Below the pieces are notes generated by a model. The model ran no database searches and had not been told where the DNA came from. It saw only the letters and a list, made by a program, of their open reading frames with translations. From the IMG/VR virus record IMGVR_UViG_3300033571_009404, positions 124,001 through 188,000 of that record: a stretch of DNA of 64,000 bases. One strand, given 5' to 3'. The position numbers and the translations under genes were made by a program. Shown here piece by piece: positions 1 through 64,000 of the stretch; within the stretch, counting starts at the first letter, position 1, and every line of letters begins with the position of its first letter.

Positions 1-6
1 GTCAGC

Positions 7-549
7 ATGATGACTAAGCTCTCTAGTTATTCCGTGCAGTTCATGTCGCTGATTAACGATAGTGACTTGCGTCCTATTGACTTACCTGTCATTCGACCCG
101 ATAACATGACCGGGAAGGGTGCGGAGCTGATTCAAGCTGAAGTCATTGTTGCTAATGTCAATCACGAACGCAGTGTTTTAAAACATCACATCTGGACCGG
201 CTTGAACTGGCCTAATGTAGATAGTGATTTCCAATCGACTCAGCATCATCATTTAAAAGTCGATATCCCAGTACGTGCAATGGGAGATCGCCCTGTTACC
301 GTTAAACGCATTCGTGTGGAATCTGCACGTATTCGTGCTCGCTACGCAGGTCCTCCATTAACGCTGAATGATCGTGACATCATTCCAGTACCGGGGATTA
401 AAGAATATCTGGACTTACCTATTGCCGATAGTCAACGATTCAAAGATCGCAATGGGAACTTCTGGTTCTACTCTGTCCCGCAGAAGAGGAACTTGGCAGA
501 AGCAATTGCCAACAACGTTCTGAACGGTATTAACTGGATTCCGATGTGA
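7..549 (+). CDS. hypothetical protein, probably virion-associated; may be 5'-truncated by the window edge
   Basis: 180-aa ORF; the frame is open back to base 1; it precedes a structural-type gene. Confidence 0.6.
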   Translation: MMTKLSSYSVQFMSLINDSDLRPIDLPVIRPDNMTGKGAELIQAEVIVANVNHERSVLKHHIWTGLNWPNVDSDFQSTQHHHLKVDIPVRAMGDRPVTVKRIRVESARIRARYAGPPLTLNDRDIIPVPGIKEYLDLPIADSQRFKDRNGNFWFYSVPQKRNLAEAIANNVLNGINWIPM

Positions 550-600
550 CGTAAATCACGTTCAATAGTGTGATTACGAGTTTGATCATCACTGTCTTAG

Positions 601-633
601 AGTAGGGAGTGAAGCTCAAATTTACTCCCTACT
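601..633 (+). terminator. intergenic stem-loop
   Basis: Arms agtagggagt / actccctact followed by tattt. Confidence 0.5.
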
Positions 634-656
634 TATTTAACTTTTAGGATGTTTTC

Positions 657-1505
657 ATGGAGAATATTACTCGGACTATCGGCAGTGCTTATTTGCAGAC
701 AGTTCAATGGATCGGTGCACGTTTCGTCATGAAACAAAACTCCACTCTTAACGAGAAGTGGAACATCCAAAGCGGTATTGCACCCGGTACCAATGACATG
801 CCCCGCATCAAAGCCTACGGTATCGGAAACGGTGGACATGATCTGATCGTGGTCAATGGCATTGCCAAACCGCGACCGACTCAGTTCAAGACTCGCAATG
901 CTTCTCTGTACAAACACATGCCTTTCGTGCTGCGTTTACCAGAAGCAGATCTGACGGTGGATGAGCGTAGTAAATACGCCATGCGTCGAATCGAAGATCA
1001 CAACGGTACGAACTACGTGGCGTACTACTTAAAGCGTATTGACTTCACCAACGTCGTTCCGGTGATCAATTACCACCAAGTCGTTGAAGGTGGCGATGAA
1101 GTCGTCACTGCCTTTAACTACACCACGGACGACCTGAACCCGGTCGCACCAGCACTGTCTCCCACTGGCACGAACATCGTCTCGGGCGATTACCTGTCGG
1201 CCTCGGCTCCGGTGTCGATTGCACTGACCGCTGCTGATGTTGAAGAACTGATCAACGTAGCACAGATCATCTGGAACGATGCTGACTTAGCCATCGTCTC
1301 GGAAATGTGTCTGGTCTCTGGTGTGGATAAGACTGTGGCGTCTCCTTCAGTGGGTAACTCGACGATTAACTTCGTTGAGCTGATTGCTGCCCAAGTGTGC
1401 ACCATGATCAACGTGTTCTATCCGATGAACTTCAACAACCAAGGTGTGGATATCGCTCTGGACCTGGGTGCAACGGAACCTCTGTTCAGCTTAACCAGCA
1501 GCTAA
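657..1505 (+). CDS. phiKZ-like virion structural (baseplate-region) protein
   Basis: 282 aa with YGIGNGGH and YVAYYLKRID motifs recalled from conserved phiKZ-like structural proteins; codon usage is consistent with a real gene. Confidence 0.6.
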   Translation: MENITRTIGSAYLQTVQWIGARFVMKQNSTLNEKWNIQSGIAPGTNDMPRIKAYGIGNGGHDLIVVNGIAKPRPTQFKTRNASLYKHMPFVLRLPEADLTVDERSKYAMRRIEDHNGTNYVAYYLKRIDFTNVVPVINYHQVVEGGDEVVTAFNYTTDDLNPVAPALSPTGTNIVSGDYLSASAPVSIALTAADVEELINVAQIIWNDADLAIVSEMCLVSGVDKTVASPSVGNSTINFVELIAAQVCTMINVFYPMNFNNQGVDIALDLGATEPLFSLTSS

Positions 1506-1613
1506 CCTGTTTAGAACGGTTTTAAGGTACCTTAGAGCCGTTTTATCCACGGGGACGGAGAATTTAGCGTCTATGGGATTTAAACGTCCTATAGACGCTC
1601 CTAAGGATTGTCC

Positions 1614-2216
1614 ATGTTAAGAATCCCAGAAGAAAGTTCTCCCATCTTACCCATGATAGGCATAGACCCCGGCTCAATGAAGCTAGGTCTAGCCGTCTTG
1701 TGGTTCGATGTGACTACTATGACCATCGTGAAAACGGAATCCCGCACAGTTCGTGTGGATAAGATGGTTAAAGACAACCCACTGGTAGAAACCATGGGTG
1801 AACTGTTTGCTCGTTTGTACAAGCTGCAGCACATGTTAACTGGATACTTCAATGCGATCCAGCCAGTGATGATTGCAACTGAAACACCGTACTACAATCC
1901 ACGTCGTCCATCTGCTTACGGTCCATTGGTGAAAGTCATCACCATGATCGAAGAAGCTGTAGTGAAATACAATCCTGAAATGGGATTGACGTACATTGCT
2001 CCGTCTACCGTTAAGGCACGGGTCAATGCTAATACCTTGGTACGTGACAAGGATAACGTGATCGAATGTGTTCGTAACCTCCCTGACTTGTTCTACGATG
2101 GTGAGATCCCATTTGATCAGCTCGATGACAACGGCGCTGATGGACTCGCTATTGTTTATGGAGCGTTCCATAACCTCGTGAGGGAAAAGTGTTTGATAAC
2201 GTCAAAAACTACTTAA
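1614..2216 (+). CDS. ruvC: RuvC-like Holliday junction resolvase
   Basis: IGIDPGS (catalytic Asp), IATETPY (Glu) and DDNGADGLAI (Asp pair). ATG at 1614 follows RBS aagga; the track starts at TTG 1608. Confidence 0.85.
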   Translation: MLRIPEESSPILPMIGIDPGSMKLGLAVLWFDVTTMTIVKTESRTVRVDKMVKDNPLVETMGELFARLYKLQHMLTGYFNAIQPVMIATETPYYNPRRPSAYGPLVKVITMIEEAVVKYNPEMGLTYIAPSTVKARVNANTLVRDKDNVIECVRNLPDLFYDGEIPFDQLDDNGADGLAIVYGAFHNLVREKCLITSKTT

Positions 2217-2662
2217 TCGCAGCACTGGTTGCTGCAGTAGCATTAGCCGGTCTTGGTTTGTGGTACTTCCAAAAAGAATCCAAGAAGGATGCTGCTACAA
2301 TCGCCGTAGAGAAAGTACGCGGCGATACTGCTGAAGATGCTCAGCAAAAGGGAGAGCAGTCTTCGGAGGCTACTAACAAGTCTTCAGAGAAGTTAGCTGG
2401 GGATCAAGATAAAGTTGATGCAGATGCTACCAAGCAAAAGGACACGACTGAACAGAAACGCCGTGAGGCTGAAAGTCAGTACACACCTCCCAAGCAGACT
2501 GCACCGATTGATGGTACTGGGATGACCTTGAGTAATAAGAATCCTGACCAACCATTGATTGACCAAAAAAGCCAAATCGCTATGGATCAACTCTGGGGAC
2601 AGTATTGCCAGAATTATCCCACTAATGACACCTGTGTCAAATTGAAAGGACAACAGAAATGA
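2189..2662 (+). CDS. putative inner-membrane spanin (Rz-like)
   Basis: Single N-terminal TM (YLIAALVAAVALAGLGLWYF), charged coiled-coil periplasmic part and C-terminal Cys pair; overlaps the following lipoprotein gene by ATGA. Confidence 0.6.
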   Translation: MFDNVKNYLIAALVAAVALAGLGLWYFQKESKKDAATIAVEKVRGDTAEDAQQKGEQSSEATNKSSEKLAGDQDKVDADATKQKDTTEQKRREAESQYTPPKQTAPIDGTGMTLSNKNPDQPLIDQKSQIAMDQLWGQYCQNYPTNDTCVKLKGQQK

Positions 2663-2997
2663 AGTCCAACCTTAAACTCGCATTTCTGTTTACCTTTCTG
2701 TTCCTGTTAGCTGGTTGTTTGCAGGGATGCGGTACCCAGATTGTGACGGTGACGAAGTATCAGTTCGTTCCTGTACCTAAAGCCTATACTCTACCCTGCG
2801 TGGATGTAGCACCTCCTGATCCATTCGAATTCTTGACGTTGCCAACTCATCGTCGTATTGACTTGTTATCTGATCGCAGTTTCAATCAGAGTGTTGTGAT
2901 TGTGAAATGCAACAACAAGTTAAAGACCATCTCTGACTGGAGTGATGAACAGGAAACGATTTACAAGAACAAGTCAAGTCAGGAGCCCAGTAAATGA
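2659..2997 (+). CDS. putative outer-membrane spanin lipoprotein (Rz1-like)
   Basis: Signal peptide with lipobox LLAGC (followed by LQGC), Pro-rich segment VPVPKAYTLPCVDVAPPDP and a C-terminal helix. Confidence 0.6.
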   Translation: MKSNLKLAFLFTFLFLLAGCLQGCGTQIVTVTKYQFVPVPKAYTLPCVDVAPPDPFEFLTLPTHRRIDLLSDRSFNQSVVIVKCNNKLKTISDWSDEQETIYKNKSSQEPSK

Positions 2998-3470
2998 CCA
3001 CCGCCACTGAAGTTCTCCACAAGTTACCAGATGGCGCTGAACTTGGTCCACTGGAGGCAAAAGATGAAGTTCTGTCTGAACTCATCGAGGCATATAACGA
3101 CCGTGTAGAGATCCGGCGTAACTCCTGCAATGTCACGTTGAAGAAGTTAACCCCGGAATCTACTGGTGCTGACTTGAAGACGGAAATCACCAAGCTCCCG
3201 ATTGAAGATCAGTTAGAACTGCTGCAAGCTTATAAAGAAGGTAAGAAGGATAAGACCTCTGAAGAAGAAGCAGCAAAGGAAGAACGACAGCACAAATGGA
3301 AGATCATTGACAAGTTGACCGATCTGGGCATCACTGTCATCTTTCTGATTGTGGTGACTTATTGTTATCATGGTATCACCACTGGTAACTGGAACAATGA
3401 AATCATTTCCAAACTGATTGATGTCAGCGTTGACTTGATCAAGTACTTCTCAGGAACTAACAACTCATGA
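2994..3470 (+). CDS. membrane protein, holin candidate
   Basis: One TM (LGITVIFLIVVTYCY) followed by an amphipathic helix; translationally coupled to the spanin-like pair. Confidence 0.4.
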   Translation: MTTATEVLHKLPDGAELGPLEAKDEVLSELIEAYNDRVEIRRNSCNVTLKKLTPESTGADLKTEITKLPIEDQLELLQAYKEGKKDKTSEEEAAKEERQHKWKIIDKLTDLGITVIFLIVVTYCYHGITTGNWNNEIISKLIDVSVDLIKYFSGTNNS

Positions 3471-5278
3471 AACCCTCTCTGATCCGAAATGCTTTCGGTA
3501 AACGGCCAGTGAAGTTCTTACTGCCCACTCCGGAAACAAAATTCACGGTCTCTTTGGAAGAGATCGCCACTGGCGTAGCCGCACCTGAAGTAGAACACGT
3601 GATCTATGGCCGTCTGCTTGATCTGGGTCAGTTAGCTCGCGCTTCTCACATGGAAAAGCAAGAGCAATGGGAAGTCAAAGTCCCAAAGACCAATGACAAT
3701 GCCACACGCGGTACCATTCGTGTTCGCAAGACCATGATCGAAGGCAGTCCGGATGAATACACCCTCTGCGGTAAAACTCCCGCAGGCGATGCATCCAATC
3801 CACTGGAGCGTAAGGAAGTTCCTATTCCCTGCACTCAAGACATGTTCGATGTCATCAAATCCATGGCGTCAGCCGGGATGCGTAAGGATCGTTACTTCTT
3901 CCCGGCTACTGCCACGGGCGAAGTCATTCCTCACGATGCTGCTAATCTCGGTGATCCCATTCCTGAAGACCAAGCAACAGATGCAGCGCATGCTGAAGGC
4001 GACAAGTGGGTCATGCCTTTGAAAGATGCTGTTACTGAGCACAAAGATCTGGTCAATGCACTGGAGTCTCCCGATAAGTCTGACGATCAGAAAGAGATCG
4101 CAGAACAAGGCGGTGAACTCAAGCGCATGGAAGCTGCTGAAGCCGAACAAGAGAATGTGGCAACTGAAGGCGATACAGTTGACATGATCAATGCATCTTC
4201 TCACTGGTTGCCTGAACTCGACTTCACCAAACAACCTGGCGTCTTCAAGAAGCAAGAAGTGGTGGTGGAAGCCATCATCTGGACGGGTAAGAATCTGGCT
4301 CAAGTCCAAGCTTTCTTGTCGGGTAATGCCAAAGCTGGTGAAGAAATTGTCATCAGTGAAGATGACGGCAATGCTGATACCGATGGTGAACTGCTGATCG
4401 ATACACTGGAAGATGGTGAAGGTAAGCAAGTGCAGCACATTGCTTCTCCTGGCGATTACATCATCAAGGGCGTCAAGGGTGAGTTCTATCCGTGCAAGCC
4501 TGACATCTTTGCTGAGACGTACGCACAGACCAATCTGGTGACACTGGAAGAATTGCCTCCTGAAGGTGTGGAAGCAGAACCCACTGGTGAACCCAGTGAA
4601 GCACCCGCACAAGCGGCACAAGAACTCTCTACCAATGCATCGCCTCTGCAAAGCCCGCAAGCTGAGCCTGAAGGTCTGGTATGGGAAGTTGACTTGTTCC
4701 TGAAGGAAGACGGTTCGTACTACGACTGGGTGAAGATTGATCTGGAAGTCGGTAAGGGTAATGAGAACATGCCACTACCCCCGCTGCCTCTGAATCTGTC
4801 TGACATCATCGCAGCTCCGTATGGTCAGCGCACTGAAGCCGAGGAAGCGACTGTTTCCAATCTGTACTCCACGATCTTCGTAACCCGTAATCCTGGCGCT
4901 ACACCTCTGTCGACTCAACCGACTCCGGCATTCGATCAGTCCAAGGTTGCAGAAGATGGCACTCCTGCTGAAGGTACTCCTGCTGACAGCAATGGTACTG
5001 GTGCCGCACCGGAAGGTGTCAATGATGTTGAAGTAGATCCGGCTGCTAAGGAAACTACTGAGGAACCCACCGCTGGTGAACCTCCTGCTGAAGAGAATGC
5101 ACCTGATGCAGAAGAACCACCTGTTGGTGAACCTCCGGAAGAAGCTACTCCTCCGGCGGAAGATGAAGCACAACCTGAGACTCAACCTGAAGAAGTTACT
5201 GAACCTACCGCTGAAGCTCCTAAGGGACGTCAGCAACAGTTCACTGACGATCTGAAGCAAGCTCTCGGTCAAGACTAA
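3467..5278 (+). CDS. CYTH-like (triphosphate tunnel) protein with a large internal insertion and an acidic Pro/Glu-rich tail
   Basis: Motifs EVEHV, IRVRK, RKDRY and WEVDLF...KIDLEV match the CYTH motif order, but RY and WEVD are separated by ~255 aa. Confidence 0.6.
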   Translation: MKPSLIRNAFGKRPVKFLLPTPETKFTVSLEEIATGVAAPEVEHVIYGRLLDLGQLARASHMEKQEQWEVKVPKTNDNATRGTIRVRKTMIEGSPDEYTLCGKTPAGDASNPLERKEVPIPCTQDMFDVIKSMASAGMRKDRYFFPATATGEVIPHDAANLGDPIPEDQATDAAHAEGDKWVMPLKDAVTEHKDLVNALESPDKSDDQKEIAEQGGELKRMEAAEAEQENVATEGDTVDMINASSHWLPELDFTKQPGVFKKQEVVVEAIIWTGKNLAQVQAFLSGNAKAGEEIVISEDDGNADTDGELLIDTLEDGEGKQVQHIASPGDYIIKGVKGEFYPCKPDIFAETYAQTNLVTLEELPPEGVEAEPTGEPSEAPAQAAQELSTNASPLQSPQAEPEGLVWEVDLFLKEDGSYYDWVKIDLEVGKGNENMPLPPLPLNLSDIIAAPYGQRTEAEEATVSNLYSTIFVTRNPGATPLSTQPTPAFDQSKVAEDGTPAEGTPADSNGTGAAPEGVNDVEVDPAAKETTEEPTAGEPPAEENAPDAEEPPVGEPPEEATPPAEDEAQPETQPEEVTEPTAEAPKGRQQQFTDDLKQALGQD

Positions 5279-5291
5279 CTGAAAAGTTAAG

Positions 5292-5330
5292 GTCATAAAG
5301 CCCCACTGCCTAGGCAGTGGGGTCTATGAC
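5292..5330. terminator. bidirectional hairpin with GTCATA/TATGAC feet
   Basis: gtcataaagccccactgcctaggcagtggggtctatgac, with a 22-bp perfect palindrome core, between convergent genes. Confidence 0.8.
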
Positions 5331-5331
5331 G

Positions 5332-5967
5332 TCAGCCGCCGTGTCCGTGCAACATCTCTCTCACAATCGATACCGTAGTAGCTACCTTGGGAATCGTCGA
5401 AAGTGCAAAACGATATTTACCAATGATGGCAGCTTTACGTAACTGCATGTACCGATATTTGGCGATGACTTGCCGGATACGATCTTCTACTAACTCATCT
5501 GACAATGCGTTAGCATCCTCGGCAGTTGCATTCGGCTTTTGTTCACATGCCAGCATCAGTCGGAAGGGAAGAACTTTACCCTGCTGCGCCTGAACTGCTT
5601 GCTGATAGGTGAATTCGAATACTTCTTGATCGAATGGATTGAAGATCTTATTGGTTTCATTCAGACGATCTACTTCTTCCTGATGCAGCCGTGCGTATTT
5701 CAGATGCAATGCACTAGCAATCATCTCAGGTGTGATCGATTCCAGCTTAGGGCCAGAAGTCCAACCACGACCATCGAAATAGATATCACCCAAACTAGCA
5801 CGTTCCAAGGGAGGTGCAAAGGTCGAGTAATACTTAGGTAACTCCGCCAGTCGAGACTGAGTGATGGATTCAGTATAAATACCGATTCCCTCTTTCTCAT
5901 TCAGGATCCTGTAGAGATGCAGAGTTACCATGTTGCTGTCTGATACTTCTGCTAATTGTGCTGACAT
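5332..5967 (-). CDS. putative tail fibre assembly chaperone
   Basis: GIY...YSTFAPP...IYFDGRGW pattern resembles Tfa-like chaperones; last gene of the fibre array. Confidence 0.5.
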   Translation of the reverse strand: MSAQLAEVSDSNMVTLHLYRILNEKEGIGIYTESITQSRLAELPKYYSTFAPPLERASLGDIYFDGRGWTSGPKLESITPEMIASALHLKYARLHQEEVDRLNETNKIFNPFDQEVFEFTYQQAVQAQQGKVLPFRLMLACEQKPNATAEDANALSDELVEDRIRQVIAKYRYMQLRKAAIIGKYRFALSTIPKVATTVSIVREMLHGHGG

Positions 5968-5985
5968 GGTTTTCCTTAATGAAGA

Positions 5986-7245
5986 TTACGCGCCCTTAGG
6001 AACCCATGCATATGTCAAGAAACGCCCAGGTGGACATGTTTCAGAATTATATCCACCGTCACCGAAGTCATAGGACTGCCACATGTTAGAGTAGATCGTA
6101 ATCGATCCACCCGCTGGCACCTTATAAAGACCCTGAATGGACTTGTTATCAGAATCCGAACTTTGGGTGTTATATGCCAAACTGATCAAAGATCCATTGA
6201 CATACGCTTCTTGACAGACGCCTTGATTACCTTGACCTGCCATGGTGTTAGAAACCACCACAGCTTTACTGTAGGGGTTAGTCCAACTCCACGATGAACG
6301 AGGTGTAGGGTTATCAGGGACCGTTGGATCTGGTCTACCTGGTGTTCCGCTGAACAAGTAAACCCACTGTCCATCTGAACCAGCAGATAAACGCTTAATA
6401 GCGTCTGCTAACTTCGCTTGGAATTCAGCAGTCGTGTAAGCATTGATCTGGCCAGGTGTAACTCCGTGTGGGTTGCTCTTGTTGCTATCGTGCGCGAGCA
6501 TGGTGCTGATGATGCTATTACCCCGATTGGTGAACTCGGTGTAAAGCGCTGACAGAATGGCGTCTGTTTCCTGTTTGGTGTAGACGTTAATCTGACCTGC
6601 ATACAGTTGGTGAGGATTGTTAAAATCGGAAACGTGTTGTTGGAGTAAGAGCTTCAACGCGGCGTTATGATCTAACTGAGACTGATACTCTCGATCCAAG
6701 TCGGCACGGATCTTGTCGTAAGTTGCTTGACGACCCTGAGCCATACCCGCCATCACCCCGTCAAGCTGACGAGTGATGTATTCCCAACCGTACGTGTCAT
6801 CAGTATCATGCTGGTGAGGTCCAGGGTTCAAGAACCAAGGACGTGCAACTAAATCTTCGTACTTCACTGGACGGTCATCTAAGTCCATCGCATCTAAAGC
6901 TGCGAAGATGTTCTTGCGGTTGTTACTGTAACCACCACCTAAGGCTTGGTAGTCTAAGATGATGTTGTTCGACACTGTCGTGTTGTAGATCACAATGGAT
7001 GCACAGATCTCCTTACCATACTCCCGCGTAGGAATGGGATAGAGATCTGCTGGGGAGTAATCTACTCCCTTCTGGAGAACGTATCCAGTTGCAGCATCAG
7101 TGATCTTCAACGACTCTGTGAAGAAAGCCCCAAAGTCAGGCACAGCGGTCCGTACTTGACGATTGACCAATGTCTGTGCCTCGCCTACGATCTTATTACT
7201 GGAGGCTTTACCAGTACGATCGAGTGGTTTTCTGAAGTCAGCCAT
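5986..7245 (-). CDS. tail fibre-like virion protein (NPH-repeat paralogue 1)
   Basis: Shared N-terminal module (D-x-TG...FGAFFTES...GVDY...YQALGG), two H-x(4-5)-NPH repeats and a C-terminal YVNG-x-LI domain. Confidence 0.7.
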   Translation of the reverse strand: MADFRKPLDRTGKASSNKIVGEAQTLVNRQVRTAVPDFGAFFTESLKITDAATGYVLQKGVDYSPADLYPIPTREYGKEICASIVIYNTTVSNNIILDYQALGGGYSNNRKNIFAALDAMDLDDRPVKYEDLVARPWFLNPGPHQHDTDDTYGWEYITRQLDGVMAGMAQGRQATYDKIRADLDREYQSQLDHNAALKLLLQQHVSDFNNPHQLYAGQINVYTKQETDAILSALYTEFTNRGNSIISTMLAHDSNKSNPHGVTPGQINAYTTAEFQAKLADAIKRLSAGSDGQWVYLFSGTPGRPDPTVPDNPTPRSSWSWTNPYSKAVVVSNTMAGQGNQGVCQEAYVNGSLISLAYNTQSSDSDNKSIQGLYKVPAGGSITIYSNMWQSYDFGDGGYNSETCPPGRFLTYAWVPKGA

Positions 7246-7256
7246 GAAGATCCTCG

Positions 7257-8432
7257 TTAAGCTGTCGGTACAAACCGCAGGCCATAGATGGTACCAGAAC
7301 CACCAGATGGAGTACCGGTATAGATCGTAATCGTTCCACGACCAGGGACCATGATGTAAGTCTGTACGGATTTAATCCAGTTGGTGTGTTGATTCGTGGC
7401 GTCGGCGATCAAAACGCCATTCACATACATCTGGTTACCCACACGACCAGCACCATTGGAGTTGGTAAACGAGTAGAAAACGGCTTGGTTAAAGTCATTG
7501 TAATGCGACCAACCACCAGTATAGGAATTGACTAACAGCTGCCAATACCCATTCTCACCAGTCGGAGTTTGACTAACAAGCTGTTGCAAGCGTGCGTCCA
7601 GTTGTTCTTTGGTCCACATCTGCAACATCGCAGCGGTAATTCCGTGAGGGTTATCTCTGCGTGCAACGTGAGCTGCTAGATTGGCCTCAATTACTAATGC
7701 ACGGTTATTGAACTCGTTGTACAACTGGTCACGGAATTGGTTCAATTCTGTCTTGGTGTAGACATTTAACTGATCCGGAGTAACCGAGTGAGGATTCTGG
7801 TCGTTATCAATGTGGTTGGTCAGTCGACTTTCGGTGCCGTTTTGCTGAGCACCTAAGACACTGAACATGGCATCGATATACGCGTACAGATCGACTTGGG
7901 CTTCAGGGAAACCGTTAATCAAGATCTGACGAATCCGTGCAATGGCATGCTCCTGATATTCGAAACCAATACGGTTGTCATTACGAGCCATATAGTGAGT
8001 TGGAGGATACTGCGATGCTTTAACTGGTGTTAAGAGAGGTCCCCATTTCCAGTCATGCTGACCAGCAGCTGCGATGTTTTGCATTTGGGTGACGACTTGA
8101 GATTCAGGCACTTCGTAGAAGTCACCTAATACTTGGTACGTCAACATCACGTCTTTGGTCACAGCAGGGTTCTTGATCACTACGATGTTGCAGATTTCCT
8201 TGTTATACAAACCAGAGGGAAGTTCTGCCACATCAGACGGATAATAATCAACACCCTTCACCAGCTCACGGTTGTTATTACCCAGATCGATTAACTTCAT
8301 CGACTCAGTAAAGAAAGAACCGAAGTTCGGCGCGAACAGGCGCATCGGACCATCAGCTAACACATGTGATTCATTGCGAATCAGATTAGTTGGATTCACC
8401 CCTGTGGTGTCCAACGCGTACGTATAACTCAT
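7257..8432 (-). CDS. tail fibre-like virion protein (NPH-repeat paralogue 2)
   Basis: DTTG...FGSFFTES...GVDY...YQVLG, two NPH repeats and a C-terminal YVNGVLI domain. Confidence 0.7.
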   Translation of the reverse strand: MSYTYALDTTGVNPTNLIRNESHVLADGPMRLFAPNFGSFFTESMKLIDLGNNNRELVKGVDYYPSDVAELPSGLYNKEICNIVVIKNPAVTKDVMLTYQVLGDFYEVPESQVVTQMQNIAAAGQHDWKWGPLLTPVKASQYPPTHYMARNDNRIGFEYQEHAIARIRQILINGFPEAQVDLYAYIDAMFSVLGAQQNGTESRLTNHIDNDQNPHSVTPDQLNVYTKTELNQFRDQLYNEFNNRALVIEANLAAHVARRDNPHGITAAMLQMWTKEQLDARLQQLVSQTPTGENGYWQLLVNSYTGGWSHYNDFNQAVFYSFTNSNGAGRVGNQMYVNGVLIADATNQHTNWIKSVQTYIMVPGRGTITIYTGTPSGGSGTIYGLRFVPTA

Positions 8433-8443
8433 TGGCTACCTCG

Positions 8444-9619
8444 TTAAGAAGACTTGGGGCTGAAACGGTAAACCAGAGGACGACATGCTTGTCCATTAGC
8501 GTTACAATCCACGTAAATCGATCCACCTGCCGGAACCCACACTGCACCTTGCGTACGTTTTGGATCTCGATAAACCAGAGTCTGTGCATCGGTGATCAAA
8601 GTACCATTAACGTAAATGCGCTGCGCCGTACCACGGTCACTGGTCGACATAGATGTCACCGAGTAGAAGCAAGCCACAGCAAACGGGTTAGTTTCACCCC
8701 ATGCCGTGGTATAGTCCCCGTAGCGATATTCATACTGACCATCAGCACCACTTGGGTTAGCAGCAACTGCAGCTTGAATAGCAGCTTCCATCTGTGCAGC
8801 TGTCATCGAACCGATGTTAGCTGCAGTGTCGTTGTGAGGATTGACCGCATTGATGTGCGTATTCACTCGGTTCTGTGCATTGATCATCAACTGATCAAGG
8901 TCTGCATGCATCGAATTCAGAAGGTCATCCACCTTTTGACGGATGTATGCATTGATTTGTTCGGCAGTGACTCGGTGCGGGTTCGACTTGTCATTTAAGT
9001 GTGCGGTCACTAAAGCATCCAGATCATCAGCACGACTCTTGATGTCAGCACCATACTCATCCGCCTTACGATAAATGTCATCCAACTCTAATGTTGCTTT
9101 GATCTCAATCGCTTGACGGATACGGTCCGTGCGATAGACAGCTTCATTGAAGTTATAGATGTCACCGATATCGTGCGTGTGTTTGGTCGGTTCGAATTCT
9201 GTGGGTAAGTCCTTGATGTTCGGCCAGTAAACCTGACGGGCATCTAACGAGGTCGATGCAATCAATTGCTCAATTGCATTGATCTGAGAACTATATTCAT
9301 CACCACCTACGGTCTGATACGTCACCAGTACGCGATCTGATACAGTCGGCTCAGTGATGACAATCATCCCATGGACTTCCATACCAGTGCGCTTAACAGC
9401 TGATGCATTCAAACACGTGAAGGAGTAATGCACACCACGTTTTAATTCCTCATTGGTCGCGGCATCCACAACCTTTACTGATTTACTATAGAAACAGCCA
9501 TGGCGAATAGCAATGGAACGCTTCGATTTGTAGACCAGGGTGTAAAGATCATTGATGACGAGATTATTGAGGCTTTTACCCGTTGGATCAAATGGGTAAC
9601 GAGTCAATAATGGCATCAT
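8444..9619 (-). CDS. tail fibre-like virion protein (NPH-repeat paralogue 3)
   Basis: YPFDPTG...GVHY...YQTVGG, two NPH repeats and a C-terminal YVNGTLI domain. Confidence 0.7.
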   Translation of the reverse strand: MMPLLTRYPFDPTGKSLNNLVINDLYTLVYKSKRSIAIRHGCFYSKSVKVVDAATNEELKRGVHYSFTCLNASAVKRTGMEVHGMIVITEPTVSDRVLVTYQTVGGDEYSSQINAIEQLIASTSLDARQVYWPNIKDLPTEFEPTKHTHDIGDIYNFNEAVYRTDRIRQAIEIKATLELDDIYRKADEYGADIKSRADDLDALVTAHLNDKSNPHRVTAEQINAYIRQKVDDLLNSMHADLDQLMINAQNRVNTHINAVNPHNDTAANIGSMTAAQMEAAIQAAVAANPSGADGQYEYRYGDYTTAWGETNPFAVACFYSVTSMSTSDRGTAQRIYVNGTLITDAQTLVYRDPKRTQGAVWVPAGGSIYVDCNANGQACRPLVYRFSPKSS

Positions 9620-9687
9620 GTTTAAAATACTCCGGAGAAAACCCAGTGACAGATGCTACATTGTCACTGGGTCTTTGGAAGGTTACA

Positions 9688-11298
9688 TCAGGTGGTCAAT
9701 GCAGTAGTCAGATTATCAAATGCAGTTTGCATCGAAGTCATCATCTGGACAAACTGGGTAGAAGTCACAAACGACATCGGATTGATGTAGGTGATACCAG
9801 CCGGTTCAACAGTCTGTGCAGTCACGTTATCATCAGCCAGTGCGGACACACCCTTATTGATCTCGTTGACAGTGATGTAATTAGCTGCATTGCGAGTCTT
9901 GACGTACACGCTAACAGTTTTACCATCAGCCGATACCACCCAACCGATTTGGTCACGGGCAGCAACAGGATCTAAGGAGGTCGCTACTGCAAACGTGGCT
10001 GCATTAGCAGCATCATGAGCAGCACGTAAAGCGATGCGCACGTAGTACGATGCGCTGTTTGCATTATCTGCATCACAGAGACCAGAGACAATCCACACCA
10101 GATCAGTTACAGGGACGTAACTCAACGACGGGTCAGCTAAACGAGCAGTACCCAGTAAATGCCAGATATTACCAGAGCCATCACCGCCACCTGAGAACGA
10201 ATAGTTCTTAGACACACCTGCGTTGGCAGCACCACCGAAACGAGAGTCCAGAGATGCCAAGAACTCAGTCATGGTCTGACCGTTAAACTTCTGACTGTTT
10301 GCAGCAGTACCTTGCAGTACGTAGGCGGCGTAATCGTCAAACGAGTAACCGTTGAAGTTGACAGAATTCTGAGCAGTACCTTGCAAGATGGCGTCTCGCA
10401 GTGTAGCGTAGGTCATGCCTTGCAGACGCACCGAGTCATAAGCCACTGCATCGGCTGACAACTTCTGTCCCAGCAAGTTATCAAGCTGAGCCTGGCTATA
10501 AGTACCGACATCAGCAGCCGTAGTACCATGTGGATTACGCGCAGCAGCGTGGGTATTGAACGGTGTGATGATGTTCTTCAACATCGCCTGCATCGTCGAC
10601 AACGGAGACATCATGTAATCGTTGGACAGACCAGCCTCAGCAGCAGCTTGCGTTGCCATGGGGTTGTTCTGCACGTTACCCAGACCCACTTGTGCTTTGG
10701 TCACATTGTGGGGGTTACTCTTGTCAGCGATGTGGTCAGCTAAACCACCAGAACCTTGTTGGCGCAGTTGATCTGCGATATCACCCAGTTTAGCAGTGAC
10801 GTCTTTCAGGCCAACTTGATCGATCAGATCCCAAACGTGGTCAATCACCGGGAATACCAGCGGAACACCAGTGACTTGTTCCCAACTCGTGATACGTGGG
10901 TTTTCCAGACGATCCGATAAGATCTCAGCAATATCTGCTTCTGACAGAGTCCAGCGACCACCAAGCGTCTGATAGCCCAGCGTCAGAGTACCCGACAGTT
11001 CGGTATTCAGGAATTGAATAGAACCATACACCGGTTTAGCTACACCGCGCGATGCGCCAATGTACCAGTAGCCGAGGTAATAGTCGACACCTTCAGTCAG
11101 GGGAACGATAACACCAGAAGTGTCACGGAAGGTAATGGTCAAGCTCTCCGCGTAGAAAGGAGCATAACGCGGAATTACGAGATTATAGTCGCGATAATTG
11201 ACTGGCGTCACCACGCCAATTTCGCCTGTGATTTTATTAACCGGGTTAACGCCAGTAGCATCTTCCGGGTAATCGAATTCACTGGATGTGGTAGCCAT
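9688..11298 (-). CDS. tail fibre-like virion protein (NPH-repeat paralogue 4, different C-terminus)
   Basis: YPEDATG...GVDY...YQTLGG, NPHNVTKAQVGLGNV motif, three 23-aa repeats and a distinct C-terminal domain. Confidence 0.7.
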   Translation of the reverse strand: MATTSSEFDYPEDATGVNPVNKITGEIGVVTPVNYRDYNLVIPRYAPFYAESLTITFRDTSGVIVPLTEGVDYYLGYWYIGASRGVAKPVYGSIQFLNTELSGTLTLGYQTLGGRWTLSEADIAEILSDRLENPRITSWEQVTGVPLVFPVIDHVWDLIDQVGLKDVTAKLGDIADQLRQQGSGGLADHIADKSNPHNVTKAQVGLGNVQNNPMATQAAAEAGLSNDYMMSPLSTMQAMLKNIITPFNTHAAARNPHGTTAADVGTYSQAQLDNLLGQKLSADAVAYDSVRLQGMTYATLRDAILQGTAQNSVNFNGYSFDDYAAYVLQGTAANSQKFNGQTMTEFLASLDSRFGGAANAGVSKNYSFSGGGDGSGNIWHLLGTARLADPSLSYVPVTDLVWIVSGLCDADNANSASYYVRIALRAAHDAANAATFAVATSLDPVAARDQIGWVVSADGKTVSVYVKTRNAANYITVNEINKGVSALADDNVTAQTVEPAGITYINPMSFVTSTQFVQMMTSMQTAFDNLTTALTT

Positions 11299-11393
11299 TC
11301 GAAATGCTCCCTACAGGGGTTTAAAGAACTTAATGGTATAGACGGAAGTCGTTAGACTATACTATTTTACAAATTTAAAGGACGGATACCCTC

Positions 11394-12626
11394 ATGTATC
11401 AGTTAGTAAAAGCCATTGGCAAGAACCTCGACGGTAGCCGTTGGGCGAGTGTAGAAATCGGTGATGTTCCGATGAAAACACTCTACAGTACTTACAAGTA
11501 CCTTTGGGCTACCCTGTCCAACCCATTCATTGATCATCAAGTCGCATTGGACCTGATGCTTTTGATTGGTACCAACCGTTTTAATACCCAGACGTTCAAT
11601 GAGTACTTGGCGTCACTGGGTAATTTAGCGTTACCTACTCAGGATACAATTCCAGAGATCAATCCTCAGTATGTACGCTATGCTGATGTATGGAAGGCAG
11701 GTTATTCGGTTCAACCCATCCACGACACAGCAGCCCCTGACTCGCCTTTACCTGTCTCAGAGAAGCATCACCTACATCTGACAAAGACGGGATTGACGTA
11801 TTCAGACTTTTACGACTACTGCTTAGTTTCCATCAACGGAATGTATCACTACAGTGATGGTAACAACAGTGGTGTGTATGTCAAAGACGGTATGCGCTCC
11901 ATCAATAAGGCGGGTCGTAACATGATTGGGATGACCTCGTTTAAGAACGTAGGTAAGATTCGTCTGATCCCGATTACGGATGACATGATCTTTAAACTGA
12001 CGGATGACCAGCAATACTGTCACCAGATGTATTTAGATCTGAAAGAGGACTTCACTGGCAAACAAGTCTTTATTTGCATTGGTGGTTACTTACACATCAA
12101 CGATAAGAACTTCATGCGCCAGTGGAATGATACCTGCTGGTATCTTAACTTCGATCGTTATCCGATTGTTGACCGGTACTTCCAGTCTAAGGATCTGATT
12201 GATTTATCGTCTCTTGATTTGTTTGTTCCTCCACGCAGTGAGTCCGCTGTGGAAATGGACGAACTATTAAGTGATGCAGCTATGCTGGCCATGATGAAGC
12301 TGTCTCAAACCTTTGTGGTGGTATTAGACACCCCTGAGTTCTTCTACGAGAAGCAATTCATCCGTGGTACCAAGATTCCTGGTCATTTCGTTTCAGCAGT
12401 CAATCCCATTTACCCGATGATCACTGATTTGGGTAAGCTGGCAAATTACTGGCCTCATCCGGATGATGGTCTCTTTAGTCTGACGACTCAGAACACCTTG
12501 CGTCATAACCGTGCGTATCGCACCACGAAGATGAAAGACTTACCGGTGGTGTCGGATCAGCGGCGTGCCAATGATCCGGTAAACCAATCTCGGGCTTTCT
12601 TCCAGGTCATGGGTAAGGACATGTAA
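11394..12626 (+). CDS. phiKZ-like virion structural protein
   Basis: 410 aa; convergent with the spike-like gene as in recalled phiKZ-like gene order; CLVSING and GGYLH motifs. Confidence 0.55.
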   Translation: MYQLVKAIGKNLDGSRWASVEIGDVPMKTLYSTYKYLWATLSNPFIDHQVALDLMLLIGTNRFNTQTFNEYLASLGNLALPTQDTIPEINPQYVRYADVWKAGYSVQPIHDTAAPDSPLPVSEKHHLHLTKTGLTYSDFYDYCLVSINGMYHYSDGNNSGVYVKDGMRSINKAGRNMIGMTSFKNVGKIRLIPITDDMIFKLTDDQQYCHQMYLDLKEDFTGKQVFICIGGYLHINDKNFMRQWNDTCWYLNFDRYPIVDRYFQSKDLIDLSSLDLFVPPRSESAVEMDELLSDAAMLAMMKLSQTFVVVLDTPEFFYEKQFIRGTKIPGHFVSAVNPIYPMITDLGKLANYWPHPDDGLFSLTTQNTLRHNRAYRTTKMKDLPVVSDQRRANDPVNQSRAFFQVMGKDM

Positions 12627-12627
12627 A

Positions 12628-12666
12628 GGCATAAAGCCACGTCCCTAGGGACGTGGCGCTTATGTC
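12628..12666. terminator. bidirectional hairpin with GGCATA/TATGTC feet
   Basis: 22-bp perfect palindrome gccacgtccctagggacgtggc between convergent genes. Confidence 0.8.
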
Positions 12667-12667
12667 C

Positions 12668-13684
12668 TCAGTTATCCCAAGTCACTGACTTACCATGGAT
12701 CGTTCCCTGCGGAGCACTGATACCACCTTGAGCCACGGTGATGCTACCATTGAGTAACCGGAAGTCACCCGCCATGACAATGCTACCGCTACCACCAGAA
12801 CCACCACCTGAGCCAGGATCGGCACGCATGTCACCATTCAACTGCAGCGCGCCATTCTCGGTGAAGTTACCGGTATGGGTCGTTGTCGACTTAATGGAGT
12901 TGGTTGTAGACGTCAGGCTGCTGTTTTTGGTCTCCCAAGTGATAGAGTCGGTCGCTACAAGTTTGTAAGTCTTGCTATTGATAACGATATTCTCAGGGAT
13001 ATTAATTAACAGGTTCTTACGGTCCATATCAAACGTACTACCATCTGCATTGGCCATGTAGATACGGTTGTTCCTAGAGTCGATCATGTGCTGATTACCT
13101 ACACCATCCTCATACACCAGCCGACCATTCATGGTGTCTAATACGAGATCATGCGTGGTAAATTCACCATTCGCTTTGGATGTATGTAAATAGAGGTGTC
13201 CCTTATGAGTAGAGACTTCTAAGAAGTACATGTTATCAGCCATGTTATCAGCTGTTAATTCAACAGCATCATCTGGTTGACCACTCCACGCATAGACAAC
13301 TGTCTCTAAACGGCGTAAGTTAAGATCTTGTTTATAGGTTACCCAGAAGTAACCTTTATCGGCATCTTCATCAGCGTACCGATATAGCACCACAATCTCA
13401 CCACGACGCACGTCAGGGGCTGTCATCTGGTTAGGGCTACCCAGACCCATCCATTTCGCTTTGATGGTGTTAGCGGTGTTTGCTTGCGTCTGATAAGGCA
13501 CACCTTGACCATCGGTACCTTCAGTAACTTTCTGATCCATGCTATCGGTCAGCTGTCCTGACAACATCGATAGATCTTCAAACGGCGAGACTTCAATGAT
13601 GGTACTGTTAGTAGGCTTGTTGGCAGCCACGATACCCATCGAATACATCACAAGCTTAGATTTGGTTGCCGATTCATCAGCCAT
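12668..13684 (-). CDS. baseplate central spike-like protein
   Basis: N-terminal OB-like region (APDVRRGEIVVLYRY...LRRLETVVYAWS) then short beta-strand repeats; the likely ATG is at 13684 (track start 13723). Confidence 0.6.
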   Translation of the reverse strand: MADESATKSKLVMYSMGIVAANKPTNSTIIEVSPFEDLSMLSGQLTDSMDQKVTEGTDGQGVPYQTQANTANTIKAKWMGLGSPNQMTAPDVRRGEIVVLYRYADEDADKGYFWVTYKQDLNLRRLETVVYAWSGQPDDAVELTADNMADNMYFLEVSTHKGHLYLHTSKANGEFTTHDLVLDTMNGRLVYEDGVGNQHMIDSRNNRIYMANADGSTFDMDRKNLLINIPENIVINSKTYKLVATDSITWETKNSSLTSTTNSIKSTTTHTGNFTENGALQLNGDMRADPGSGGGSGGSGSIVMAGDFRLLNGSITVAQGGISAPQGTIHGKSVTWDN

Positions 13685-13751
13685 CACAGACTCACTATTG
13701 AAAAAATTGACTAACCTCGTCAATTAGATGTTAAACAAGAGGGAATTGCCC

Positions 13752-16292
13752 ATGCGTTATTTGTCCATTAGCTTAACGAAGTATAAGCGCATTCAGTTGG
13801 ATGCTAACACACGGATCTTTATTCGGTTCGATAATACCACTCAGATCATTCTGGGCACCAACGGCAGCGGTAAATCTTCGATTGTAGCGGAACTCACACC
13901 ATTGCCATCGAATAAGAAACACTACCTAGATGGTGGTGGTAAGGTTGTTGTTGCTGAACATAACAATAACCAGTATCAGTTCTCCAGTATGAAAGATGGA
14001 GACTCCATGCGTCACAGCTTTGTGAAGAATGGTGTTGAATTGAATCCAGGCGGTACTGCACCTGTACAGACCAAGCTGGCATATCAAGAGTTTTACATCA
14101 CTCCTGATACACATCTGCTTTCTTTGTCTAAACTGAAGTTCACAGACATGTCAGCAACGGATCGCCGTCAGTGGTTTACACGGATGGCAGATGCTAACTT
14201 TGACTTTGCACTTAGTTTGTACGGTAAGCTTAAAGGACGTGCTAATGTGGTGTACGGTTCCTTAAAGCGTACTCGTGAACGACTGGTGTCTGAAGTCAAT
14301 AAGCAATTAAAGCCTGAAGACCGTGCACAGTTAAAGAAAGAAGTTGCTGAACTCCATGATGCATTGACCTTGCTACTGGAGAATCGCTCTCCCATTACCA
14401 AACCGATTGTGGATTGCGAACGCGATCTGCAATATGCCGTCAATGAACTAAACCAGATGAGTCAACGGTTGTTTACGTTGAAGTTCGAAGCACCTTATGG
14501 CACCAACGCATTGATGCAACCCATGAGAGATGACTGGGGTGTATTGCGTCCTGTGCATTACAACAGCATTTCTGAAGTTGATGAAGCTATCCAGCGCTTC
14601 AATCAAGAGATCGCGGTTTGTACGGCACTTCAGAACGAGGCATTCCTTCAGAATAACAAACTGAAAGAAGCACGCGATATTCTGGAGAAGACTGGTACTG
14701 AAGGTAAGGAAGTCTTAGAAATGAAGTTGGAGGTATTGCGTACCGCACGGGATGCTACGCGCAATAGCTCTAAACTGAAGTTCGTCTTCACTGATCCTTT
14801 AGCTGCTAGTTCATCGTACACGGCTATTGAACCAGTTTTAAAAGAAGTCTTTGAGAACATTCCCATCAATGACAATCGTCAGTTCACAGGAGCAGGACGT
14901 GATGAGATGGTTAAACGACATGCTGATCTGAAAGAGGCAAGTCGTCAATTACAGTTAGAATCCAATCGTGCAACTTCACAAAAGGAGCACATGGAGTCTC
15001 ACCGTAATAACAAACATCTGACATGTCCTAAGTGCTCTCACACTTGGTCCGATGGCTACGATGAGAATCGTTACCAAGAACTGGTTAAGAAGATCGAAGA
15101 TCTGATTGTTAAATACGCTGACAACGAAAAGCAGTTAAAGCAGGTAGAGAAAGACTTGGAAGAGTGGCAAGCTTATTCAGCACTCTATCGACAGTACATG
15201 CAGGTTGTCAACAGTACACCAGTGTTAAGGCCATTCTGGGATTACTTGTCAGATAAACAAACCATCACCCACTACCCACGCACTGGCGTCAATGAACTGT
15301 ATCATCTTGATAACACCATCAAGGCCGAAGTTGAAGCAGCTAAGATTGATCGTGAAATCGACGAAGTGGTTAAGTTAATTGCAGCTAAGATTGAGATGGG
15401 GGACCAAAGCTTAACTGAGGTCGTAAGTCAAATGGCTAGTTTAGAGGTGAAGATTGAATCTCTAACAAACCAAATGGCTGAACTGACTAATGCGGTTGCC
15501 AAACATCAACAGTATCGTCGTCAGTTAGCACAGAGTGCTGAACTTGCTGTGCGTATTGAACAGCAGTTGACTAAGGTTGAAGACATTCGTACTGAAACCG
15601 TTGAAATGATCCGACGCGATACACTGAACCATTGTATTCGTCAGCTGCAATCTAATCTGTCGACTAAAGAGGAAACTCTGAAGTCTATGGAAATGCAAGC
15701 AGTACTGATCGCAGACTTAGAAAACCAAATCCAAGTCTTAACGGTAGAAGACGAAGCTGTCAAGAACTTAGTCCGAGAACTGTCACCTACGGATGGTTTG
15801 ATTGCTGAAGGCTTGTTGGGCTTTATTGCAGATTTTACAAAGAAGATGAATGGTTTGATCAAAGAGATTTGGTCTTATCCATTAGTCATTCATACCTGCC
15901 AACCTAATGAACAAGGGGAAGCAGAGTTAGACTTCAAATTCCCTATGTCTGTTAACCGTCGTGATAACGTGGTGGACGATGTATCCTTAGGTAGTACAGG
16001 GATTGTGCAAGTCATTGACTTAGCTTTTAAGATCGTAGCTCAACATTGCTTAAAGCAAGAAAACTTCCCGTTGATCTTGGATGAGTTTGGTACTGGCTTT
16101 GATGAAGTCCATCGCATTGAAGCGGGTAAGGCAATTGGTCGATTGATTGAGCATCACAACTTCAGTCAGTTGTTCATGATCTCACACTACTCAGCCAGTT
16201 ACGGCACATTACCGCATGCACAGATCTGTGTCTTACATGCAGGTAACATAACCGTACCTGAGAAGTACAACGAACACGTAGTCTTTGAGTGA
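13752..16292 (+). CDS. sbcC: SbcC/Rad50-like SMC ATPase
   Basis: Walker A GTNGSGKS, coiled coils, zinc hook CPKC, signature SLG, Walker B LILDE and H-loop ISH; ATG 13752 follows an RBS. Confidence 0.9.
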   Translation: MRYLSISLTKYKRIQLDANTRIFIRFDNTTQIILGTNGSGKSSIVAELTPLPSNKKHYLDGGGKVVVAEHNNNQYQFSSMKDGDSMRHSFVKNGVELNPGGTAPVQTKLAYQEFYITPDTHLLSLSKLKFTDMSATDRRQWFTRMADANFDFALSLYGKLKGRANVVYGSLKRTRERLVSEVNKQLKPEDRAQLKKEVAELHDALTLLLENRSPITKPIVDCERDLQYAVNELNQMSQRLFTLKFEAPYGTNALMQPMRDDWGVLRPVHYNSISEVDEAIQRFNQEIAVCTALQNEAFLQNNKLKEARDILEKTGTEGKEVLEMKLEVLRTARDATRNSSKLKFVFTDPLAASSSYTAIEPVLKEVFENIPINDNRQFTGAGRDEMVKRHADLKEASRQLQLESNRATSQKEHMESHRNNKHLTCPKCSHTWSDGYDENRYQELVKKIEDLIVKYADNEKQLKQVEKDLEEWQAYSALYRQYMQVVNSTPVLRPFWDYLSDKQTITHYPRTGVNELYHLDNTIKAEVEAAKIDREIDEVVKLIAAKIEMGDQSLTEVVSQMASLEVKIESLTNQMAELTNAVAKHQQYRRQLAQSAELAVRIEQQLTKVEDIRTETVEMIRRDTLNHCIRQLQSNLSTKEETLKSMEMQAVLIADLENQIQVLTVEDEAVKNLVRELSPTDGLIAEGLLGFIADFTKKMNGLIKEIWSYPLVIHTCQPNEQGEAELDFKFPMSVNRRDNVVDDVSLGSTGIVQVIDLAFKIVAQHCLKQENFPLILDEFGTGFDEVHRIEAGKAIGRLIEHHNFSQLFMISHYSASYGTLPHAQICVLHAGNITVPEKYNEHVVFE

Positions 16293-16296
16293 TGTA

Positions 16297-16320
16297 CCAG
16301 CAGGGGTGGCTCCCTGCTGG
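16297..16320 (+). terminator. intrinsic terminator
   Basis: ccagcaggg-gtggct-ccctgctgg followed by ctttt. Confidence 0.65.
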
Positions 16321-16350
16321 CTTTTATAACCTTTGCAAAGGAATGTATAA

Positions 16351-18744
16351 ATGGCCAGTGAACATAAAGAACCAGAGTTTATCGTATCGCTGCGTAAACT
16401 GGGTGAAACCATGGGTACCATGCAGCGTCAGATCAATGAAGCACTGACGTTGTTTCAGCAATATGCCGACAACATCAATACCCCTGCTGAAGAGAAGCTG
16501 ATGCCGACTCTGGCATGTGATATCATCGACTCTTCACTACCTGTGAAGAAACCCACCGAATACACTCAGGAACAACTGGATGAGCGTAACCGTATCACCA
16601 GTGAACCGACTGTGACTGTTCCTCTGGCTGGTTACAACGAGGAGATCCTTGCTAAAGGACGTCCGACGGTTGCTGAACAACCCGGTGTGAATCAAAAGCA
16701 ACTTTACAAAGCTGCACGTGGGTATATTCCCAGTGACGCAGCTGCCAATCCGATTCCGGAATACAAGCCACAGAACGATCCTCTGAAGAAGGGTGATCCG
16801 AATGCACTGCCGGAGTCTCTGCACAATCGCCTGATGGTGCCTCTGGGTACATTCCTGAATCGCTTCGTAAGGGGTGAGAATGCCAATTCAGTGATGTTGC
16901 GGATGGATAAGTTCCATGCTGCTGAGTTTCTGACATTCATACAGAAGATCAATGAATGGGTCGGTGGTCATAGCCTGTACGCTAAGAATGGGGTTGACAA
17001 CATTCCGATCTTGGCACGGAGTTATATCGACATTGGTAAGTTGCTGTACATCCTGACCTCGTCTGCCGATAGTCTTTCGCGCACCATTAACGCCAGTCGT
17101 CCTCAACTGCCGCCCAATATCAATGAAGGTATTGTGGCATACATTGTCGGCCGTGCTTGGCTGCAAGGTGGTAGTATCAATTATCCGGACAATGCACCAG
17201 CTGAATTCCGGATCGCTGCTGAAGCAACTGAGAACATCCTGCTTAAGTCCGAGACGGTCGGTAGCACGTTCACAGAAATGGTCAAGGATGGTCACGGATG
17301 GCTGTCGAGAGTTGTTCGCAATTTCTTCGGTCCTCGTTATGCGCGTGAGTTCAACCTCATGCTCAATAAGCCATGGGAACACATCCATGAGATCCATCTG
17401 GTGATGGAGTCAGTTTCTTGGTTGTATGTTTTGTCTGATTTCTACATCAAACAAATCTACAGCGAGAAGAAGGTGACTGATCGCGCCAATCTGGAAGAAC
17501 GGATCGAGAGGGTTTATCTTTCTCTGATCGAGAAGTTCCCCAATATCCGACGCGACATCTTTGTACCTGAAGCGCACGGTGTATCACCCACAGCCGATAT
17601 CGATCACCCCCATGTAGCTCAGTTCTATCAACAAGCGAGTGAATTCGTGAAGATCATTCAGCGTATTAATACTGAATTGAAATACCACGATGACGCAAGG
17701 TTGGTACATAACCTGACTAAGTGGATCACCCTCATCTTGCTGGGTCAACTCGCTCCTCGCATCAGTGGCGTTCGGCAAACTGCACTCGATACTGCATGGC
17801 GTCAACTGCAGAATCTGGCGCACGTCAATGACGCACTGCGTCAAGAGATCTTCAAGTACATTGTAGCTCAAGAAGGACACGGTGAACTGTCCTTGATGTC
17901 TCAAATGCTGCAATATCTGTTCAAGCCTTCAGACTCAATGAAGTATTTGGAGATGATGTCCCAGAACATGATTGAGATGGATACCATGGGTGATCTGGCT
18001 GAGGCTGCTGTCAACCTGGCTGATCTTTATACTTACACCATGGAGTATCGTGGGATCAATGAAGGTACCCGTGGTCCGATTGAAGAGTTGGGTGATGCAC
18101 CTGAACCAGAGAAGCTGGATTCTGCAGAAGTAGCAGAAGTCGTCACACCAGATCTCGGTAGTTCGGTAGTTGGAGATGATGCTGTTGACAAGGCGCTTGA
18201 CGTCCTGACAACGTTCCTGGGTAGTGGTAGGGGTGATGATTTCCGTAAGGCTATCGAAGCCCGTATCCAAGAACGTAAGGGTAAAGTTCAAAGTGCTGTT
18301 CAGCCTGCTGAACCAGTCGTGGAAAAAGAAGAGGCACCCAAGCCTATTTCGACATTCACTAATCCTCTCTATGACATCACTCGTCCTGACATCCTGAAAG
18401 AATTGTCTCTGACCTTCTCGGGTGAGATCTGCAACCAATACGTTGGTAAGGTTCGTCCTTCCAGTGTACGCAGTGGCTCGACCTTCCGTGTCCACAATGA
18501 AGATCTGATTACGCATTATCGTCAGATCAACAATGAATGGCCTGATGGGTTCTACAAGGATCAGGATACTGGCGACTATCAGTTCCTGTTGAAGTTGTCC
18601 GCAGATATCTACGTCATCATTCTGTTCCGTACTCAAGCTGAACTCGCCCAAGTTGTTCGGCTGAATGTCCAGAACAATGCAGTACCGTTCGATGAAGTCT
18701 ATATCACGCTGATGACCCAGCTGGCGATGATCTCTGGCCGTTAA
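16351..18744 (+). CDS. large hypothetical protein (797 aa)
   Basis: Long ORF with RBS aagga and a downstream hairpin; no family recognised. Confidence 0.8.
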   Translation: MASEHKEPEFIVSLRKLGETMGTMQRQINEALTLFQQYADNINTPAEEKLMPTLACDIIDSSLPVKKPTEYTQEQLDERNRITSEPTVTVPLAGYNEEILAKGRPTVAEQPGVNQKQLYKAARGYIPSDAAANPIPEYKPQNDPLKKGDPNALPESLHNRLMVPLGTFLNRFVRGENANSVMLRMDKFHAAEFLTFIQKINEWVGGHSLYAKNGVDNIPILARSYIDIGKLLYILTSSADSLSRTINASRPQLPPNINEGIVAYIVGRAWLQGGSINYPDNAPAEFRIAAEATENILLKSETVGSTFTEMVKDGHGWLSRVVRNFFGPRYAREFNLMLNKPWEHIHEIHLVMESVSWLYVLSDFYIKQIYSEKKVTDRANLEERIERVYLSLIEKFPNIRRDIFVPEAHGVSPTADIDHPHVAQFYQQASEFVKIIQRINTELKYHDDARLVHNLTKWITLILLGQLAPRISGVRQTALDTAWRQLQNLAHVNDALRQEIFKYIVAQEGHGELSLMSQMLQYLFKPSDSMKYLEMMSQNMIEMDTMGDLAEAAVNLADLYTYTMEYRGINEGTRGPIEELGDAPEPEKLDSAEVAEVVTPDLGSSVVGDDAVDKALDVLTTFLGSGRGDDFRKAIEARIQERKGKVQSAVQPAEPVVEKEEAPKPISTFTNPLYDITRPDILKELSLTFSGEICNQYVGKVRPSSVRSGSTFRVHNEDLITHYRQINNEWPDGFYKDQDTGDYQFLLKLSADIYVIILFRTQAELAQVVRLNVQNNAVPFDEVYITLMTQLAMISGR

Positions 18745-18757
18745 GTAGTAAAGTAAG

Positions 18758-18796
18758 GTCATAGACCCCACTGCCTAGGCAGTGGGGCTTTATGAC
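18758..18796. terminator. bidirectional hairpin, exact reverse complement of 5292-5330
   Basis: gtcatagaccccactgcctaggcagtggggctttatgac between convergent genes. Confidence 0.8.
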
Positions 18797-18797
18797 G

Positions 18798-19412
18798 TTA
18801 GCCTTTAGCTATCAATGCTGCTTCTAAGACATTGACCTTAGTCTGCAGAGCGTCTGCTCTTGCTTTCTCAGTCAAATACTTCGTTGTGTCAGTCGTGTTG
18901 TCAGTCACACGCGCTAGACGGGTGGCTTCGAAGTTAGCATGGTCTTCTTGAGAAACAGAAGTCGGAGTAGAAACGAATACTTCCTTAACCTGTGCTTCAA
19001 TACCAACCTTACTCATGACGAAGTCTTTGATCTGATCCATTAAGAGATCTAATGGCAGTGTGTCAGGAATGGCGCCTAAACGAACAGCGATCATCCCGAT
19101 GCGGTAAGGAACCCCACCTTGATCGGGATAACCCAACACGTAACTGTTGGGAATGTAAACCACATTACCAGACGCATCCTGAAGAGACAGAATGCATACG
19201 TTGTCATTTGTGTCAGTAACGTACTTAGCGTTGCTGATACCTTTGGGTTCGTAAATGTCTTGGAATGGATTCTGACCGCTAGCTACTAAGTCAGACAGAT
19301 ACCGAATAGCGATGAGCTTGTAACTTGCTCCTACTATCAGATCTACACTGAATTCGTTACTGACTTTAAAGACGCCTTCTACGCCTAATCCAGGTACTAC
19401 GTAGTTAGCCAT
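18798..19412 (-). CDS. phiKZ-like conserved protein, probably virion structural
   Basis: 204 aa, C-terminal coiled coil; co-oriented with the upstream structural gene. Confidence 0.55.
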   Translation of the reverse strand: MANYVVPGLGVEGVFKVSNEFSVDLIVGASYKLIAIRYLSDLVASGQNPFQDIYEPKGISNAKYVTDTNDNVCILSLQDASGNVVYIPNSYVLGYPDQGGVPYRIGMIAVRLGAIPDTLPLDLLMDQIKDFVMSKVGIEAQVKEVFVSTPTSVSQEDHANFEATRLARVTDNTTDTTKYLTEKARADALQTKVNVLEAALIAKG

Positions 19413-19422
19413 GTCTTACCTC

Positions 19423-20748
19423 TTACGATGTGAAGTTAGACTTAGCTGCCACCAGATACTGGATGTTATCAACAGACAGTACCACAAACAGCAGGTTATT
19501 ACGAATGACTTTGGAGTAACCCGTCGTCGGAGAATCATAGATCCCCATCCATTCTGCGTCCAGCACCATCTGCATTAACTTCAATGCAAAGTTCTGGGTC
19601 GGCTGACTCATACGAGCAAAGTCAGGCGAAGTCGAAGAGACGTTAATCAGATCAGGATAGTAGTCCCGTAACTCGAACTTGTTATCCTTATTCTCCGTGC
19701 CGCCTACGGTCAGAATATGCATGGATTTATAGGGGAAACCCATGGCATACCCGTGCTCATTAATATGAGCCTGATCGGAGACGTTCGTTGCATAGGTCTT
19801 AAGAACCTGCAACGATTCGGACAGGGGAGCTTGCGGATCGTGAACACCGGTCTGCGATGCGCGATCTTCGATCGAGTACAAGTCCCAGCGAGGCACCAGA
19901 ATGAATTCAGTGCGACGGAAAAGGTCAGGAAGAATCTTGACCCATTCGTCACGCGTATGCGTACTGTGTGCCAGTACCCAATTCACCAACGCATCCTTGA
20001 TGGAGTCGATGTTGTTACCTGCGTTACCATAGATCAAAACGCACCACAGACTCGGTACAACGTTCTGTGCGTTCTGTTGATCGTGGTAGTCGAAGGAGTC
20101 GATACGGATGACTGTTTCAGGTACACCGTTCTTGGCCAGTTGTGCTTTGGTAATCACTTCAGGTACAGTGATCGATTCCAGAGCAAGCTTGACTTCTTGA
20201 CCAGTACGGAAGAAGTAATCGACGTCGTCGAAAGGCGGCACTACGAGAATCTCGTATTCGTCATAGTGCGTCTGGAAGTTCGAGTCGACGAACCAGAACT
20301 TGAACAGATTATCATCACGTGTAGTACCGTCATCTTTGAAGACGATCTTAGACTTCCAGGAGACCCATTCAGGCATCCAGATATTGCCATCTTGAACAAT
20401 GGCACCACAACGGAAGTCTTCGGCTTCAGCGTCATACGTGGTGATGAGTTTTTGCAACAGTTCATCTGCGAAAACTTGACCACCGTGATTGATGGTGTTA
20501 TCATAGATGAATTTGGTGATCTTCAGAGCTTGGGTACGGTAGGACTCTTGTGCCTCCACCAGCGTGTCGTCTTTCTTGGACAACATCGAGATGATGGTAA
20601 TACGTGGGAATTGAGCGGCGTCTGAATACTCACCCACTTCACGACTGAAGGAGCGAGACAGATCCGAGATCTCACCCACAGTTGCAATCTGACCTGGGGT
20701 GTTCTTGATGAAGTCCGCGTGCGAACTGAATCCTTTAAATGCGTACAT
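19423..20748 (-). CDS. phiKZ-like virion structural protein
   Basis: 441 aa with GEISDLSRSFSRE and TEFILVPRW motifs recalled from phiKZ-like structural proteins; a TTATG motif lies upstream on the minus strand (~20823-20827). Confidence 0.6.
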   Translation of the reverse strand: MYAFKGFSSHADFIKNTPGQIATVGEISDLSRSFSREVGEYSDAAQFPRITIISMLSKKDDTLVEAQESYRTQALKITKFIYDNTINHGGQVFADELLQKLITTYDAEAEDFRCGAIVQDGNIWMPEWVSWKSKIVFKDDGTTRDDNLFKFWFVDSNFQTHYDEYEILVVPPFDDVDYFFRTGQEVKLALESITVPEVITKAQLAKNGVPETVIRIDSFDYHDQQNAQNVVPSLWCVLIYGNAGNNIDSIKDALVNWVLAHSTHTRDEWVKILPDLFRRTEFILVPRWDLYSIEDRASQTGVHDPQAPLSESLQVLKTYATNVSDQAHINEHGYAMGFPYKSMHILTVGGTENKDNKFELRDYYPDLINVSSTSPDFARMSQPTQNFALKLMQMVLDAEWMGIYDSPTTGYSKVIRNNLLFVVLSVDNIQYLVAAKSNFTS

Positions 20749-20850
20749 CTATTTCTCCCAGATGTTGGAAGGGTGTTAATAAGAACTGCTTGAGTATTTG
20801 TCAAGCCGCTGGTAAACTATAGGCATAAAATAACGCTAGAGGTGCGAGTG

Positions 20851-21237
20851 ATGAGCATTGTTGCAATTTTCAAGACCTTGAGATGGATGTTTGACTTGTT
20901 CAAGCACATCTTCTTAGGTAACAAGTCGTTTTCGTATTACATGCGTGCTCGCCGTAAAGCCACATTGATGTTTATGCTTTTAATTGCCATGTCTTCACTG
21001 GTCTTAGGGCTGTCTGTTCAGAATGCTGAACTGCGCGCTAAAACTAAGGAGGCTGGCAAGCAACTGAATGAATGTGCACCTAACCGTGAGTGCGATAACA
21101 AACCACCACTGAAGAGTGGGGAGGTCAACACTGCACCTCCTCCCAAGAGAGACTCGTATGATTCGAGTGAACATTCGCGTTTTATGAATGAATACTTCGA
21201 TGAAATCGAAAAGAACGAATCTAAAGGAAGAAAGTAA
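20851..21237 (+). CDS. bitopic inner-membrane protein
   Basis: Basic RARRK then a TM (LMFMLLIAMSSLVLGLSV), a coiled coil and a Cys pair; ATG 20851 is spaced correctly from RBS agagg. Confidence 0.65.
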   Translation: MSIVAIFKTLRWMFDLFKHIFLGNKSFSYYMRARRKATLMFMLLIAMSSLVLGLSVQNAELRAKTKEAGKQLNECAPNRECDNKPPLKSGEVNTAPPPKRDSYDSSEHSRFMNEYFDEIEKNESKGRK

Positions 21238-21242
21238 TTGAC

Positions 21243-21719
21243 ATGAAGATGAATATCCATAGCTTCGCTAAAGTCATGTTTGTTTTGGTATTGAGCGGTT
21301 GTGCAATCAACAACACTTACTATCAGCAACAAGAACGTGATCCTAATCATTATCGCGCTGGGGATAAGTCTACCCGCGAACAGCAATCACGATCTACTCC
21401 TCCAGTAGGGGAGGTCAATCACGAAGTGAATAAGCCTCCTGTTGAAGAAAAACCCAAGACAACTAGACCGGTGCAAAAGCCTCAGACGGTTAAGTCCAGT
21501 TGTCCACCCTTCGTACTACCCAAGATACCGGAAGTACCACCACTTCCCAGAGACTCAGTTGAAGCCATTCGCACAAATACTGCAATGACGGATATTGAGC
21601 GACAAAAAGCTTTAGATGAAATCGAAAAGCAGCACATTATCGCTTTACGAGCTGATGCTAATAGCTTACGTAAAGACATTGCTGAAGCTTACGAGAAATA
21701 CAAGAAAGCTTGTCACTGA
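21243..21719 (+). CDS. lipoprotein
   Basis: Signal peptide with lipobox LSGC, Pro-rich linker and C-terminal helix with a Cys pair. Confidence 0.7.
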   Translation: MKMNIHSFAKVMFVLVLSGCAINNTYYQQQERDPNHYRAGDKSTREQQSRSTPPVGEVNHEVNKPPVEEKPKTTRPVQKPQTVKSSCPPFVLPKIPEVPPLPRDSVEAIRTNTAMTDIERQKALDEIEKQHIIALRADANSLRKDIAEAYEKYKKACH

Positions 21720-21772
21720 ATCTTTTTACACGACAGGCTCATCCTGTGTAAATCTAAAAGCTAGGAGCTAGT

Positions 21773-23281
21773 ATGGAACAAGGCATGGTCTGCTACTGCG
21801 ACGGTGGTTCTCGCAATGGCACCGCTAAAGGTGGAGCAGGTTGGGGAGGCTTTGGCATCCACGGTTATCTCTACAGGCTGGTAGAAGAAGTTAAGAAGGG
21901 TGCAGGGATGGCTGATTGGATCCCCTGCACTGATGGATACGTCACCAAGAAGGAATTTAAGGAAGGCACTAATAAGTTCACTGAAGTCGAAGTCGTCCAT
22001 TATATCGACGGCGTGGGCTCCTTCGGCATGGATGTTACTAACAACTATGCAGAACTTCAGGCCGCCATTAATGCTCTACGGCATGCACAGCAATACGTGC
22101 TCAAGTCTGTTCTGATCGTCTCTGATAGCCGTTACGTCATTGACGGGATGAATGAGTACGTGGACAACTGGGCGTCTTATGGTTGGAAGAAACGCAATGG
22201 CGGTGAAATCGCCAATCTTGATGTATGGCAAGAGTTAGCCGCGCTACGAGACAACCTTGTCAACAATGGGGTCAAGATTGAATGGCGATGGGTCAAGGGG
22301 CACGATGAGGAGCGAGGGAATATCGGCAACACTATTGCTGATCGATATGCTACCATCGGAGTCATGTGTTCTAAGGGTGGTGAAGTACGTATCGAGATCG
22401 ATACTACAGCTGCTCAAGGTTATTGGAAGAACGATGTGGATAAGCATCCGCTTATCTGTCACCGTCGTATGTACTTCAACACGGCTAAGGATGGAAACAA
22501 GCCGGGCGAGTACTACATTGGTGAGCATGGTGCTGACGATGAAATCTTGGGCACTCGTAAGAGTGATGGCTGTTATGGTATCGTACGCTTGAAAGTACCT
22601 GAACCAGTCGTGGAAACCGTGCTGGACCATGCTGTAAGGTCCGCTGGAAGCCTTGACAATATTATGGCAGTGAGGTTAGATAACCTTTTCCGTGTGGATA
22701 CATATCAAGATATCCGCCGTCATGGACAGTTTGCTTTCATTCAGTCCAACAAGTACAACTTGTCGACGACGTGTATTGACGAGCAACCTCTCACCACAGA
22801 GTTCACTCGTCCGATGTTGGCCATGCGGGCCGTTGAGGCTATCGACGCTCTCGCTGACATTCTCAAGTTGTACCAAAGCCGTGATCCAAGTATTACCACC
22901 ACTGACATAACCGATGTCTTCTACACTACGGAAACCAAGGTGAAGAAGAAAGAGGAAGTGAAAGAAACGCTTTTGAAACCTGAGTTCGGCGTAGGCTATA
23001 CCGACGTAAAGGTAGAAGCTAATTTCAATGACGGAGTTAACGGACTGCGTCAGGCACCAGTTATTCTGGTATTGGGATTGGATTTACCTCATCGCAACTC
23101 TCTGAAGCAATTGGAATCGTATTCTCCCAAGGTGACGTTAGTTACATGGAGCGACGAAGTCAATACGTTCAGGTTTGCGACAGTGATCGAAGCGGGTGAC
23201 GACTTGGGTATTTACGTTGGTCAGTATAGCAACTTGCGTTTGATTGCACCTCCAGCTACACTGACTGAGTCAGCAACTTAA
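21773..23281 (+). CDS. rnhA: ribonuclease HI with C-terminal extension
   Basis: CDGGSR, TNNYAELQA, VSDSRYV and WVKGH...GNTIAD give the complete RNase HI catalytic set. Confidence 0.9.
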   Translation: MEQGMVCYCDGGSRNGTAKGGAGWGGFGIHGYLYRLVEEVKKGAGMADWIPCTDGYVTKKEFKEGTNKFTEVEVVHYIDGVGSFGMDVTNNYAELQAAINALRHAQQYVLKSVLIVSDSRYVIDGMNEYVDNWASYGWKKRNGGEIANLDVWQELAALRDNLVNNGVKIEWRWVKGHDEERGNIGNTIADRYATIGVMCSKGGEVRIEIDTTAAQGYWKNDVDKHPLICHRRMYFNTAKDGNKPGEYYIGEHGADDEILGTRKSDGCYGIVRLKVPEPVVETVLDHAVRSAGSLDNIMAVRLDNLFRVDTYQDIRRHGQFAFIQSNKYNLSTTCIDEQPLTTEFTRPMLAMRAVEAIDALADILKLYQSRDPSITTTDITDVFYTTETKVKKKEEVKETLLKPEFGVGYTDVKVEANFNDGVNGLRQAPVILVLGLDLPHRNSLKQLESYSPKVTLVTWSDEVNTFRFATVIEAGDDLGIYVGQYSNLRLIAPPATLTESAT

Positions 23282-23301
23282 CCCATCCCGGAGCTTAACC
23301 C

Positions 23302-23706
23302 ATGAACGCAATTCTACAGTTGTTCTCGGGTATGTTCGGCTTCTTCTTCAAGAGGTTGCCGCCACACACCCAGCGCGCGCTGTTCATGGCATCTTACGTG
23401 GTGCAAAGCTATCGTCGCAACCACGACGATGTCAAAGCAAAAGACGAAAAGGAGATCCTTAAGAAGTTGGATCGAATCTTCGACCTATGCAATGAAGGCA
23501 ATGTCAACGTGATGCAAATGCCCGATCTCGTTTCTAAAGTGATCGTGAAGGGTGTGGTGATCTATGATGTCAACAAGCCAGTCTCGTCTGACGAGGCAAC
23601 AGCCATGGCTCGTGATGTCACAGGTCAGGTACCCGAATGGCTTCGTTATGAAGGTATTGAGACCGACACGGCTCAGCTTTTACAACGCATGCCATCTGCG
23701 GCTTAA
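23302..23706 (+). CDS. hypothetical protein
   Basis: 134-aa ORF with an RBS, between rnhA and a hairpin. Confidence 0.7.
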   Translation: MNAILQLFSGMFGFFFKRLPPHTQRALFMASYVVQSYRRNHDDVKAKDEKEILKKLDRIFDLCNEGNVNVMQMPDLVSKVIVKGVVIYDVNKPVSSDEATAMARDVTGQVPEWLRYEGIETDTAQLLQRMPSAA

Positions 23707-23725
23707 CCGCAGTAATTGATCTAAC

Positions 23726-23779
23726 GTCATAAATCCCTACCCCTCCCAGTGCATCGGGAAAGGGTAGGGGTCTTATGAC
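23726..23779. terminator. bidirectional hairpin with GTCATA/TATGAC feet
   Basis: Arms ccctaccc / gggtaggg flanked by gtcata and tatgac, between convergent genes. Confidence 0.7.
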
Positions 23780-23780
23780 C

Positions 23781-24632
23781 TTACGCGTCGAAACCAATCG
23801 ACTTGACTTGCTTGGTCAGATCGTCCATTGCCACAGTCAGGCAGTTGGAGATGGCCAGGCTACGGAAGTGCACCACCGAGTAGAACTCCAGTTCCTTAGC
23901 CACTTGATAAGCACCGTCAGCAATAGCGCTAATGACTTGGGGACTGATGTTGTCGTTGATGGAACCATCAGCTTTGGCTTTGGACTTCAGAACGTCCACC
24001 AGCGCCATCACAGAAGCAATCGACTTCTTGATCTTCTGACGATCGATACCGTTGATGATGTCCGAGACTTCTAACATCGTCTTCAGAACATCGAACCAGT
24101 CTTGCTGGCGTGCGATTGCGTCCCCATACGACAGCATGGGATTGTGTTTACCGTGATCGAAGTTTGCTTCCATCGCAGTAGCAACAGCCAGACGAGCCTT
24201 CTCTAACGAGTTATAGTACACCATCTCGTCTTTGGTCGACAACCACATCTCCGGCGTGTTGACCAGAATAGCAATGTACTTGCTATAGTACGCCAGTGCT
24301 TCATTGATCTTCTCTTTGGAATGCAGTGCGGCTTCTTTCAGAGAAGTCAAGGTTTGCAAGTAAGTGCCTTTCTGACCTTCAGGAACCGGCACAGAGAAGT
24401 CAGACAGGCGGGAATAGGAGATCTTACCCATCAGGTCTAAGAACTTGCGCTGATCGCGCGAGAAGACGATAGGTTCATCCGACGGTGCATTGGATGCAAA
24501 CGAGGAGAACAGCTGGGTAAAGATAGTCGGTACAAAAGCACGCATGGAGTCAGCCAAACCTTCGTTGGAGACTTTCATGTCGTTTTTCAGTTGCTTGCGG
24601 AAGAAATCAATGGTTTCCGATGGCTTGGTCAT
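23781..24632 (-). CDS. putative virion head protein (possibly protease-processed)
   Basis: ATG 24632 with RBS agaagg; VSNE near the N-terminus resembles phiKZ S/A-x-E prohead protease sites. Confidence 0.55.
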   Translation of the reverse strand: MTKPSETIDFFRKQLKNDMKVSNEGLADSMRAFVPTIFTQLFSSFASNAPSDEPIVFSRDQRKFLDLMGKISYSRLSDFSVPVPEGQKGTYLQTLTSLKEAALHSKEKINEALAYYSKYIAILVNTPEMWLSTKDEMVYYNSLEKARLAVATAMEANFDHGKHNPMLSYGDAIARQQDWFDVLKTMLEVSDIINGIDRQKIKKSIASVMALVDVLKSKAKADGSINDNISPQVISAIADGAYQVAKELEFYSVVHFRSLAISNCLTVAMDDLTKQVKSIGFDA

Positions 24633-24780
24633 TTCAATACCTTCTCTTGGTATAGTAAGTAAAACTTCTTGATAACTCAAGAAGGCGTTAGAGTGGTGTA
24701 CATAAAAATAAACTGAGAATGTGTATAGTTTGATCCAACCGTTTTTTCAACAACATCTACCATAAATGAGGCAGTAGACG

Positions 24781-26250
24781 ATGTTAACACAACCTTTTGC
24801 TAAGGCTCCTCTCATCATGCCGATGATTAACATCGGCGCACTGCAAGATATTCCGACTGGTAAGTGGGAACGCGGTGCATATGGTGAATACATTCTGAAT
24901 GGTGGCTTAGCTATCATTGAAGGCGTGACTGGCCGTCCGAACATGTTCAAGTCCACCTTCCAACGTTATCGCTCTTTGAGGGCATCTGCTCGTATTCCGC
25001 AATCTGTCGGATCGATCTTCGACACTGAAGTGAACATGCACGAAGGGCACCAGGCGCACTTTGCTGCTGGTATTCCCGAGTTCGAAGGCGAACAAGTGTT
25101 TGACACTGGTCGTTGGGTGATCTCCAACAAAGCGCAATACAGTGGTAACGAGTACTACGCTCTCCAGAAAGAATTCCTGGAAGGTAAGGTCAAGAATGCC
25201 AAGGATCACTCTGTGGTGCTCCCGCTTCTGGATCGTGACAGTGCTCCCATGAAGGTCATCATTCCGTCGTTCTCGAATATGGACTCCATCACTCAGTTTG
25301 ACACTGATGAGATGATGCGTATCCAAAAAGACAACAACATTGATGATTCTTCCGGTAAGGTCATTTATGCCCTCGCTGGTCTGGCTAAGAAGCGTCTCTT
25401 GGACGAAGCACCTCGTCTGATGATTCGTTCGTCGAACTATCTGTCGATGACAGCACACCTGACCAAGAAGATTGAACTGGGTGGTGGTGGACCTGGTAAG
25501 TCGATGTTGCCGGATAAGCAGCTGAAGTTCCTGAAGGGTGATGACGTTATCAAGGGTGCTGGTCCTGGCTTCCTGACACTGACTCACAACCTGTGGTACA
25601 TCTACAACACATCCCCGCTGATCAATCAGGCCGACAAGACTGTGCTGTATCCGAAGAATCGTGATGACGACCTGAATCTGGATACTGACTTAAATGAAGT
25701 CACCATGATCAACCTGCGTGGTAAGTCTGGTGTGTCTGGTCTGCCGGTGCGCGTTATCATCTCGCAGAAGAACGGTGTGATGCCTGAACTGTCGGAGTTC
25801 CGCTACCTGAAGGAAACGGGCAACTACGGCTTTGAAGGTAACAACACAACCTACAACAGTGTCTTCCTGCCGGAAGTCAAGATCATGCGTACGACTATTC
25901 GTTCATTGATTGAAGAGAACCCACTGCTGTGCCGTGCACTGAACATTCAAGCTGAGATGTGTCAGATGGATGAACTGTGGGATGCTGGTATGGGTCCGGA
26001 TGTGCAACAGACACCGAAACAACTGTACGAGACTCTGAAGGCTAAGGGTTATAACTGGGAAGTCCTGCTGAAGACGCGTGGTTGGTATACTTACAACAAC
26101 GATCAACACAAGGTGCCTTTCCTGTCGACCATGGACTTGCTCTGCATGACCCTGCCGGAAGATCATCCTTCGTACTACTTCCCGTTCTGGATGGATCCTG
26201 CAACTAAGGACATCAAGGCCGAATACCGTGAAAAGTACATGACAGAATGA
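24781..26250 (+). CDS. uvsX: UvsX/RecA-like recombinase
   Basis: INIGALQDIPTG, Walker A-like GRPNMFKST and DSITQF; typical of the phiKZ-like UvsX family. Confidence 0.85.
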   Translation: MLTQPFAKAPLIMPMINIGALQDIPTGKWERGAYGEYILNGGLAIIEGVTGRPNMFKSTFQRYRSLRASARIPQSVGSIFDTEVNMHEGHQAHFAAGIPEFEGEQVFDTGRWVISNKAQYSGNEYYALQKEFLEGKVKNAKDHSVVLPLLDRDSAPMKVIIPSFSNMDSITQFDTDEMMRIQKDNNIDDSSGKVIYALAGLAKKRLLDEAPRLMIRSSNYLSMTAHLTKKIELGGGGPGKSMLPDKQLKFLKGDDVIKGAGPGFLTLTHNLWYIYNTSPLINQADKTVLYPKNRDDDLNLDTDLNEVTMINLRGKSGVSGLPVRVIISQKNGVMPELSEFRYLKETGNYGFEGNNTTYNSVFLPEVKIMRTTIRSLIEENPLLCRALNIQAEMCQMDELWDAGMGPDVQQTPKQLYETLKAKGYNWEVLLKTRGWYTYNNDQHKVPFLSTMDLLCMTLPEDHPSYYFPFWMDPATKDIKAEYREKYMTE

Positions 26251-26257
26251 GGTTACA

Positions 26258-26938
26258 ATGACTGAAGTCACAGCAAAACAACTTTCTATTTACACTGGAA
26301 AGAACAATTCACCGGCACGCAATGTGATCGTGGAGCCGATAATCAACTTCACTGGAATGAAGATTGATAGTGAACTCTATCGTGCTGCTAATGCATTGCA
26401 TTGCACGCTGAGATACCATGCCATCAAGGTTAGTGGTTTACGTGATGTGAAGATTCTGGATGTGACTGGTAAAGAAATTCTCCTTGCTGACTTTAGACCA
26501 GTGATGGAATTCGATGAAGTTGAAGGTGAGGCTATCTTCCGTATGTTCGATTACTTCCAACTGCTGAAGGTACGCCAGTTGCGAAAAATCGCAACTGAAC
26601 AGGAAGCCAAGTTTACCTTCGACGTTGTATTCATCGAACCCGATCCCACCCACACAGTTGTGGTACGTGCCTGGAAGATTGCAAATGCCTATATCCGTGA
26701 ACTGGGTGGTCCTGACGGCAAACGTGATCTGACAGCTGCACCTGATTATAAAAGAGTACAGATACGGCTTGATGGTGATTTCTACCGTGATGAAAACACG
26801 ATGAAACAAGCCAAAGAGATTCTTAACGATGTGCGTTTGGTGTCTTCCAATCCACATAGCCGCACGCGGTTCGTTGAGAACATCTCAAAAGACGTAGTTG
26901 TTTCCGGGAAAAGCGATGGCAAAGATGCGGCAAACTGA
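26258..26938 (+). CDS. divergent tail tube protein paralogue
   Basis: Aligns by eye with 59718-60584: 34 identities over an ungapped 87-aa block (EPDPTHT, AW-x-I-x-N, RDLT, NP, FV, IS-x-DV). Confidence 0.85.
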   Translation: MTEVTAKQLSIYTGKNNSPARNVIVEPIINFTGMKIDSELYRAANALHCTLRYHAIKVSGLRDVKILDVTGKEILLADFRPVMEFDEVEGEAIFRMFDYFQLLKVRQLRKIATEQEAKFTFDVVFIEPDPTHTVVVRAWKIANAYIRELGGPDGKRDLTAAPDYKRVQIRLDGDFYRDENTMKQAKEILNDVRLVSSNPHSRTRFVENISKDVVVSGKSDGKDAAN

Positions 26939-27242
26939 AGAAGATCAAAAAGCCCTTGATCTGGGTCTGAGTGTAAACTTGGCCATAGCTTTAAGGAAAC
27001 CCGAGGTTAAGGGCTTGACTACTCCTGTGTATAACACCAACGACACTGTCTTGGATATCCACGGTAAGCGAGTAGGTGTTATCTTCATGTCCCCTAATAC
27101 AGTTGTTAAGAACGACAAAGGTGAATGCCTGTACGGCATTTCCTTTAATACCACTGAAGGTCGTCAAATTCAATATGTCGCACAAGAGACTGTTGAGAAC
27201 GATGACGACTATGCATTGGTTAAATCACATAAACGTCGATAA
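26916..27242 (+). CDS. hypothetical protein
   Basis: ORF overlapping the end of the tube paralogue; the start is uncertain (26916 or 26925). Confidence 0.6.
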   Translation: MAKMRQTEEDQKALDLGLSVNLAIALRKPEVKGLTTPVYNTNDTVLDIHGKRVGVIFMSPNTVVKNDKGECLYGISFNTTEGRQIQYVAQETVENDDDYALVKSHKRR

Positions 27243-27251
27243 GGATACATC

Positions 27252-27725
27252 ATGTTCAATTCCAAAGATCTCGAAGCTGCAGACAGTCTGAAAGTATCTA
27301 TGTTCACACCACCGGAACAAGAAGAAGGTCGTATCGGTGAAGCGGTGATGGACATCTTCGCAGTTAAGTCGAAGTTCAAGTTTAACCTGCATGACATCGT
27401 CATGCATTACAAGGGTGGTACGTATTACATTGTCGGTACTCCTGACGAATACGTGATCGAAGCCACTCGTGAACCAGCTTACGCCTATCTGATGGAAGAT
27501 GGTCGCGTCTGCGTGCGTTCCCAAGCTGAAATGGAATCCAACCTCGAAGGTGGTGAAGTTCCTCGCTTTGCTCGCATCAACCCGCCTGGCATCGGTATCG
27601 TCGATTCGGCATGGATGAATAAGACTCGTGAATGGATTCAAGCCTATCACGAAAAGCTCGCCAAAATGGTCGTTACCGGCGAAGCCAGGACTACCCTCTG
27701 GCTGACATCGAAGCACGCTGCTTAA
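27252..27725 (+). CDS. DUF1653-like domain protein
   Basis: HYKGGTYYIVG...EATREPAYAY...GRVCVRS matches the DUF1653 pattern. Confidence 0.7.
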   Translation: MFNSKDLEAADSLKVSMFTPPEQEEGRIGEAVMDIFAVKSKFKFNLHDIVMHYKGGTYYIVGTPDEYVIEATREPAYAYLMEDGRVCVRSQAEMESNLEGGEVPRFARINPPGIGIVDSAWMNKTREWIQAYHEKLAKMVVTGEARTTLWLTSKHAA

Positions 27726-27770
27726 GAAACTGTCAGAAAACATCGTATATATTTCATGAGGGAAGCTACC

Positions 27771-28118
27771 ATGAAGCTCGAAGATTTCACCCTTGGGGAA
27801 TTAGAACGCCACAACAAGCTAGGTGAGGAAGCTGGGGAAGTGCTCAAGGCAATGATGAAGATGCATAACCACGGTAAACACACTGAAGCAGAAGGTATCG
27901 TCTATGACAACATTGGTGACTTTACCGATGAGATTGGTGACTTCCTCGCCGCTGTAGAAAAGATGATCAATCACGGTGACATCGATTACGTGCGGTTAAT
28001 GCAGCGAGTGGCAAAGAAGGGAGCCACCATTACGAAGTTCTTGAAGCATCAGAACTCCGAACCTGTCTATAACTACTCTCTGACGCTACGTAGCGCTGCG
28101 AGTCTTAAACTGGATTGA
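27771..28118 (+). CDS. MazG-like nucleotide pyrophosphohydrolase
   Basis: KLGEEAGEV...DEIGDFL (EExxE...ExxD) all-alpha NTP-PPase motif; ATG 27771 follows RBS gaggga. Confidence 0.75.
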   Translation: MKLEDFTLGELERHNKLGEEAGEVLKAMMKMHNHGKHTEAEGIVYDNIGDFTDEIGDFLAAVEKMINHGDIDYVRLMQRVAKKGATITKFLKHQNSEPVYNYSLTLRSAASLKLD

Positions 28119-28124
28119 TTTACC

Positions 28125-28469
28125 ATGAATCAAGAAACAACTACTGCCCCACAGGAAGAAGGGGTTCGTCCCTTGGCGGAGATCGTCACCAACATCCTGA
28201 AACAAGAAGGACATCCCAATCCCGAGGGTTGGATGCGATTCTTGGAAAATAATACTGGGAATCTGGATGTTATGCTCGAAGATGCAATGGTGCGCCGCGC
28301 CCTCTCCGCCATGTTAGTGGATGCGTCCGCTAATGGCGATGGTCTGAATACCATTGACGAACGTATGGCTGTTTTGACAACTGCTACCCGTCCTGAATGG
28401 ATCCGTATCTTCCAACTGAGGGTTGCACCATGCGTGGTCAAAAACCAGCTGCCGCTGACCAAGCACTGA
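28125..28469 (+). CDS. hypothetical protein
   Basis: 114-aa ORF within the operon. Confidence 0.65.
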   Translation: MNQETTTAPQEEGVRPLAEIVTNILKQEGHPNPEGWMRFLENNTGNLDVMLEDAMVRRALSAMLVDASANGDGLNTIDERMAVLTTATRPEWIRIFQLRVAPCVVKNQLPLTKH

Positions 28470-28489
28470 TCGATGAAGACGGTGTAGTG

Positions 28490-29032
28490 ATGGACCCTCG
28501 CTGGGTTACTGAATTGCAACGTCTTATCACTGGTGCAGGATTATCTCTGAGTGAACCAATACCGCATGAACTGATCATCGAATTCGATCAACGCATCATC
28601 GTCGCAGGAACCAGATACTTCGAGGACATCGGACTATTTGATTCTCTGATGGATGATGAAGCAGCTCTTTACAAGACTAAGGGCAGCTTCATGTTCATCT
28701 CCGGTGCAGCTAAAACCGGTGCAGATGCTCTGGTGATCGAGTGGTGCAAAAAGCGTGGTTACCCTTATGCCGTCTTCCCAGCTGACTGGGACGCCCATGG
28801 GAAATCCGCAGGATACGTGCGCAATGCTGAGATGGCCAAACATCTCACTAATCTGACCGTCTTCTGGGACGGGAAGTCTAACGGCACTAAACACATGATC
28901 GAATGTGCAGTGGAAAAGGGCGTACGTCCCCACAAGTACATCGTCGATATCCCACCACCGGAAGCCCGTGTACACTCTTATGGTGTCATGAATGCGAAGT
29001 CTGACCCACGTCCGGCTCACAGGGGCTTGTAA
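28490..29032 (+). CDS. SLOG (YspA/DUF2493-like) nucleotide-binding protein
   Basis: IIVAGTR, ISGAAKTGAD, FPADW...GKSAGYVRNAEM and FWDGKSNGT; the likely start is 28490 (track 28397). Confidence 0.8.
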   Translation: MDPRWVTELQRLITGAGLSLSEPIPHELIIEFDQRIIVAGTRYFEDIGLFDSLMDDEAALYKTKGSFMFISGAAKTGADALVIEWCKKRGYPYAVFPADWDAHGKSAGYVRNAEMAKHLTNLTVFWDGKSNGTKHMIECAVEKGVRPHKYIVDIPPPEARVHSYGVMNAKSDPRPAHRGL

Positions 29033-29046
29033 TCAAGGATTAGTCC

Positions 29047-29715
29047 ATGCCTGGTAATCGCGCTGCGGCAATGGCTGAACTGAAGAACGTCGTAGAGAAG
29101 ATCCTGCCTGGGGGTGGGATCTTTGATATGTACCGTAATCGGTTAGAGCCAATGTCTGATGAAGAATTTGAACAATTCATTCATCGTCTTGAAACAGGTG
29201 AAGAACGACTTGCAGTTATCGCTCCTAACTTCAGTAAGGTGCGTCTGGAAGTAGAACGCAATCTGGCGATCGCTAAGGAGTGGGGACACAACTTCTTTGA
29301 ATCGATTCGCATCGAGACTGATGATGATACACCACCTTATTACTCTAACGACAAGTATTTGGTGGTTCTCTTGCCGATCCGTCGGCAGGCACAGCTGTTG
29401 TCTAAAAAGATTTCGGTAGCGGAGGATAGCAACTCCATCGATATCTTCTCAGGCCAAGCTGTAGGTAGTAGTCGTGGTAGTAGCATCTCCTACCCAGAGT
29501 CGCAGATCCTTCGTGCATTAGGCTTGCCTGATAACCAAGAGGAACTGTTAAAGCTGCGTGGTGGTGACGTCGCAGGTAATGCTGCGTTGAATGCATCCAT
29601 CTCTCGTACTGGTGGTGCATCCATGTCCGAAATCCGCAAGCTAGGTACAGAGGTCACATCAACACGTACATTGAGTGTATTGCTCACTTCGATGCACATC
29701 GGCAACACTCTGTAA
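29047..29715 (+). CDS. virion RNA polymerase beta subunit, C-terminal part (phiKZ gp149-like)
   Basis: LPIRRQAQLLSKKISV...SGQ...SSISYPE...LLKLRGGD matches the recalled split beta C-terminal polypeptide. Confidence 0.75.
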   Translation: MPGNRAAAMAELKNVVEKILPGGGIFDMYRNRLEPMSDEEFEQFIHRLETGEERLAVIAPNFSKVRLEVERNLAIAKEWGHNFFESIRIETDDDTPPYYSNDKYLVVLLPIRRQAQLLSKKISVAEDSNSIDIFSGQAVGSSRGSSISYPESQILRALGLPDNQEELLKLRGGDVAGNAALNASISRTGGASMSEIRKLGTEVTSTRTLSVLLTSMHIGNTL

Positions 29716-29731
29716 GAAAGGCACACGCGCT

Positions 29732-30265
29732 ATGGCTCAAGGCGAATTAGAGATAGAAGTGGATATGGGGTCATTGAACAGCATTTTTATCCAGGCTTAC
29801 GAGCGTGAGATAAACATCTGGTCCGATGCAGCTGCTGCAGATATCGATCACTTCGTGAGAACGATGGTGATTGAATCGAGGCATGTGGCATTGATTACCA
29901 CAAATGGGATTGAGGAGATCAGGAATGCTCTCTTCAAAGAGGAAGTGGTGAGTGACTTCATTCAATCATTGTCCTACCGATTCTTTGCTTACTGGGGTAA
30001 GAATAAAGTCGGTATCGGGCAATTATGTGAAGTACTGTCCGTCGCACTAACACAACCAACTGAAGAATCAGAGGCTGATGATAAGGATAATGAAGTACTG
30101 TTACCTCCTGAGTATAGCGACCGCTATCGCACTGAAGGTGACTTACTGAAGATCCTGAATCACAACCGTTGGTTTATTGTTATCTGCCTCATCAGGTTAT
30201 TTGTGGAACACAAACGTGCACCGCGGGTTCAACAATCTGAAGAGGGAGAGGGATCAGCTGGTTAA
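29732..30265 (+). CDS. hypothetical protein
   Basis: Likely ATG 29732 after RBS aaagg (track 29675). Confidence 0.65.
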   Translation: MAQGELEIEVDMGSLNSIFIQAYEREINIWSDAAAADIDHFVRTMVIESRHVALITTNGIEEIRNALFKEEVVSDFIQSLSYRFFAYWGKNKVGIGQLCEVLSVALTQPTEESEADDKDNEVLLPPEYSDRYRTEGDLLKILNHNRWFIVICLIRLFVEHKRAPRVQQSEEGEGSAG

Positions 30266-30269
30266 GGGG

Positions 30270-30294
30270 GTAGGTCAGTTTGGGTCTGACCTAC
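30270..30294 (+). terminator. intergenic stem-loop
   Basis: gtaggtcag / ctgacctac 9-bp stem. Confidence 0.5.
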
Positions 30295-30326
30295 AAAGTT
30301 TAACTCCTCATTAAGAGGGTTCTAAC

Positions 30327-31148
30327 ATGTCGATCTCCAGTTCTGGAGGAATCTACACTGAGTTAGACGTACTGCTGGATACGCATCTGGCTACGTTATC
30401 ACTCATAAGCCAGGACCTCTGCAATGAGGTCCTGCATTCCGGGGTTCATCACACGCGTAAGGAAGACGCTTATCCAGGCGTTGCCCATGCTGCGATGAAA
30501 CAGAAGTACGAGCAACGGAATGAAGTCACATTGACTCAGTCGATGATGACTAATATCTTTATCGTGATTCGCCACCTGTTTAAAACGATTCTCGATGAAG
30601 AAGTAATGACGCCGTTCCACGGCAAACTGAAACTCTTCGTTAACGTTCATCCGTATTCGAACTTGTCCGACGAAGAACGCGACGCTTTGACTGTCGCGAT
30701 CGCCCACAACATCGGTGGTGTGGCCGAGGTCGAGTTAATCGACATGGCAGTATCGGAACTTACTCCGACTCACTGCAAAGCGACTTATCGCTTCATGGTG
30801 ATGTATGACTGGGGTACCTGGATGAATGTCCAGACGCCAGCTTTCCACCAGACTGCCATTCCGGAGGTCGCTGTTATTGCACCGGCAATATACCATGCGG
30901 GCTCCCCTACTGAAGATGAGATACAAGAAAGCTTCGTGGAGCTTAAAAAGCACTTTCCCGATGCTACTTCTTTATTTGACGCTTCTGAGAAGCTAAGTCA
31001 AATGCTCATCAATTTACATCTGATAGACGTCGCATTCTTTAGCGTCATATCAGAGTTTAGTCAAACCGTACATACCAGCACTCTCCCAGATATCGCGACC
31101 CTATTAGGGAATGCGATATCTGGTGAGGCTGCAATACCAACACGGTGA
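30327..31148 (+). CDS. conserved phiKZ-like hypothetical protein, degenerate HAD-like N-terminal motif
   Basis: 273 aa; IYTELDVLLDT resembles HAD motif I with Glu at the nucleophile position. Confidence 0.6.
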   Translation: MSISSSGGIYTELDVLLDTHLATLSLISQDLCNEVLHSGVHHTRKEDAYPGVAHAAMKQKYEQRNEVTLTQSMMTNIFIVIRHLFKTILDEEVMTPFHGKLKLFVNVHPYSNLSDEERDALTVAIAHNIGGVAEVELIDMAVSELTPTHCKATYRFMVMYDWGTWMNVQTPAFHQTAIPEVAVIAPAIYHAGSPTEDEIQESFVELKKHFPDATSLFDASEKLSQMLINLHLIDVAFFSVISEFSQTVHTSTLPDIATLLGNAISGEAAIPTR

Positions 31149-31166
31149 GGCTAGCGAGTATACCCA

Positions 31167-31194
31167 GTAGGGGGAGATGGAGATCTCCTCCTAC
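31167..31194. terminator. hairpin between convergent genes
   Basis: gtagggggagat / atctcctcctac arms with a G-U pair. Confidence 0.6.
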
Positions 31195-31224
31195 ATATAT
31201 CTAAGGAGTTTTGTGACTCTTTCC

Positions 31225-31716
31225 TTAGACTGCTTGTTTGCGGTTCTTTTCGAAGGCTTCATGGGTCATGGTAGACGTACCGATATCGGTTTCACCTTCC
31301 ACTAACTTCAAGTCTTCTAAGTCTTCCGGAAGCTTAGGATCCACAGGGTTAGGGTTATCTGGGATCTTGTACTTGGTGGTCGACGGAACGCTGTTCAAGA
31401 TGTCGGCAATCATTGCATGGGTAGCTGCTTGATTGCGCGTTTGTGCTTCTTCGTTCTTTAAGCGACGCTTACTGATTTCCTGCTTATCCATGTCGGAGGC
31501 AGCTTTGAGCAAGTTAGTCACCACCTTAGGATCGTTGATCTGATCTAAGCTATGACGAGCGTGACGAATGATCTGACGACGCAAGGACTGCGTATAGTCA
31601 TAGATCTCTTCTTCAGTTTGCTTACGGTCATCGGTTTCAGCATGCAGCGGTGCATAACTGATCATGTCAGGATCAGCAGCAGTGTTTAAAACATCGACTG
31701 GAATGTTCGCACTCAT
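31225..31716 (-). CDS. hypothetical helical protein
   Basis: 163 aa with RBS gagg; two long helices separated by DP. Confidence 0.7.
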   Translation of the reverse strand: MSANIPVDVLNTAADPDMISYAPLHAETDDRKQTEEEIYDYTQSLRRQIIRHARHSLDQINDPKVVTNLLKAASDMDKQEISKRRLKNEEAQTRNQAATHAMIADILNSVPSTTKYKIPDNPNPVDPKLPEDLEDLKLVEGETDIGTSTMTHEAFEKNRKQAV

Positions 31717-31804
31717 GATTTACCTCGAATAATCTTTATTTATATACTGGGGAGAAAAGTGAATTAACAAACTCCCCATATAGCGGTGAATTCGTCATAA
31801 GTAT

Positions 31805-31837
31805 CTATTGTACTTGAGATACATATCACTAATCTGG
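31805..31837 (+). promoter_or_regulatory. putative early (virion RNAP) promoter
   Basis: ttgaga-ta-catatcac-N5-tgg has the same spacing as the 53152-53175 motif. Confidence 0.4.
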
Positions 31838-31886
31838 TACAGGAAAATGTGTACCTTTAATCGGGTGTTCACTTGTAGGGAGACCT

Positions 31887-32471
31887 ATGAAGTTGCTTAA
31901 CAATTTCCTCTTTAAACGTAAGCTGAAGCTAGTGAATCGTTTACTAGAGGAGTATCAAAACTTCGATATCGCTTCAGGAAAGGAAGAAGGTCGTACTAAG
32001 CTCATCGGTAAAATGCTGCACGCAATCCCTGTAGATGCGTTCCACCTCTACAATGCGAAGCTGGGTGAAGCCTACATGGCACACACCGGAGTTCGTAGTC
32101 TGGATGCATTTAACCAGCTGCTCTATCGAGCCCATGTCACATTAAAGTCTAACATCGTTTTTCGTGATGACTGGTATGTGGAGTATGAACGGTACTACAA
32201 GAACGACGGTACCGAAGCAGTTGCACACCACCTAGCTTACCGGACTATCGATTCATTGATGGTCACAACTAACGGTAGTTATGGAAATCCTGTTGAGCTT
32301 GTTGCTCGCATGATTTTTCTGGGTACAGCTATTTGTGATTCGATTACTGTTGGGATCGAAAACAATAGTGAGTATGAAATCAATACTCAACGTACCTTAA
32401 TCAAGTTGCTAACGGATCTGGGTAACCTGGCCGAGACATTGATCGAAATGGGTTACACCATCGGTCGATAA
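31887..32471 (+). CDS. hypothetical protein
   Basis: 194-aa ORF with RBS agggag. Confidence 0.7.
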   Translation: MKLLNNFLFKRKLKLVNRLLEEYQNFDIASGKEEGRTKLIGKMLHAIPVDAFHLYNAKLGEAYMAHTGVRSLDAFNQLLYRAHVTLKSNIVFRDDWYVEYERYYKNDGTEAVAHHLAYRTIDSLMVTTNGSYGNPVELVARMIFLGTAICDSITVGIENNSEYEINTQRTLIKLLTDLGNLAETLIEMGYTIGR

Positions 32472-32512
32472 GCAACACTAATTCCCCCTAATCAATCTAA
32501 TCAGGATGTGTC

Positions 32513-32998
32513 ATGATCAAACGTGATAAGCCTAATACCGGTAAGACCAAGATCGCTTCTATCTTGGATGATGAGAATAAACGCAAGGACGACACCTATG
32601 GAGTAAATGGCGTTCTTGCTCGGTTGTTCCGCCAGATGTTGTTGGATCTGAACATCAATAAGCAAAAGTGGATGCATTTGATGGCAGATTTTATGCATGA
32701 CCAGCGTAACAACATTCCGAACAACAAGTCTGACCACACCATGTTTCGCGGTAACTTGACTAAGGAACTCGGCCGTGAGCAGTTGACTTTCAAAAGTCTC
32801 TGCCGGGGATGCCGCTTCCTTGGCTTTCGCAGCATCGAGATTACGATCGCTGGGAAGCATGAAGATACGGGTGAGATCACTTACCACTCGACGATGGTGG
32901 ACTTTGGTCCACGTCGCCGTATCAACGACTTTATGCGCGAAACAGAGCGTAATACCGAGGACGCTCAAGAAGAAGCTGAGTCCTCCAAAGACGACTGA
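32513..32998 (+). CDS. conserved phiKZ-like hypothetical protein, possible DNA-binding
   Basis: LARLFRQML...RGNLTKELGREQLTFKSLCRGCRFL, basic and helical. Confidence 0.65.
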   Translation: MIKRDKPNTGKTKIASILDDENKRKDDTYGVNGVLARLFRQMLLDLNINKQKWMHLMADFMHDQRNNIPNNKSDHTMFRGNLTKELGREQLTFKSLCRGCRFLGFRSIEITIAGKHEDTGEITYHSTMVDFGPRRRINDFMRETERNTEDAQEEAESSKDD

Positions 32999-33059
32999 TG
33001 AAAACTAGAATAAGGAATAGCTGGAATCTCCATAGCTAACTTACTCGCGGAATAAACGT

Positions 33060-33599
33060 ATGAAACATAAACAGCCTGCTAAGAAAGGTCCAGTTCGATT
33101 CAGACACGATACTGACGGTGTTGATCACATCAACGTGCACTACTACGCATCAAAGACTACTCTGGGTCGTGAACTCTCTCACTTCTCCAGGAAAGCTTTC
33201 AAGCATCCCCAGTATGGCCCATTCAATTCGTTGGAAGCCTTCTGGTGGTGGATTCGTGCTGAGACACCAGATGACCAGATTCGTCGTTGCAGCGCTGATA
33301 AGGCACGTTCGATGGGACGCGATTGGGAAAAGAAGCGTACCAAAGACAATGCTAGCGAGTTCGCTCGTGAAATCTTCATTGCTAATTGGCATCGTATCGA
33401 CCAGAATCAAGGTCTGAAAGAGATGTTGATCGAATCGGACTTACCGTTCACTTACTACTACCTCCAAGGCAAAGAACCTGTGACGCAAATCGATGACAAG
33501 GATTCCGCATGGATGATCCAAGTCTTTGAGAACCTGCGGCGCATGTTCAAAGAAGGGGTTAGTTTGGATGAGAACGACCTCCCTGCATTTCTGAAGTAA
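33060..33599 (+). CDS. NADAR-like protein (T4 30.3-like)
   Basis: LSHFS...F...GPFNSLEAF...ARSMGR...QNQGLKEMLIES parallels the recalled T4 30.3 motifs LSNFA, LEGF, AQQAGR and QNKGFRDALQAS. Confidence 0.6.
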   Translation: MKHKQPAKKGPVRFRHDTDGVDHINVHYYASKTTLGRELSHFSRKAFKHPQYGPFNSLEAFWWWIRAETPDDQIRRCSADKARSMGRDWEKKRTKDNASEFAREIFIANWHRIDQNQGLKEMLIESDLPFTYYYLQGKEPVTQIDDKDSAWMIQVFENLRRMFKEGVSLDENDLPAFLK

Positions 33600-33604
33600 A
33601 CCAA

Positions 33605-33649
33605 CCACTCCCTTCGGGGAGTGGAATTAACCTGTGCTCTTTTTTTTTT
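33605..33649 (+). terminator. UUCG-loop terminator
   Basis: ccactccc-ttcg-gggagtgg with a T10 run 15 nt downstream. Confidence 0.65.
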
Positions 33650-33665
33650 GATTTAGGATGTGACC

Positions 33666-34730
33666 ATGGCTCAGAAACCACCGTCAAATATCCTGGCAGT
33701 GTCGACATTCAGTCAACCTGATACTAGCAACATGGCGGTATCGGATATCTATGACACCAAGAACCCTGGCGTTGTCAATAGCATCCAAGATCAGGTAGAC
33801 AAAGAAGACAGCAGTTTAAAGTCCTACGCGATTCGTGGCTCTAAGTTCTTGAAGTCTCTCTTACCCACCGTTGGTACGGTGTTGTCGGATGGTACTTCAA
33901 TTCTTAAAGCAACATCAGGTAAGCAGCGTTTAGCCTTACTGATGAATTCGTCTTCGCGTGTCTTTCAGTCACTACCAGACAATTACAAGAGTTTGATTAC
34001 GAGTGATCCCAAAACACTGGGGTCTTCGATTGTCACAGTGGGTGGTGTTACCCAAAAGGTATTAAACACCAACTACGGTAACATTCAATCCACCGCACGT
34101 TTAGTGGGCGACTTAACAGGTGACTCCAACTTAGTTGGTGTGCAAGATCCTGATAGCATGCTCGCTATGACGTCGGGGATTGCTAAGGAAGCTTCTCGCA
34201 CACGTGTTCCTGGTACATTTGGTGCTCTCGTTAGCACGATGAACAATAGTACCCTGGTCAACAAGTTTGCTAAGATGACTTTGCCAACTACTTTAGAGTA
34301 CAGTGATTCACTGGGCCTTAAAGACTTGGCGACCATGACCAAGCCTGGGGACGTCAATCTGATGAATCCCAATCTTGCTAAGGACTTCTCAACCGTCTAC
34401 ACGTCTCCGCCGTCTTGTACTGCGGCTGACAACAAGGCTGAGTATACCAACGTCATGGATGCGTTTAACACCGTCAATAGCGATTGGGATAAAACCAAAC
34501 GCCAGTACGATGTTCAACCTAGCACTGACATCACTCCGTTGATGGGTTCTAGCGATGACATGCAGAAGATGCTTAAAGCAGGTTACATGGATTCGAATAA
34601 CATTGATAAGGAAGTCTATTCCTTTTCGACGGTATTCTCCAGTGAGTCTGTGGATAGCAACTTGGCCAATAAGTATTCTGGCACTGCTCGTACATCGACT
34701 ACCACCACCAGAACTCCGTCATATTTCTAA
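33666..34730 (+). CDS. putative tail/baseplate-region virion protein
   Basis: Ser/Thr-rich ORF convergent with the baseplate and tape-measure genes; ATG 33666. Confidence 0.5.
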   Translation: MAQKPPSNILAVSTFSQPDTSNMAVSDIYDTKNPGVVNSIQDQVDKEDSSLKSYAIRGSKFLKSLLPTVGTVLSDGTSILKATSGKQRLALLMNSSSRVFQSLPDNYKSLITSDPKTLGSSIVTVGGVTQKVLNTNYGNIQSTARLVGDLTGDSNLVGVQDPDSMLAMTSGIAKEASRTRVPGTFGALVSTMNNSTLVNKFAKMTLPTTLEYSDSLGLKDLATMTKPGDVNLMNPNLAKDFSTVYTSPPSCTAADNKAEYTNVMDAFNTVNSDWDKTKRQYDVQPSTDITPLMGSSDDMQKMLKAGYMDSNNIDKEVYSFSTVFSSESVDSNLANKYSGTARTSTTTTRTPSYF

Positions 34731-34731
34731 C

Positions 34732-34769
34732 GGCATAGAGCCCAGGGAGAAATCCCTGGGCCTTATGAC
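34732..34769. terminator. bidirectional hairpin with GGCATA/TATGAC feet
   Basis: gcccaggga-gaaa-tccctgggc (GNRA loop) between convergent genes. Confidence 0.75.
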
Positions 34770-34771
34770 CT

Positions 34772-36943
34772 TTAACGACGTTCTGTACCGTGCACCATGG
34801 CAGCTGCAATTTGACCAGGGATAGTATCACCCAAGAAGGAAGCGATGTGTGCTGTCGATTTCCATGTCTTGAATTCTTCCATCTGTTTAGTCAATGCGAG
34901 CTTCATGCGTGGGAAGGCGTAGACTAAGTCGTAGAGCTTCATGCCAGCCAATACGTTCATGTAGTCGGTAAACGAGTTATCGTCATCGAACGTACCAGTT
35001 GCTAAGCCTGCGCCTAACACAGCACCTGCACCTGCACCAGCTAACGCTCCAACACCAGCCGCAGCAGGAGCTACAGCACCGCCTCCTAAGAGGGTAGCGC
35101 CCACACCACCAGCTAATGCACCAGCTTCAGAGCCACCAGCCGCGCCCAATACACCACCACCGATACCACGAGCAAGCTTACCCCAAGAGAAGCCTTGAGA
35201 TAACGGCATGTGAATAATCGAAGACAGATCCAACACCGAGAAGTCCACACGAATACCTAAGGACTTACCGTTGTTGTTAAAGCCTAAGTTACCCACACCA
35301 CGAGTGATGGTCATGGAGTCGATAATGCCCAGACGAGTAAGCACACGACCTTGGTCGTACAACTCGCACAGGAACGGCGACACGTAGGACTGCTTACCAG
35401 CAGACAGAGGCAACACACCCGCTAACAGACATGCTAAGGGGAAATGCATCTGGATCAGACGCGATATGGGATTACCATACGTCGGAATCAGATCAATCGA
35501 GTAGTTACCACGTGGTAGGTTAGCCGTAGACTGTTGCCAGTATTTAGGGATGTCCACGAATGCAGCACCACCTAGGGTCGCTAAGCCAGAGATCTGAAGA
35601 GAATCTCCCACACCACGGAAGAAGTCACCCACACCACCCAACGCTGCCTTAACAGTGTCACCAATCCAACCACCGCCTACGTTACCGTTAGCAAAGGAGA
35701 ATTTCATGTTACGTGCTTGAGACGACATGTTATTCATCTTTTGCATCAGTTCAGATTCACCTGCAGAGTTACTGAAGGATTCACTAACCTGACCAGTTGC
35801 ATTGACACGGAAGCCTACGAAAGATGCACCATCGTTAATTTCAGCTAACAGGTATTCACGCAGACCTGGGTCGTCCTTGATATTCCCATCAGCATCGTAC
35901 TCGATAGACTCAGCCGTCGTGGAGTTCGATTGACTGTTATCCGTATCAGACACATTACCTACAGAGGCAGCATTGGAATTTAACCAGCGCTGTAAGTAGA
36001 TCGGCATGTCGGTTTCATCAGCCCCTTTACCAGAGCCACCGTTGCCTAATGTGTTAGTGACCCCAGGATCGCTCACAGTGGTCGTGTAGAGCCTTTGAAT
36101 CTTATCGGCGAAGGATTCGTTGCTAACTTCGTTTAACGCCTCATGGATCGCCATAGAGCGTTTACGGGCCATACGCTGCGCACGGTTGGCAACAGCGTAT
36201 GCATTGATACCACCTGACTCACGGAAGATGTCCGGCATTTGACGGTGAATCTTCTTCAACATATCAGGCGTGAAGGTGTAGCCTTCGTTAGCTGCTTTTT
36301 GATCTTCACCGCCTAAACGAGGCACGATACCTTCGTTAACGGCAATCTGGTTAATGATCGTGTTGACAGCTGTCCAGTACAACGGCATGGCAGGCTTGGA
36401 GTAATAGAACTTACTCGCTGGTTTATTCATGAAGTAACGAGCAGCAGAACCAATTAAGGTCACAGCTAATAACTTCCACGATAAGATACCAACGACAAAG
36501 CCTGTTGCCTTACCCAGTGTATACATCACACCGGTAGAACGACCAGTACGTGCTAAGAGACCTGCATCAGCTGAATAGAAGCCTGTGAAGAAGGTCGTTA
36601 AGCTATTGAACTGAGCTTGACCAAAACGCAGATAGATCAACTGTGCGTTATCGTCAAAAGCTTCGCTGTAGTACGGACCCATACCTTTGCCACTACGACC
36701 GGTCGCATCCTGGAGGCTTTTGGCGTTTACACCAGGGGACCTTGGGTCAGTGAATCGACAGAACTGAGGTAATGGGTTAATTGCAAAGTTACCACCTAAG
36801 GTGGTATCTGTAAATTTGATGTCCGCTGAGGACTTGTAAAGCTTATCCCGAATATCAGGATGGATATCATCGGAACCAATGACGAATGCGTTCTTTACCC
36901 AATACGCATCCCGTACCGCTGGTCCGGAAAGAATACCTGCCAT
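34772..36943 (-). CDS. baseplate hub/tail-associated virion protein (phiKZ gp182-like)
   Basis: DTTLGGNFAINPLPQF, FVDIPKYWQQS and GIIDSMTITRG motifs; lies directly downstream of the tape-measure gene. Confidence 0.7.
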   Translation of the reverse strand: MAGILSGPAVRDAYWVKNAFVIGSDDIHPDIRDKLYKSSADIKFTDTTLGGNFAINPLPQFCRFTDPRSPGVNAKSLQDATGRSGKGMGPYYSEAFDDNAQLIYLRFGQAQFNSLTTFFTGFYSADAGLLARTGRSTGVMYTLGKATGFVVGILSWKLLAVTLIGSAARYFMNKPASKFYYSKPAMPLYWTAVNTIINQIAVNEGIVPRLGGEDQKAANEGYTFTPDMLKKIHRQMPDIFRESGGINAYAVANRAQRMARKRSMAIHEALNEVSNESFADKIQRLYTTTVSDPGVTNTLGNGGSGKGADETDMPIYLQRWLNSNAASVGNVSDTDNSQSNSTTAESIEYDADGNIKDDPGLREYLLAEINDGASFVGFRVNATGQVSESFSNSAGESELMQKMNNMSSQARNMKFSFANGNVGGGWIGDTVKAALGGVGDFFRGVGDSLQISGLATLGGAAFVDIPKYWQQSTANLPRGNYSIDLIPTYGNPISRLIQMHFPLACLLAGVLPLSAGKQSYVSPFLCELYDQGRVLTRLGIIDSMTITRGVGNLGFNNNGKSLGIRVDFSVLDLSSIIHMPLSQGFSWGKLARGIGGGVLGAAGGSEAGALAGGVGATLLGGGAVAPAAAGVGALAGAGAGAVLGAGLATGTFDDDNSFTDYMNVLAGMKLYDLVYAFPRMKLALTKQMEEFKTWKSTAHIASFLGDTIPGQIAAAMVHGTERR

Positions 36944-36973
36944 GTTGAATTCTCCAAACGTTTAAAGGAACAA

Positions 36974-36996
36974 AGGGGGAGGATCATCCTCCCCCT
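36974..36996 (-). terminator. hairpin after the tape-measure gene
   Basis: agggggagga / tcctccccct arms followed by ttg on the minus strand. Confidence 0.6.
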
Positions 36997-36999
36997 CTA

Positions 37000-39900
37000 T
37001 CACCTCGACTTCGCCAGAGAGATCGGCGCGCGAGGCGCTCCTACACCTGGACCTGTCGCACTACGACGGCTATCTTCACGAGACGACGAATCGCTAGTTG
37101 CAGAACTACCACCTGCTAAACCACCGCCCTTGGAGACGGCTTCAGCAATAGTCTTCAAATAGTCACGCATGTCAGTGTTGATCTGAATCAACTGAGACAT
37201 GGCTTGTTGTGAACCCGCTGCAGTCAGTGCTGGGTCAGTCGTTTCCTTCTGACGTTGTGCCTGTGCTGCTTGGACCTTCGGCGTATTCATGTCGAAACCA
37301 GAACCCATCACTTGTGCGGCTGCGTCTGGACCTGCACCATCAGACGAGGCACTTGCTTGGGCCGTTGGTTTAGCCATTGCACGACCACTACCATCAGCCG
37401 AGACGTCCGGAGACGACGATCCCGTTGTGGAGGACTGTGCTTGCGGTGTTTGACCATCAGCCTTAGCTGTAGCATCAGCAGTTGCTGCGCTACCACCAGC
37501 TGTACTGTTAGTCAGTTGCTCAGAACCATCCTTAAAGCCAGCACCAAACTGACCACCCTTAGTCTTCACCAGGTTGTTCAGCTTCTGATAGACTTGACCA
37601 ATGGTCAATGCCTTACCGTTGCTGTAGAAGATACCGACGTTAGCACGAGCTTCAGCCGGGAAGACATCAGCTGCAATTGCCTTCGGATCTGCCTTCAAGA
37701 ACTTACGAGCACCACCGGCACCCATGAAGTGAGCCAAGTACAAGTCAGTATCAGTCAGAGGACGATCAACTGCACCCTTCAGCGCAGCCATGTTCTCCTT
37801 CAGGAACTCAGCACCCATCAGTGCGTTAGCACGTGGATCCAACTGCGTCGTTCCTGGTGCGATACCGTACTTACTACCGTACTTATCCAGCATCATCTTC
37901 CAGGTACTGTTAATGAACTGATAAAGTCCGGATGCTGACGAAGTCGGTGCCTTGACTTGCCAGTTAAATCCAGACTCAATAGCAGCCATGGTGGTCATCA
38001 ACTTAGGATCGACACCTGCCATCTTTGCTACTGCTTCAATCAGATCCTTAACAGCGGCGTATGACTTATTGCCAGTAGGTTTAGGTAAGGAATTAACATC
38101 ACCGCCCGTACCCTTCCCAGGGTGAGCGATTTCATTACCTCCACCCATGTCAGAAGAATAACCAGTGGCATCATCTTTCATGCCAGAACCCTTGCTACCA
38201 CCAAAGAGGTTCTTGAACCATCCGGTTACTCCACCACCGCCAGTCTTACCACCTTCCTTATCATCATCTCCACCACCAAAGAGCTTAGCCCAGAAGCCTT
38301 TATCCTTCTTGACTCCTGCCTCACCCAGTGCCTTAGCATCAGCAGCTTTATCAGCTGCATCTTTCTTCAGACCCGAGGAAGACTTCGACTCTTCATTGGC
38401 CACTAACTTCTTAGCCAGTTCACGTAACCCTGCTACGTTGTCGTCAGTACTCTTGACGTCTTCGTTTAAGGTGTAACCTGCCCATGGAGAAGTGGGTACC
38501 ATCCACACCGATACCGAAGAACCGGAGTAGTTAGTCTTAGTGGTGATGATTGCCATAGCGATGTCAAGACGATCTTGATCGCGTACAGCAGTATTGGCTT
38601 CTACTGGGTTAGCACGGTTAGTCTTCTTCTTCAGAATGGTTGCCCAGTTCAGGAAGACCGGCAGGAACCGCAGACGGAACCATGCCGAGAAGTTATAACC
38701 GCCAGGTGTACCCAGCGTTACACCAAAGGAAGGACCGATGGCTTTAATGACATCATCAACACTACCTTCCCAGGTAGCTTGACCGGTAGTGCCATATTTC
38801 AACTGTGGACCTAAGTAGACTTCAAGGCTATCTAATGCGCGTACCTTGATGGTATCCATTTCTGTCAGACCGTAGGTCTTATAGCGGATAGCCGTAATCG
38901 CATCAATCGTACCTTGAGAGCCGCTCGTGTAAGCACCTACATCAACGCCAGCAGTTGCTGAGTAAGTTACCCCAGAACCAACTGTACCCGCTAATGCAGC
39001 ACCACCAGAGCCATCTGCATCCATGTCCTTAGACAGAGCACCAGCATTAGGATCAGCAGCAGGAAGATCAGTTGCCTTACCTTCAGAATTAGCTAAACCA
39101 GAACCTTGGGAATCAGGAGAACCTGCAGCTACACCAGCAGCAGCTGCAACAGCATTGGCATCAACCTTATTCTTTTCAGTAGCCGATTTATTTTCTTCAT
39201 CCAGCTTCTTGTCCGTGGCTTCAACTAACTTAGCCACGCCTTCGGCATCAACGGGGAGTTCCTTTAAGTCTTTGAATGGCGAAATCTTCACGCCATAGGG
39301 ACCATCTGGGAATGCAGCCTTAGACAAATACTTCTTCTTGTCTTCGTACTTCAGTTTCTCCACGTCACCCAGATCTGTCTTGGGATCAACTTCATGCAGA
39401 CTTTGCAGATGTTTCATGAAGACAGGTTTGAATCGACGCATGAACCAGTCAATCCAAATTGCCATCTCCTTGTCCTTACCAGGATCCACATCAAAGCCAT
39501 CAACTAATTCCTTAGCCTTCAGATCCTTAGGGATATTCAGCTTAGGAGTATCGCCATCAAACTCAACATACTTCTGGAGTTTGTCTTCTAACTTGAAGAG
39601 TGCATCAGCGTGGTCTTTGTCATCAGGCAGAATACCGTATTGAGCAGCACGGACTTTCGACAGAGTCGTCAGTCGTTTCTTGGTAGCAAACTGATACAGC
39701 TTGTAAGCACCATAGCCAACACCAGCAACTGCAGCTGCACCTAAGGCAATGGGAGAAGATAAGAGCGTCAGTAAGCCAGCGCCTAATGTACCAGCACCAG
39801 TCAAGAGTGTACCTGCTCCAGCCAGTGCAGAACCACCACCGACTAAAGAAGCTAATGAGAAGGCACCCATACCAGCAGTTAAGCCATCCATCAGCTTGTT

Positions 39901-42900
39901 TTGCGACTGACCAGTAGCCAAGTCGTAAACACTCTTAGCACCGTAGGCAACAGAACCAATACCCAGTGCTTTACCTAAGAAGCCACTACCCATCCCGAGC
40001 AAGCCTTTACCAGCACCCAGAATACCCTTACCAATACCACCAAGTCCAGGTAACTTAGAAGCGATGTAAGCACCGATACCAGATTTAGCAGCGTCACCTA
40101 AGCCGCTGTCCTTATCTTCCTCGTCACCTCCACCAGCTGCACCTCCGCCCTTCTTGCCGAAGAGTTTACCAAAGATGCCACCTAAGGCACCGAAACCACT
40201 CATCTTACCAAAACCAAGCTGTTGCTGTTTACGGTCTTCAGCTTCTTGCTTACTCTTGGCTTTCTCTTTGTCCTTACGATCTAAGTCAGCAGCGCTATTG
40301 TCGCGGATGCCATCACCATCAGCATCGCCGAAGACATTACCCTTACTCTTAGGAAGACGTGCATCCAAGATATCACGGATTTCAGTCAGACGTGTCACCA
40401 TGGTTTTACCACCCACCATGATCACGCCATTAGGTCCAATGATCGAACCCAACATTCCCTTAGCAAAGTTCAAAGCACCATTGAGTACGGAGTCAGCTGC
40501 ACCAATACCACGGAACAGAGAACGTACACCAAGACCTGCAACAGAACCTAACTTAGATGCAAACAAAGCCGCACCAAACTTCATCTTCTTACCGTAGACG
40601 TCTAAGAGACCATCCCGCACATCTTCTTCGGTTAAGACGACGTTATCGTTTTCATCGAGAACGGGTCCATCGATTTCAGAAGGACGAGCCAGAACCTTAC
40701 CAGTACGAGCAGACTTATATTGACCTGCTTTAAACTTTTCAGCGTACAGCGTTGGGTTCTTAAAGCCCATGCGGTTGGTGTAGACGTCCTTAGGTACACG
40801 CAACATGTTGACGGCACCCATAACACCAGCCTTACCTACACCGTACACTGTTGGCACGGCTTTAGTAATAGCATCACGAGCAGTGTTTAAGACGTCATCA
40901 GCAGCACCTAGTCCTCGAATAGCGCCCTTACCGGCTTTGAGACCCAGTTTACCGATACCACCGATAATACCAGAGTTCCAAATCTTACCAGCGCCCCAAA
41001 GACCGGCAGTACCAATACCTGACAATACCTTATTGACTGCCTTACCCGTGCGGTTAGCTGCACCCAAGTAAGCACGGAAACCATTAGCAGCAGTACGAGC
41101 AGCGCCACGACCTGCAGCAAAAGGTGCTTTCCATAACGGCATCTTCCACCAAGGAGTTTTCATGGATTGCGTTGCGCCTTCTTTATTGATAGGAGCATCT
41201 CCACCTAAACCACCTTGCATGTACATACCGTTAGCCAGACGGTCTTCAATACGCATCAACGCATCACGTGTGGCTTCTAAGACGTCACGGCTGTTGTTCT
41301 CACGAATAGCTTGAAGGACTTCCTCACTATTCAAACCACTGCCGCTACTTTCGCCATTGGTGATATTATTGATTGTCCGATTGAAGGTACGGGTGTTAGT
41401 TGTGTTGTAGTTTGTGTCTGGACCACGAACACCACCCATACTGGCTGCAACACCCTTTTGTTCAGCTAACTGATACAGCGCTTGTTCACTGATGGGACGA
41501 TCAGCAAAGTAATCGTACACTGCAGTCATGTCAATACGACCTTGCTTAACAATGCCAAGGTTTTCTAACAGACCCAGTTGACCGGAATCGATCATCTGTT
41601 GGATACGTTCTTTGTTGACGTCGGCCGAACGACCGAGGTTACGATAGCTGGTATTGAACTCAGCTCGTTTAGCACCATCTTTATCGTTCTTGTAGTAGTC
41701 TTTAAACAGACCTGCGAACTGAACACCATGCTTGGCTGCGTCTCCTTGATAGAAGAGGCGGTTAGTCAGGGTCTCAGCATCGCCTACTTTACCTTCAGCG
41801 TTACCACGTACCAGTTCACGTCCTAAAAGCTTACGCTGTTCAGGAGAGAGTTTCTTTTGCGGATCGATCTTGTCTAATGCCCGTTCGATTTCAGTTGACA
41901 CGTTACCCTTAGACACTGGGTCAAACAACTTACTCAGTGTATTACGGCTAACAGCGCCTTCATGGTCGAAACGGTTACGATCGTAATCGTAAGTAATCAG
42001 TTGCGCTGATTGGTCACCAGTACGGATGATACGCAGCTCACGCTCAATACGCGACAGATAGCCGGGTAAGATCTCATTGATGGTCTTTAAGGTGCGACGG
42101 TTTAAATAAGCACTCTCGTCTAAATTACCACGCTTATCCACACCAACGGTTGTGTCTACGTTATTGATACCACGCAGCATGTCCTTGCCAAAATCAATGG
42201 CACGACCCTTTAACCCAAATTGATCTGTACGACTACGTGCCCAACGTTCTAACAGTTGAGGAACGTTCTGTGCATAGAAGCCAGCAGCATTACCACCACG
42301 ACGTAATGTTTGGTTCTGTTCCAGATAACGACGAGCGTTAGGTGCAAAGCGACCCAACAATGCATCAATCACCGAACCAGCGCCAAGCTGTCCCGCAGCA
42401 CGACCGGCTTGAGTAACACCATCGATGCCCATCCCATCAGCCATACCAGCCAGAGACGAAGCCTCACGTCCAATACCCACTGCTCCCTTTACCCGAGACA
42501 GCAGGTTCTTGGAAATGGTATTGGTTAAGTTCTCAAAGAACTGATCACGCTTCTTAAAGATGTTACCAGCTAAAGAGTTAACGATCTTGTTACGCAGCAG
42601 TTGCTCTGCGTATTCACCCGTCTTCAATTTAGCATAGTCAGGTAAGCCGGTGTTCTTGACCACGGCTTCTAAACTACGCAGCACTTTCACGTTGGTGGTC
42701 TTAGCCTCTTCCAACATGTCAACCGTAGCGTAGTACTGACGGTATTGTAATTCCAATGACTTACGCATGTAAGCTGCACCCACCTTCGTATTGAAGGCAG
42801 TGTTCTGGATCGTTGCAATGCGCATCTGATCCAAGATTTGTGCAGTTGTGGAGAAACGCTTCTGATCGATAGCGTCACGCATGCGTTCACGTACTTCGTC

Positions 42901-43422
42901 TTCAACACGGTGGCGATTATTCTGTTCAGTGTTGAATTGGAAAATCTCAGCTTGTAGACGTTCCAGTTCCGAATTACGGAAGTCATCTTTGCTAAAGAAA
43001 GATAACGGTGACGAATCCGTTTTGCTGAACTCTTTTAAGATGTCAGCAGCTTTCTTAGGCAGGTATTTCTCTGCAGCCGGGATGATTTTCTGTACAGCGC
43101 GACGCGAATCATTCAGAAGGGGTTTCGTGATGTTCGCAGCATCATTGTATAGATTCTTTCCAGAGCTTATGAGTTGGTCGCCGAATTCCATGGCTTCGCC
43201 ATAGCCAGCAGGCAGCACCTTTTTAATGGTTTGCCTGATGACTGCGCCGGATGTAAGTTGAGACTTAGCACCCTTAACGAAACCTTGAGTAAACTTCGTC
43301 ACCGGTTTGCGATCATCTTTCTGATTGCCGCCCGATGGACCGAAGTCGAAATCCGGCAGATCAAGCTCCATATCGGACCCACCAGAAAATGGGTCCATAC
43401 TAAACTTCTTCTGCTTGGCCAT
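37000..43422 (-). CDS. tail tape measure protein with lytic transglycosylase domain (phiKZ gp181-like)
   Basis: 2140 aa, Gly/Ala-rich hydrophobic middle; SLT domain AAIESG...ASGLYQF...LYLAHFMGAGG at ~37560-38050. Confidence 0.9.
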   Translation of the reverse strand: MAKQKKFSMDPFSGGSDMELDLPDFDFGPSGGNQKDDRKPVTKFTQGFVKGAKSQLTSGAVIRQTIKKVLPAGYGEAMEFGDQLISSGKNLYNDAANITKPLLNDSRRAVQKIIPAAEKYLPKKAADILKEFSKTDSSPLSFFSKDDFRNSELERLQAEIFQFNTEQNNRHRVEDEVRERMRDAIDQKRFSTTAQILDQMRIATIQNTAFNTKVGAAYMRKSLELQYRQYYATVDMLEEAKTTNVKVLRSLEAVVKNTGLPDYAKLKTGEYAEQLLRNKIVNSLAGNIFKKRDQFFENLTNTISKNLLSRVKGAVGIGREASSLAGMADGMGIDGVTQAGRAAGQLGAGSVIDALLGRFAPNARRYLEQNQTLRRGGNAAGFYAQNVPQLLERWARSRTDQFGLKGRAIDFGKDMLRGINNVDTTVGVDKRGNLDESAYLNRRTLKTINEILPGYLSRIERELRIIRTGDQSAQLITYDYDRNRFDHEGAVSRNTLSKLFDPVSKGNVSTEIERALDKIDPQKKLSPEQRKLLGRELVRGNAEGKVGDAETLTNRLFYQGDAAKHGVQFAGLFKDYYKNDKDGAKRAEFNTSYRNLGRSADVNKERIQQMIDSGQLGLLENLGIVKQGRIDMTAVYDYFADRPISEQALYQLAEQKGVAASMGGVRGPDTNYNTTNTRTFNRTINNITNGESSGSGLNSEEVLQAIRENNSRDVLEATRDALMRIEDRLANGMYMQGGLGGDAPINKEGATQSMKTPWWKMPLWKAPFAAGRGAARTAANGFRAYLGAANRTGKAVNKVLSGIGTAGLWGAGKIWNSGIIGGIGKLGLKAGKGAIRGLGAADDVLNTARDAITKAVPTVYGVGKAGVMGAVNMLRVPKDVYTNRMGFKNPTLYAEKFKAGQYKSARTGKVLARPSEIDGPVLDENDNVVLTEEDVRDGLLDVYGKKMKFGAALFASKLGSVAGLGVRSLFRGIGAADSVLNGALNFAKGMLGSIIGPNGVIMVGGKTMVTRLTEIRDILDARLPKSKGNVFGDADGDGIRDNSAADLDRKDKEKAKSKQEAEDRKQQQLGFGKMSGFGALGGIFGKLFGKKGGGAAGGGDEEDKDSGLGDAAKSGIGAYIASKLPGLGGIGKGILGAGKGLLGMGSGFLGKALGIGSVAYGAKSVYDLATGQSQNKLMDGLTAGMGAFSLASLVGGGSALAGAGTLLTGAGTLGAGLLTLLSSPIALGAAAVAGVGYGAYKLYQFATKKRLTTLSKVRAAQYGILPDDKDHADALFKLEDKLQKYVEFDGDTPKLNIPKDLKAKELVDGFDVDPGKDKEMAIWIDWFMRRFKPVFMKHLQSLHEVDPKTDLGDVEKLKYEDKKKYLSKAAFPDGPYGVKISPFKDLKELPVDAEGVAKLVEATDKKLDEENKSATEKNKVDANAVAAAAGVAAGSPDSQGSGLANSEGKATDLPAADPNAGALSKDMDADGSGGAALAGTVGSGVTYSATAGVDVGAYTSGSQGTIDAITAIRYKTYGLTEMDTIKVRALDSLEVYLGPQLKYGTTGQATWEGSVDDVIKAIGPSFGVTLGTPGGYNFSAWFRLRFLPVFLNWATILKKKTNRANPVEANTAVRDQDRLDIAMAIITTKTNYSGSSVSVWMVPTSPWAGYTLNEDVKSTDDNVAGLRELAKKLVANEESKSSSGLKKDAADKAADAKALGEAGVKKDKGFWAKLFGGGDDDKEGGKTGGGGVTGWFKNLFGGSKGSGMKDDATGYSSDMGGGNEIAHPGKGTGGDVNSLPKPTGNKSYAAVKDLIEAVAKMAGVDPKLMTTMAAIESGFNWQVKAPTSSASGLYQFINSTWKMMLDKYGSKYGIAPGTTQLDPRANALMGAEFLKENMAALKGAVDRPLTDTDLYLAHFMGAGGARKFLKADPKAIAADVFPAEARANVGIFYSNGKALTIGQVYQKLNNLVKTKGGQFGAGFKDGSEQLTNSTAGGSAATADATAKADGQTPQAQSSTTGSSSPDVSADGSGRAMAKPTAQASASSDGAGPDAAAQVMGSGFDMNTPKVQAAQAQRQKETTDPALTAAGSQQAMSQLIQINTDMRDYLKTIAEAVSKGGGLAGGSSATSDSSSREDSRRSATGPGVGAPRAPISLAKSR

Positions 43423-43497
43423 ATCCAGACCTCTCTTAAATGGAAAGCTAAATTTCGATTACACACATAATTTCGAGTATTTGTAGGGATAGTCCTC

Positions 43498-45114
43498 ATG
43501 AAAAACCTATCAGTACCATTCAACGTCTTCTTCTTAGAGTTGAAGCCCGCTACGCTCATGCGTATGCGTCCGACGACTTCGTTGGAGATCTTTGATAATG
43601 CCAACAACCTGCATCCTGACGGACTGTTCTCTACCCTTACTTTTGGCAAAGTGGGTGATCCGCTTCGCATGCAGAAGTTTTCCTATATCGACATCAAGGT
43701 CGATATTCTTCATCCGGTGATGTATCGTGCCATTGGTAAGTTGAAACGCTTCCATACCGACATCTTAGCCGGTCGTGAATATGCCGTCTGGAATGAAGAA
43801 CTGAAAGACTTCGATCGTAGTAACATCATCGAAGGTCAAACCGGTTACGAGTTCTTCATGCGACATATGAAGAGTATTGTGTACCCTCCTAATAAGAGTG
43901 TGCAGCGTCAGCAGAACATTGAACTGTTCAACAAGTTCAAGGACAAGGCATTAGTCAACAAGATTGTGGTTATGCCTGCTGGTTTCCGAGATGTAGAAAT
44001 TGACAATGGTCGTGTGACCTTAGATGAGATCAATGGTTTCTACAAGACCATTCTGTCTATTGCCAACACCATTAGCCCGACTGCATTGCAAACTAACATC
44101 GAGATGTTAAACCGCTCGCGTTTCCGTTTGCAAACTGCATTCAATGAACTCTTTGCTCACTTAGAGCGAATGATTCAAGGTAAGCGTGGTTTCCTCTTGG
44201 GTAGCTGGGCTTCTCGTAGTCCCATGAACGGTACTCGTAACGTGATTACGGCTCTGGTCACACGGACTAACGAACTGGGTGCTCCTGGTTCCATTACCAT
44301 GAACGACACGGTCTTGGGCATTTACCAAGCCATGAAGGCATACATGCCTGTAGCGCGCTTCTTAGTGCGTAACAAGTATCTGCCTTTAATCTTTAGCTCG
44401 GTGGAACGGCCAGCACGTCTGGTGGATCCTAAGACACTGAAGATGGTAGACGTTCAACTGAAGCCGCAAGTCTTTGACCGTTGGAATACGGACGAAGGTG
44501 TAGAGAAGATCATCTCAGCCTTCGGTGAAGAATCGGTACGTCACAAGCCATTGATGATTGATGGACACTACATGGGTCTGGTCTATCGTGGACCGGATGC
44601 TACGTTTAAGTTCTTGCAAGACATCGATGACTTACCGCCTCATCTGGACAAGAAGAACGTCACACCCATGACCTTCGTGGAATTGATGTACATGTCCATT
44701 GGTAACAAGTTAAACGAATACCCGATGTTCGTGACGCGTTACCCGGTGACTGGTGTGGGTTCCATTTATCCTTCGTTTGCTTATGTCAAGACCACGATTG
44801 CTCAAGACCAGCGTCGTGAACTCAATGACCTGTGGCAGCCGTGGGGTGAAACCTTCTACAGCTTCCCTGTACCTGGTGGTGAGTTCGTGAACTCACTGAT
44901 TCCGCACCCGATGCACATTAGCCCTCTGGGCGCTGACTTTGACGGTGACATGTGTTCTGCTAACGGCACCTACACCGACGAGTCTAAAGTTGAAATCAAG
45001 AATTTCCTCTCCAAGAAGAAAGCGTACGTTGGTACTGACGGTCGTTTCATCTATCCGGCTGGTACTGACACGATTTCTTTGCTTTTGCACAACTTAACAG
45101 GTGAACCGGCATGA
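43498..45114 (+). CDS. virion RNA polymerase beta' subunit (phiKZ gp180-like)
   Basis: Catalytic LGADFDGD, HPDGLFS and GTRNVIT motifs. Confidence 0.92.
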   Translation: MKNLSVPFNVFFLELKPATLMRMRPTTSLEIFDNANNLHPDGLFSTLTFGKVGDPLRMQKFSYIDIKVDILHPVMYRAIGKLKRFHTDILAGREYAVWNEELKDFDRSNIIEGQTGYEFFMRHMKSIVYPPNKSVQRQQNIELFNKFKDKALVNKIVVMPAGFRDVEIDNGRVTLDEINGFYKTILSIANTISPTALQTNIEMLNRSRFRLQTAFNELFAHLERMIQGKRGFLLGSWASRSPMNGTRNVITALVTRTNELGAPGSITMNDTVLGIYQAMKAYMPVARFLVRNKYLPLIFSSVERPARLVDPKTLKMVDVQLKPQVFDRWNTDEGVEKIISAFGEESVRHKPLMIDGHYMGLVYRGPDATFKFLQDIDDLPPHLDKKNVTPMTFVELMYMSIGNKLNEYPMFVTRYPVTGVGSIYPSFAYVKTTIAQDQRRELNDLWQPWGETFYSFPVPGGEFVNSLIPHPMHISPLGADFDGDMCSANGTYTDESKVEIKNFLSKKKAYVGTDGRFIYPAGTDTISLLLHNLTGEPA

Positions 45115-48100
45115 TTCTTTACGATCAGTTCTTCCGGAACTATGCTATTCGTCTGCCTTCGGATCTGATTCGACCCAAGCTGCGCAAGATCAACTTCTTT
45201 GATCTGCCGCGTAACTCCATCGTGCACTACTACGATGACACGTCGATCGCTAATGGTCCGATGCATGATGAAATCTACCTGAAGAAAATCACCAAGCCTA
45301 TTTACTTAGGCAACGTGACGACTTTAGCGTTCCAAAAAGGTAATCCTCGTCTGCGGGTACCCAACCCTGCTGACATGATTTCCAAGTACTTCTCCAAGCA
45401 TCGTCGTTTCATCAAACTGCGGGACTTGCGTTTAGCTGGGCGTGATCAGACCACTGCGATCATGTACAACTACAACATGCTCCAGCACATCTACCAGTAC
45501 ATCCGCTCGAACTACAGTCATTACTTCGAGTGGTATAACACTTGGGCTACGATGGTGGCCAATGCTGAACAGGTGGCCAATGAAAGTGAACGCCATCAGT
45601 TCTTCGTTCTGAAGCTGCCGACTCTTTTGCCCTCGATCTCCGACATGCAGTTCGGTGAGCAACAGGCCAATGCAAACGTAGGTCAGTCTCTGGTACGTAA
45701 GTTCGATACGTCTGAACGTCGTATCCTGTTGGAGTTCTGGAAGATGCTTGGAGAACATCCCGAGACTTCGATCTTCAACATGATCAGTGAGCGTAACCGT
45801 AACCGCATTAACTTCGTTTTTGTGGAGTCGGGTCGTTGGACGTTCATTAACTTCGGTGTTCTGATGAGTTGGAAGAAAGCAACCAAGCAACAGTTGCTGG
45901 ATGCTAAGGACAACCCAGAACTCATGTCGACACTGTTAAAGAAGAAAGGCTTTGCACCTTTGACGATGCAAAAGACTTTCCTGCGCAACATGATGTCCAT
46001 CATGCAAGCGCGTTCGATCAACAGTGAAGAGGATGAAGTTGAAATCGATCTGGTTGAAGATGCACCTGAAGTCAATGGTGCTCCGATAGCTAAGCCTACT
46101 CCTAAGGCTGACACGACTAAACAGTTGGATAAGATCCCAACTAAGGCGGGACCCACTGGTGATGAAGGCGTCACCATAAAAAACCCGAGCCTGAAGAACC
46201 CAAGCGATACAACCCATTCTTCCAGTCCATCCTCCTCGGGAAGCGACGTAAAGGATGAAAGTTCTTCAGATGTACCGGTTGTGTCCGACCAGAGCTTAGA
46301 TGAACTGGACAAAGAATTCTCAGTAGCTGAAGATATCCAACGTCACATCGACGAGGATCTTAAGCAGCTGGAATTGATGAATAAGAACAGCTTAATTGCA
46401 GAGGACAGCACTACCCCTGAAAATGAGTTTGCTCTTATCGCTGGTGATGTGGAAGCACCTACCTTAGCTGAATCGTTCATGAAGCGTCTGGACGCATTGG
46501 CCGATACTGGTGCTATTACTGGTCAAGACTATGCTCGACTGAAGAAGCACTCAGAAGAGTATAAGACCATGCCGATCCCAGAAGTCATCTCTTCGTCCGT
46601 GGCAGGTACCATGGAAGAGTTCGTCGATATCAAGCCAGAAGATCTGTCGATTGAGGAACCGCCTAAGCTTCCTGACATTCCTACTGTGGTTGATAAGACC
46701 ATGCTGGAATCGACGCTGCTGGAGTTTGACTCTCAGTACATCGAGAAGGTCATGCAGCGTGACATCGCTGCGATGGTGTTGAACTTCCAGAAAGCTGGCA
46801 TCGCTGTTAAGTCTTACGAAGTTGAAAAGATTGAGAACATCGCTGGTGCTTCTTATGTCTACACGGTCAAGACTGTACCTATTGAGGGTATGCCTAGTAC
46901 TTGGGTATTCCGCTTACCCGTCCTGAATAAGGAAGGTGAGTACAAGTCCAATGACGTGAAGTACAACATGCGTAAGCAGCGCAGTGAAGTTCCCATTCTG
47001 AAGGTGAGTCAAGAGCGTGTGGCATTGACGTCTTATTACGGCAAGATCTTTGTGGATCGTTCGGATAAGAAGGTCAATGACTTTGGTACTTGGGTTCGTA
47101 ACCAAGTGCGCGCCAAGGGATTGAACCCGGCTGACCCGACGATTGTGAACATTCACCCAGCTGATGTGTTCGATCCGAAGTTCAAAGCACCGCGTGCATA
47201 CACCATCATGGCTAACGGCTTTACTGACTTGGGTGTGACGCCCTCGTTCGTACCCGATGGCTTTGAAGCAGATTCCTACATGCTCTGCTTTGACCATACT
47301 AAGCGCAAAGCTCTGTATGGTGAAGAAGTGGTCGCTGCATTGGAACAAGGTGGTCAGGTAGTCTTTGGTCGCGCAATGCGTGGTGGTTTCTTAACGGTTG
47401 ACCATCATGGCACGATCTATCTGACACGTGCTGATATGAATCCGCAACCGCTGATGACTTTTGATCAGCTGTTATCTCTGGACATGAGTAAGCAACCTCC
47501 GGTGGACTTTGTGGAGTTGCGTTATCTGGGTAAGTCTGTTCCGTTGGCTTTTGTCTTAGCCTACGAAATGGGTCTGACGCAGTTAATGCAATATCTGCGA
47601 GTGACTCCGCGTCGTGTGCCTGTGGGTACACGTGTATCGCTGGCTCAGAATGAATTCGGTATTGTGTTTAACGACACGACGCTGATCTTCAACCGTGATA
47701 ACAGTGTAGCATCGCTGATCATGGCAGGGTGGAATGAATATCACCGCAGTATTCGTGAGTATGACTATCATGAATTTGACCGCCGTGGTGTTTACTTCAA
47801 CATCTTCGATAAACACGGCATGACCGTGAAGTACTTGCGTGAAATCGATCTGATGTACCAGCTCTACATCGACCCGATCACAAAAGACTTGCTGCAAGAG
47901 ATGAATGAGCCTACAGAGTTCCGTCCTCTGTTAGTTCGTTGCGCTCAACTGTTAACGACAGATGAATATCCAGATACCATTAACCGTGAGAAGGGTTATG
48001 AACGGATGGCCGGTGCAGTTTACGCTGAACTGGTTAATGCTGTTCGTGCTCACTCGGGTCGACCCAATAAGTCTAAACAACCTATTGAACTGAACCCGCA

Positions 48101-49568
48101 CGAGATCTGGAAGAACATCACGACTGACCCGTCGAATGCTCAAGTCACTGACATCAACCCGATTCAGAACTTGAAAGAGAAAGAAGCTGCTACCTTCAGT
48201 GGTAATGGTGGTCGCAGTTCTCGCTCGATGGTTAAGAGGACTCGTCTGTATCGTGAAAGCGATAAGGGCGTGATCTCGGAGTCGACCGTTGACTCGGGCA
48301 GCGTGGGTATTAACGTCTACATGAGTGCTAACCCGCGCTTTAAGTCTTTACGTGGTCTGCCTAAGGGCGGTTACGATCCTGAAAAGGATGGCGTGACTTC
48401 TCTCTTGTCGACATCAGCATTACTGGCACCTGGTTCTGACCGGGATGACCCTAAGCGTGTGAACTTCGTGGCGATTCAAAACGCACACGGTGTGGCATGT
48501 GAAGGTTATCATCAAATGCCAGTGCGTACCGGTTATGAAGCAGTGATTGCTCATCGTACCGGTAGCATGTTCGCTGTGTCGGCTAAACAGCCGGGTCGTG
48601 TGATCTCGATTAACACAGCAGGTATCATCGTTGAGTATGCTGATGGTACTCGTGAAGGTGTTGAACTGGGTCGTCGCTTTGGTGATGCTGCTGGTCTGAC
48701 TATTCCCCATGACATCGTCACCTTCTTGAAGGTGGGTCAGGAATTTAAGCCCGGTGCCATCATTGCCTATAACACTGGCTTCTTCGAACGGGATGTTCTT
48801 TATCCTGACAACGTGATCCTGAAGAATTCCATGTTGGTACGCACTGTACTGCTGGAAGCTCCGATTACGTTTGAAGATAGCTCGGCCATCTCGAAGCGGG
48901 CTGCTCTTAAAATGGCAACCAATATCACCAAGGTCAAAGAGATCGTGGTGAGCTTTGAGCAAGAGGTGCACAAGTTAGTTCAAGAGAAGCAACTCGTTGA
49001 AGCAGAGGATATTTTATGCATCATTGAGGACCAGGCGACCGCACAGTCTGGTTTATTCGATGAAACCTCTTTGGATACGTTGCGTACTTTGAGCAACCAA
49101 GCTCCTCAGGCTAAAGTCAAAGGTATGATCGACCGCATTGAGGTGTACTACAACGGTGAGTTAGAAGACATGAGTGATTCGCTACGTGCAATCGCTGTGA
49201 GTTCTGACAATCAACTGAAGTATCGTCAGAAATCTTCTGGTAAACAAGCATTTACTGGACAGGTGGATGACAACTTCCGTGTCGATGGTAATCCATTGTT
49301 AATGGACACCATGGTCATCCGTGTGTACATCACTTCGTCAGTTGGTGCTGGCGTAGGTGACAAGGGCGTGTTCTGCAACCAGATGAAAACCGTTATCGGT
49401 GAAATCATGGAGCGGGACATCGTCACTGAATCCGGTGTGGTGATTGATGCGATTTTCGGTCAGAAGTCGATTGACGATCGTATCGTGACGAACCCAGCAA
49501 TTATCGGCACGACAGCTACTCTCTTAGAGGTCGGAGCAAAACGAGTGGTAAAGGCTTACCGCTCCTAA
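45111..49568 (+). CDS. virion RNA polymerase beta subunit, N-terminal part (phiKZ gp178-like)
   Basis: 1485 aa; DDPKRVNF...QNAH, FEDSSAIS and GVGDKGVFCNQMKT beta-subunit motifs. Confidence 0.92.
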   Translation: MILYDQFFRNYAIRLPSDLIRPKLRKINFFDLPRNSIVHYYDDTSIANGPMHDEIYLKKITKPIYLGNVTTLAFQKGNPRLRVPNPADMISKYFSKHRRFIKLRDLRLAGRDQTTAIMYNYNMLQHIYQYIRSNYSHYFEWYNTWATMVANAEQVANESERHQFFVLKLPTLLPSISDMQFGEQQANANVGQSLVRKFDTSERRILLEFWKMLGEHPETSIFNMISERNRNRINFVFVESGRWTFINFGVLMSWKKATKQQLLDAKDNPELMSTLLKKKGFAPLTMQKTFLRNMMSIMQARSINSEEDEVEIDLVEDAPEVNGAPIAKPTPKADTTKQLDKIPTKAGPTGDEGVTIKNPSLKNPSDTTHSSSPSSSGSDVKDESSSDVPVVSDQSLDELDKEFSVAEDIQRHIDEDLKQLELMNKNSLIAEDSTTPENEFALIAGDVEAPTLAESFMKRLDALADTGAITGQDYARLKKHSEEYKTMPIPEVISSSVAGTMEEFVDIKPEDLSIEEPPKLPDIPTVVDKTMLESTLLEFDSQYIEKVMQRDIAAMVLNFQKAGIAVKSYEVEKIENIAGASYVYTVKTVPIEGMPSTWVFRLPVLNKEGEYKSNDVKYNMRKQRSEVPILKVSQERVALTSYYGKIFVDRSDKKVNDFGTWVRNQVRAKGLNPADPTIVNIHPADVFDPKFKAPRAYTIMANGFTDLGVTPSFVPDGFEADSYMLCFDHTKRKALYGEEVVAALEQGGQVVFGRAMRGGFLTVDHHGTIYLTRADMNPQPLMTFDQLLSLDMSKQPPVDFVELRYLGKSVPLAFVLAYEMGLTQLMQYLRVTPRRVPVGTRVSLAQNEFGIVFNDTTLIFNRDNSVASLIMAGWNEYHRSIREYDYHEFDRRGVYFNIFDKHGMTVKYLREIDLMYQLYIDPITKDLLQEMNEPTEFRPLLVRCAQLLTTDEYPDTINREKGYERMAGAVYAELVNAVRAHSGRPNKSKQPIELNPHEIWKNITTDPSNAQVTDINPIQNLKEKEAATFSGNGGRSSRSMVKRTRLYRESDKGVISESTVDSGSVGINVYMSANPRFKSLRGLPKGGYDPEKDGVTSLLSTSALLAPGSDRDDPKRVNFVAIQNAHGVACEGYHQMPVRTGYEAVIAHRTGSMFAVSAKQPGRVISINTAGIIVEYADGTREGVELGRRFGDAAGLTIPHDIVTFLKVGQEFKPGAIIAYNTGFFERDVLYPDNVILKNSMLVRTVLLEAPITFEDSSAISKRAALKMATNITKVKEIVVSFEQEVHKLVQEKQLVEAEDILCIIEDQATAQSGLFDETSLDTLRTLSNQAPQAKVKGMIDRIEVYYNGELEDMSDSLRAIAVSSDNQLKYRQKSSGKQAFTGQVDDNFRVDGNPLLMDTMVIRVYITSSVGAGVGDKGVFCNQMKTVIGEIMERDIVTESGVVIDAIFGQKSIDDRIVTNPAIIGTTATLLEVGAKRVVKAYRS

Positions 49569-49569
49569 A

Positions 49570-49597
49570 GTAGAGATGGGGGAAACTCCATCTCTAC
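49570..49597 (+). terminator. stem-loop after the RNAP genes
   Basis: gtagagatgg / ccatctctac 10-bp stem. Confidence 0.6.
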
Positions 49598-49632
49598 GAT
49601 CGATTTTCACCCAGTCCTCTTTAGGAATTTCC

Positions 49633-49830
49633 ATGAAACAAAACTCTGCCTTTTCGACGTTGGCGGCACTCGCCAACATCAACGAACTCGCAAGTGCCTT
49701 GCTGCCTGCTGTAGTCGGTGGTGCACTGGCCGACAACATCGATGGTCAGCCGGTTCGTCAAGCAACGATTCACGCTTTGGCTATGGCTGAAGTGCAGAAG
49801 ACCTTCAACCAAGTTCTGGAGGCTAAATAA
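49633..49830 (+). CDS. small hypothetical protein (65 aa)
   Basis: ATG 49633 after RBS tagga; its stop overlaps the next start (TAATG). Confidence 0.65.
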   Translation: MKQNSAFSTLAALANINELASALLPAVVGGALADNIDGQPVRQATIHALAMAEVQKTFNQVLEAK

Positions 49831-51314
49831 TGCTGACCCAACAAGCAATTCAAGCAGCGATTCCTCTGGTACTTCAATTTGAAGCCGCAGGTCGCATGCT
49901 GACTCCTGTTCCGGGTTCTCCTCTGGACGGGCTGTGCCAAGCCACTTACAAAGGTGAGCTGTCGCAAGTAGCCAATGCTTCTCCTGAAGTAGGTGGTGAG
50001 ACCGAACGTCAAATGCTGGAACGCATCACTTCCCAGATTGACATCATGACCAACTCCAATCTGGCTGCTGTGGAAGAAAACATCCATAGCACCACCATGG
50101 ACACCTGGGTACAGGTGGGCGTTGATGCCATCAAGAACGTGATCACCGTGGCGCGCAGCCAAGTATCGCCTGCTGTGACTGACTTAGCTGAACGCGTGGC
50201 GGCTAAGTTGAACGAGATGTCGCCTGCCGATGTAGCTGGTCGTGAAATCAAGATCCGTCCGGTCAATCCGATTCTGGATAACAACCAGCTGCGCTCGCTG
50301 ACCTCGAAGTTCATCGATGGTACCATCGTCGAAGATCCTCCGCTGACGCTGCGTGCAGCTGACGTGGACGCCAACAGCATTCGTGAAATGATGCTGACCA
50401 AAGTACCTTCACTGGATGGCGTGATCCAGACCTGGGCGGCTAACCTGTCGGATCAATGGCTGGTGTCTCTGTGGCAAACCGTCTTCGCCGGTGGTCGTAC
50501 TTCGGTGGCGCCTTTCGCTGGTCGTACTCTGCGTGAGATCCTGACCGACAGCCGCTTCCAAGAAGATGCCGCACTGGCAGTATTCCTGCTGGGTAACCAT
50601 CTGATCGAAGAAGGTCCGCCAGAAGGTACCGTGGGTGGTATCAGCCAATTCGAAGATCTGGTATCGCGTTATCGCAATCAAGCAGCAGCTCAACTGGAGC
50701 GTCTGCTGGAACATGCTGAGAAGACCTCTGAGCGTGGTTACCTGATCGCGTCCAAGGCTGGTACTGAGATCGTGGTCAACGAAGCCATCTACAACAAGTT
50801 CCTGGATGAAGGCGGTACTAACGAAGCCATTCTGGGTCTTCTGGTGTCGGGTGACAATGCTACCACCATCGATGAAGTGATGGAAGGCCGTGCTCGCTAC
50901 GAACGCCTGTGGGATCAGGAACTGGCTTACCGTACTGAAACCAACACTGCTCAACTCTTCACCCTGAAGAAGAACATTCTGGCTGACGAGTTCAAGCAGC
51001 AGGCTCTGGAAGACGCACTGCGTGAAGGCGAGGACATGATGATCGCCAACCAACGTGTGAGCGACCTGACTGGCCAATTCAAGCTGTATCTGGAAACCCT
51101 GGTCCTGAAGGATCTGGACAACCTGTACGAAGTGTGCTTGAAGGGTCTGTGCCAGACTCGCTTCCCGGATGCCGATTCGTACGAGTATCTGTCGGACATC
51201 GCCCGCATCATGAATGAGAACCCGCGTCTGGATGCTCCTTCGGCTGCAACTGTTGCGATGCTGAAGTACATCGTGCGCTGGTTGATCTCTCAGCTGCGCG
51301 TATCCTCGAACTAA
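49830..51314 (+). CDS. phiKZ-like virion structural protein (gp177-like)
   Basis: 494 aa, strongly biased codons; in the recalled block between the RNAP beta gene and the protease. Confidence 0.6.
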   Translation: MLTQQAIQAAIPLVLQFEAAGRMLTPVPGSPLDGLCQATYKGELSQVANASPEVGGETERQMLERITSQIDIMTNSNLAAVEENIHSTTMDTWVQVGVDAIKNVITVARSQVSPAVTDLAERVAAKLNEMSPADVAGREIKIRPVNPILDNNQLRSLTSKFIDGTIVEDPPLTLRAADVDANSIREMMLTKVPSLDGVIQTWAANLSDQWLVSLWQTVFAGGRTSVAPFAGRTLREILTDSRFQEDAALAVFLLGNHLIEEGPPEGTVGGISQFEDLVSRYRNQAAAQLERLLEHAEKTSERGYLIASKAGTEIVVNEAIYNKFLDEGGTNEAILGLLVSGDNATTIDEVMEGRARYERLWDQELAYRTETNTAQLFTLKKNILADEFKQQALEDALREGEDMMIANQRVSDLTGQFKLYLETLVLKDLDNLYEVCLKGLCQTRFPDADSYEYLSDIARIMNENPRLDAPSAATVAMLKYIVRWLISQLRVSSN

Positions 51315-51326
51315 TAGGAGTGCTGT

Positions 51327-52052
51327 ATGGACTTTAGGAAACTGGTCAGAGATCCTGCCAAGGTCCGAGAGTGCCTACGTGAGATGGAAGACACTAGCGT
51401 TGTTGCTATTAAGCCTTTGCGGATTTACATTCCTGCACGGTTTGCTGAACGTAACCTCGCTAGTGTTGGTGCAGATACCTGGATCGTCGGTATTTGTGCC
51501 ACAGTGACGGAAGATGGTTTTTATGCGGTATCGCTGATCAATGCGATGTGGCGTATTGAACCAACTGCCACTGAAAAGGTGATGTTTGATGAAGATGAGT
51601 ACTACGAGTTCTTTTTTGAACCAGGGTCTCGCTTCATCTCCACGACGAACTTGGTGAAGACCGATACCTTGGTGTATCGCATCTATGACGAGATCGTCTC
51701 CAAGGCTCGGGTACCCTGGTATCTGAATTACTTGGATATGGGTCGTCTTTTCGACACTGCGAAGAAACACGCAGGTACTAACGTGGGTGAGAACCAGGTG
51801 ATTACTGAACTGATCATCAGCATTATTGCCCGTGACATGTACGATCGCCACATCGGGTTCCGTCTTACCTTAAACGAACCAAACGACATGGTCAATAAGC
51901 GTCCGGCTTACATTGCGTTACGTAGCGTGACTTACGCTGCAAGTAACACAACCAATAAGCTGGCAGGTAATCGTTTCCAAGACGGTATGGTAAGTGCACT
52001 TGTGACTCCTACCGAACGTGTTGAGAAGCTGGAAGAACTTTTACGGAAGTAG
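51327..52052 (+). CDS. phiKZ-like virion structural protein (gp176-like)
   Basis: KARVPWYLNYLD and TTNKLAGNRFQDG motifs; conserved position upstream of the protease. Confidence 0.6.
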   Translation: MDFRKLVRDPAKVRECLREMEDTSVVAIKPLRIYIPARFAERNLASVGADTWIVGICATVTEDGFYAVSLINAMWRIEPTATEKVMFDEDEYYEFFFEPGSRFISTTNLVKTDTLVYRIYDEIVSKARVPWYLNYLDMGRLFDTAKKHAGTNVGENQVITELIISIIARDMYDRHIGFRLTLNEPNDMVNKRPAYIALRSVTYAASNTTNKLAGNRFQDGMVSALVTPTERVEKLEELLRK

Positions 52053-52066
52053 CTAAGGAGCTTTGT

Positions 52067-52291
52067 ATGAGTGACATTCAATTCTTCCATTATGACGCCT
52101 TTGATGAAGCATCGCGTCAGGTACGTGAAGATCCCAACTATTTCAAGCCAACTGGACCAATTGAATTTTGTCACTACGAAGCCTTTGCTGAAGCCTCACG
52201 CCAAGTTCAAAGGAAGATGGCTAATCTACTTGAGTCATTTGAAAGAGATCGTGGTGGTGCGGAACTCCCTAATCCACAACAAACAAGGTGA
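52067..52291 (+). CDS. small protein with an internal tandem repeat (74 aa)
   Basis: RBS taaggag; IQFFHYDAFDEASRQV and IEFCHYEAFAEASRQV repeats. Confidence 0.7.
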   Translation: MSDIQFFHYDAFDEASRQVREDPNYFKPTGPIEFCHYEAFAEASRQVQRKMANLLESFERDRGGAELPNPQQTR

Positions 52292-52297
52292 GAGATC

Positions 52298-53083
52298 ATG
52301 TACGGCATGCCTAACATGAATACCGTTCGCTTTGCTTGCACAGCCTTAATGGGTACCAATAAGACTGGTAAGCTCGTCAAAGATGCGAATGGGTATTACA
52401 CCGTCGTGTTGGGTGCGCTGGATGTTTTGAATAGTGCTGGTGCCTTCTACTCGTATGAAGGTGCTAAAGAGCTGTTTGAAGAATCTGGCCCGCTCATGCG
52501 ACGTGTTGCCAATGGTGCACTGAAAGGTGAGTATGGTCATCCTAAGCGTTTGCCTGGGATGACGATTGATGAATTCGCTCAACGGATCATGACGATCAAT
52601 GAGCGTGACATCTGCGTGCACATCAAGGAAGTGTATCTGGACTTCGAATCGATTAAAGACCCGCAGACTGGTAAACCGGTCATTGCGATCTTTGGTAAGA
52701 TCCTGCCGTCGGGTCCCATGGGTCCGGCACTGGAGAAGTCTTTAGAGAATCCTGACGAAAACGTCTGCTTCTCGATTCGTTCGTTTACTCACGATACTCA
52801 GGATCGTCGTGGTCAAGTCACTAAAGTCTTGAAGACGATTGTGACTTGGGACTACGTCAATGAACCGGGTATCAAGTACGCCAACAAGTACGGCAATCCC
52901 GCTCTGGAATCGTTCGATGGGGATGAAACTGAGTTTACTCGCGGTAACATCCAACGTGCGGTCGATCCCAAGGGTCGTGGATTCGGTTTAGAGTCGTCGG
53001 TGATCCTGACGGCTGAAGAACTGTTCCAATCGATGAACTGGCAATTCGATACCTCGAAGAAGCCTGGTTACGCCAATTGGTAA
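52298..53083 (+). CDS. prohead protease (phiKZ gp175-like)
   Basis: GEYGHP (catalytic His), FSIRS (catalytic Ser), TWDYVNEPGI and C-terminal ALE/GLE self-cleavage-like sites. Confidence 0.9.
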   Translation: MYGMPNMNTVRFACTALMGTNKTGKLVKDANGYYTVVLGALDVLNSAGAFYSYEGAKELFEESGPLMRRVANGALKGEYGHPKRLPGMTIDEFAQRIMTINERDICVHIKEVYLDFESIKDPQTGKPVIAIFGKILPSGPMGPALEKSLENPDENVCFSIRSFTHDTQDRRGQVTKVLKTIVTWDYVNEPGIKYANKYGNPALESFDGDETEFTRGNIQRAVDPKGRGFGLESSVILTAEELFQSMNWQFDTSKKPGYANW

Positions 53084-53091
53084 AACGCCTC

Positions 53092-53126
53092 TAATTGCCT
53101 AGGAGTAACATCCTAGGCAATTATGC
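53092..53126 (+). terminator. hairpin ending the structural operon
   Basis: taattgcctagga / tcctaggcaatta arms followed by tgcc (ttatgcc foot). Confidence 0.75.
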
Positions 53127-53140
53127 CCTTAAATCCGGCA

Positions 53141-53175
53141 TTCTAAATATATTCAGACCCATATTACTTACTTGA
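53141..53175 (+). promoter_or_regulatory. putative early (virion RNAP) promoter
   Basis: Intergenic ttcaga-cc-catattac-N5-tga contains the TATTAC core described for phiKZ early promoters and heads a run of unknown genes. Confidence 0.6.
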
Positions 53176-53265
53176 TTAGCAACAGAAGTAGCGTAAAAAA
53201 TTACACCGCTAGTACCTTCTATGCTCTTAAGGAGTCACAACTATTTCTCCAACGAAAGAGGAACC

Positions 53266-53793
53266 ATGGTAGACAAGGAACAAGCATTGCTGAGCTATAA
53301 CGGTCACGACCTGCGTGTGGCTGCTGTACTCGCAGCAGGCGCTGAGCCTGCACCGCGCTTTCCAGTAAAGCTTGAAGAACTCATCATTCCGCAGCACCCG
53401 CTGTACGATGAACTCAAGTTGCAATACAAGGGTCCCAAAGTGGAGCCCAAGAAAGGACACGTTCTGGTGACCAAGTACAAGACCGGCTACGCCGTGCTCT
53501 TGGGCGATGTCTCACCGAACCTCAAGAAAACCGAAGACGGTATGACCGTCGTGGTTACGCTGATTTCGAGCCATGCATTGAAACGTGCGCGGGTCTTGGA
53601 TGATGCGGATGTAGCACCAGCAGCTCCTTCTGTGAGCAGCGACCCGCGCACAGGGTCCGGTCGCTGGAGTTCCGGAGATACGCGTACACAGCCTGATCGT
53701 ACGCGACCTTCTTATCGCAGTGAACGCAATACCACTGAGAACGAAGGTCGGTTTAAAAGCCATCTGCGTAACAACACGCGTACTCGTCCCTGA
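53266..53793 (+). CDS. hypothetical protein with an Arg-rich disordered tail
   Basis: ATG 53266 after RBS agagga. Confidence 0.7.
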   Translation: MVDKEQALLSYNGHDLRVAAVLAAGAEPAPRFPVKLEELIIPQHPLYDELKLQYKGPKVEPKKGHVLVTKYKTGYAVLLGDVSPNLKKTEDGMTVVVTLISSHALKRARVLDDADVAPAAPSVSSDPRTGSGRWSSGDTRTQPDRTRPSYRSERNTTENEGRFKSHLRNNTRTRP

Positions 53794-53860
53794 AGCAATT
53801 GAAGTAAACTAAGCTTTATCTTTTTAATCCCTTTTAACTTGCAAGTAAAGGAAACTCTGT

Positions 53861-54373
53861 ATGACCACCGCAACCAAAGCCAAAGCCGACGCAACCGTCA
53901 AGGAATTCACCGAAGCCGACCTGAAACCGGAAGTCGTCGAACTGGCTGGCAAGATCGGCAAGGAAATCACCCTGTCCAACGACGGCGTGGCCACCGTGCC
54001 CGATGACCTCTACGTCCGCAACATGCCCGAAGGTGTGACGGAAGAATCGGTCCGTGCTCATCAGAAGTACGACACCCAGTTCGTCGCCGCATCGGCCCTG
54101 GCCTTCGGTGAAGCCGCCAACAAGGTCGCCAAGAAGCACAAGGATCTGGCCGAAAGCAGTCTGACCGTCAAGACCGTCGGTCGCGACAACATCGAAGTCA
54201 ACTGGCAGCGTGAGAACACCCGCCCCAATCCGCAAGTCAAGGGCGAGACCATCACCACCTTCGGTCGCACCACCGTGGCCATCAACCAGTTCGCAGATCG
54301 CGGCAGTTCGGGCGACCTGAGCAAGGTTCGCAAGATCATCGCCAATCGTGCCAAGGAATCGTTCGGCAAGTAA
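53861..54373 (+). CDS. hypothetical protein, probably highly expressed
   Basis: Strong RBS aaagga, very high C/G at third codon positions and its own terminator. Confidence 0.85.
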   Translation: MTTATKAKADATVKEFTEADLKPEVVELAGKIGKEITLSNDGVATVPDDLYVRNMPEGVTEESVRAHQKYDTQFVAASALAFGEAANKVAKKHKDLAESSLTVKTVGRDNIEVNWQRENTRPNPQVKGETITTFGRTTVAINQFADRGSSGDLSKVRKIIANRAKESFGK

Positions 54374-54400
54374 GCCGAATACCCACTGCGATCGCTTGTA

Positions 54401-54447
54401 GTCTAAAGAGCCCCGATCCAGTCACATGGGTTGGGGCTCTTTATGAC
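54401..54447 (+). terminator. hairpin with TATGAC foot
   Basis: aaagagccccgatcca / tgggttggggctcttt; two G-U pairs are compatible with a plus-strand RNA. Confidence 0.75.
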
Positions 54448-54482
54448 GATCTTTATTTTTGAATAAAAACAGGAGCTATGTA

Positions 54483-55163
54483 ATGCGTAAAACGGAATAC
54501 CTCGACAAGATCATCGATACTGACGTGTTCGTCGGTGAACGTGCCACTGCAACGAATGGCTGGAGTCTGTCCAGCGGCTGCGGTTCTTACTCCCATGCAT
54601 TCGTGGCCAATCCATATCCGCTCGTGTTGATCTCGCCTGCTGGTGACATGGTCTGGAGTGCCACCGTCAAGCGTGAGAACGTCAACACCCATGGTCCGGA
54701 AAACGAATCGCTGTATTTCCGTGAAGCACTGGAGAGCCGCTTCTCCAAAATCGACAACGATGGCTGCCCGATCAAAAGCGATGAGTACGACTGGCGTGCA
54801 CCTGTGCTGCTGGCTGACTACTTCTACTCGCCGACTTCGCGCAAGACTACCAAGTCCTCCAGGTCGCTCTACAGCGAATGGAGTCTGAACAGCGACACCG
54901 ATTTCATCAGCGTATCCATGCTGGTTGAACCTCCTCTGCAATGGCGTGCAAACTTCGGTCTGCGTAAGGTACGCGGTCAGCTGTATCGCACAGCTTACGA
55001 CAGCACCTGGCTGCTGATCGTTCGTCCTGGTCAAGGTGAACGTGCTGATCAATCGGATTCGCGCTTCGCACTGCTGCTGACCGAAGGTCGTCGTTGGGCC
55101 GTACATATCGACTACAACGAAGCCCTCAAGTCCCTCGAACGGGAAGAGGTTACTTCCGAGTAA
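54483..55163 (+). CDS. hypothetical protein
   Basis: ATG 54483 (track 54459); codon usage is consistent with a real gene. Confidence 0.7.
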   Translation: MRKTEYLDKIIDTDVFVGERATATNGWSLSSGCGSYSHAFVANPYPLVLISPAGDMVWSATVKRENVNTHGPENESLYFREALESRFSKIDNDGCPIKSDEYDWRAPVLLADYFYSPTSRKTTKSSRSLYSEWSLNSDTDFISVSMLVEPPLQWRANFGLRKVRGQLYRTAYDSTWLLIVRPGQGERADQSDSRFALLLTEGRRWAVHIDYNEALKSLEREEVTSE

Positions 55164-55165
55164 CA

Positions 55166-55200
55166 GTCATAAAAGCCGGGCTAACCACCCGGCTTGAAAA
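55166..55200 (+). terminator. hairpin with GTCATA foot
   Basis: gtcataa-aagccggg-ctaacca-cccggctt. Confidence 0.55.
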
Positions 55201-55210
55201 GGAGAAATCA

Positions 55211-55663
55211 ATGTATAAAGATCTTATTGGGTTTATCGTACCTAGTGGTCGTGTCAAGGTCGATGAACTGGAACGCGGATCGGTACACGTTTTCAAAGTG
55301 GATGGTGACAATATCCCACCTACCATGGCATTGAAGATTGAAGATGAGGTCTTCGTCCACACCATCGAATTGGTGTATTCCAAAGAATATCATCGTCAGA
55401 GCGTGGAGATCACCCGGATCGTCCGCAAGGTAGAAGATCGTCCTCATCCGAATGGGTACATCATTGAGAAAAGCTACAGTACCTATCGTGAACGTGTGAA
55501 CTACCGTGTACAGTTCGGCGTAAACCTGTTTGCGGATGACGCATGGAACAAACTGCGAGAGTATTACAAGCCAGCCATCATGCACTCCCGCTGGCACACT
55601 GCAGATGTAGCTATGTCGGCTAAGGAAGAGGCTGATGTAATCGCTGCGATTGGTCAGGGTTAA
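55211..55663 (+). CDS. hypothetical protein
   Basis: ATG 55211 after RBS aaggag (track 55094). Confidence 0.7.
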   Translation: MYKDLIGFIVPSGRVKVDELERGSVHVFKVDGDNIPPTMALKIEDEVFVHTIELVYSKEYHRQSVEITRIVRKVEDRPHPNGYIIEKSYSTYRERVNYRVQFGVNLFADDAWNKLREYYKPAIMHSRWHTADVAMSAKEEADVIAAIGQG

Positions 55664-55666
55664 TCC

Positions 55667-56065
55667 ATGACTGCCGTCCTTGTCTGGACAACACAGATTG
55701 GACAGCATCGCTTTGTCAAAGAGAAAGGGATCCATCTCCTCGACGTGACCGCGAAGAGTGGTTTACTCGCATTTGCCCCAGCATTTGCAGATGTGATGGC
55801 GTACAAACGAGGAGAACTCTCTCAGAGCGATTATACGGCTCTCTACGAGGTTAAAATGGAGCGGTCGAGGAAAGTCTTCGACTACGTCTGGAAAACGCTC
55901 CTAGCGCCTCCTAATGGCCGCGTAGCGATAGCCTGTTATTGTCCTAAAGGTGAGTTCTGTCATCGCCACCTATTTTTGAAAATGATGCAGGACTATTATC
56001 ATCAACACGGACGTGAACTCATTTACATGGGTGAACTGTTCAATTATAGAAAGATCAAAAAATGA
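55667..56065 (+). CDS. DUF488-family protein
   Basis: DVTAKSG...FAP...Y...Y...M...VAIACYCPKGEFCHRHL matches the DUF488 C-x(n)-CHR pattern. Confidence 0.7.
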   Translation: MTAVLVWTTQIGQHRFVKEKGIHLLDVTAKSGLLAFAPAFADVMAYKRGELSQSDYTALYEVKMERSRKVFDYVWKTLLAPPNGRVAIACYCPKGEFCHRHLFLKMMQDYYHQHGRELIYMGELFNYRKIKK

Positions 56066-56517
56066 GCAAGATTAAATATCGCATGGAGCATGACCTCAGC
56101 CGCCGTACTGTGAATCTGCTGACCACGGAAAACGGTAAGGAAAATCTCAAAACGGTCAAGATCGGTGTGGACTACATCATGATCTCCGATGAAGGGGATG
56201 ACGGCAACGAACGTGTCACACAGACTCAACTGAGTCGTGAGAAGGCGCGTCAGCTGTACAAGCAACTCTTTGGCACCATCAGTCGTAACAAGCGTGAAGG
56301 CTTTTACGCCGGACATGATCTGGGTTCTGCATCACGTGTTCACGCTAAGACGGTTATCATCGATAACCAACTCACCGCTTTCCCCGGATCGGAACTGGCA
56401 CGTAATACCAAGATCATGCGCGGTCAGTGCGTTCTGACCAAACGTTTCGGACTATCTGAAAAACCGGACTTCCATGGAACTCAAAAACCATCCCAAGCTA
56501 GCGAAGGTCAAGGTTGA
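56062..56517 (+). CDS. hypothetical protein
   Basis: Translationally coupled ORF. Confidence 0.6.
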   Translation: MSKIKYRMEHDLSRRTVNLLTTENGKENLKTVKIGVDYIMISDEGDDGNERVTQTQLSREKARQLYKQLFGTISRNKREGFYAGHDLGSASRVHAKTVIIDNQLTAFPGSELARNTKIMRGQCVLTKRFGLSEKPDFHGTQKPSQASEGQG

Positions 56518-56809
56518 CATTGTTCCTGAAGCGGTTCCAATCTTGGAATACGTAGTTGGTCTGGAACAAGTCACCGAAATCAACGCTTTCGAAAGCATCA
56601 ACCCCGTGCCGTCACTGTCTAAACTAAGTAACGCTGCCATTGCGTTACATGGCAGCACGTTGTTAGTCATCCGGGGTAAGTCTCGCACGCAGCGGTTCTT
56701 CATCGTTGTAGCAGGCTGGAAAGAAGTCAGACCTCTGACGATCAAATTGAAAGAGATGATCGAAGAGTCCATCAATAAACAACTGGAACAAGAAAATGGA
56801 AAACGGTAA
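56474..56809 (+). CDS. hypothetical protein
   Basis: 111-aa ORF overlapping both neighbours. Confidence 0.55.
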   Translation: MELKNHPKLAKVKVDIVPEAVPILEYVVGLEQVTEINAFESINPVPSLSKLSNAAIALHGSTLLVIRGKSRTQRFFIVVAGWKEVRPLTIKLKEMIEESINKQLEQENGKR

Positions 56810-57410
56810 AGTAGCGACTCCTCTGAAGTTCAAAGGCTTCTACACCAGCAAGATCGCCGATCTGAGAAGCTACCAGAGCGCATTTGCGAAGATGGCGGCC
56901 AACTACGAAGCTCCTTCTGAACCTGAAATGAAGATTCGTCAGATCGTCACCACCGTGGCCCGTATGGCTTACAGTGCACGGGCATTGCACTTCCACGGTC
57001 TCAACGAGAATGACAGTGACGGCATGCAGATGTACAACACCATCACCAAGGGTTTTGAAGAAATGGCTGATGGTCTGGAAGTGGACGAACTGCTGAAAGC
57101 AATCGCTGCTGAAACTCGTCTGCCTTATATCCTGAGCCTCATGATGTTGGTCGACATGTACCTCTACCGTGTGCCTTCTTACCTGCCACCGGAAGAAGAC
57201 TTCAACCGCAACAAAGAGTTCTCGTTGATCAACCTGATCTCTGATGCTTTCTACCACCTGCTGTTTGTTGATCCGGCAGCCATTGTCATGACGGAAGACC
57301 ATCCTTTTGAAAACATCGGCTGGATGTTGCGTCAGCCGATTGCACCAGCGCTTTATCCCATTCGCATTGGCGAACTCAAATCCGCCGCCATTGACGAAAA
57401 CACTCTGTAA
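56796..57410 (+). CDS. hypothetical protein
   Basis: 204-aa helical ORF with biased codons. Confidence 0.7.
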   Translation: MENGKVATPLKFKGFYTSKIADLRSYQSAFAKMAANYEAPSEPEMKIRQIVTTVARMAYSARALHFHGLNENDSDGMQMYNTITKGFEEMADGLEVDELLKAIAAETRLPYILSLMMLVDMYLYRVPSYLPPEEDFNRNKEFSLINLISDAFYHLLFVDPAAIVMTEDHPFENIGWMLRQPIAPALYPIRIGELKSAAIDENTL

Positions 57411-57449
57411 CACAACAACCTAGCTTTCTACTTAATGAAAGGAAATACC

Positions 57450-58637
57450 ATGAACGCACAAGTCCTCGATGAAGTCATCACCGATCCCACCAACCCGGCC
57501 TACTTCTCTGAAGAGAACATGAACGCCCGTTTCGCCAAGATGGAAGAGGAACGGAAGATCACCGACAGCATCAACGATCGTTCCAAGCAAGCCAAGGAAC
57601 TGATCGAGTCCTGCTTCTGGCCGCGCATGCATGTCAGGAAATTGCATAGCCTGGTCGACAAGCTGCGTGTGAACTGCTTCGACCATCCCAGCCTGAACAA
57701 CATCGGCGCACTGGAAAAGTATCCCGACTACCACATCAAGGCCAGCCAGACCTTGGACTGGATCATCGCCAGCTGCAAGACCATGCTGGCACAGGGTACC
57801 TTCGATGACGTCGGTGATGATTACGAAGTCATCAAGAAGCGCATCGAAGTCCAGCTGTACCGTGAACGTCGTATCCGTCGCCGCTTTGAGCGTCCCAACA
57901 CGCCTCTGAGCATGATGACGTCGGGCACTCGTATCAAGTACGAGCTGTCCTGTGAAGGTGAGAAAGAAGGTACGATCATGAACGTGGTCCAGAACGGTAT
58001 CAACAGCTACTGCGTTGAACTGATGGAAATCGTTGAAGATCGTTGCTCCCACGAACACCCTGGTCCGGGTGAACACAAGAGCTTCAACCACACCTGGGTC
58101 AGGTCGGTGATCAAGAGCAATCCGGGTCATCTGAAGATCGACGACAGCTGGCAACGTAATGTCCAGCTGTTCCGTCGTGACGTTCCCAAGAAGCGCTTCA
58201 ATGCCAAGGTCAAGAAGATCAAGGCAACGAAGCAACACGAGATGGGTGACAAACGTTGGCGCTATGAAATGCTGCCAAACTACAATGCCACCCACACAAA
58301 GGATGGCATTCCGTTCATTCGTCGCGGTGGCAAGTATCGGATGGATCGTGGTAGCGATCTGATCGCTGCATTGATCTCGAAGTACGAGCCGACTCATGAG
58401 CGTGTGGCCGTGGACGTCCAAAGCCTGATGATTTACCTCCACAGCCGTGGGGTGATGCGGATGGTTGCGGATGGTCGCTTCTGGGAAAGTGTATTCGTGG
58501 TGGACCGTGATCGTCTGGAAAAGGCGATCAAGCAAAACCTGAATCGCTTCAAGCTCACGAAGGAAACTCGTCGTGAAATGGCTCGCCAACACGATGCTGA
58601 AATGGATCGCATCGCGATGGCTGACTGGGAAGACTAA
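57450..58637 (+). CDS. hypothetical protein, possible central SH3/KOW-like barrel
   Basis: ATG 57450 after RBS aaagga; GC3-rich; acidic DWED terminus. Confidence 0.8.
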   Translation: MNAQVLDEVITDPTNPAYFSEENMNARFAKMEEERKITDSINDRSKQAKELIESCFWPRMHVRKLHSLVDKLRVNCFDHPSLNNIGALEKYPDYHIKASQTLDWIIASCKTMLAQGTFDDVGDDYEVIKKRIEVQLYRERRIRRRFERPNTPLSMMTSGTRIKYELSCEGEKEGTIMNVVQNGINSYCVELMEIVEDRCSHEHPGPGEHKSFNHTWVRSVIKSNPGHLKIDDSWQRNVQLFRRDVPKKRFNAKVKKIKATKQHEMGDKRWRYEMLPNYNATHTKDGIPFIRRGGKYRMDRGSDLIAALISKYEPTHERVAVDVQSLMIYLHSRGVMRMVADGRFWESVFVVDRDRLEKAIKQNLNRFKLTKETRREMARQHDAEMDRIAMADWED

Positions 58638-58638
58638 T

Positions 58639-58666
58639 CAGGTGGACCTCTTCGGGGGTCCACCTG
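58639..58666 (+). terminator. UUCG-loop hairpin
   Basis: caggtggacctc-ttcg-ggggtccacctg. Confidence 0.7.
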
Positions 58667-58696
58667 TATGCTCTCAATTTGTTTAAAGGGATAGCT

Positions 58697-59230
58697 GTGA
58701 ATAAAGATAAAGTCAAGAAAGGCATGTGGGTAGTGCATACCAGCAATGCCGTAGGAAAAGTCGTCTGGGTCGATCCTGACACAGGTAAGGACAGTAACGG
58801 CATACAAGTCGAATGGATGGATTCCATCCACAAACTGGATACTCAGTTTGTTGACTGTCGTGAAGTCATGCTCTATGTCGGTCCGATGTTAGCTGGTTTC
58901 ATGGTCAATCCCGGCAGCGACAGCGCACCCAAGCCAGCTATGTCTCGTCTGGTGAACATGCCGTTGCAACTGACAGGTTCGGCCTTACGTGATCTCTACC
59001 TGATGAATGATGGTGACATCAACGTCTGGCTGCATCGCTTGAACTTCCATTACCAGAACATCGGTGCTGGACACATCATGCCTCAGGGTAACTTCAACGA
59101 TGGTAAAGCTTGGTTCTTGCATTGGGGTACACTGCAGGTACTGACCTTCGGACGCTCTATCCTCAGAGAGAACCTCGAAGCTGCACTCTTGCCAGAGAAC
59201 CTTGCTGGCATTTTGGAACGTTATAAATAA
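58697..59230 (+). CDS. hypothetical protein with an N-terminal SH3/KOW-like motif
   Basis: KKGMWVVH...GKVVWVD...IQVEW; GTG start after RBS aaggga. Confidence 0.6.
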   Translation: MNKDKVKKGMWVVHTSNAVGKVVWVDPDTGKDSNGIQVEWMDSIHKLDTQFVDCREVMLYVGPMLAGFMVNPGSDSAPKPAMSRLVNMPLQLTGSALRDLYLMNDGDINVWLHRLNFHYQNIGAGHIMPQGNFNDGKAWFLHWGTLQVLTFGRSILRENLEAALLPENLAGILERYK

Positions 59231-59242
59231 GAAAGGATAATC

Positions 59243-59449
59243 GTGGATCAGACCCAACAAACTCCCAAGAAAGAAAAACCCGTCTGCCGTAATTGCGGCT
59301 CTGACAACGTGTGCATCGATGCAGCGGCACGCTGGGACAATGAACTGCAAGACTGGAAACTCTCTGGCACGCATGACTCCGGTCACTGCGACAACTGCGA
59401 AGAAGAGTTCAAGCGCTTAGACTGGGTTCCTGTGGAGAACAAAGCATGA
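59243..59449 (+). CDS. small zinc-ribbon protein
   Basis: CRNC and CDNC pairs; RBS aaagga. Confidence 0.75.
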   Translation: MDQTQQTPKKEKPVCRNCGSDNVCIDAAARWDNELQDWKLSGTHDSGHCDNCEEEFKRLDWVPVENKA

Positions 59450-59646
59450 CCACCACCCAAGTCTTGAATGACGACGGCAGTGTCATGACACTCGAACAGG
59501 CAGAAGCTATCGTTGCCTACGATGGATATGGTGCTCCGTACATTGACTTCAACTCAGCTGATACTGTAATCCTCGATGGTGAATTCGGGCATCGCATGCT
59601 CAAAGCACTCCTCGTTGTTATGGAACACAAAATGCTGAAGGCATAA
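59446..59646 (+). CDS. small hypothetical protein
   Basis: ATGA overlap with the previous gene. Confidence 0.6.
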   Translation: MTTTQVLNDDGSVMTLEQAEAIVAYDGYGAPYIDFNSADTVILDGEFGHRMLKALLVVMEHKMLKA

Positions 59647-59698
59647 AACCCTCACCACCTCCTCCCGATGTACTGGGATGGAGGTGGTGAGGTTTGCC
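59640..59698. terminator. bidirectional hairpin with GGCATA foot
   Basis: cctcaccacctcc / ggaggtggtgagg 13-bp stem between convergent genes. Confidence 0.75.
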
Positions 59699-59717
59699 AA
59701 GGTATTTCTTTTTTGGA

Positions 59718-60584
59718 TTAGACCGGCAGAGCGGACGAACCCAGAGCTTCCACACCTTCCTTGTACGAACGGGAAGTGCGTGCGACGTCTGCCGAGATCT
59801 GTTGGACGAAGGCAGGACGTTGGTACGGGTTGGCAGCCGACAGGTTGATGCCCGAGAGCATCTCTTGTGCGAATGCATCCACACCAGCGCCGACTTGAGC
59901 AATACCGGTGAATTCCACATCGTGGCTCACGGTTTCCATTGCTTGGGTCAGGTCGCGGTGGCCAGTGATCTGACCAGACGACTTGGGCATCATGTTGGTG
60001 ATGAGCCAGGCTTTGACGACCTTGGTATGGGTCGGGTCCGGTTCCATGAACAGCATGGTCGCCGAGTAACGGTCGGCCAGCATGTCGGTCGGAGCAGAAC
60101 CAGTCAGGGTTGCGATTTCTGCAACCTTGGTTTCCGGATCCATCATCAGCATGCGAATCCAGCCCGACAGGAAGCGAGCAACCGGCATGCCGTACTTTTC
60201 CGACCAGCGGAACGATACGTTGGAGCGGTCACGCTTCACGTCGATGAAGTCTTCGTGTTGTTCACCAGCACCACCAACGGCGGTCTGAGCGAAGTCCACT
60301 TGCAGAGTCTGGTTCAGGCCATCAATAGCCATGGCGTGGAGTTCAACCAGCGAACGCAGCGTACCAACCCAGTACTCAGGGTTGTTGAGTAGCTGGAAGC
60401 CGCTCGGTGCCTCAACTAACATGCAGATGAGGTTACGGCGAACGTACGACTGGTTGTTAATCCACTCAGTCAGGTTGGTACTGTAGCCCATCTGACCACC
60501 CAGCTGGAGATTCACCATGGGGGCATGAACGGACGACGAGTACGCCTGACCCGTGAGCAGGGTATCAGCGAGACGAGTAGGCAT
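59718..60584 (-). CDS. tail tube protein (phiKZ gp30-like)
   Basis: 288 aa directly downstream of the sheath gene; EKYGMPV and EPDPT motifs. Confidence 0.88.
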   Translation of the reverse strand: MPTRLADTLLTGQAYSSSVHAPMVNLQLGGQMGYSTNLTEWINNQSYVRRNLICMLVEAPSGFQLLNNPEYWVGTLRSLVELHAMAIDGLNQTLQVDFAQTAVGGAGEQHEDFIDVKRDRSNVSFRWSEKYGMPVARFLSGWIRMLMMDPETKVAEIATLTGSAPTDMLADRYSATMLFMEPDPTHTKVVKAWLITNMMPKSSGQITGHRDLTQAMETVSHDVEFTGIAQVGAGVDAFAQEMLSGINLSAANPYQRPAFVQQISADVARTSRSYKEGVEALGSSALPV

Positions 60585-60595
60585 GTTGAATTTCC

Positions 60596-62698
60596 TTAAG
60601 CAGCGGCTTGATAATCATCGAGGCGGAAAGCTTCGACGTACAGGGTTTCGATGGTCTTCATGTTCGGACCGTAGACCTTGATGCGCAGCGTCCAGCTGTA
60701 GCCACGATCCTTGTCACCCTGGGTGAAGTAGCAATCCGGCACGACGATGATCACGTCATCGAACTTGCCTTCGCACTGCTCAGTGACGAACTTGTTGACA
60801 CGTTCGATCAGTTGATCGTTGTTCAGCTTAACCGAACCCGAGAAGGTGCGGTGAGCCAGTTCGCCGATCTTCATGACTTCGCAGATCGCGTGAGCGATCA
60901 GTTCAGACTTCAGGATCGAAGTGTCGTCACTGTAGACGGTTTGCAGGGCCGGGAAGTAGAAAGTACGACGATCCGACGGTTCCACCCAGTTCAGACCAAC
61001 ATCCCACTCAGTGTTACGAGTGGTACCCGGTGCATTGGGTACGTTGATGTTCTTGAACAGCGTGACCTTGTTGTTCGGGTCGATATCGTAGATCTGACCA
61101 TTGGTCCACTTACCGTTGGACGCACCCATGTACTTGGCACGCTTCACAGCGATTTCAATCACCAGCGGCAGTTCCTTGGTCCAGGTGTTATCCACCAGAG
61201 TACCCGAACGACCGATGATGGACGCACGGACAGCAGGAGTACCGAAGTATTCCGAATCCGGATAGTTACGCACACGAGCCAGCAGAGACTGGGCGATCGA
61301 TTCTTCTTGCGACAGGTTCAGTACCGGACCAGTGGAGTCATGGCAAGCCAGCGTCAGGAAGGTATCCTTACGGGCAGCAATGAAGCTGATCATGTCATAC
61401 TTGGTAGCCATCGGGAAGCCGGTATCGTACATATCGGAAACCGGATACAGCGCCAGGTTCTGATAATCGTGAGCCGGATCAGCCCAATTGATCACGTCGG
61501 CCGACACCAGAGCAGCGAAGTTATCGTCGCTCATGTCGCCATCCGAACCACCTTGAGCGTACAGGTTCATGCTTTCGCTGAACTTGAACTCTTCATCAGT
61601 AGTTACCTTGATCTGGTAGGTGTGATACGGCGAGTTCTGCGAAGACACGCCACCATACAGGTTGAAGCGATAGGCTTGGTCGGTGTCGCCTGCGACTAAG
61701 TCGGAATAGGCATCGACGTACGGCAGTTCAGCAGCCACGAACAGATCCAGCAGCGTCTTGATGTTGGCATCGTAAGTATGGAACTTACCGAAGTCACCAT
61801 AGACCGGAGGATTGGTCGAGGAAGGATCGATCGACTGGTAAGCGGCCGGGAATACGTCACCCACGTATTGCTGAGCATCCAGATACGGGTTGATGTAGTC
61901 AGGCTTCAGTACGAAGTCAACGGACTGTTCTGCGTTGATGTTGGAAACGAGCTTAGGCGTTGCCATGTCAGTGCTACGCGAGGTAACAGCAATACGGAAC
62001 GGATAGACTTTTTCCTTGGTCAGCAGACGACCATCGATCGGGGTGTTCGACAGCAGCGTCGGAGCGTAGATACGCAGTGCGCTGTTGTTACCCCAGTCAC
62101 CGAAGGACGAGATCTCAGCGTCGTGCAGCGGGTAACGCTTGGACTGAGTACCTGCGGTGGTGTCAACTTGATCACCGTCGATAATGGCGCCCTGACCGAA
62201 GGTCGAGTTACCATCTTCATCGAGGGGGATTTCCACGCCGATGAACTTGACCGAGTAACCAGCCACAGTCGGAGTGGCGGTCGATTTGACCGGATCACCG
62301 TTGACGTCTTTCTTGATCGAGCCGTCAGAATTGCGCTCGTAGTTGTCCAGGGTAGTAGCCAGGACGTCAGCGTAGATACGCACCGTTGCCGTCTTGGCAT
62401 CAGCAGGTTTCAGACGCTTAATGAAGTGCGTGTTGGCTGCAGCCGAAAGCTTGTTGGACAGCACCGTTTGGTGAGTCGCCCACTTTTGGCGCAGGTCAAA
62501 CGAGTCGGATCCATAGACCAGATCGCGGGAGTTACCGACGACCGGGCTTGCAATTTCAGGACCTTTCTTCGTGAAGAGATAAACGAAAGGGAAGTGCTGC
62601 GGACGCACTTCTGGCTCGTAGGCCGGAGTCACGGTACTGCTATCTTTGGTACCCAGATTCCGTACCATCGGTGCCGCGTTGATAAATGGAGACGACAT
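60596..62698 (-). CDS. tail sheath protein (phiKZ gp29-like)
   Basis: 700 aa, highly biased codons; YDTGFP...K, YFGTP-x-x-R and C-terminal DKDRGYSWTL...YGPNMKT motifs. Confidence 0.92.
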   Translation of the reverse strand: MSSPFINAAPMVRNLGTKDSSTVTPAYEPEVRPQHFPFVYLFTKKGPEIASPVVGNSRDLVYGSDSFDLRQKWATHQTVLSNKLSAAANTHFIKRLKPADAKTATVRIYADVLATTLDNYERNSDGSIKKDVNGDPVKSTATPTVAGYSVKFIGVEIPLDEDGNSTFGQGAIIDGDQVDTTAGTQSKRYPLHDAEISSFGDWGNNSALRIYAPTLLSNTPIDGRLLTKEKVYPFRIAVTSRSTDMATPKLVSNINAEQSVDFVLKPDYINPYLDAQQYVGDVFPAAYQSIDPSSTNPPVYGDFGKFHTYDANIKTLLDLFVAAELPYVDAYSDLVAGDTDQAYRFNLYGGVSSQNSPYHTYQIKVTTDEEFKFSESMNLYAQGGSDGDMSDDNFAALVSADVINWADPAHDYQNLALYPVSDMYDTGFPMATKYDMISFIAARKDTFLTLACHDSTGPVLNLSQEESIAQSLLARVRNYPDSEYFGTPAVRASIIGRSGTLVDNTWTKELPLVIEIAVKRAKYMGASNGKWTNGQIYDIDPNNKVTLFKNINVPNAPGTTRNTEWDVGLNWVEPSDRRTFYFPALQTVYSDDTSILKSELIAHAICEVMKIGELAHRTFSGSVKLNNDQLIERVNKFVTEQCEGKFDDVIIVVPDCYFTQGDKDRGYSWTLRIKVYGPNMKTIETLYVEAFRLDDYQAAA

Positions 62699-62874
62699 AT
62701 CTGTATCCTGACGATGAATGGTATGGTTTCAGAACGATGCCTTGCATCATATTAATTCTAAAATTACTACGGTGCACGAATCATTTGATGATCGTTAATA
62801 ATAGGAATTGGTCCTACTATAGAACATAGAATGACCCTTATATCCTACCGTAGTAATCTCAATTAGGACTTGCC

Positions 62875-63804
62875 ATGTCGATTTTCAAAACTGCGTATGA
62901 CACCACTGCCTGCAAAGACATGCAGATTGAAAAGATCCGTAATGGGATCTTGGAAGCTAAAGCACAGTACGAGCTGTATGACGGTGAACTGCCAAACACT
63001 TACCTCGTGAAGAAGAACCGCAATGCGATTGCGACGCTCCCATCTTTCGCACATCCCATGGCGGTACACTTCCGTGGTGATGACAAGGACAGCCTCGTCG
63101 CAGACATTCGGGATCTGGTACGACAGGATCCCCAGACTGCTGACTATAAAATAGTTGAGTCTTCGGACCACACTCTGGCTCTGGCACGCTTGGCATTGAA
63201 TGCCATCTGGTTAACTGAGACGGGCGTTTACGCTTTACGCGACATGCCGATTCTGGCTACTCAGGTGTATGCAGCCTGGGTTTCGCAAACCGTGGGTAAC
63301 CGTCTGGGCTTAGATCCCGGTGAACGTCTGAAGATGGCGATGTACGCTGCTTACTTCTACTCGACGCTGTTTATCGAGAAGAACAAGGAGATGACTTCGC
63401 GTGATACTCTGAAGTTCACCAACGCTTTAACCCAAGCCACCAAATGCTCGTCCAACGATGCCATGGCATTCATCGATGAAGTATCGCAACACCAGATCAA
63501 TAACCTGCATGACTTCTGCCGGATGGCTGAACCCATTGTAGGTACTGTTCGTCTGCGTGAAATGAATGCAGGCTGGTTGATCTCAGTGGTCGGTGGTACC
63601 TGGTGGGGCGCTAATGCTCGTGAACTGACTGCAGTGGCATTGGAACATCCGCCGACTTGGGTGGCTCTGTTGATGATGGCAGTTGGTGCGAAGAAGTACA
63701 AGAACGCCCTGCTGTCGAAGATCGCTGAAGTCTGGGCAAAGGGTCAGTCTGGTACCAACTATATCCATAGCGTGCAGTCCCTGACCAAGACCAGCATCTC
63801 TTAA
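62875..63804 (+). CDS. phiKZ-like virion structural protein (gp28-like)
   Basis: MSIFKTAYDTT start and ALEHPPTW motif; divergent from the sheath gene. Confidence 0.65.
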   Translation: MSIFKTAYDTTACKDMQIEKIRNGILEAKAQYELYDGELPNTYLVKKNRNAIATLPSFAHPMAVHFRGDDKDSLVADIRDLVRQDPQTADYKIVESSDHTLALARLALNAIWLTETGVYALRDMPILATQVYAAWVSQTVGNRLGLDPGERLKMAMYAAYFYSTLFIEKNKEMTSRDTLKFTNALTQATKCSSNDAMAFIDEVSQHQINNLHDFCRMAEPIVGTVRLREMNAGWLISVVGGTWWGANARELTAVALEHPPTWVALLMMAVGAKKYKNALLSKIAEVWAKGQSGTNYIHSVQSLTKTSIS

Positions 63805-63821
63805 TTGAATTAGGAACGTTC

Positions 63822-64000
63822 ATGACTACCTACAACTATCTGGAAGATCATGCTCGTAAAAACGTCTGGGTCGATCCAGCTGAAGATAAACAGGCCATCG
63901 TTAAGCCTTACAAGTTGACTGGTTATCGTGGTGTCTTGAACTCCCTTAAGATTCAATGGACCACGGTTTCCATGCCGACTAAGGGCGAGCGTTACCATGT
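63822..64000 (+). CDS. phiKZ-like virion structural protein (gp27-like), 3'-truncated by the window edge
   Basis: Read manually as MTTYNYLEDHARKNVWVDPAEDKQAIVKP...; RBS tagga; no stop before the end. Confidence 0.6.
   Translation, partial: MTTYNYLEDHARKNVWVDPAEDKQAIVKPYKLTGYRGVLNSLKIQWTTVSMPTKGERYH

What the first reader, a model, noticed from the sequence alone, without database searches (positions are those of the whole stretch)
26258..26938. Second, truncated tail-tube paralogue inside a non-structural operon: candidate non-polymerising decoy or cap
Seen: the 226-aa ORF aligns with the tail tube (59718-60584). I count 34/87 identities without gaps from EPDPTHT to IS-x-DV. Further matches are RNVIV vs RNLIC, HAIKVSGL vs HAMAIDGL and EVEGEAIFRMF vs EKYGMPVARFL. 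It lacks ~29 N-terminal residues, ~13 residues of the long hairpin (around TAVGGAGEQ) and ~12 residues around MMDPETK. It sits 33 kb from the sheath/tube operon, 7 nt after uvsX and upstream of DUF1653, MazG-like and SLOG genes. Known: in T4 gp19/Hcp-type tubes the N-terminal arm and long hairpin mediate ring stacking, and defence proteins such as DSR2 sirtuin are activated by tail tube monomers and blocked by phage mimics. Inference: this is a stacking-deficient tube mimic acting as an immune decoy, or else a tube cap or initiator.
Basis: partly seen in the sequence, partly recalled or inferred. Interest (0 to 1): 0.82.

Follow-up and report, generated by a model that had tools for sequence, protein, structure and literature searches.

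The report
Arm-less tail-tube paralogue beside UvsX
A jumbo phage carries, far from its tail genes, a second and fast-evolving copy of its tail-tube protein that has lost the arms used to build a tube; it belongs to an undescribed family of such copies whose job is unknown.

Summary
ORF 26258-26938 (226 aa) is a full-length homologue of the phiKZ-type tail tube at 59718-60584: 34/87 identities exactly as counted, BLASTP E=5e-19, Pfam PF23806. AlphaFold pLDDT is 89.6 and the best PDB matches are jumbo-phage tubes.

It lacks the N-terminal arm, 13-14 residues of the long beta-hairpin and an 11-residue loop. It is not a one-off. About 60 protein clusters (50% identity) share the arm-less architecture and form a group separate from canonical tubes (100/100 split).

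In IMG/VR, 54/54 canonical tubes follow a sheath gene. None of 11 arm-less copies does. They lie near UvsX or ThyA/Tmk/Thg1-like genes, always in addition to a real tube.

Three syntenic phages keep the gene after UvsX. It is only 27-40% identical between them, while flanking genes are 74-91% identical. One phage fuses it to the neighbouring DUF1653 domain.

PhiKZ, PhiPA3 and Goslar lack it. The initiator and terminator roles belong to other families.

Best reading: a non-polymerising accessory tube-core protein that acts off the virion. The immune-decoy idea is untested and does not fit hairpin-binding sensors. Function remains inferred.

The parts
26258..26938 (+). Arm-less tail-tube paralogue (226 aa; P0001), PF23806 fold without the N-arm or the long hairpin
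26244..26260 (+). Translation start region: GAGG Shine-Dalgarno overlapping the UvsX TGA stop, 7-nt spacer, ATG. This implies co-transcription and probably coupled translation with UvsX.
   Evidence: in L034 the two genes overlap by 4 nt
24781..26250 (+). UvsX-like recombinase (homologue of phiKZ gp152); conserved upstream anchor of the variable island
24633..24780 (.). 148-bp divergent intergenic region upstream of UvsX, the only sizeable non-coding gap before the gene. Presumed promoter region; temporal class not determined.
   Evidence: sequence only; inference
26916..27242 (+). 108-aa ORF overlapping the paralogue's end by 23 nt. Conserved in L034 (37-38% identity), absent from L003. No family match.
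27252..27725 (+). DUF1653-like protein (157 aa). Its core is fused to the tube-like domain in the related phage L003 (P0002).
27756..28118 (+). MazG-like NTP pyrophosphohydrolase
28125..28469 (+). 114-aa conserved hypothetical protein of the island
28430..29032 (+). YAcAr/SLOG-family protein (gene-caller start; the longest ORF starts at 28397)
29047..29715 (+). 222-aa RNA polymerase subunit, homologue of phiKZ gp149, which phage records annotate as a virion structural protein. Conserved downstream anchor of the island.
59718..60584 (-). Canonical tail tube protein (288 aa), with N-arm, PVGGxGE-type long hairpin and C-terminal extension
60596..62698 (-). Tail sheath protein, immediately upstream of the canonical tube

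Best explanation
The ORF encodes a real, folded, core-only tail-tube protein. It belongs to an undescribed subfamily of PF23806 that has lost the N-terminal arm and the long beta-hairpin; some members have also lost the C-terminal extension.

Shown here:
- It is an extra copy beside a normal sheath-linked tube.
- It sits in a variable accessory island between UvsX and the homologue of phiKZ gp149 (an RNA polymerase subunit annotated as a virion protein).
- It starts 7 nt after the UvsX stop.
- It diverges much faster than its neighbours.
- It is confined, as far as sampled, to the FLC9-like lineage of phiKZ-like jumbo phages.

Inferred:
- Without its donor arms it cannot propagate a tube, so it is not a building block of the tail.
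- It works in the infected cell as a soluble monomer or ring through the tube-core surfaces it keeps.
- The most likely mechanism is an 'acceptor-only' subunit. It would bind the exposed arms of newly made tube monomers, or bind host or phage factors that recognise the tube core. That would cap, chaperone or mask tube protein, for example against tube-sensing immunity or against competing phages.
- Its rapid evolution, copy-number variation and domain fusions fit an arms-race accessory gene better than a core structural part.
For: - Fold and homology.
- Loss of arms: the hairpin is 94-103/108-118 in the tube model and 65-67/74-76 here; residues 1-37 of the tube have no counterpart.
- Literature on these elements as subunit contacts: PMC9700779, PMC13250141, PMC13581612.
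- Family: 190 hits in the representative search. About 60 are divergent proteins that start at tube-HMM position 28-42 and score 170 bits or less. They are separated from canonical tubes by a 100/100 branch.
- Context: 54/54 canonical tubes are sheath-adjacent and 0/11 arm-less copies are. Four contigs hold both kinds.
- Other arm-less copies lie near ThyA, Tmk, Thg1-like, RlaP-like and DUF1653 genes.
- Three syntenic phages keep the gene after UvsX, with 27-40% identity against 74-91% for UvsX and the RNA polymerase subunit.
- It is fused to DUF1653 in P0002. DUF1653 is otherwise fused to cytoplasmic enzymes.
- It is absent after UvsX in FLC9, RP31, PhiPA3 and Goslar. Only FLC9 among 50,697 phage records has extra copies.
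- GC3 is 0.44 against 0.67 and 0.66 for tube and sheath.
- The phage's own tube ranks 2nd of 81 canonical tubes by BLAST score. FLC9 gp262's own tube ranks 1st.
Against: - There is no direct evidence on oligomeric state, binding partners, timing of expression or presence in virions.
- The same operon ends with the gp149 homologue, which phage records annotate as a virion protein, so neighbourhood does not exclude a virion protein.
- Low-copy virion genes in the window also have GC3 of 0.44-0.48.
- The C-terminal extension that links tube layers is mostly retained in this protein, so co-assembly with the real tube is not excluded.
- The only RNA evidence is one 191-nt contig in a wastewater RNA library that may contain DNA.
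- There is no match to PADLOC or NCBIfam models.
- DUF1653 is a promiscuous domain, so the fusion may say little.
Confidence: 0.4

Rival explanations
1. It is a minor virion or tail-assembly component: a ring at one end of the tube (cap, adaptor or extra initiator layer), or a tail-assembly factor specific to the FLC9-like lineage.
For: - Tube-fold paralogues do serve as initiator rings in T4 (gp48/gp54), phiKZ (gp88) and Goslar (gp62).
- The C-terminal extension is retained.
- Structural genes are scattered in jumbo phage genomes, and the operon also holds the gp149 homologue, annotated as a virion protein.
- The model's PDB matches include baseplate and cap entries of contractile systems.
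Against: - The initiator and terminator roles are filled by other families in phiKZ and Goslar. gp88 is PF23971, which this protein does not match.
- The gene is absent from phiKZ, PhiPA3, Goslar and RP31 and from the FLC9 UvsX locus.
- It evolves two to three times faster than flanking genes.
- It is never next to sheath or tube genes in 11 loci.
- It is fused to DUF1653, a domain otherwise found on cytoplasmic enzymes.
Confidence: 0.22
2. It is specifically an immune decoy. A tube look-alike made before or with the real tube would soak up tube-sensing defence proteins (DSR2-like or Avs16-like) without activating them.
For: - Its accessory, patchy and fast-evolving character.
- Tube proteins are known triggers of bacterial sensors (PMC13581612).
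- Its similarity is highest to tubes of its own lineage.
Against: - Avs16 contacts the conserved beta-hairpin, which is the piece deleted here.
- The literature searched held no example of a tube-mimic decoy.
- No binding or activity data exist.
- The host and its defence repertoire are unknown because this is a metagenomic phage.
Confidence: 0.15
3. It is a tube core exapted for an unrelated intracellular job. Examples are a ring or scaffold working with DUF1653, Thg1-like or nucleotide-metabolism proteins, or a component associated with the phage nucleus or replication.
For: - It recurs next to UvsX, ThyA, Tmk, Thg1-like, RlaP-like and DUF1653 genes.
- It is fused to DUF1653.
- Long paralogues carry basic-then-acidic disordered N-terminal extensions.
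- Its pI is 7.8 against 5.2 for the tube.
Against: - The ThyA-type loci are syntenic by descent, so their co-occurrences are not independent.
- DUF1653 fuses to many unrelated proteins.
- No catalytic or nucleic-acid-binding motif was found.
Confidence: 0.18
4. It is a decaying duplicate of the tube gene with no function.
For: Truncations, fast divergence and low GC3.
Against: - The reading frame is intact in three phages that are only 27-40% identical at this gene.
- About 60 clusters all retain the same core motifs (EPDPT, RD, NP).
- The AlphaFold model is confident.
- The ribosome-binding site is good and the gene is tightly coupled to UvsX.
Confidence: 0.05

Closest known systems
phiKZ-type tail tube protein (phiKZ gp30, PDB 9xpf/9xps; phiKp24 gp119, PDB 8bfk; Goslar gp217; Pfam PF23806)
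   Same: Same Pfam family and same two-sheet core fold. It shares the EPDPTHT, RDLT and NP motifs. The best structural matches have E=1e-11 to 5e-10 and TM 0.58-0.66.
   Different: - It lacks the N-terminal arm, 13-14 residues of the long hairpin including the PVGGxGE motif, and an 11-residue loop.
- It is not downstream of a sheath gene.
- It evolves much faster.
- Its pI is 7.8 against 5.2.

Tube initiator proteins (phiKZ gp88, Pfam PF23971; Goslar gp62/gp203; T4 gp48/gp54)
   Same: They are tube-fold paralogues that do not make up the bulk tube.
   Different: - gp88 keeps the E-loop and belongs to another Pfam family.
- gp88 has no sequence similarity to anything in this window.
- It is reported in both structurally characterised chimalliviruses (phiKZ and Goslar).
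- This protein has none of those properties.

T6SS Hcp
   Same: Shared tube fold (Foldseek E about 4e-4). Hcp is a precedent for a tube-fold protein that exists as free rings and binds other proteins (the second point is from my own knowledge).
   Different: There is no detectable sequence relationship. Hcp keeps its hairpin and does polymerise inside a sheath.
Phage inhibitors of tube-sensing defence (e.g. DSAD1 against DSR2) and Avs16-type tube sensing
   Same: Only the theme: tube protein acts as an immune trigger.
   Different: No homology or binding has been shown. The hairpin contacted by Avs16 is missing. DSAD1 is, to my knowledge, not a tube homologue.

Membership tests
PF23806 Phage_TTP_14 (homologous family) | HMM match above the gathering score | tested here: met
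   45.1 bits against a cutoff of 27, E=1.1e-11, over residues 120-213. Full-length alignment through relatives.
PF23806 Phage_TTP_14 (homologous family) | Tail-tube core fold | tested here: met
   AlphaFold pLDDT 89.6. Top PDB matches are 8bfk, 9xps and 9xpf. BFVD matches are tail tube proteins.
Functional tail tube subunit of phiKZ-like phages | N-terminal arm/domain that contacts the neighbour in the same ring | tested here: not met
   Tube residues 1 to about 37 have no counterpart. All roughly 60 divergent relatives start at tube-HMM position 28-42.
Functional tail tube subunit of phiKZ-like phages | Long beta-hairpin with the conserved PVGGxGE turn | tested here: not met
   A 13-14-residue deletion. 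The strands are 65-67/74-76, against 94-103/108-118 in the tube model.
Functional tail tube subunit of phiKZ-like phages | Long C-terminal extension reaching the next layer | tested here: inconclusive
   It aligns to tube residue about 273 of 288 in P0001. It is missing in the close relatives P0009 and P0006.
Functional tail tube subunit of phiKZ-like phages | Gene directly downstream of the sheath gene | tested here: not met
   54/54 canonical tubes against 0/11 arm-less copies in IMG/VR loci. In this window the gene lies 33 kb from the sheath.
Functional tail tube subunit of phiKZ-like phages | Polymerises into stacked hexameric rings | not testable with these tools
   Only single-chain prediction was available.
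Tube initiator (PF23971 Phage_TTP_15; phiKZ gp88 / Goslar gp62) | Match to PF23971, or sequence similarity to gp88 | tested here: not met
   P0001 matches only PF23806. gp88 matches PF23971 at E=5e-80. gp88 has no significant tblastn hit in the window (best E=0.33).
Tube initiator (PF23971 Phage_TTP_15; phiKZ gp88 / Goslar gp62) | Present in all the chimalliviruses checked, as a core virion gene would be | tested here: not met
   Among phage records, extra PF23806 copies were found only in FLC9. There is none after UvsX in PhiPA3, Goslar, RP31 or FLC9.
Tail terminator / cap (phiKZ gp98, Goslar gp51) | Homology to the terminator family | tested here: not met
   phiKZ gp98 has no tblastn hit in the window. 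P0001 has no family match other than PF23806. No structural comparison was made.
Immune decoy of tube-sensing defence | Carries the epitope bound by the sensor (Avs16: the conserved beta-hairpin) | tested here: not met
   The hairpin is deleted. The sensor interface is described in PMC13581612.
Immune decoy of tube-sensing defence | Binds or blocks a defence protein | not testable with these tools
   This needs an experiment. There is no PADLOC match either.

The most novel reading that the evidence does not exclude
Arm-less tube paralogues are a lineage-specific, rapidly evolving family of phage counter-measures. They would use an 'acceptor-only' tube core to mask or cap tube protein. That would hide the conserved hairpin of free tube monomers from bacterial tube sensors, or plug the tubes of competing phages. 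This would be a new class of anti-defence or exclusion protein derived from a structural gene.
Probability: 0.2. Interest if true: 0.85.

Novelty: new variant of a known kind. Interest (0 to 1): 0.55.

Why it matters
Tail tube proteins are treated as single-purpose building blocks and as conserved targets of bacterial immune sensors. This finding shows that a lineage of jumbo phages has repeatedly kept, duplicated, fused and rapidly diversified a stripped-down tube core outside the tail module. That points to a second, non-structural use of the fold.

If the family interferes with tube assembly or with tube sensing, it would add a new principle to phage counter-defence or phage-phage competition. 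If it proves to be a tail part, it marks a structural innovation of the FLC9-like lineage. Either way, one cultured phage (Burkholderia phage FLC9, gp262 and gp258) makes the question testable.

Tried and rejected
- **Close DNA relatives in cultured phages:** none by megablast.
- **Recent duplicate of this phage's own tube:** not shown. The arm-less group is split from all canonical tubes at 100/100. Attaching that group next to the own-lineage tubes fits as well as the best tree (AU 0.52). A control attachment is 17.9 log-likelihood units worse but is not rejected (AU 0.21). The origin is therefore unresolved.
- **Orthologue of the phiKZ tube initiator gp88:** rejected.
- **Extension domains of fused relatives:** no Pfam match. 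The N-terminal extensions look disordered.
- **DUF1653 function:** no PDB sequence match. Only one incidental paper mentions it. The atlas shows it fused to many unrelated enzymes.
- **Timing of expression:** no usable promoter motif was found in the window. Papers on phiKZ, 201phi2-1 and AR9 transcription gave no class for the UvsX operon.
- **RNA evidence:** one 191-nt contig in a wastewater RNA library, not proof of transcription.
- **Defence and annotation libraries:** no hits in PADLOC or NCBIfam.
- A first locus search failed because the 47-sequence alignment was too diverse.
- **Other virion genes in the window:** chimallin, gp87, gp98, gp99 and gp101 homologues were not found. The window covers only about a fifth of the genome, so this says little.

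Full report
**1. The observation**

The window is part of a phiKZ-like jumbo phage known only from metagenomes. It has 48% GC and no megablast match in 50,697 phage records. The same protein is found on contigs of up to 310 kb from wastewater and biofilm samples.

ORF 26258-26938 (+) encodes 226 aa.

BLASTP gives 36/102 identities, E=5e-19. Pfam PF23806 gives E=1e-11, above its threshold, although only over the C-terminal 94 residues.

Multiple alignments that include relatives carry the homology across the whole length. They place three deletions: about 29 N-terminal residues, 13-14 residues in the hairpin (TAVGGAGEQHEDF) and 11 residues in a later loop.

The gene starts 7 nt after the UvsX stop, with a GAGG overlapping that stop.

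**2. Structure**

An AlphaFold model built on 47 relatives is confident (pLDDT 89.6, pTM 0.79). Its best PDB matches are the jumbo-phage tubes: phiKp24 8bfk and phiKZ gp30 9xps/9xpf (E=1e-11 to 5e-10, TM 0.58-0.66). Tubes of other contractile systems and Hcp follow. BFVD and the ESM atlas agree.

A model of the window's own tube (pLDDT 91.9) has an N-terminal arm (residues 1-37) and a long hairpin (strands 94-103 and 108-118). The paralogue has no arm and only a stub hairpin (65-67/74-76).

In phiKp24 gp119 and phiKZ gp30, the N-terminal domain and the long antiparallel strands reach neighbouring subunits, and the long C-terminal extension reaches the next layer (PMC9700779; PMC13250141). A survey of bacterial sensors describes the tube hairpin as the ring-stacking interface, and as the surface bound by Avs16 (PMC13581612).

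So the deletions do remove subunit-contact elements. The layer-linking C-terminal extension, however, is largely kept here, while two close relatives have lost it.

**3. It is one of a family**

A profile search of 1.84 billion representative proteins found 190 relatives.

- About 79 are 280-300-aa canonical tubes.
- About 60 are divergent. These are either 200-260 aa long, or carry the tube-like domain with extra N- or C-terminal parts up to 477 aa. They score 170 bits or less against a canonical-tube HMM and begin at HMM position 28-42, so they have no arm. Those I aligned also lack the hairpin insert.

A careful maximum-likelihood tree separates the two groups with 100/100 support.

Where the arm-less group joins the canonical radiation is unresolved. 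Joining next to the tubes of this phage's own lineage fits as well as the best tree (AU 0.52). A control position is 17.9 log-likelihood units worse but is not rejected.

Two further hints point to an origin by duplication within the FLC9-like lineage, followed by fast divergence:
- By BLAST score, this phage's own tube ranks 2nd of 81 canonical tubes for this protein. FLC9's tube ranks 1st for FLC9 gp262.
- All four distinct tubes from genomes known to hold a paralogue fall in one 8-member clade (98) of a 50-tube tree.

**4. Genomic context**

In IMG/VR loci, 54 of 54 canonical tubes lie directly after a sheath gene. None of 11 arm-less copies does. Four contigs carry both kinds.

Two locus types recur.

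(a) After UvsX. This is seen in the window, in L003 and in L034. The shared order is UvsX, tube-like, a small ORF, DUF1653-like, MazG-like, a small ORF, YAcAr, and a 222-aa RNA polymerase subunit.

(b) Near ThyA, Tmk, Thg1-like and RlaP-like genes. Here there is often a tandem pair: a short copy and a long copy with a disordered, basic-then-acidic N-terminal extension. The only cultured carrier, Burkholderia phage FLC9 (gp262, gp258), is of this type. These loci are syntenic by descent, so they are not independent.

The interval between UvsX (phiKZ gp152 homologue) and the gp149 homologue is a variable island. It holds two small genes in PhiPA3 and Goslar, three or four genes without a tube-like one in RP31 and FLC9, and six in the window.

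Across the three syntenic phages the tube-like gene is 27-40% identical. UvsX is 74-79% identical and the polymerase subunit 77-91%. For comparison, the canonical tubes of the window phage and FLC9 are 57% identical while their UvsX proteins are 47% identical. The paralogue is therefore the fast-evolving member of its locus.

**5. The DUF1653 link**

In L003 the tube-like domain is fused to the DUF1653-like domain that is a separate gene in the window and in L034. Unrelated arm-less copies in L016 and L036 have a DUF1653 gene adjacent or within 1.4 kb.

FLC9, however, has the DUF1653-like gene after UvsX without a tube-like gene. DUF1653 is also fused to many unrelated cytoplasmic enzymes in bacteria. 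The link is suggestive but weak. It mainly argues that the tube-like protein lives in the cytoplasm.

**6. What it is not**

It is not the conserved tube initiator. phiKZ gp88 is PF23971 and has no similarity to the window. Goslar uses gp62 and gp203.

The terminator is gp98 in phiKZ and gp51 in Goslar.

It has no match in the defence-system or NCBI naming libraries.

**7. What it most likely does**

Shown: it is a folded, conserved, arm-less extra tube core. It is placed immediately after UvsX, is accessory, is restricted to one lineage and evolves fast.

Inferred: it cannot extend a tube and is not a bulk tail part. It acts through the surfaces it keeps, most simply as an acceptor-only partner for the arms of real tube subunits or for tube-binding factors. 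That would make it a cap, a chaperone or a mask.

An immune role is possible, but nothing here tests it. A decoy for hairpin-binding sensors is excluded by the deletion itself. A minor virion role remains a serious rival, because the operon also encodes the gp149 homologue (annotated as a virion protein) and because the C-terminal extension is kept.

The expression class could not be determined.

**8. Novelty and verdict**

Literature searches found no description of tail-tube paralogues outside the tail module in jumbo phages, and no tube-mimic decoy.

I rate this a new variant of a known kind: a distinct arm-less subfamily of PF23806 with its own architecture, context and evolutionary tempo, and with unknown function. 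Interest is moderate to good, and FLC9 offers a way to test it.

Noticed in passing
window 5279-5331, 12627-12667, 18745-18797, 23707-23780, 34731-34771, 54374-54482: Junctions between convergent genes carry GC-rich hairpins flanked by inverted GTCATAAAG...CTTTATGAC arms. These are probably a conserved bidirectional terminator type of this phage.
   Followed up: no
L033 (FLC9 LC667451 about 201.4-206.9 kb); L023 5704-9921; L038-L041: A recurring module: ThyA, a Thg1-like 3'-5' nucleotidyltransferase, and two arm-less tube paralogues. One is short. The other is long, with a basic-then-acidic disordered N-terminal extension. An RlaP-like gene lies nearby.
   Followed up: partly
window 27252-27725; L012 9570-9860 (FLC9 gp55); L034 1740-2186; P0152-P0167: A phage DUF1653-like protein with a very conserved core (YVIEATREPAYAYLMxDGRxCxRSQxEME). 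It is found free, or fused to an acyl-carrier domain, a Cys-rich N-terminus, a transmembrane helix or the tube-like domain. Its function is unknown.
   Followed up: partly
window 26251-29046 and the equivalent intervals in L012, L013, L103, L104: The interval between UvsX (phiKZ gp152 homologue) and the RNA polymerase subunit (gp149 homologue) is a variable gene island. It holds two to six accessory genes depending on the phage.
   Followed up: partly
window 26258-26300 vs L003 10001-10045: The two orthologues share the first five codons (ATGACTGAAGTCAC) and an N-terminal MTEVT..Q.S.YT peptide, despite 34-40% overall identity. L003 also has a terminator-like hairpin between UvsX and the gene, which the window lacks.
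   Followed up: no
window 26916-27242: A 108-aa ORF overlaps the end of the paralogue by 23 nt in another frame. It is conserved in L034 (37-38% identity) but missing in L003, where the flanking genes are fused. It has no family match.
   Followed up: partly
window 53861-54373 and 57435-58637: Two ORFs have unusually high GC3 (0.77 and 0.69), like the tube and sheath (0.67, 0.66). This may mark highly expressed late genes. They were not examined further.
   Followed up: no
window 26544-26733: A wastewater RNA-seq library holds a 191-nt contig identical to the inside of the paralogue gene. It also holds pieces of UvsX and the polymerase-subunit gene. The library may contain DNA, so this is not proof of transcription.
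   Followed up: partly
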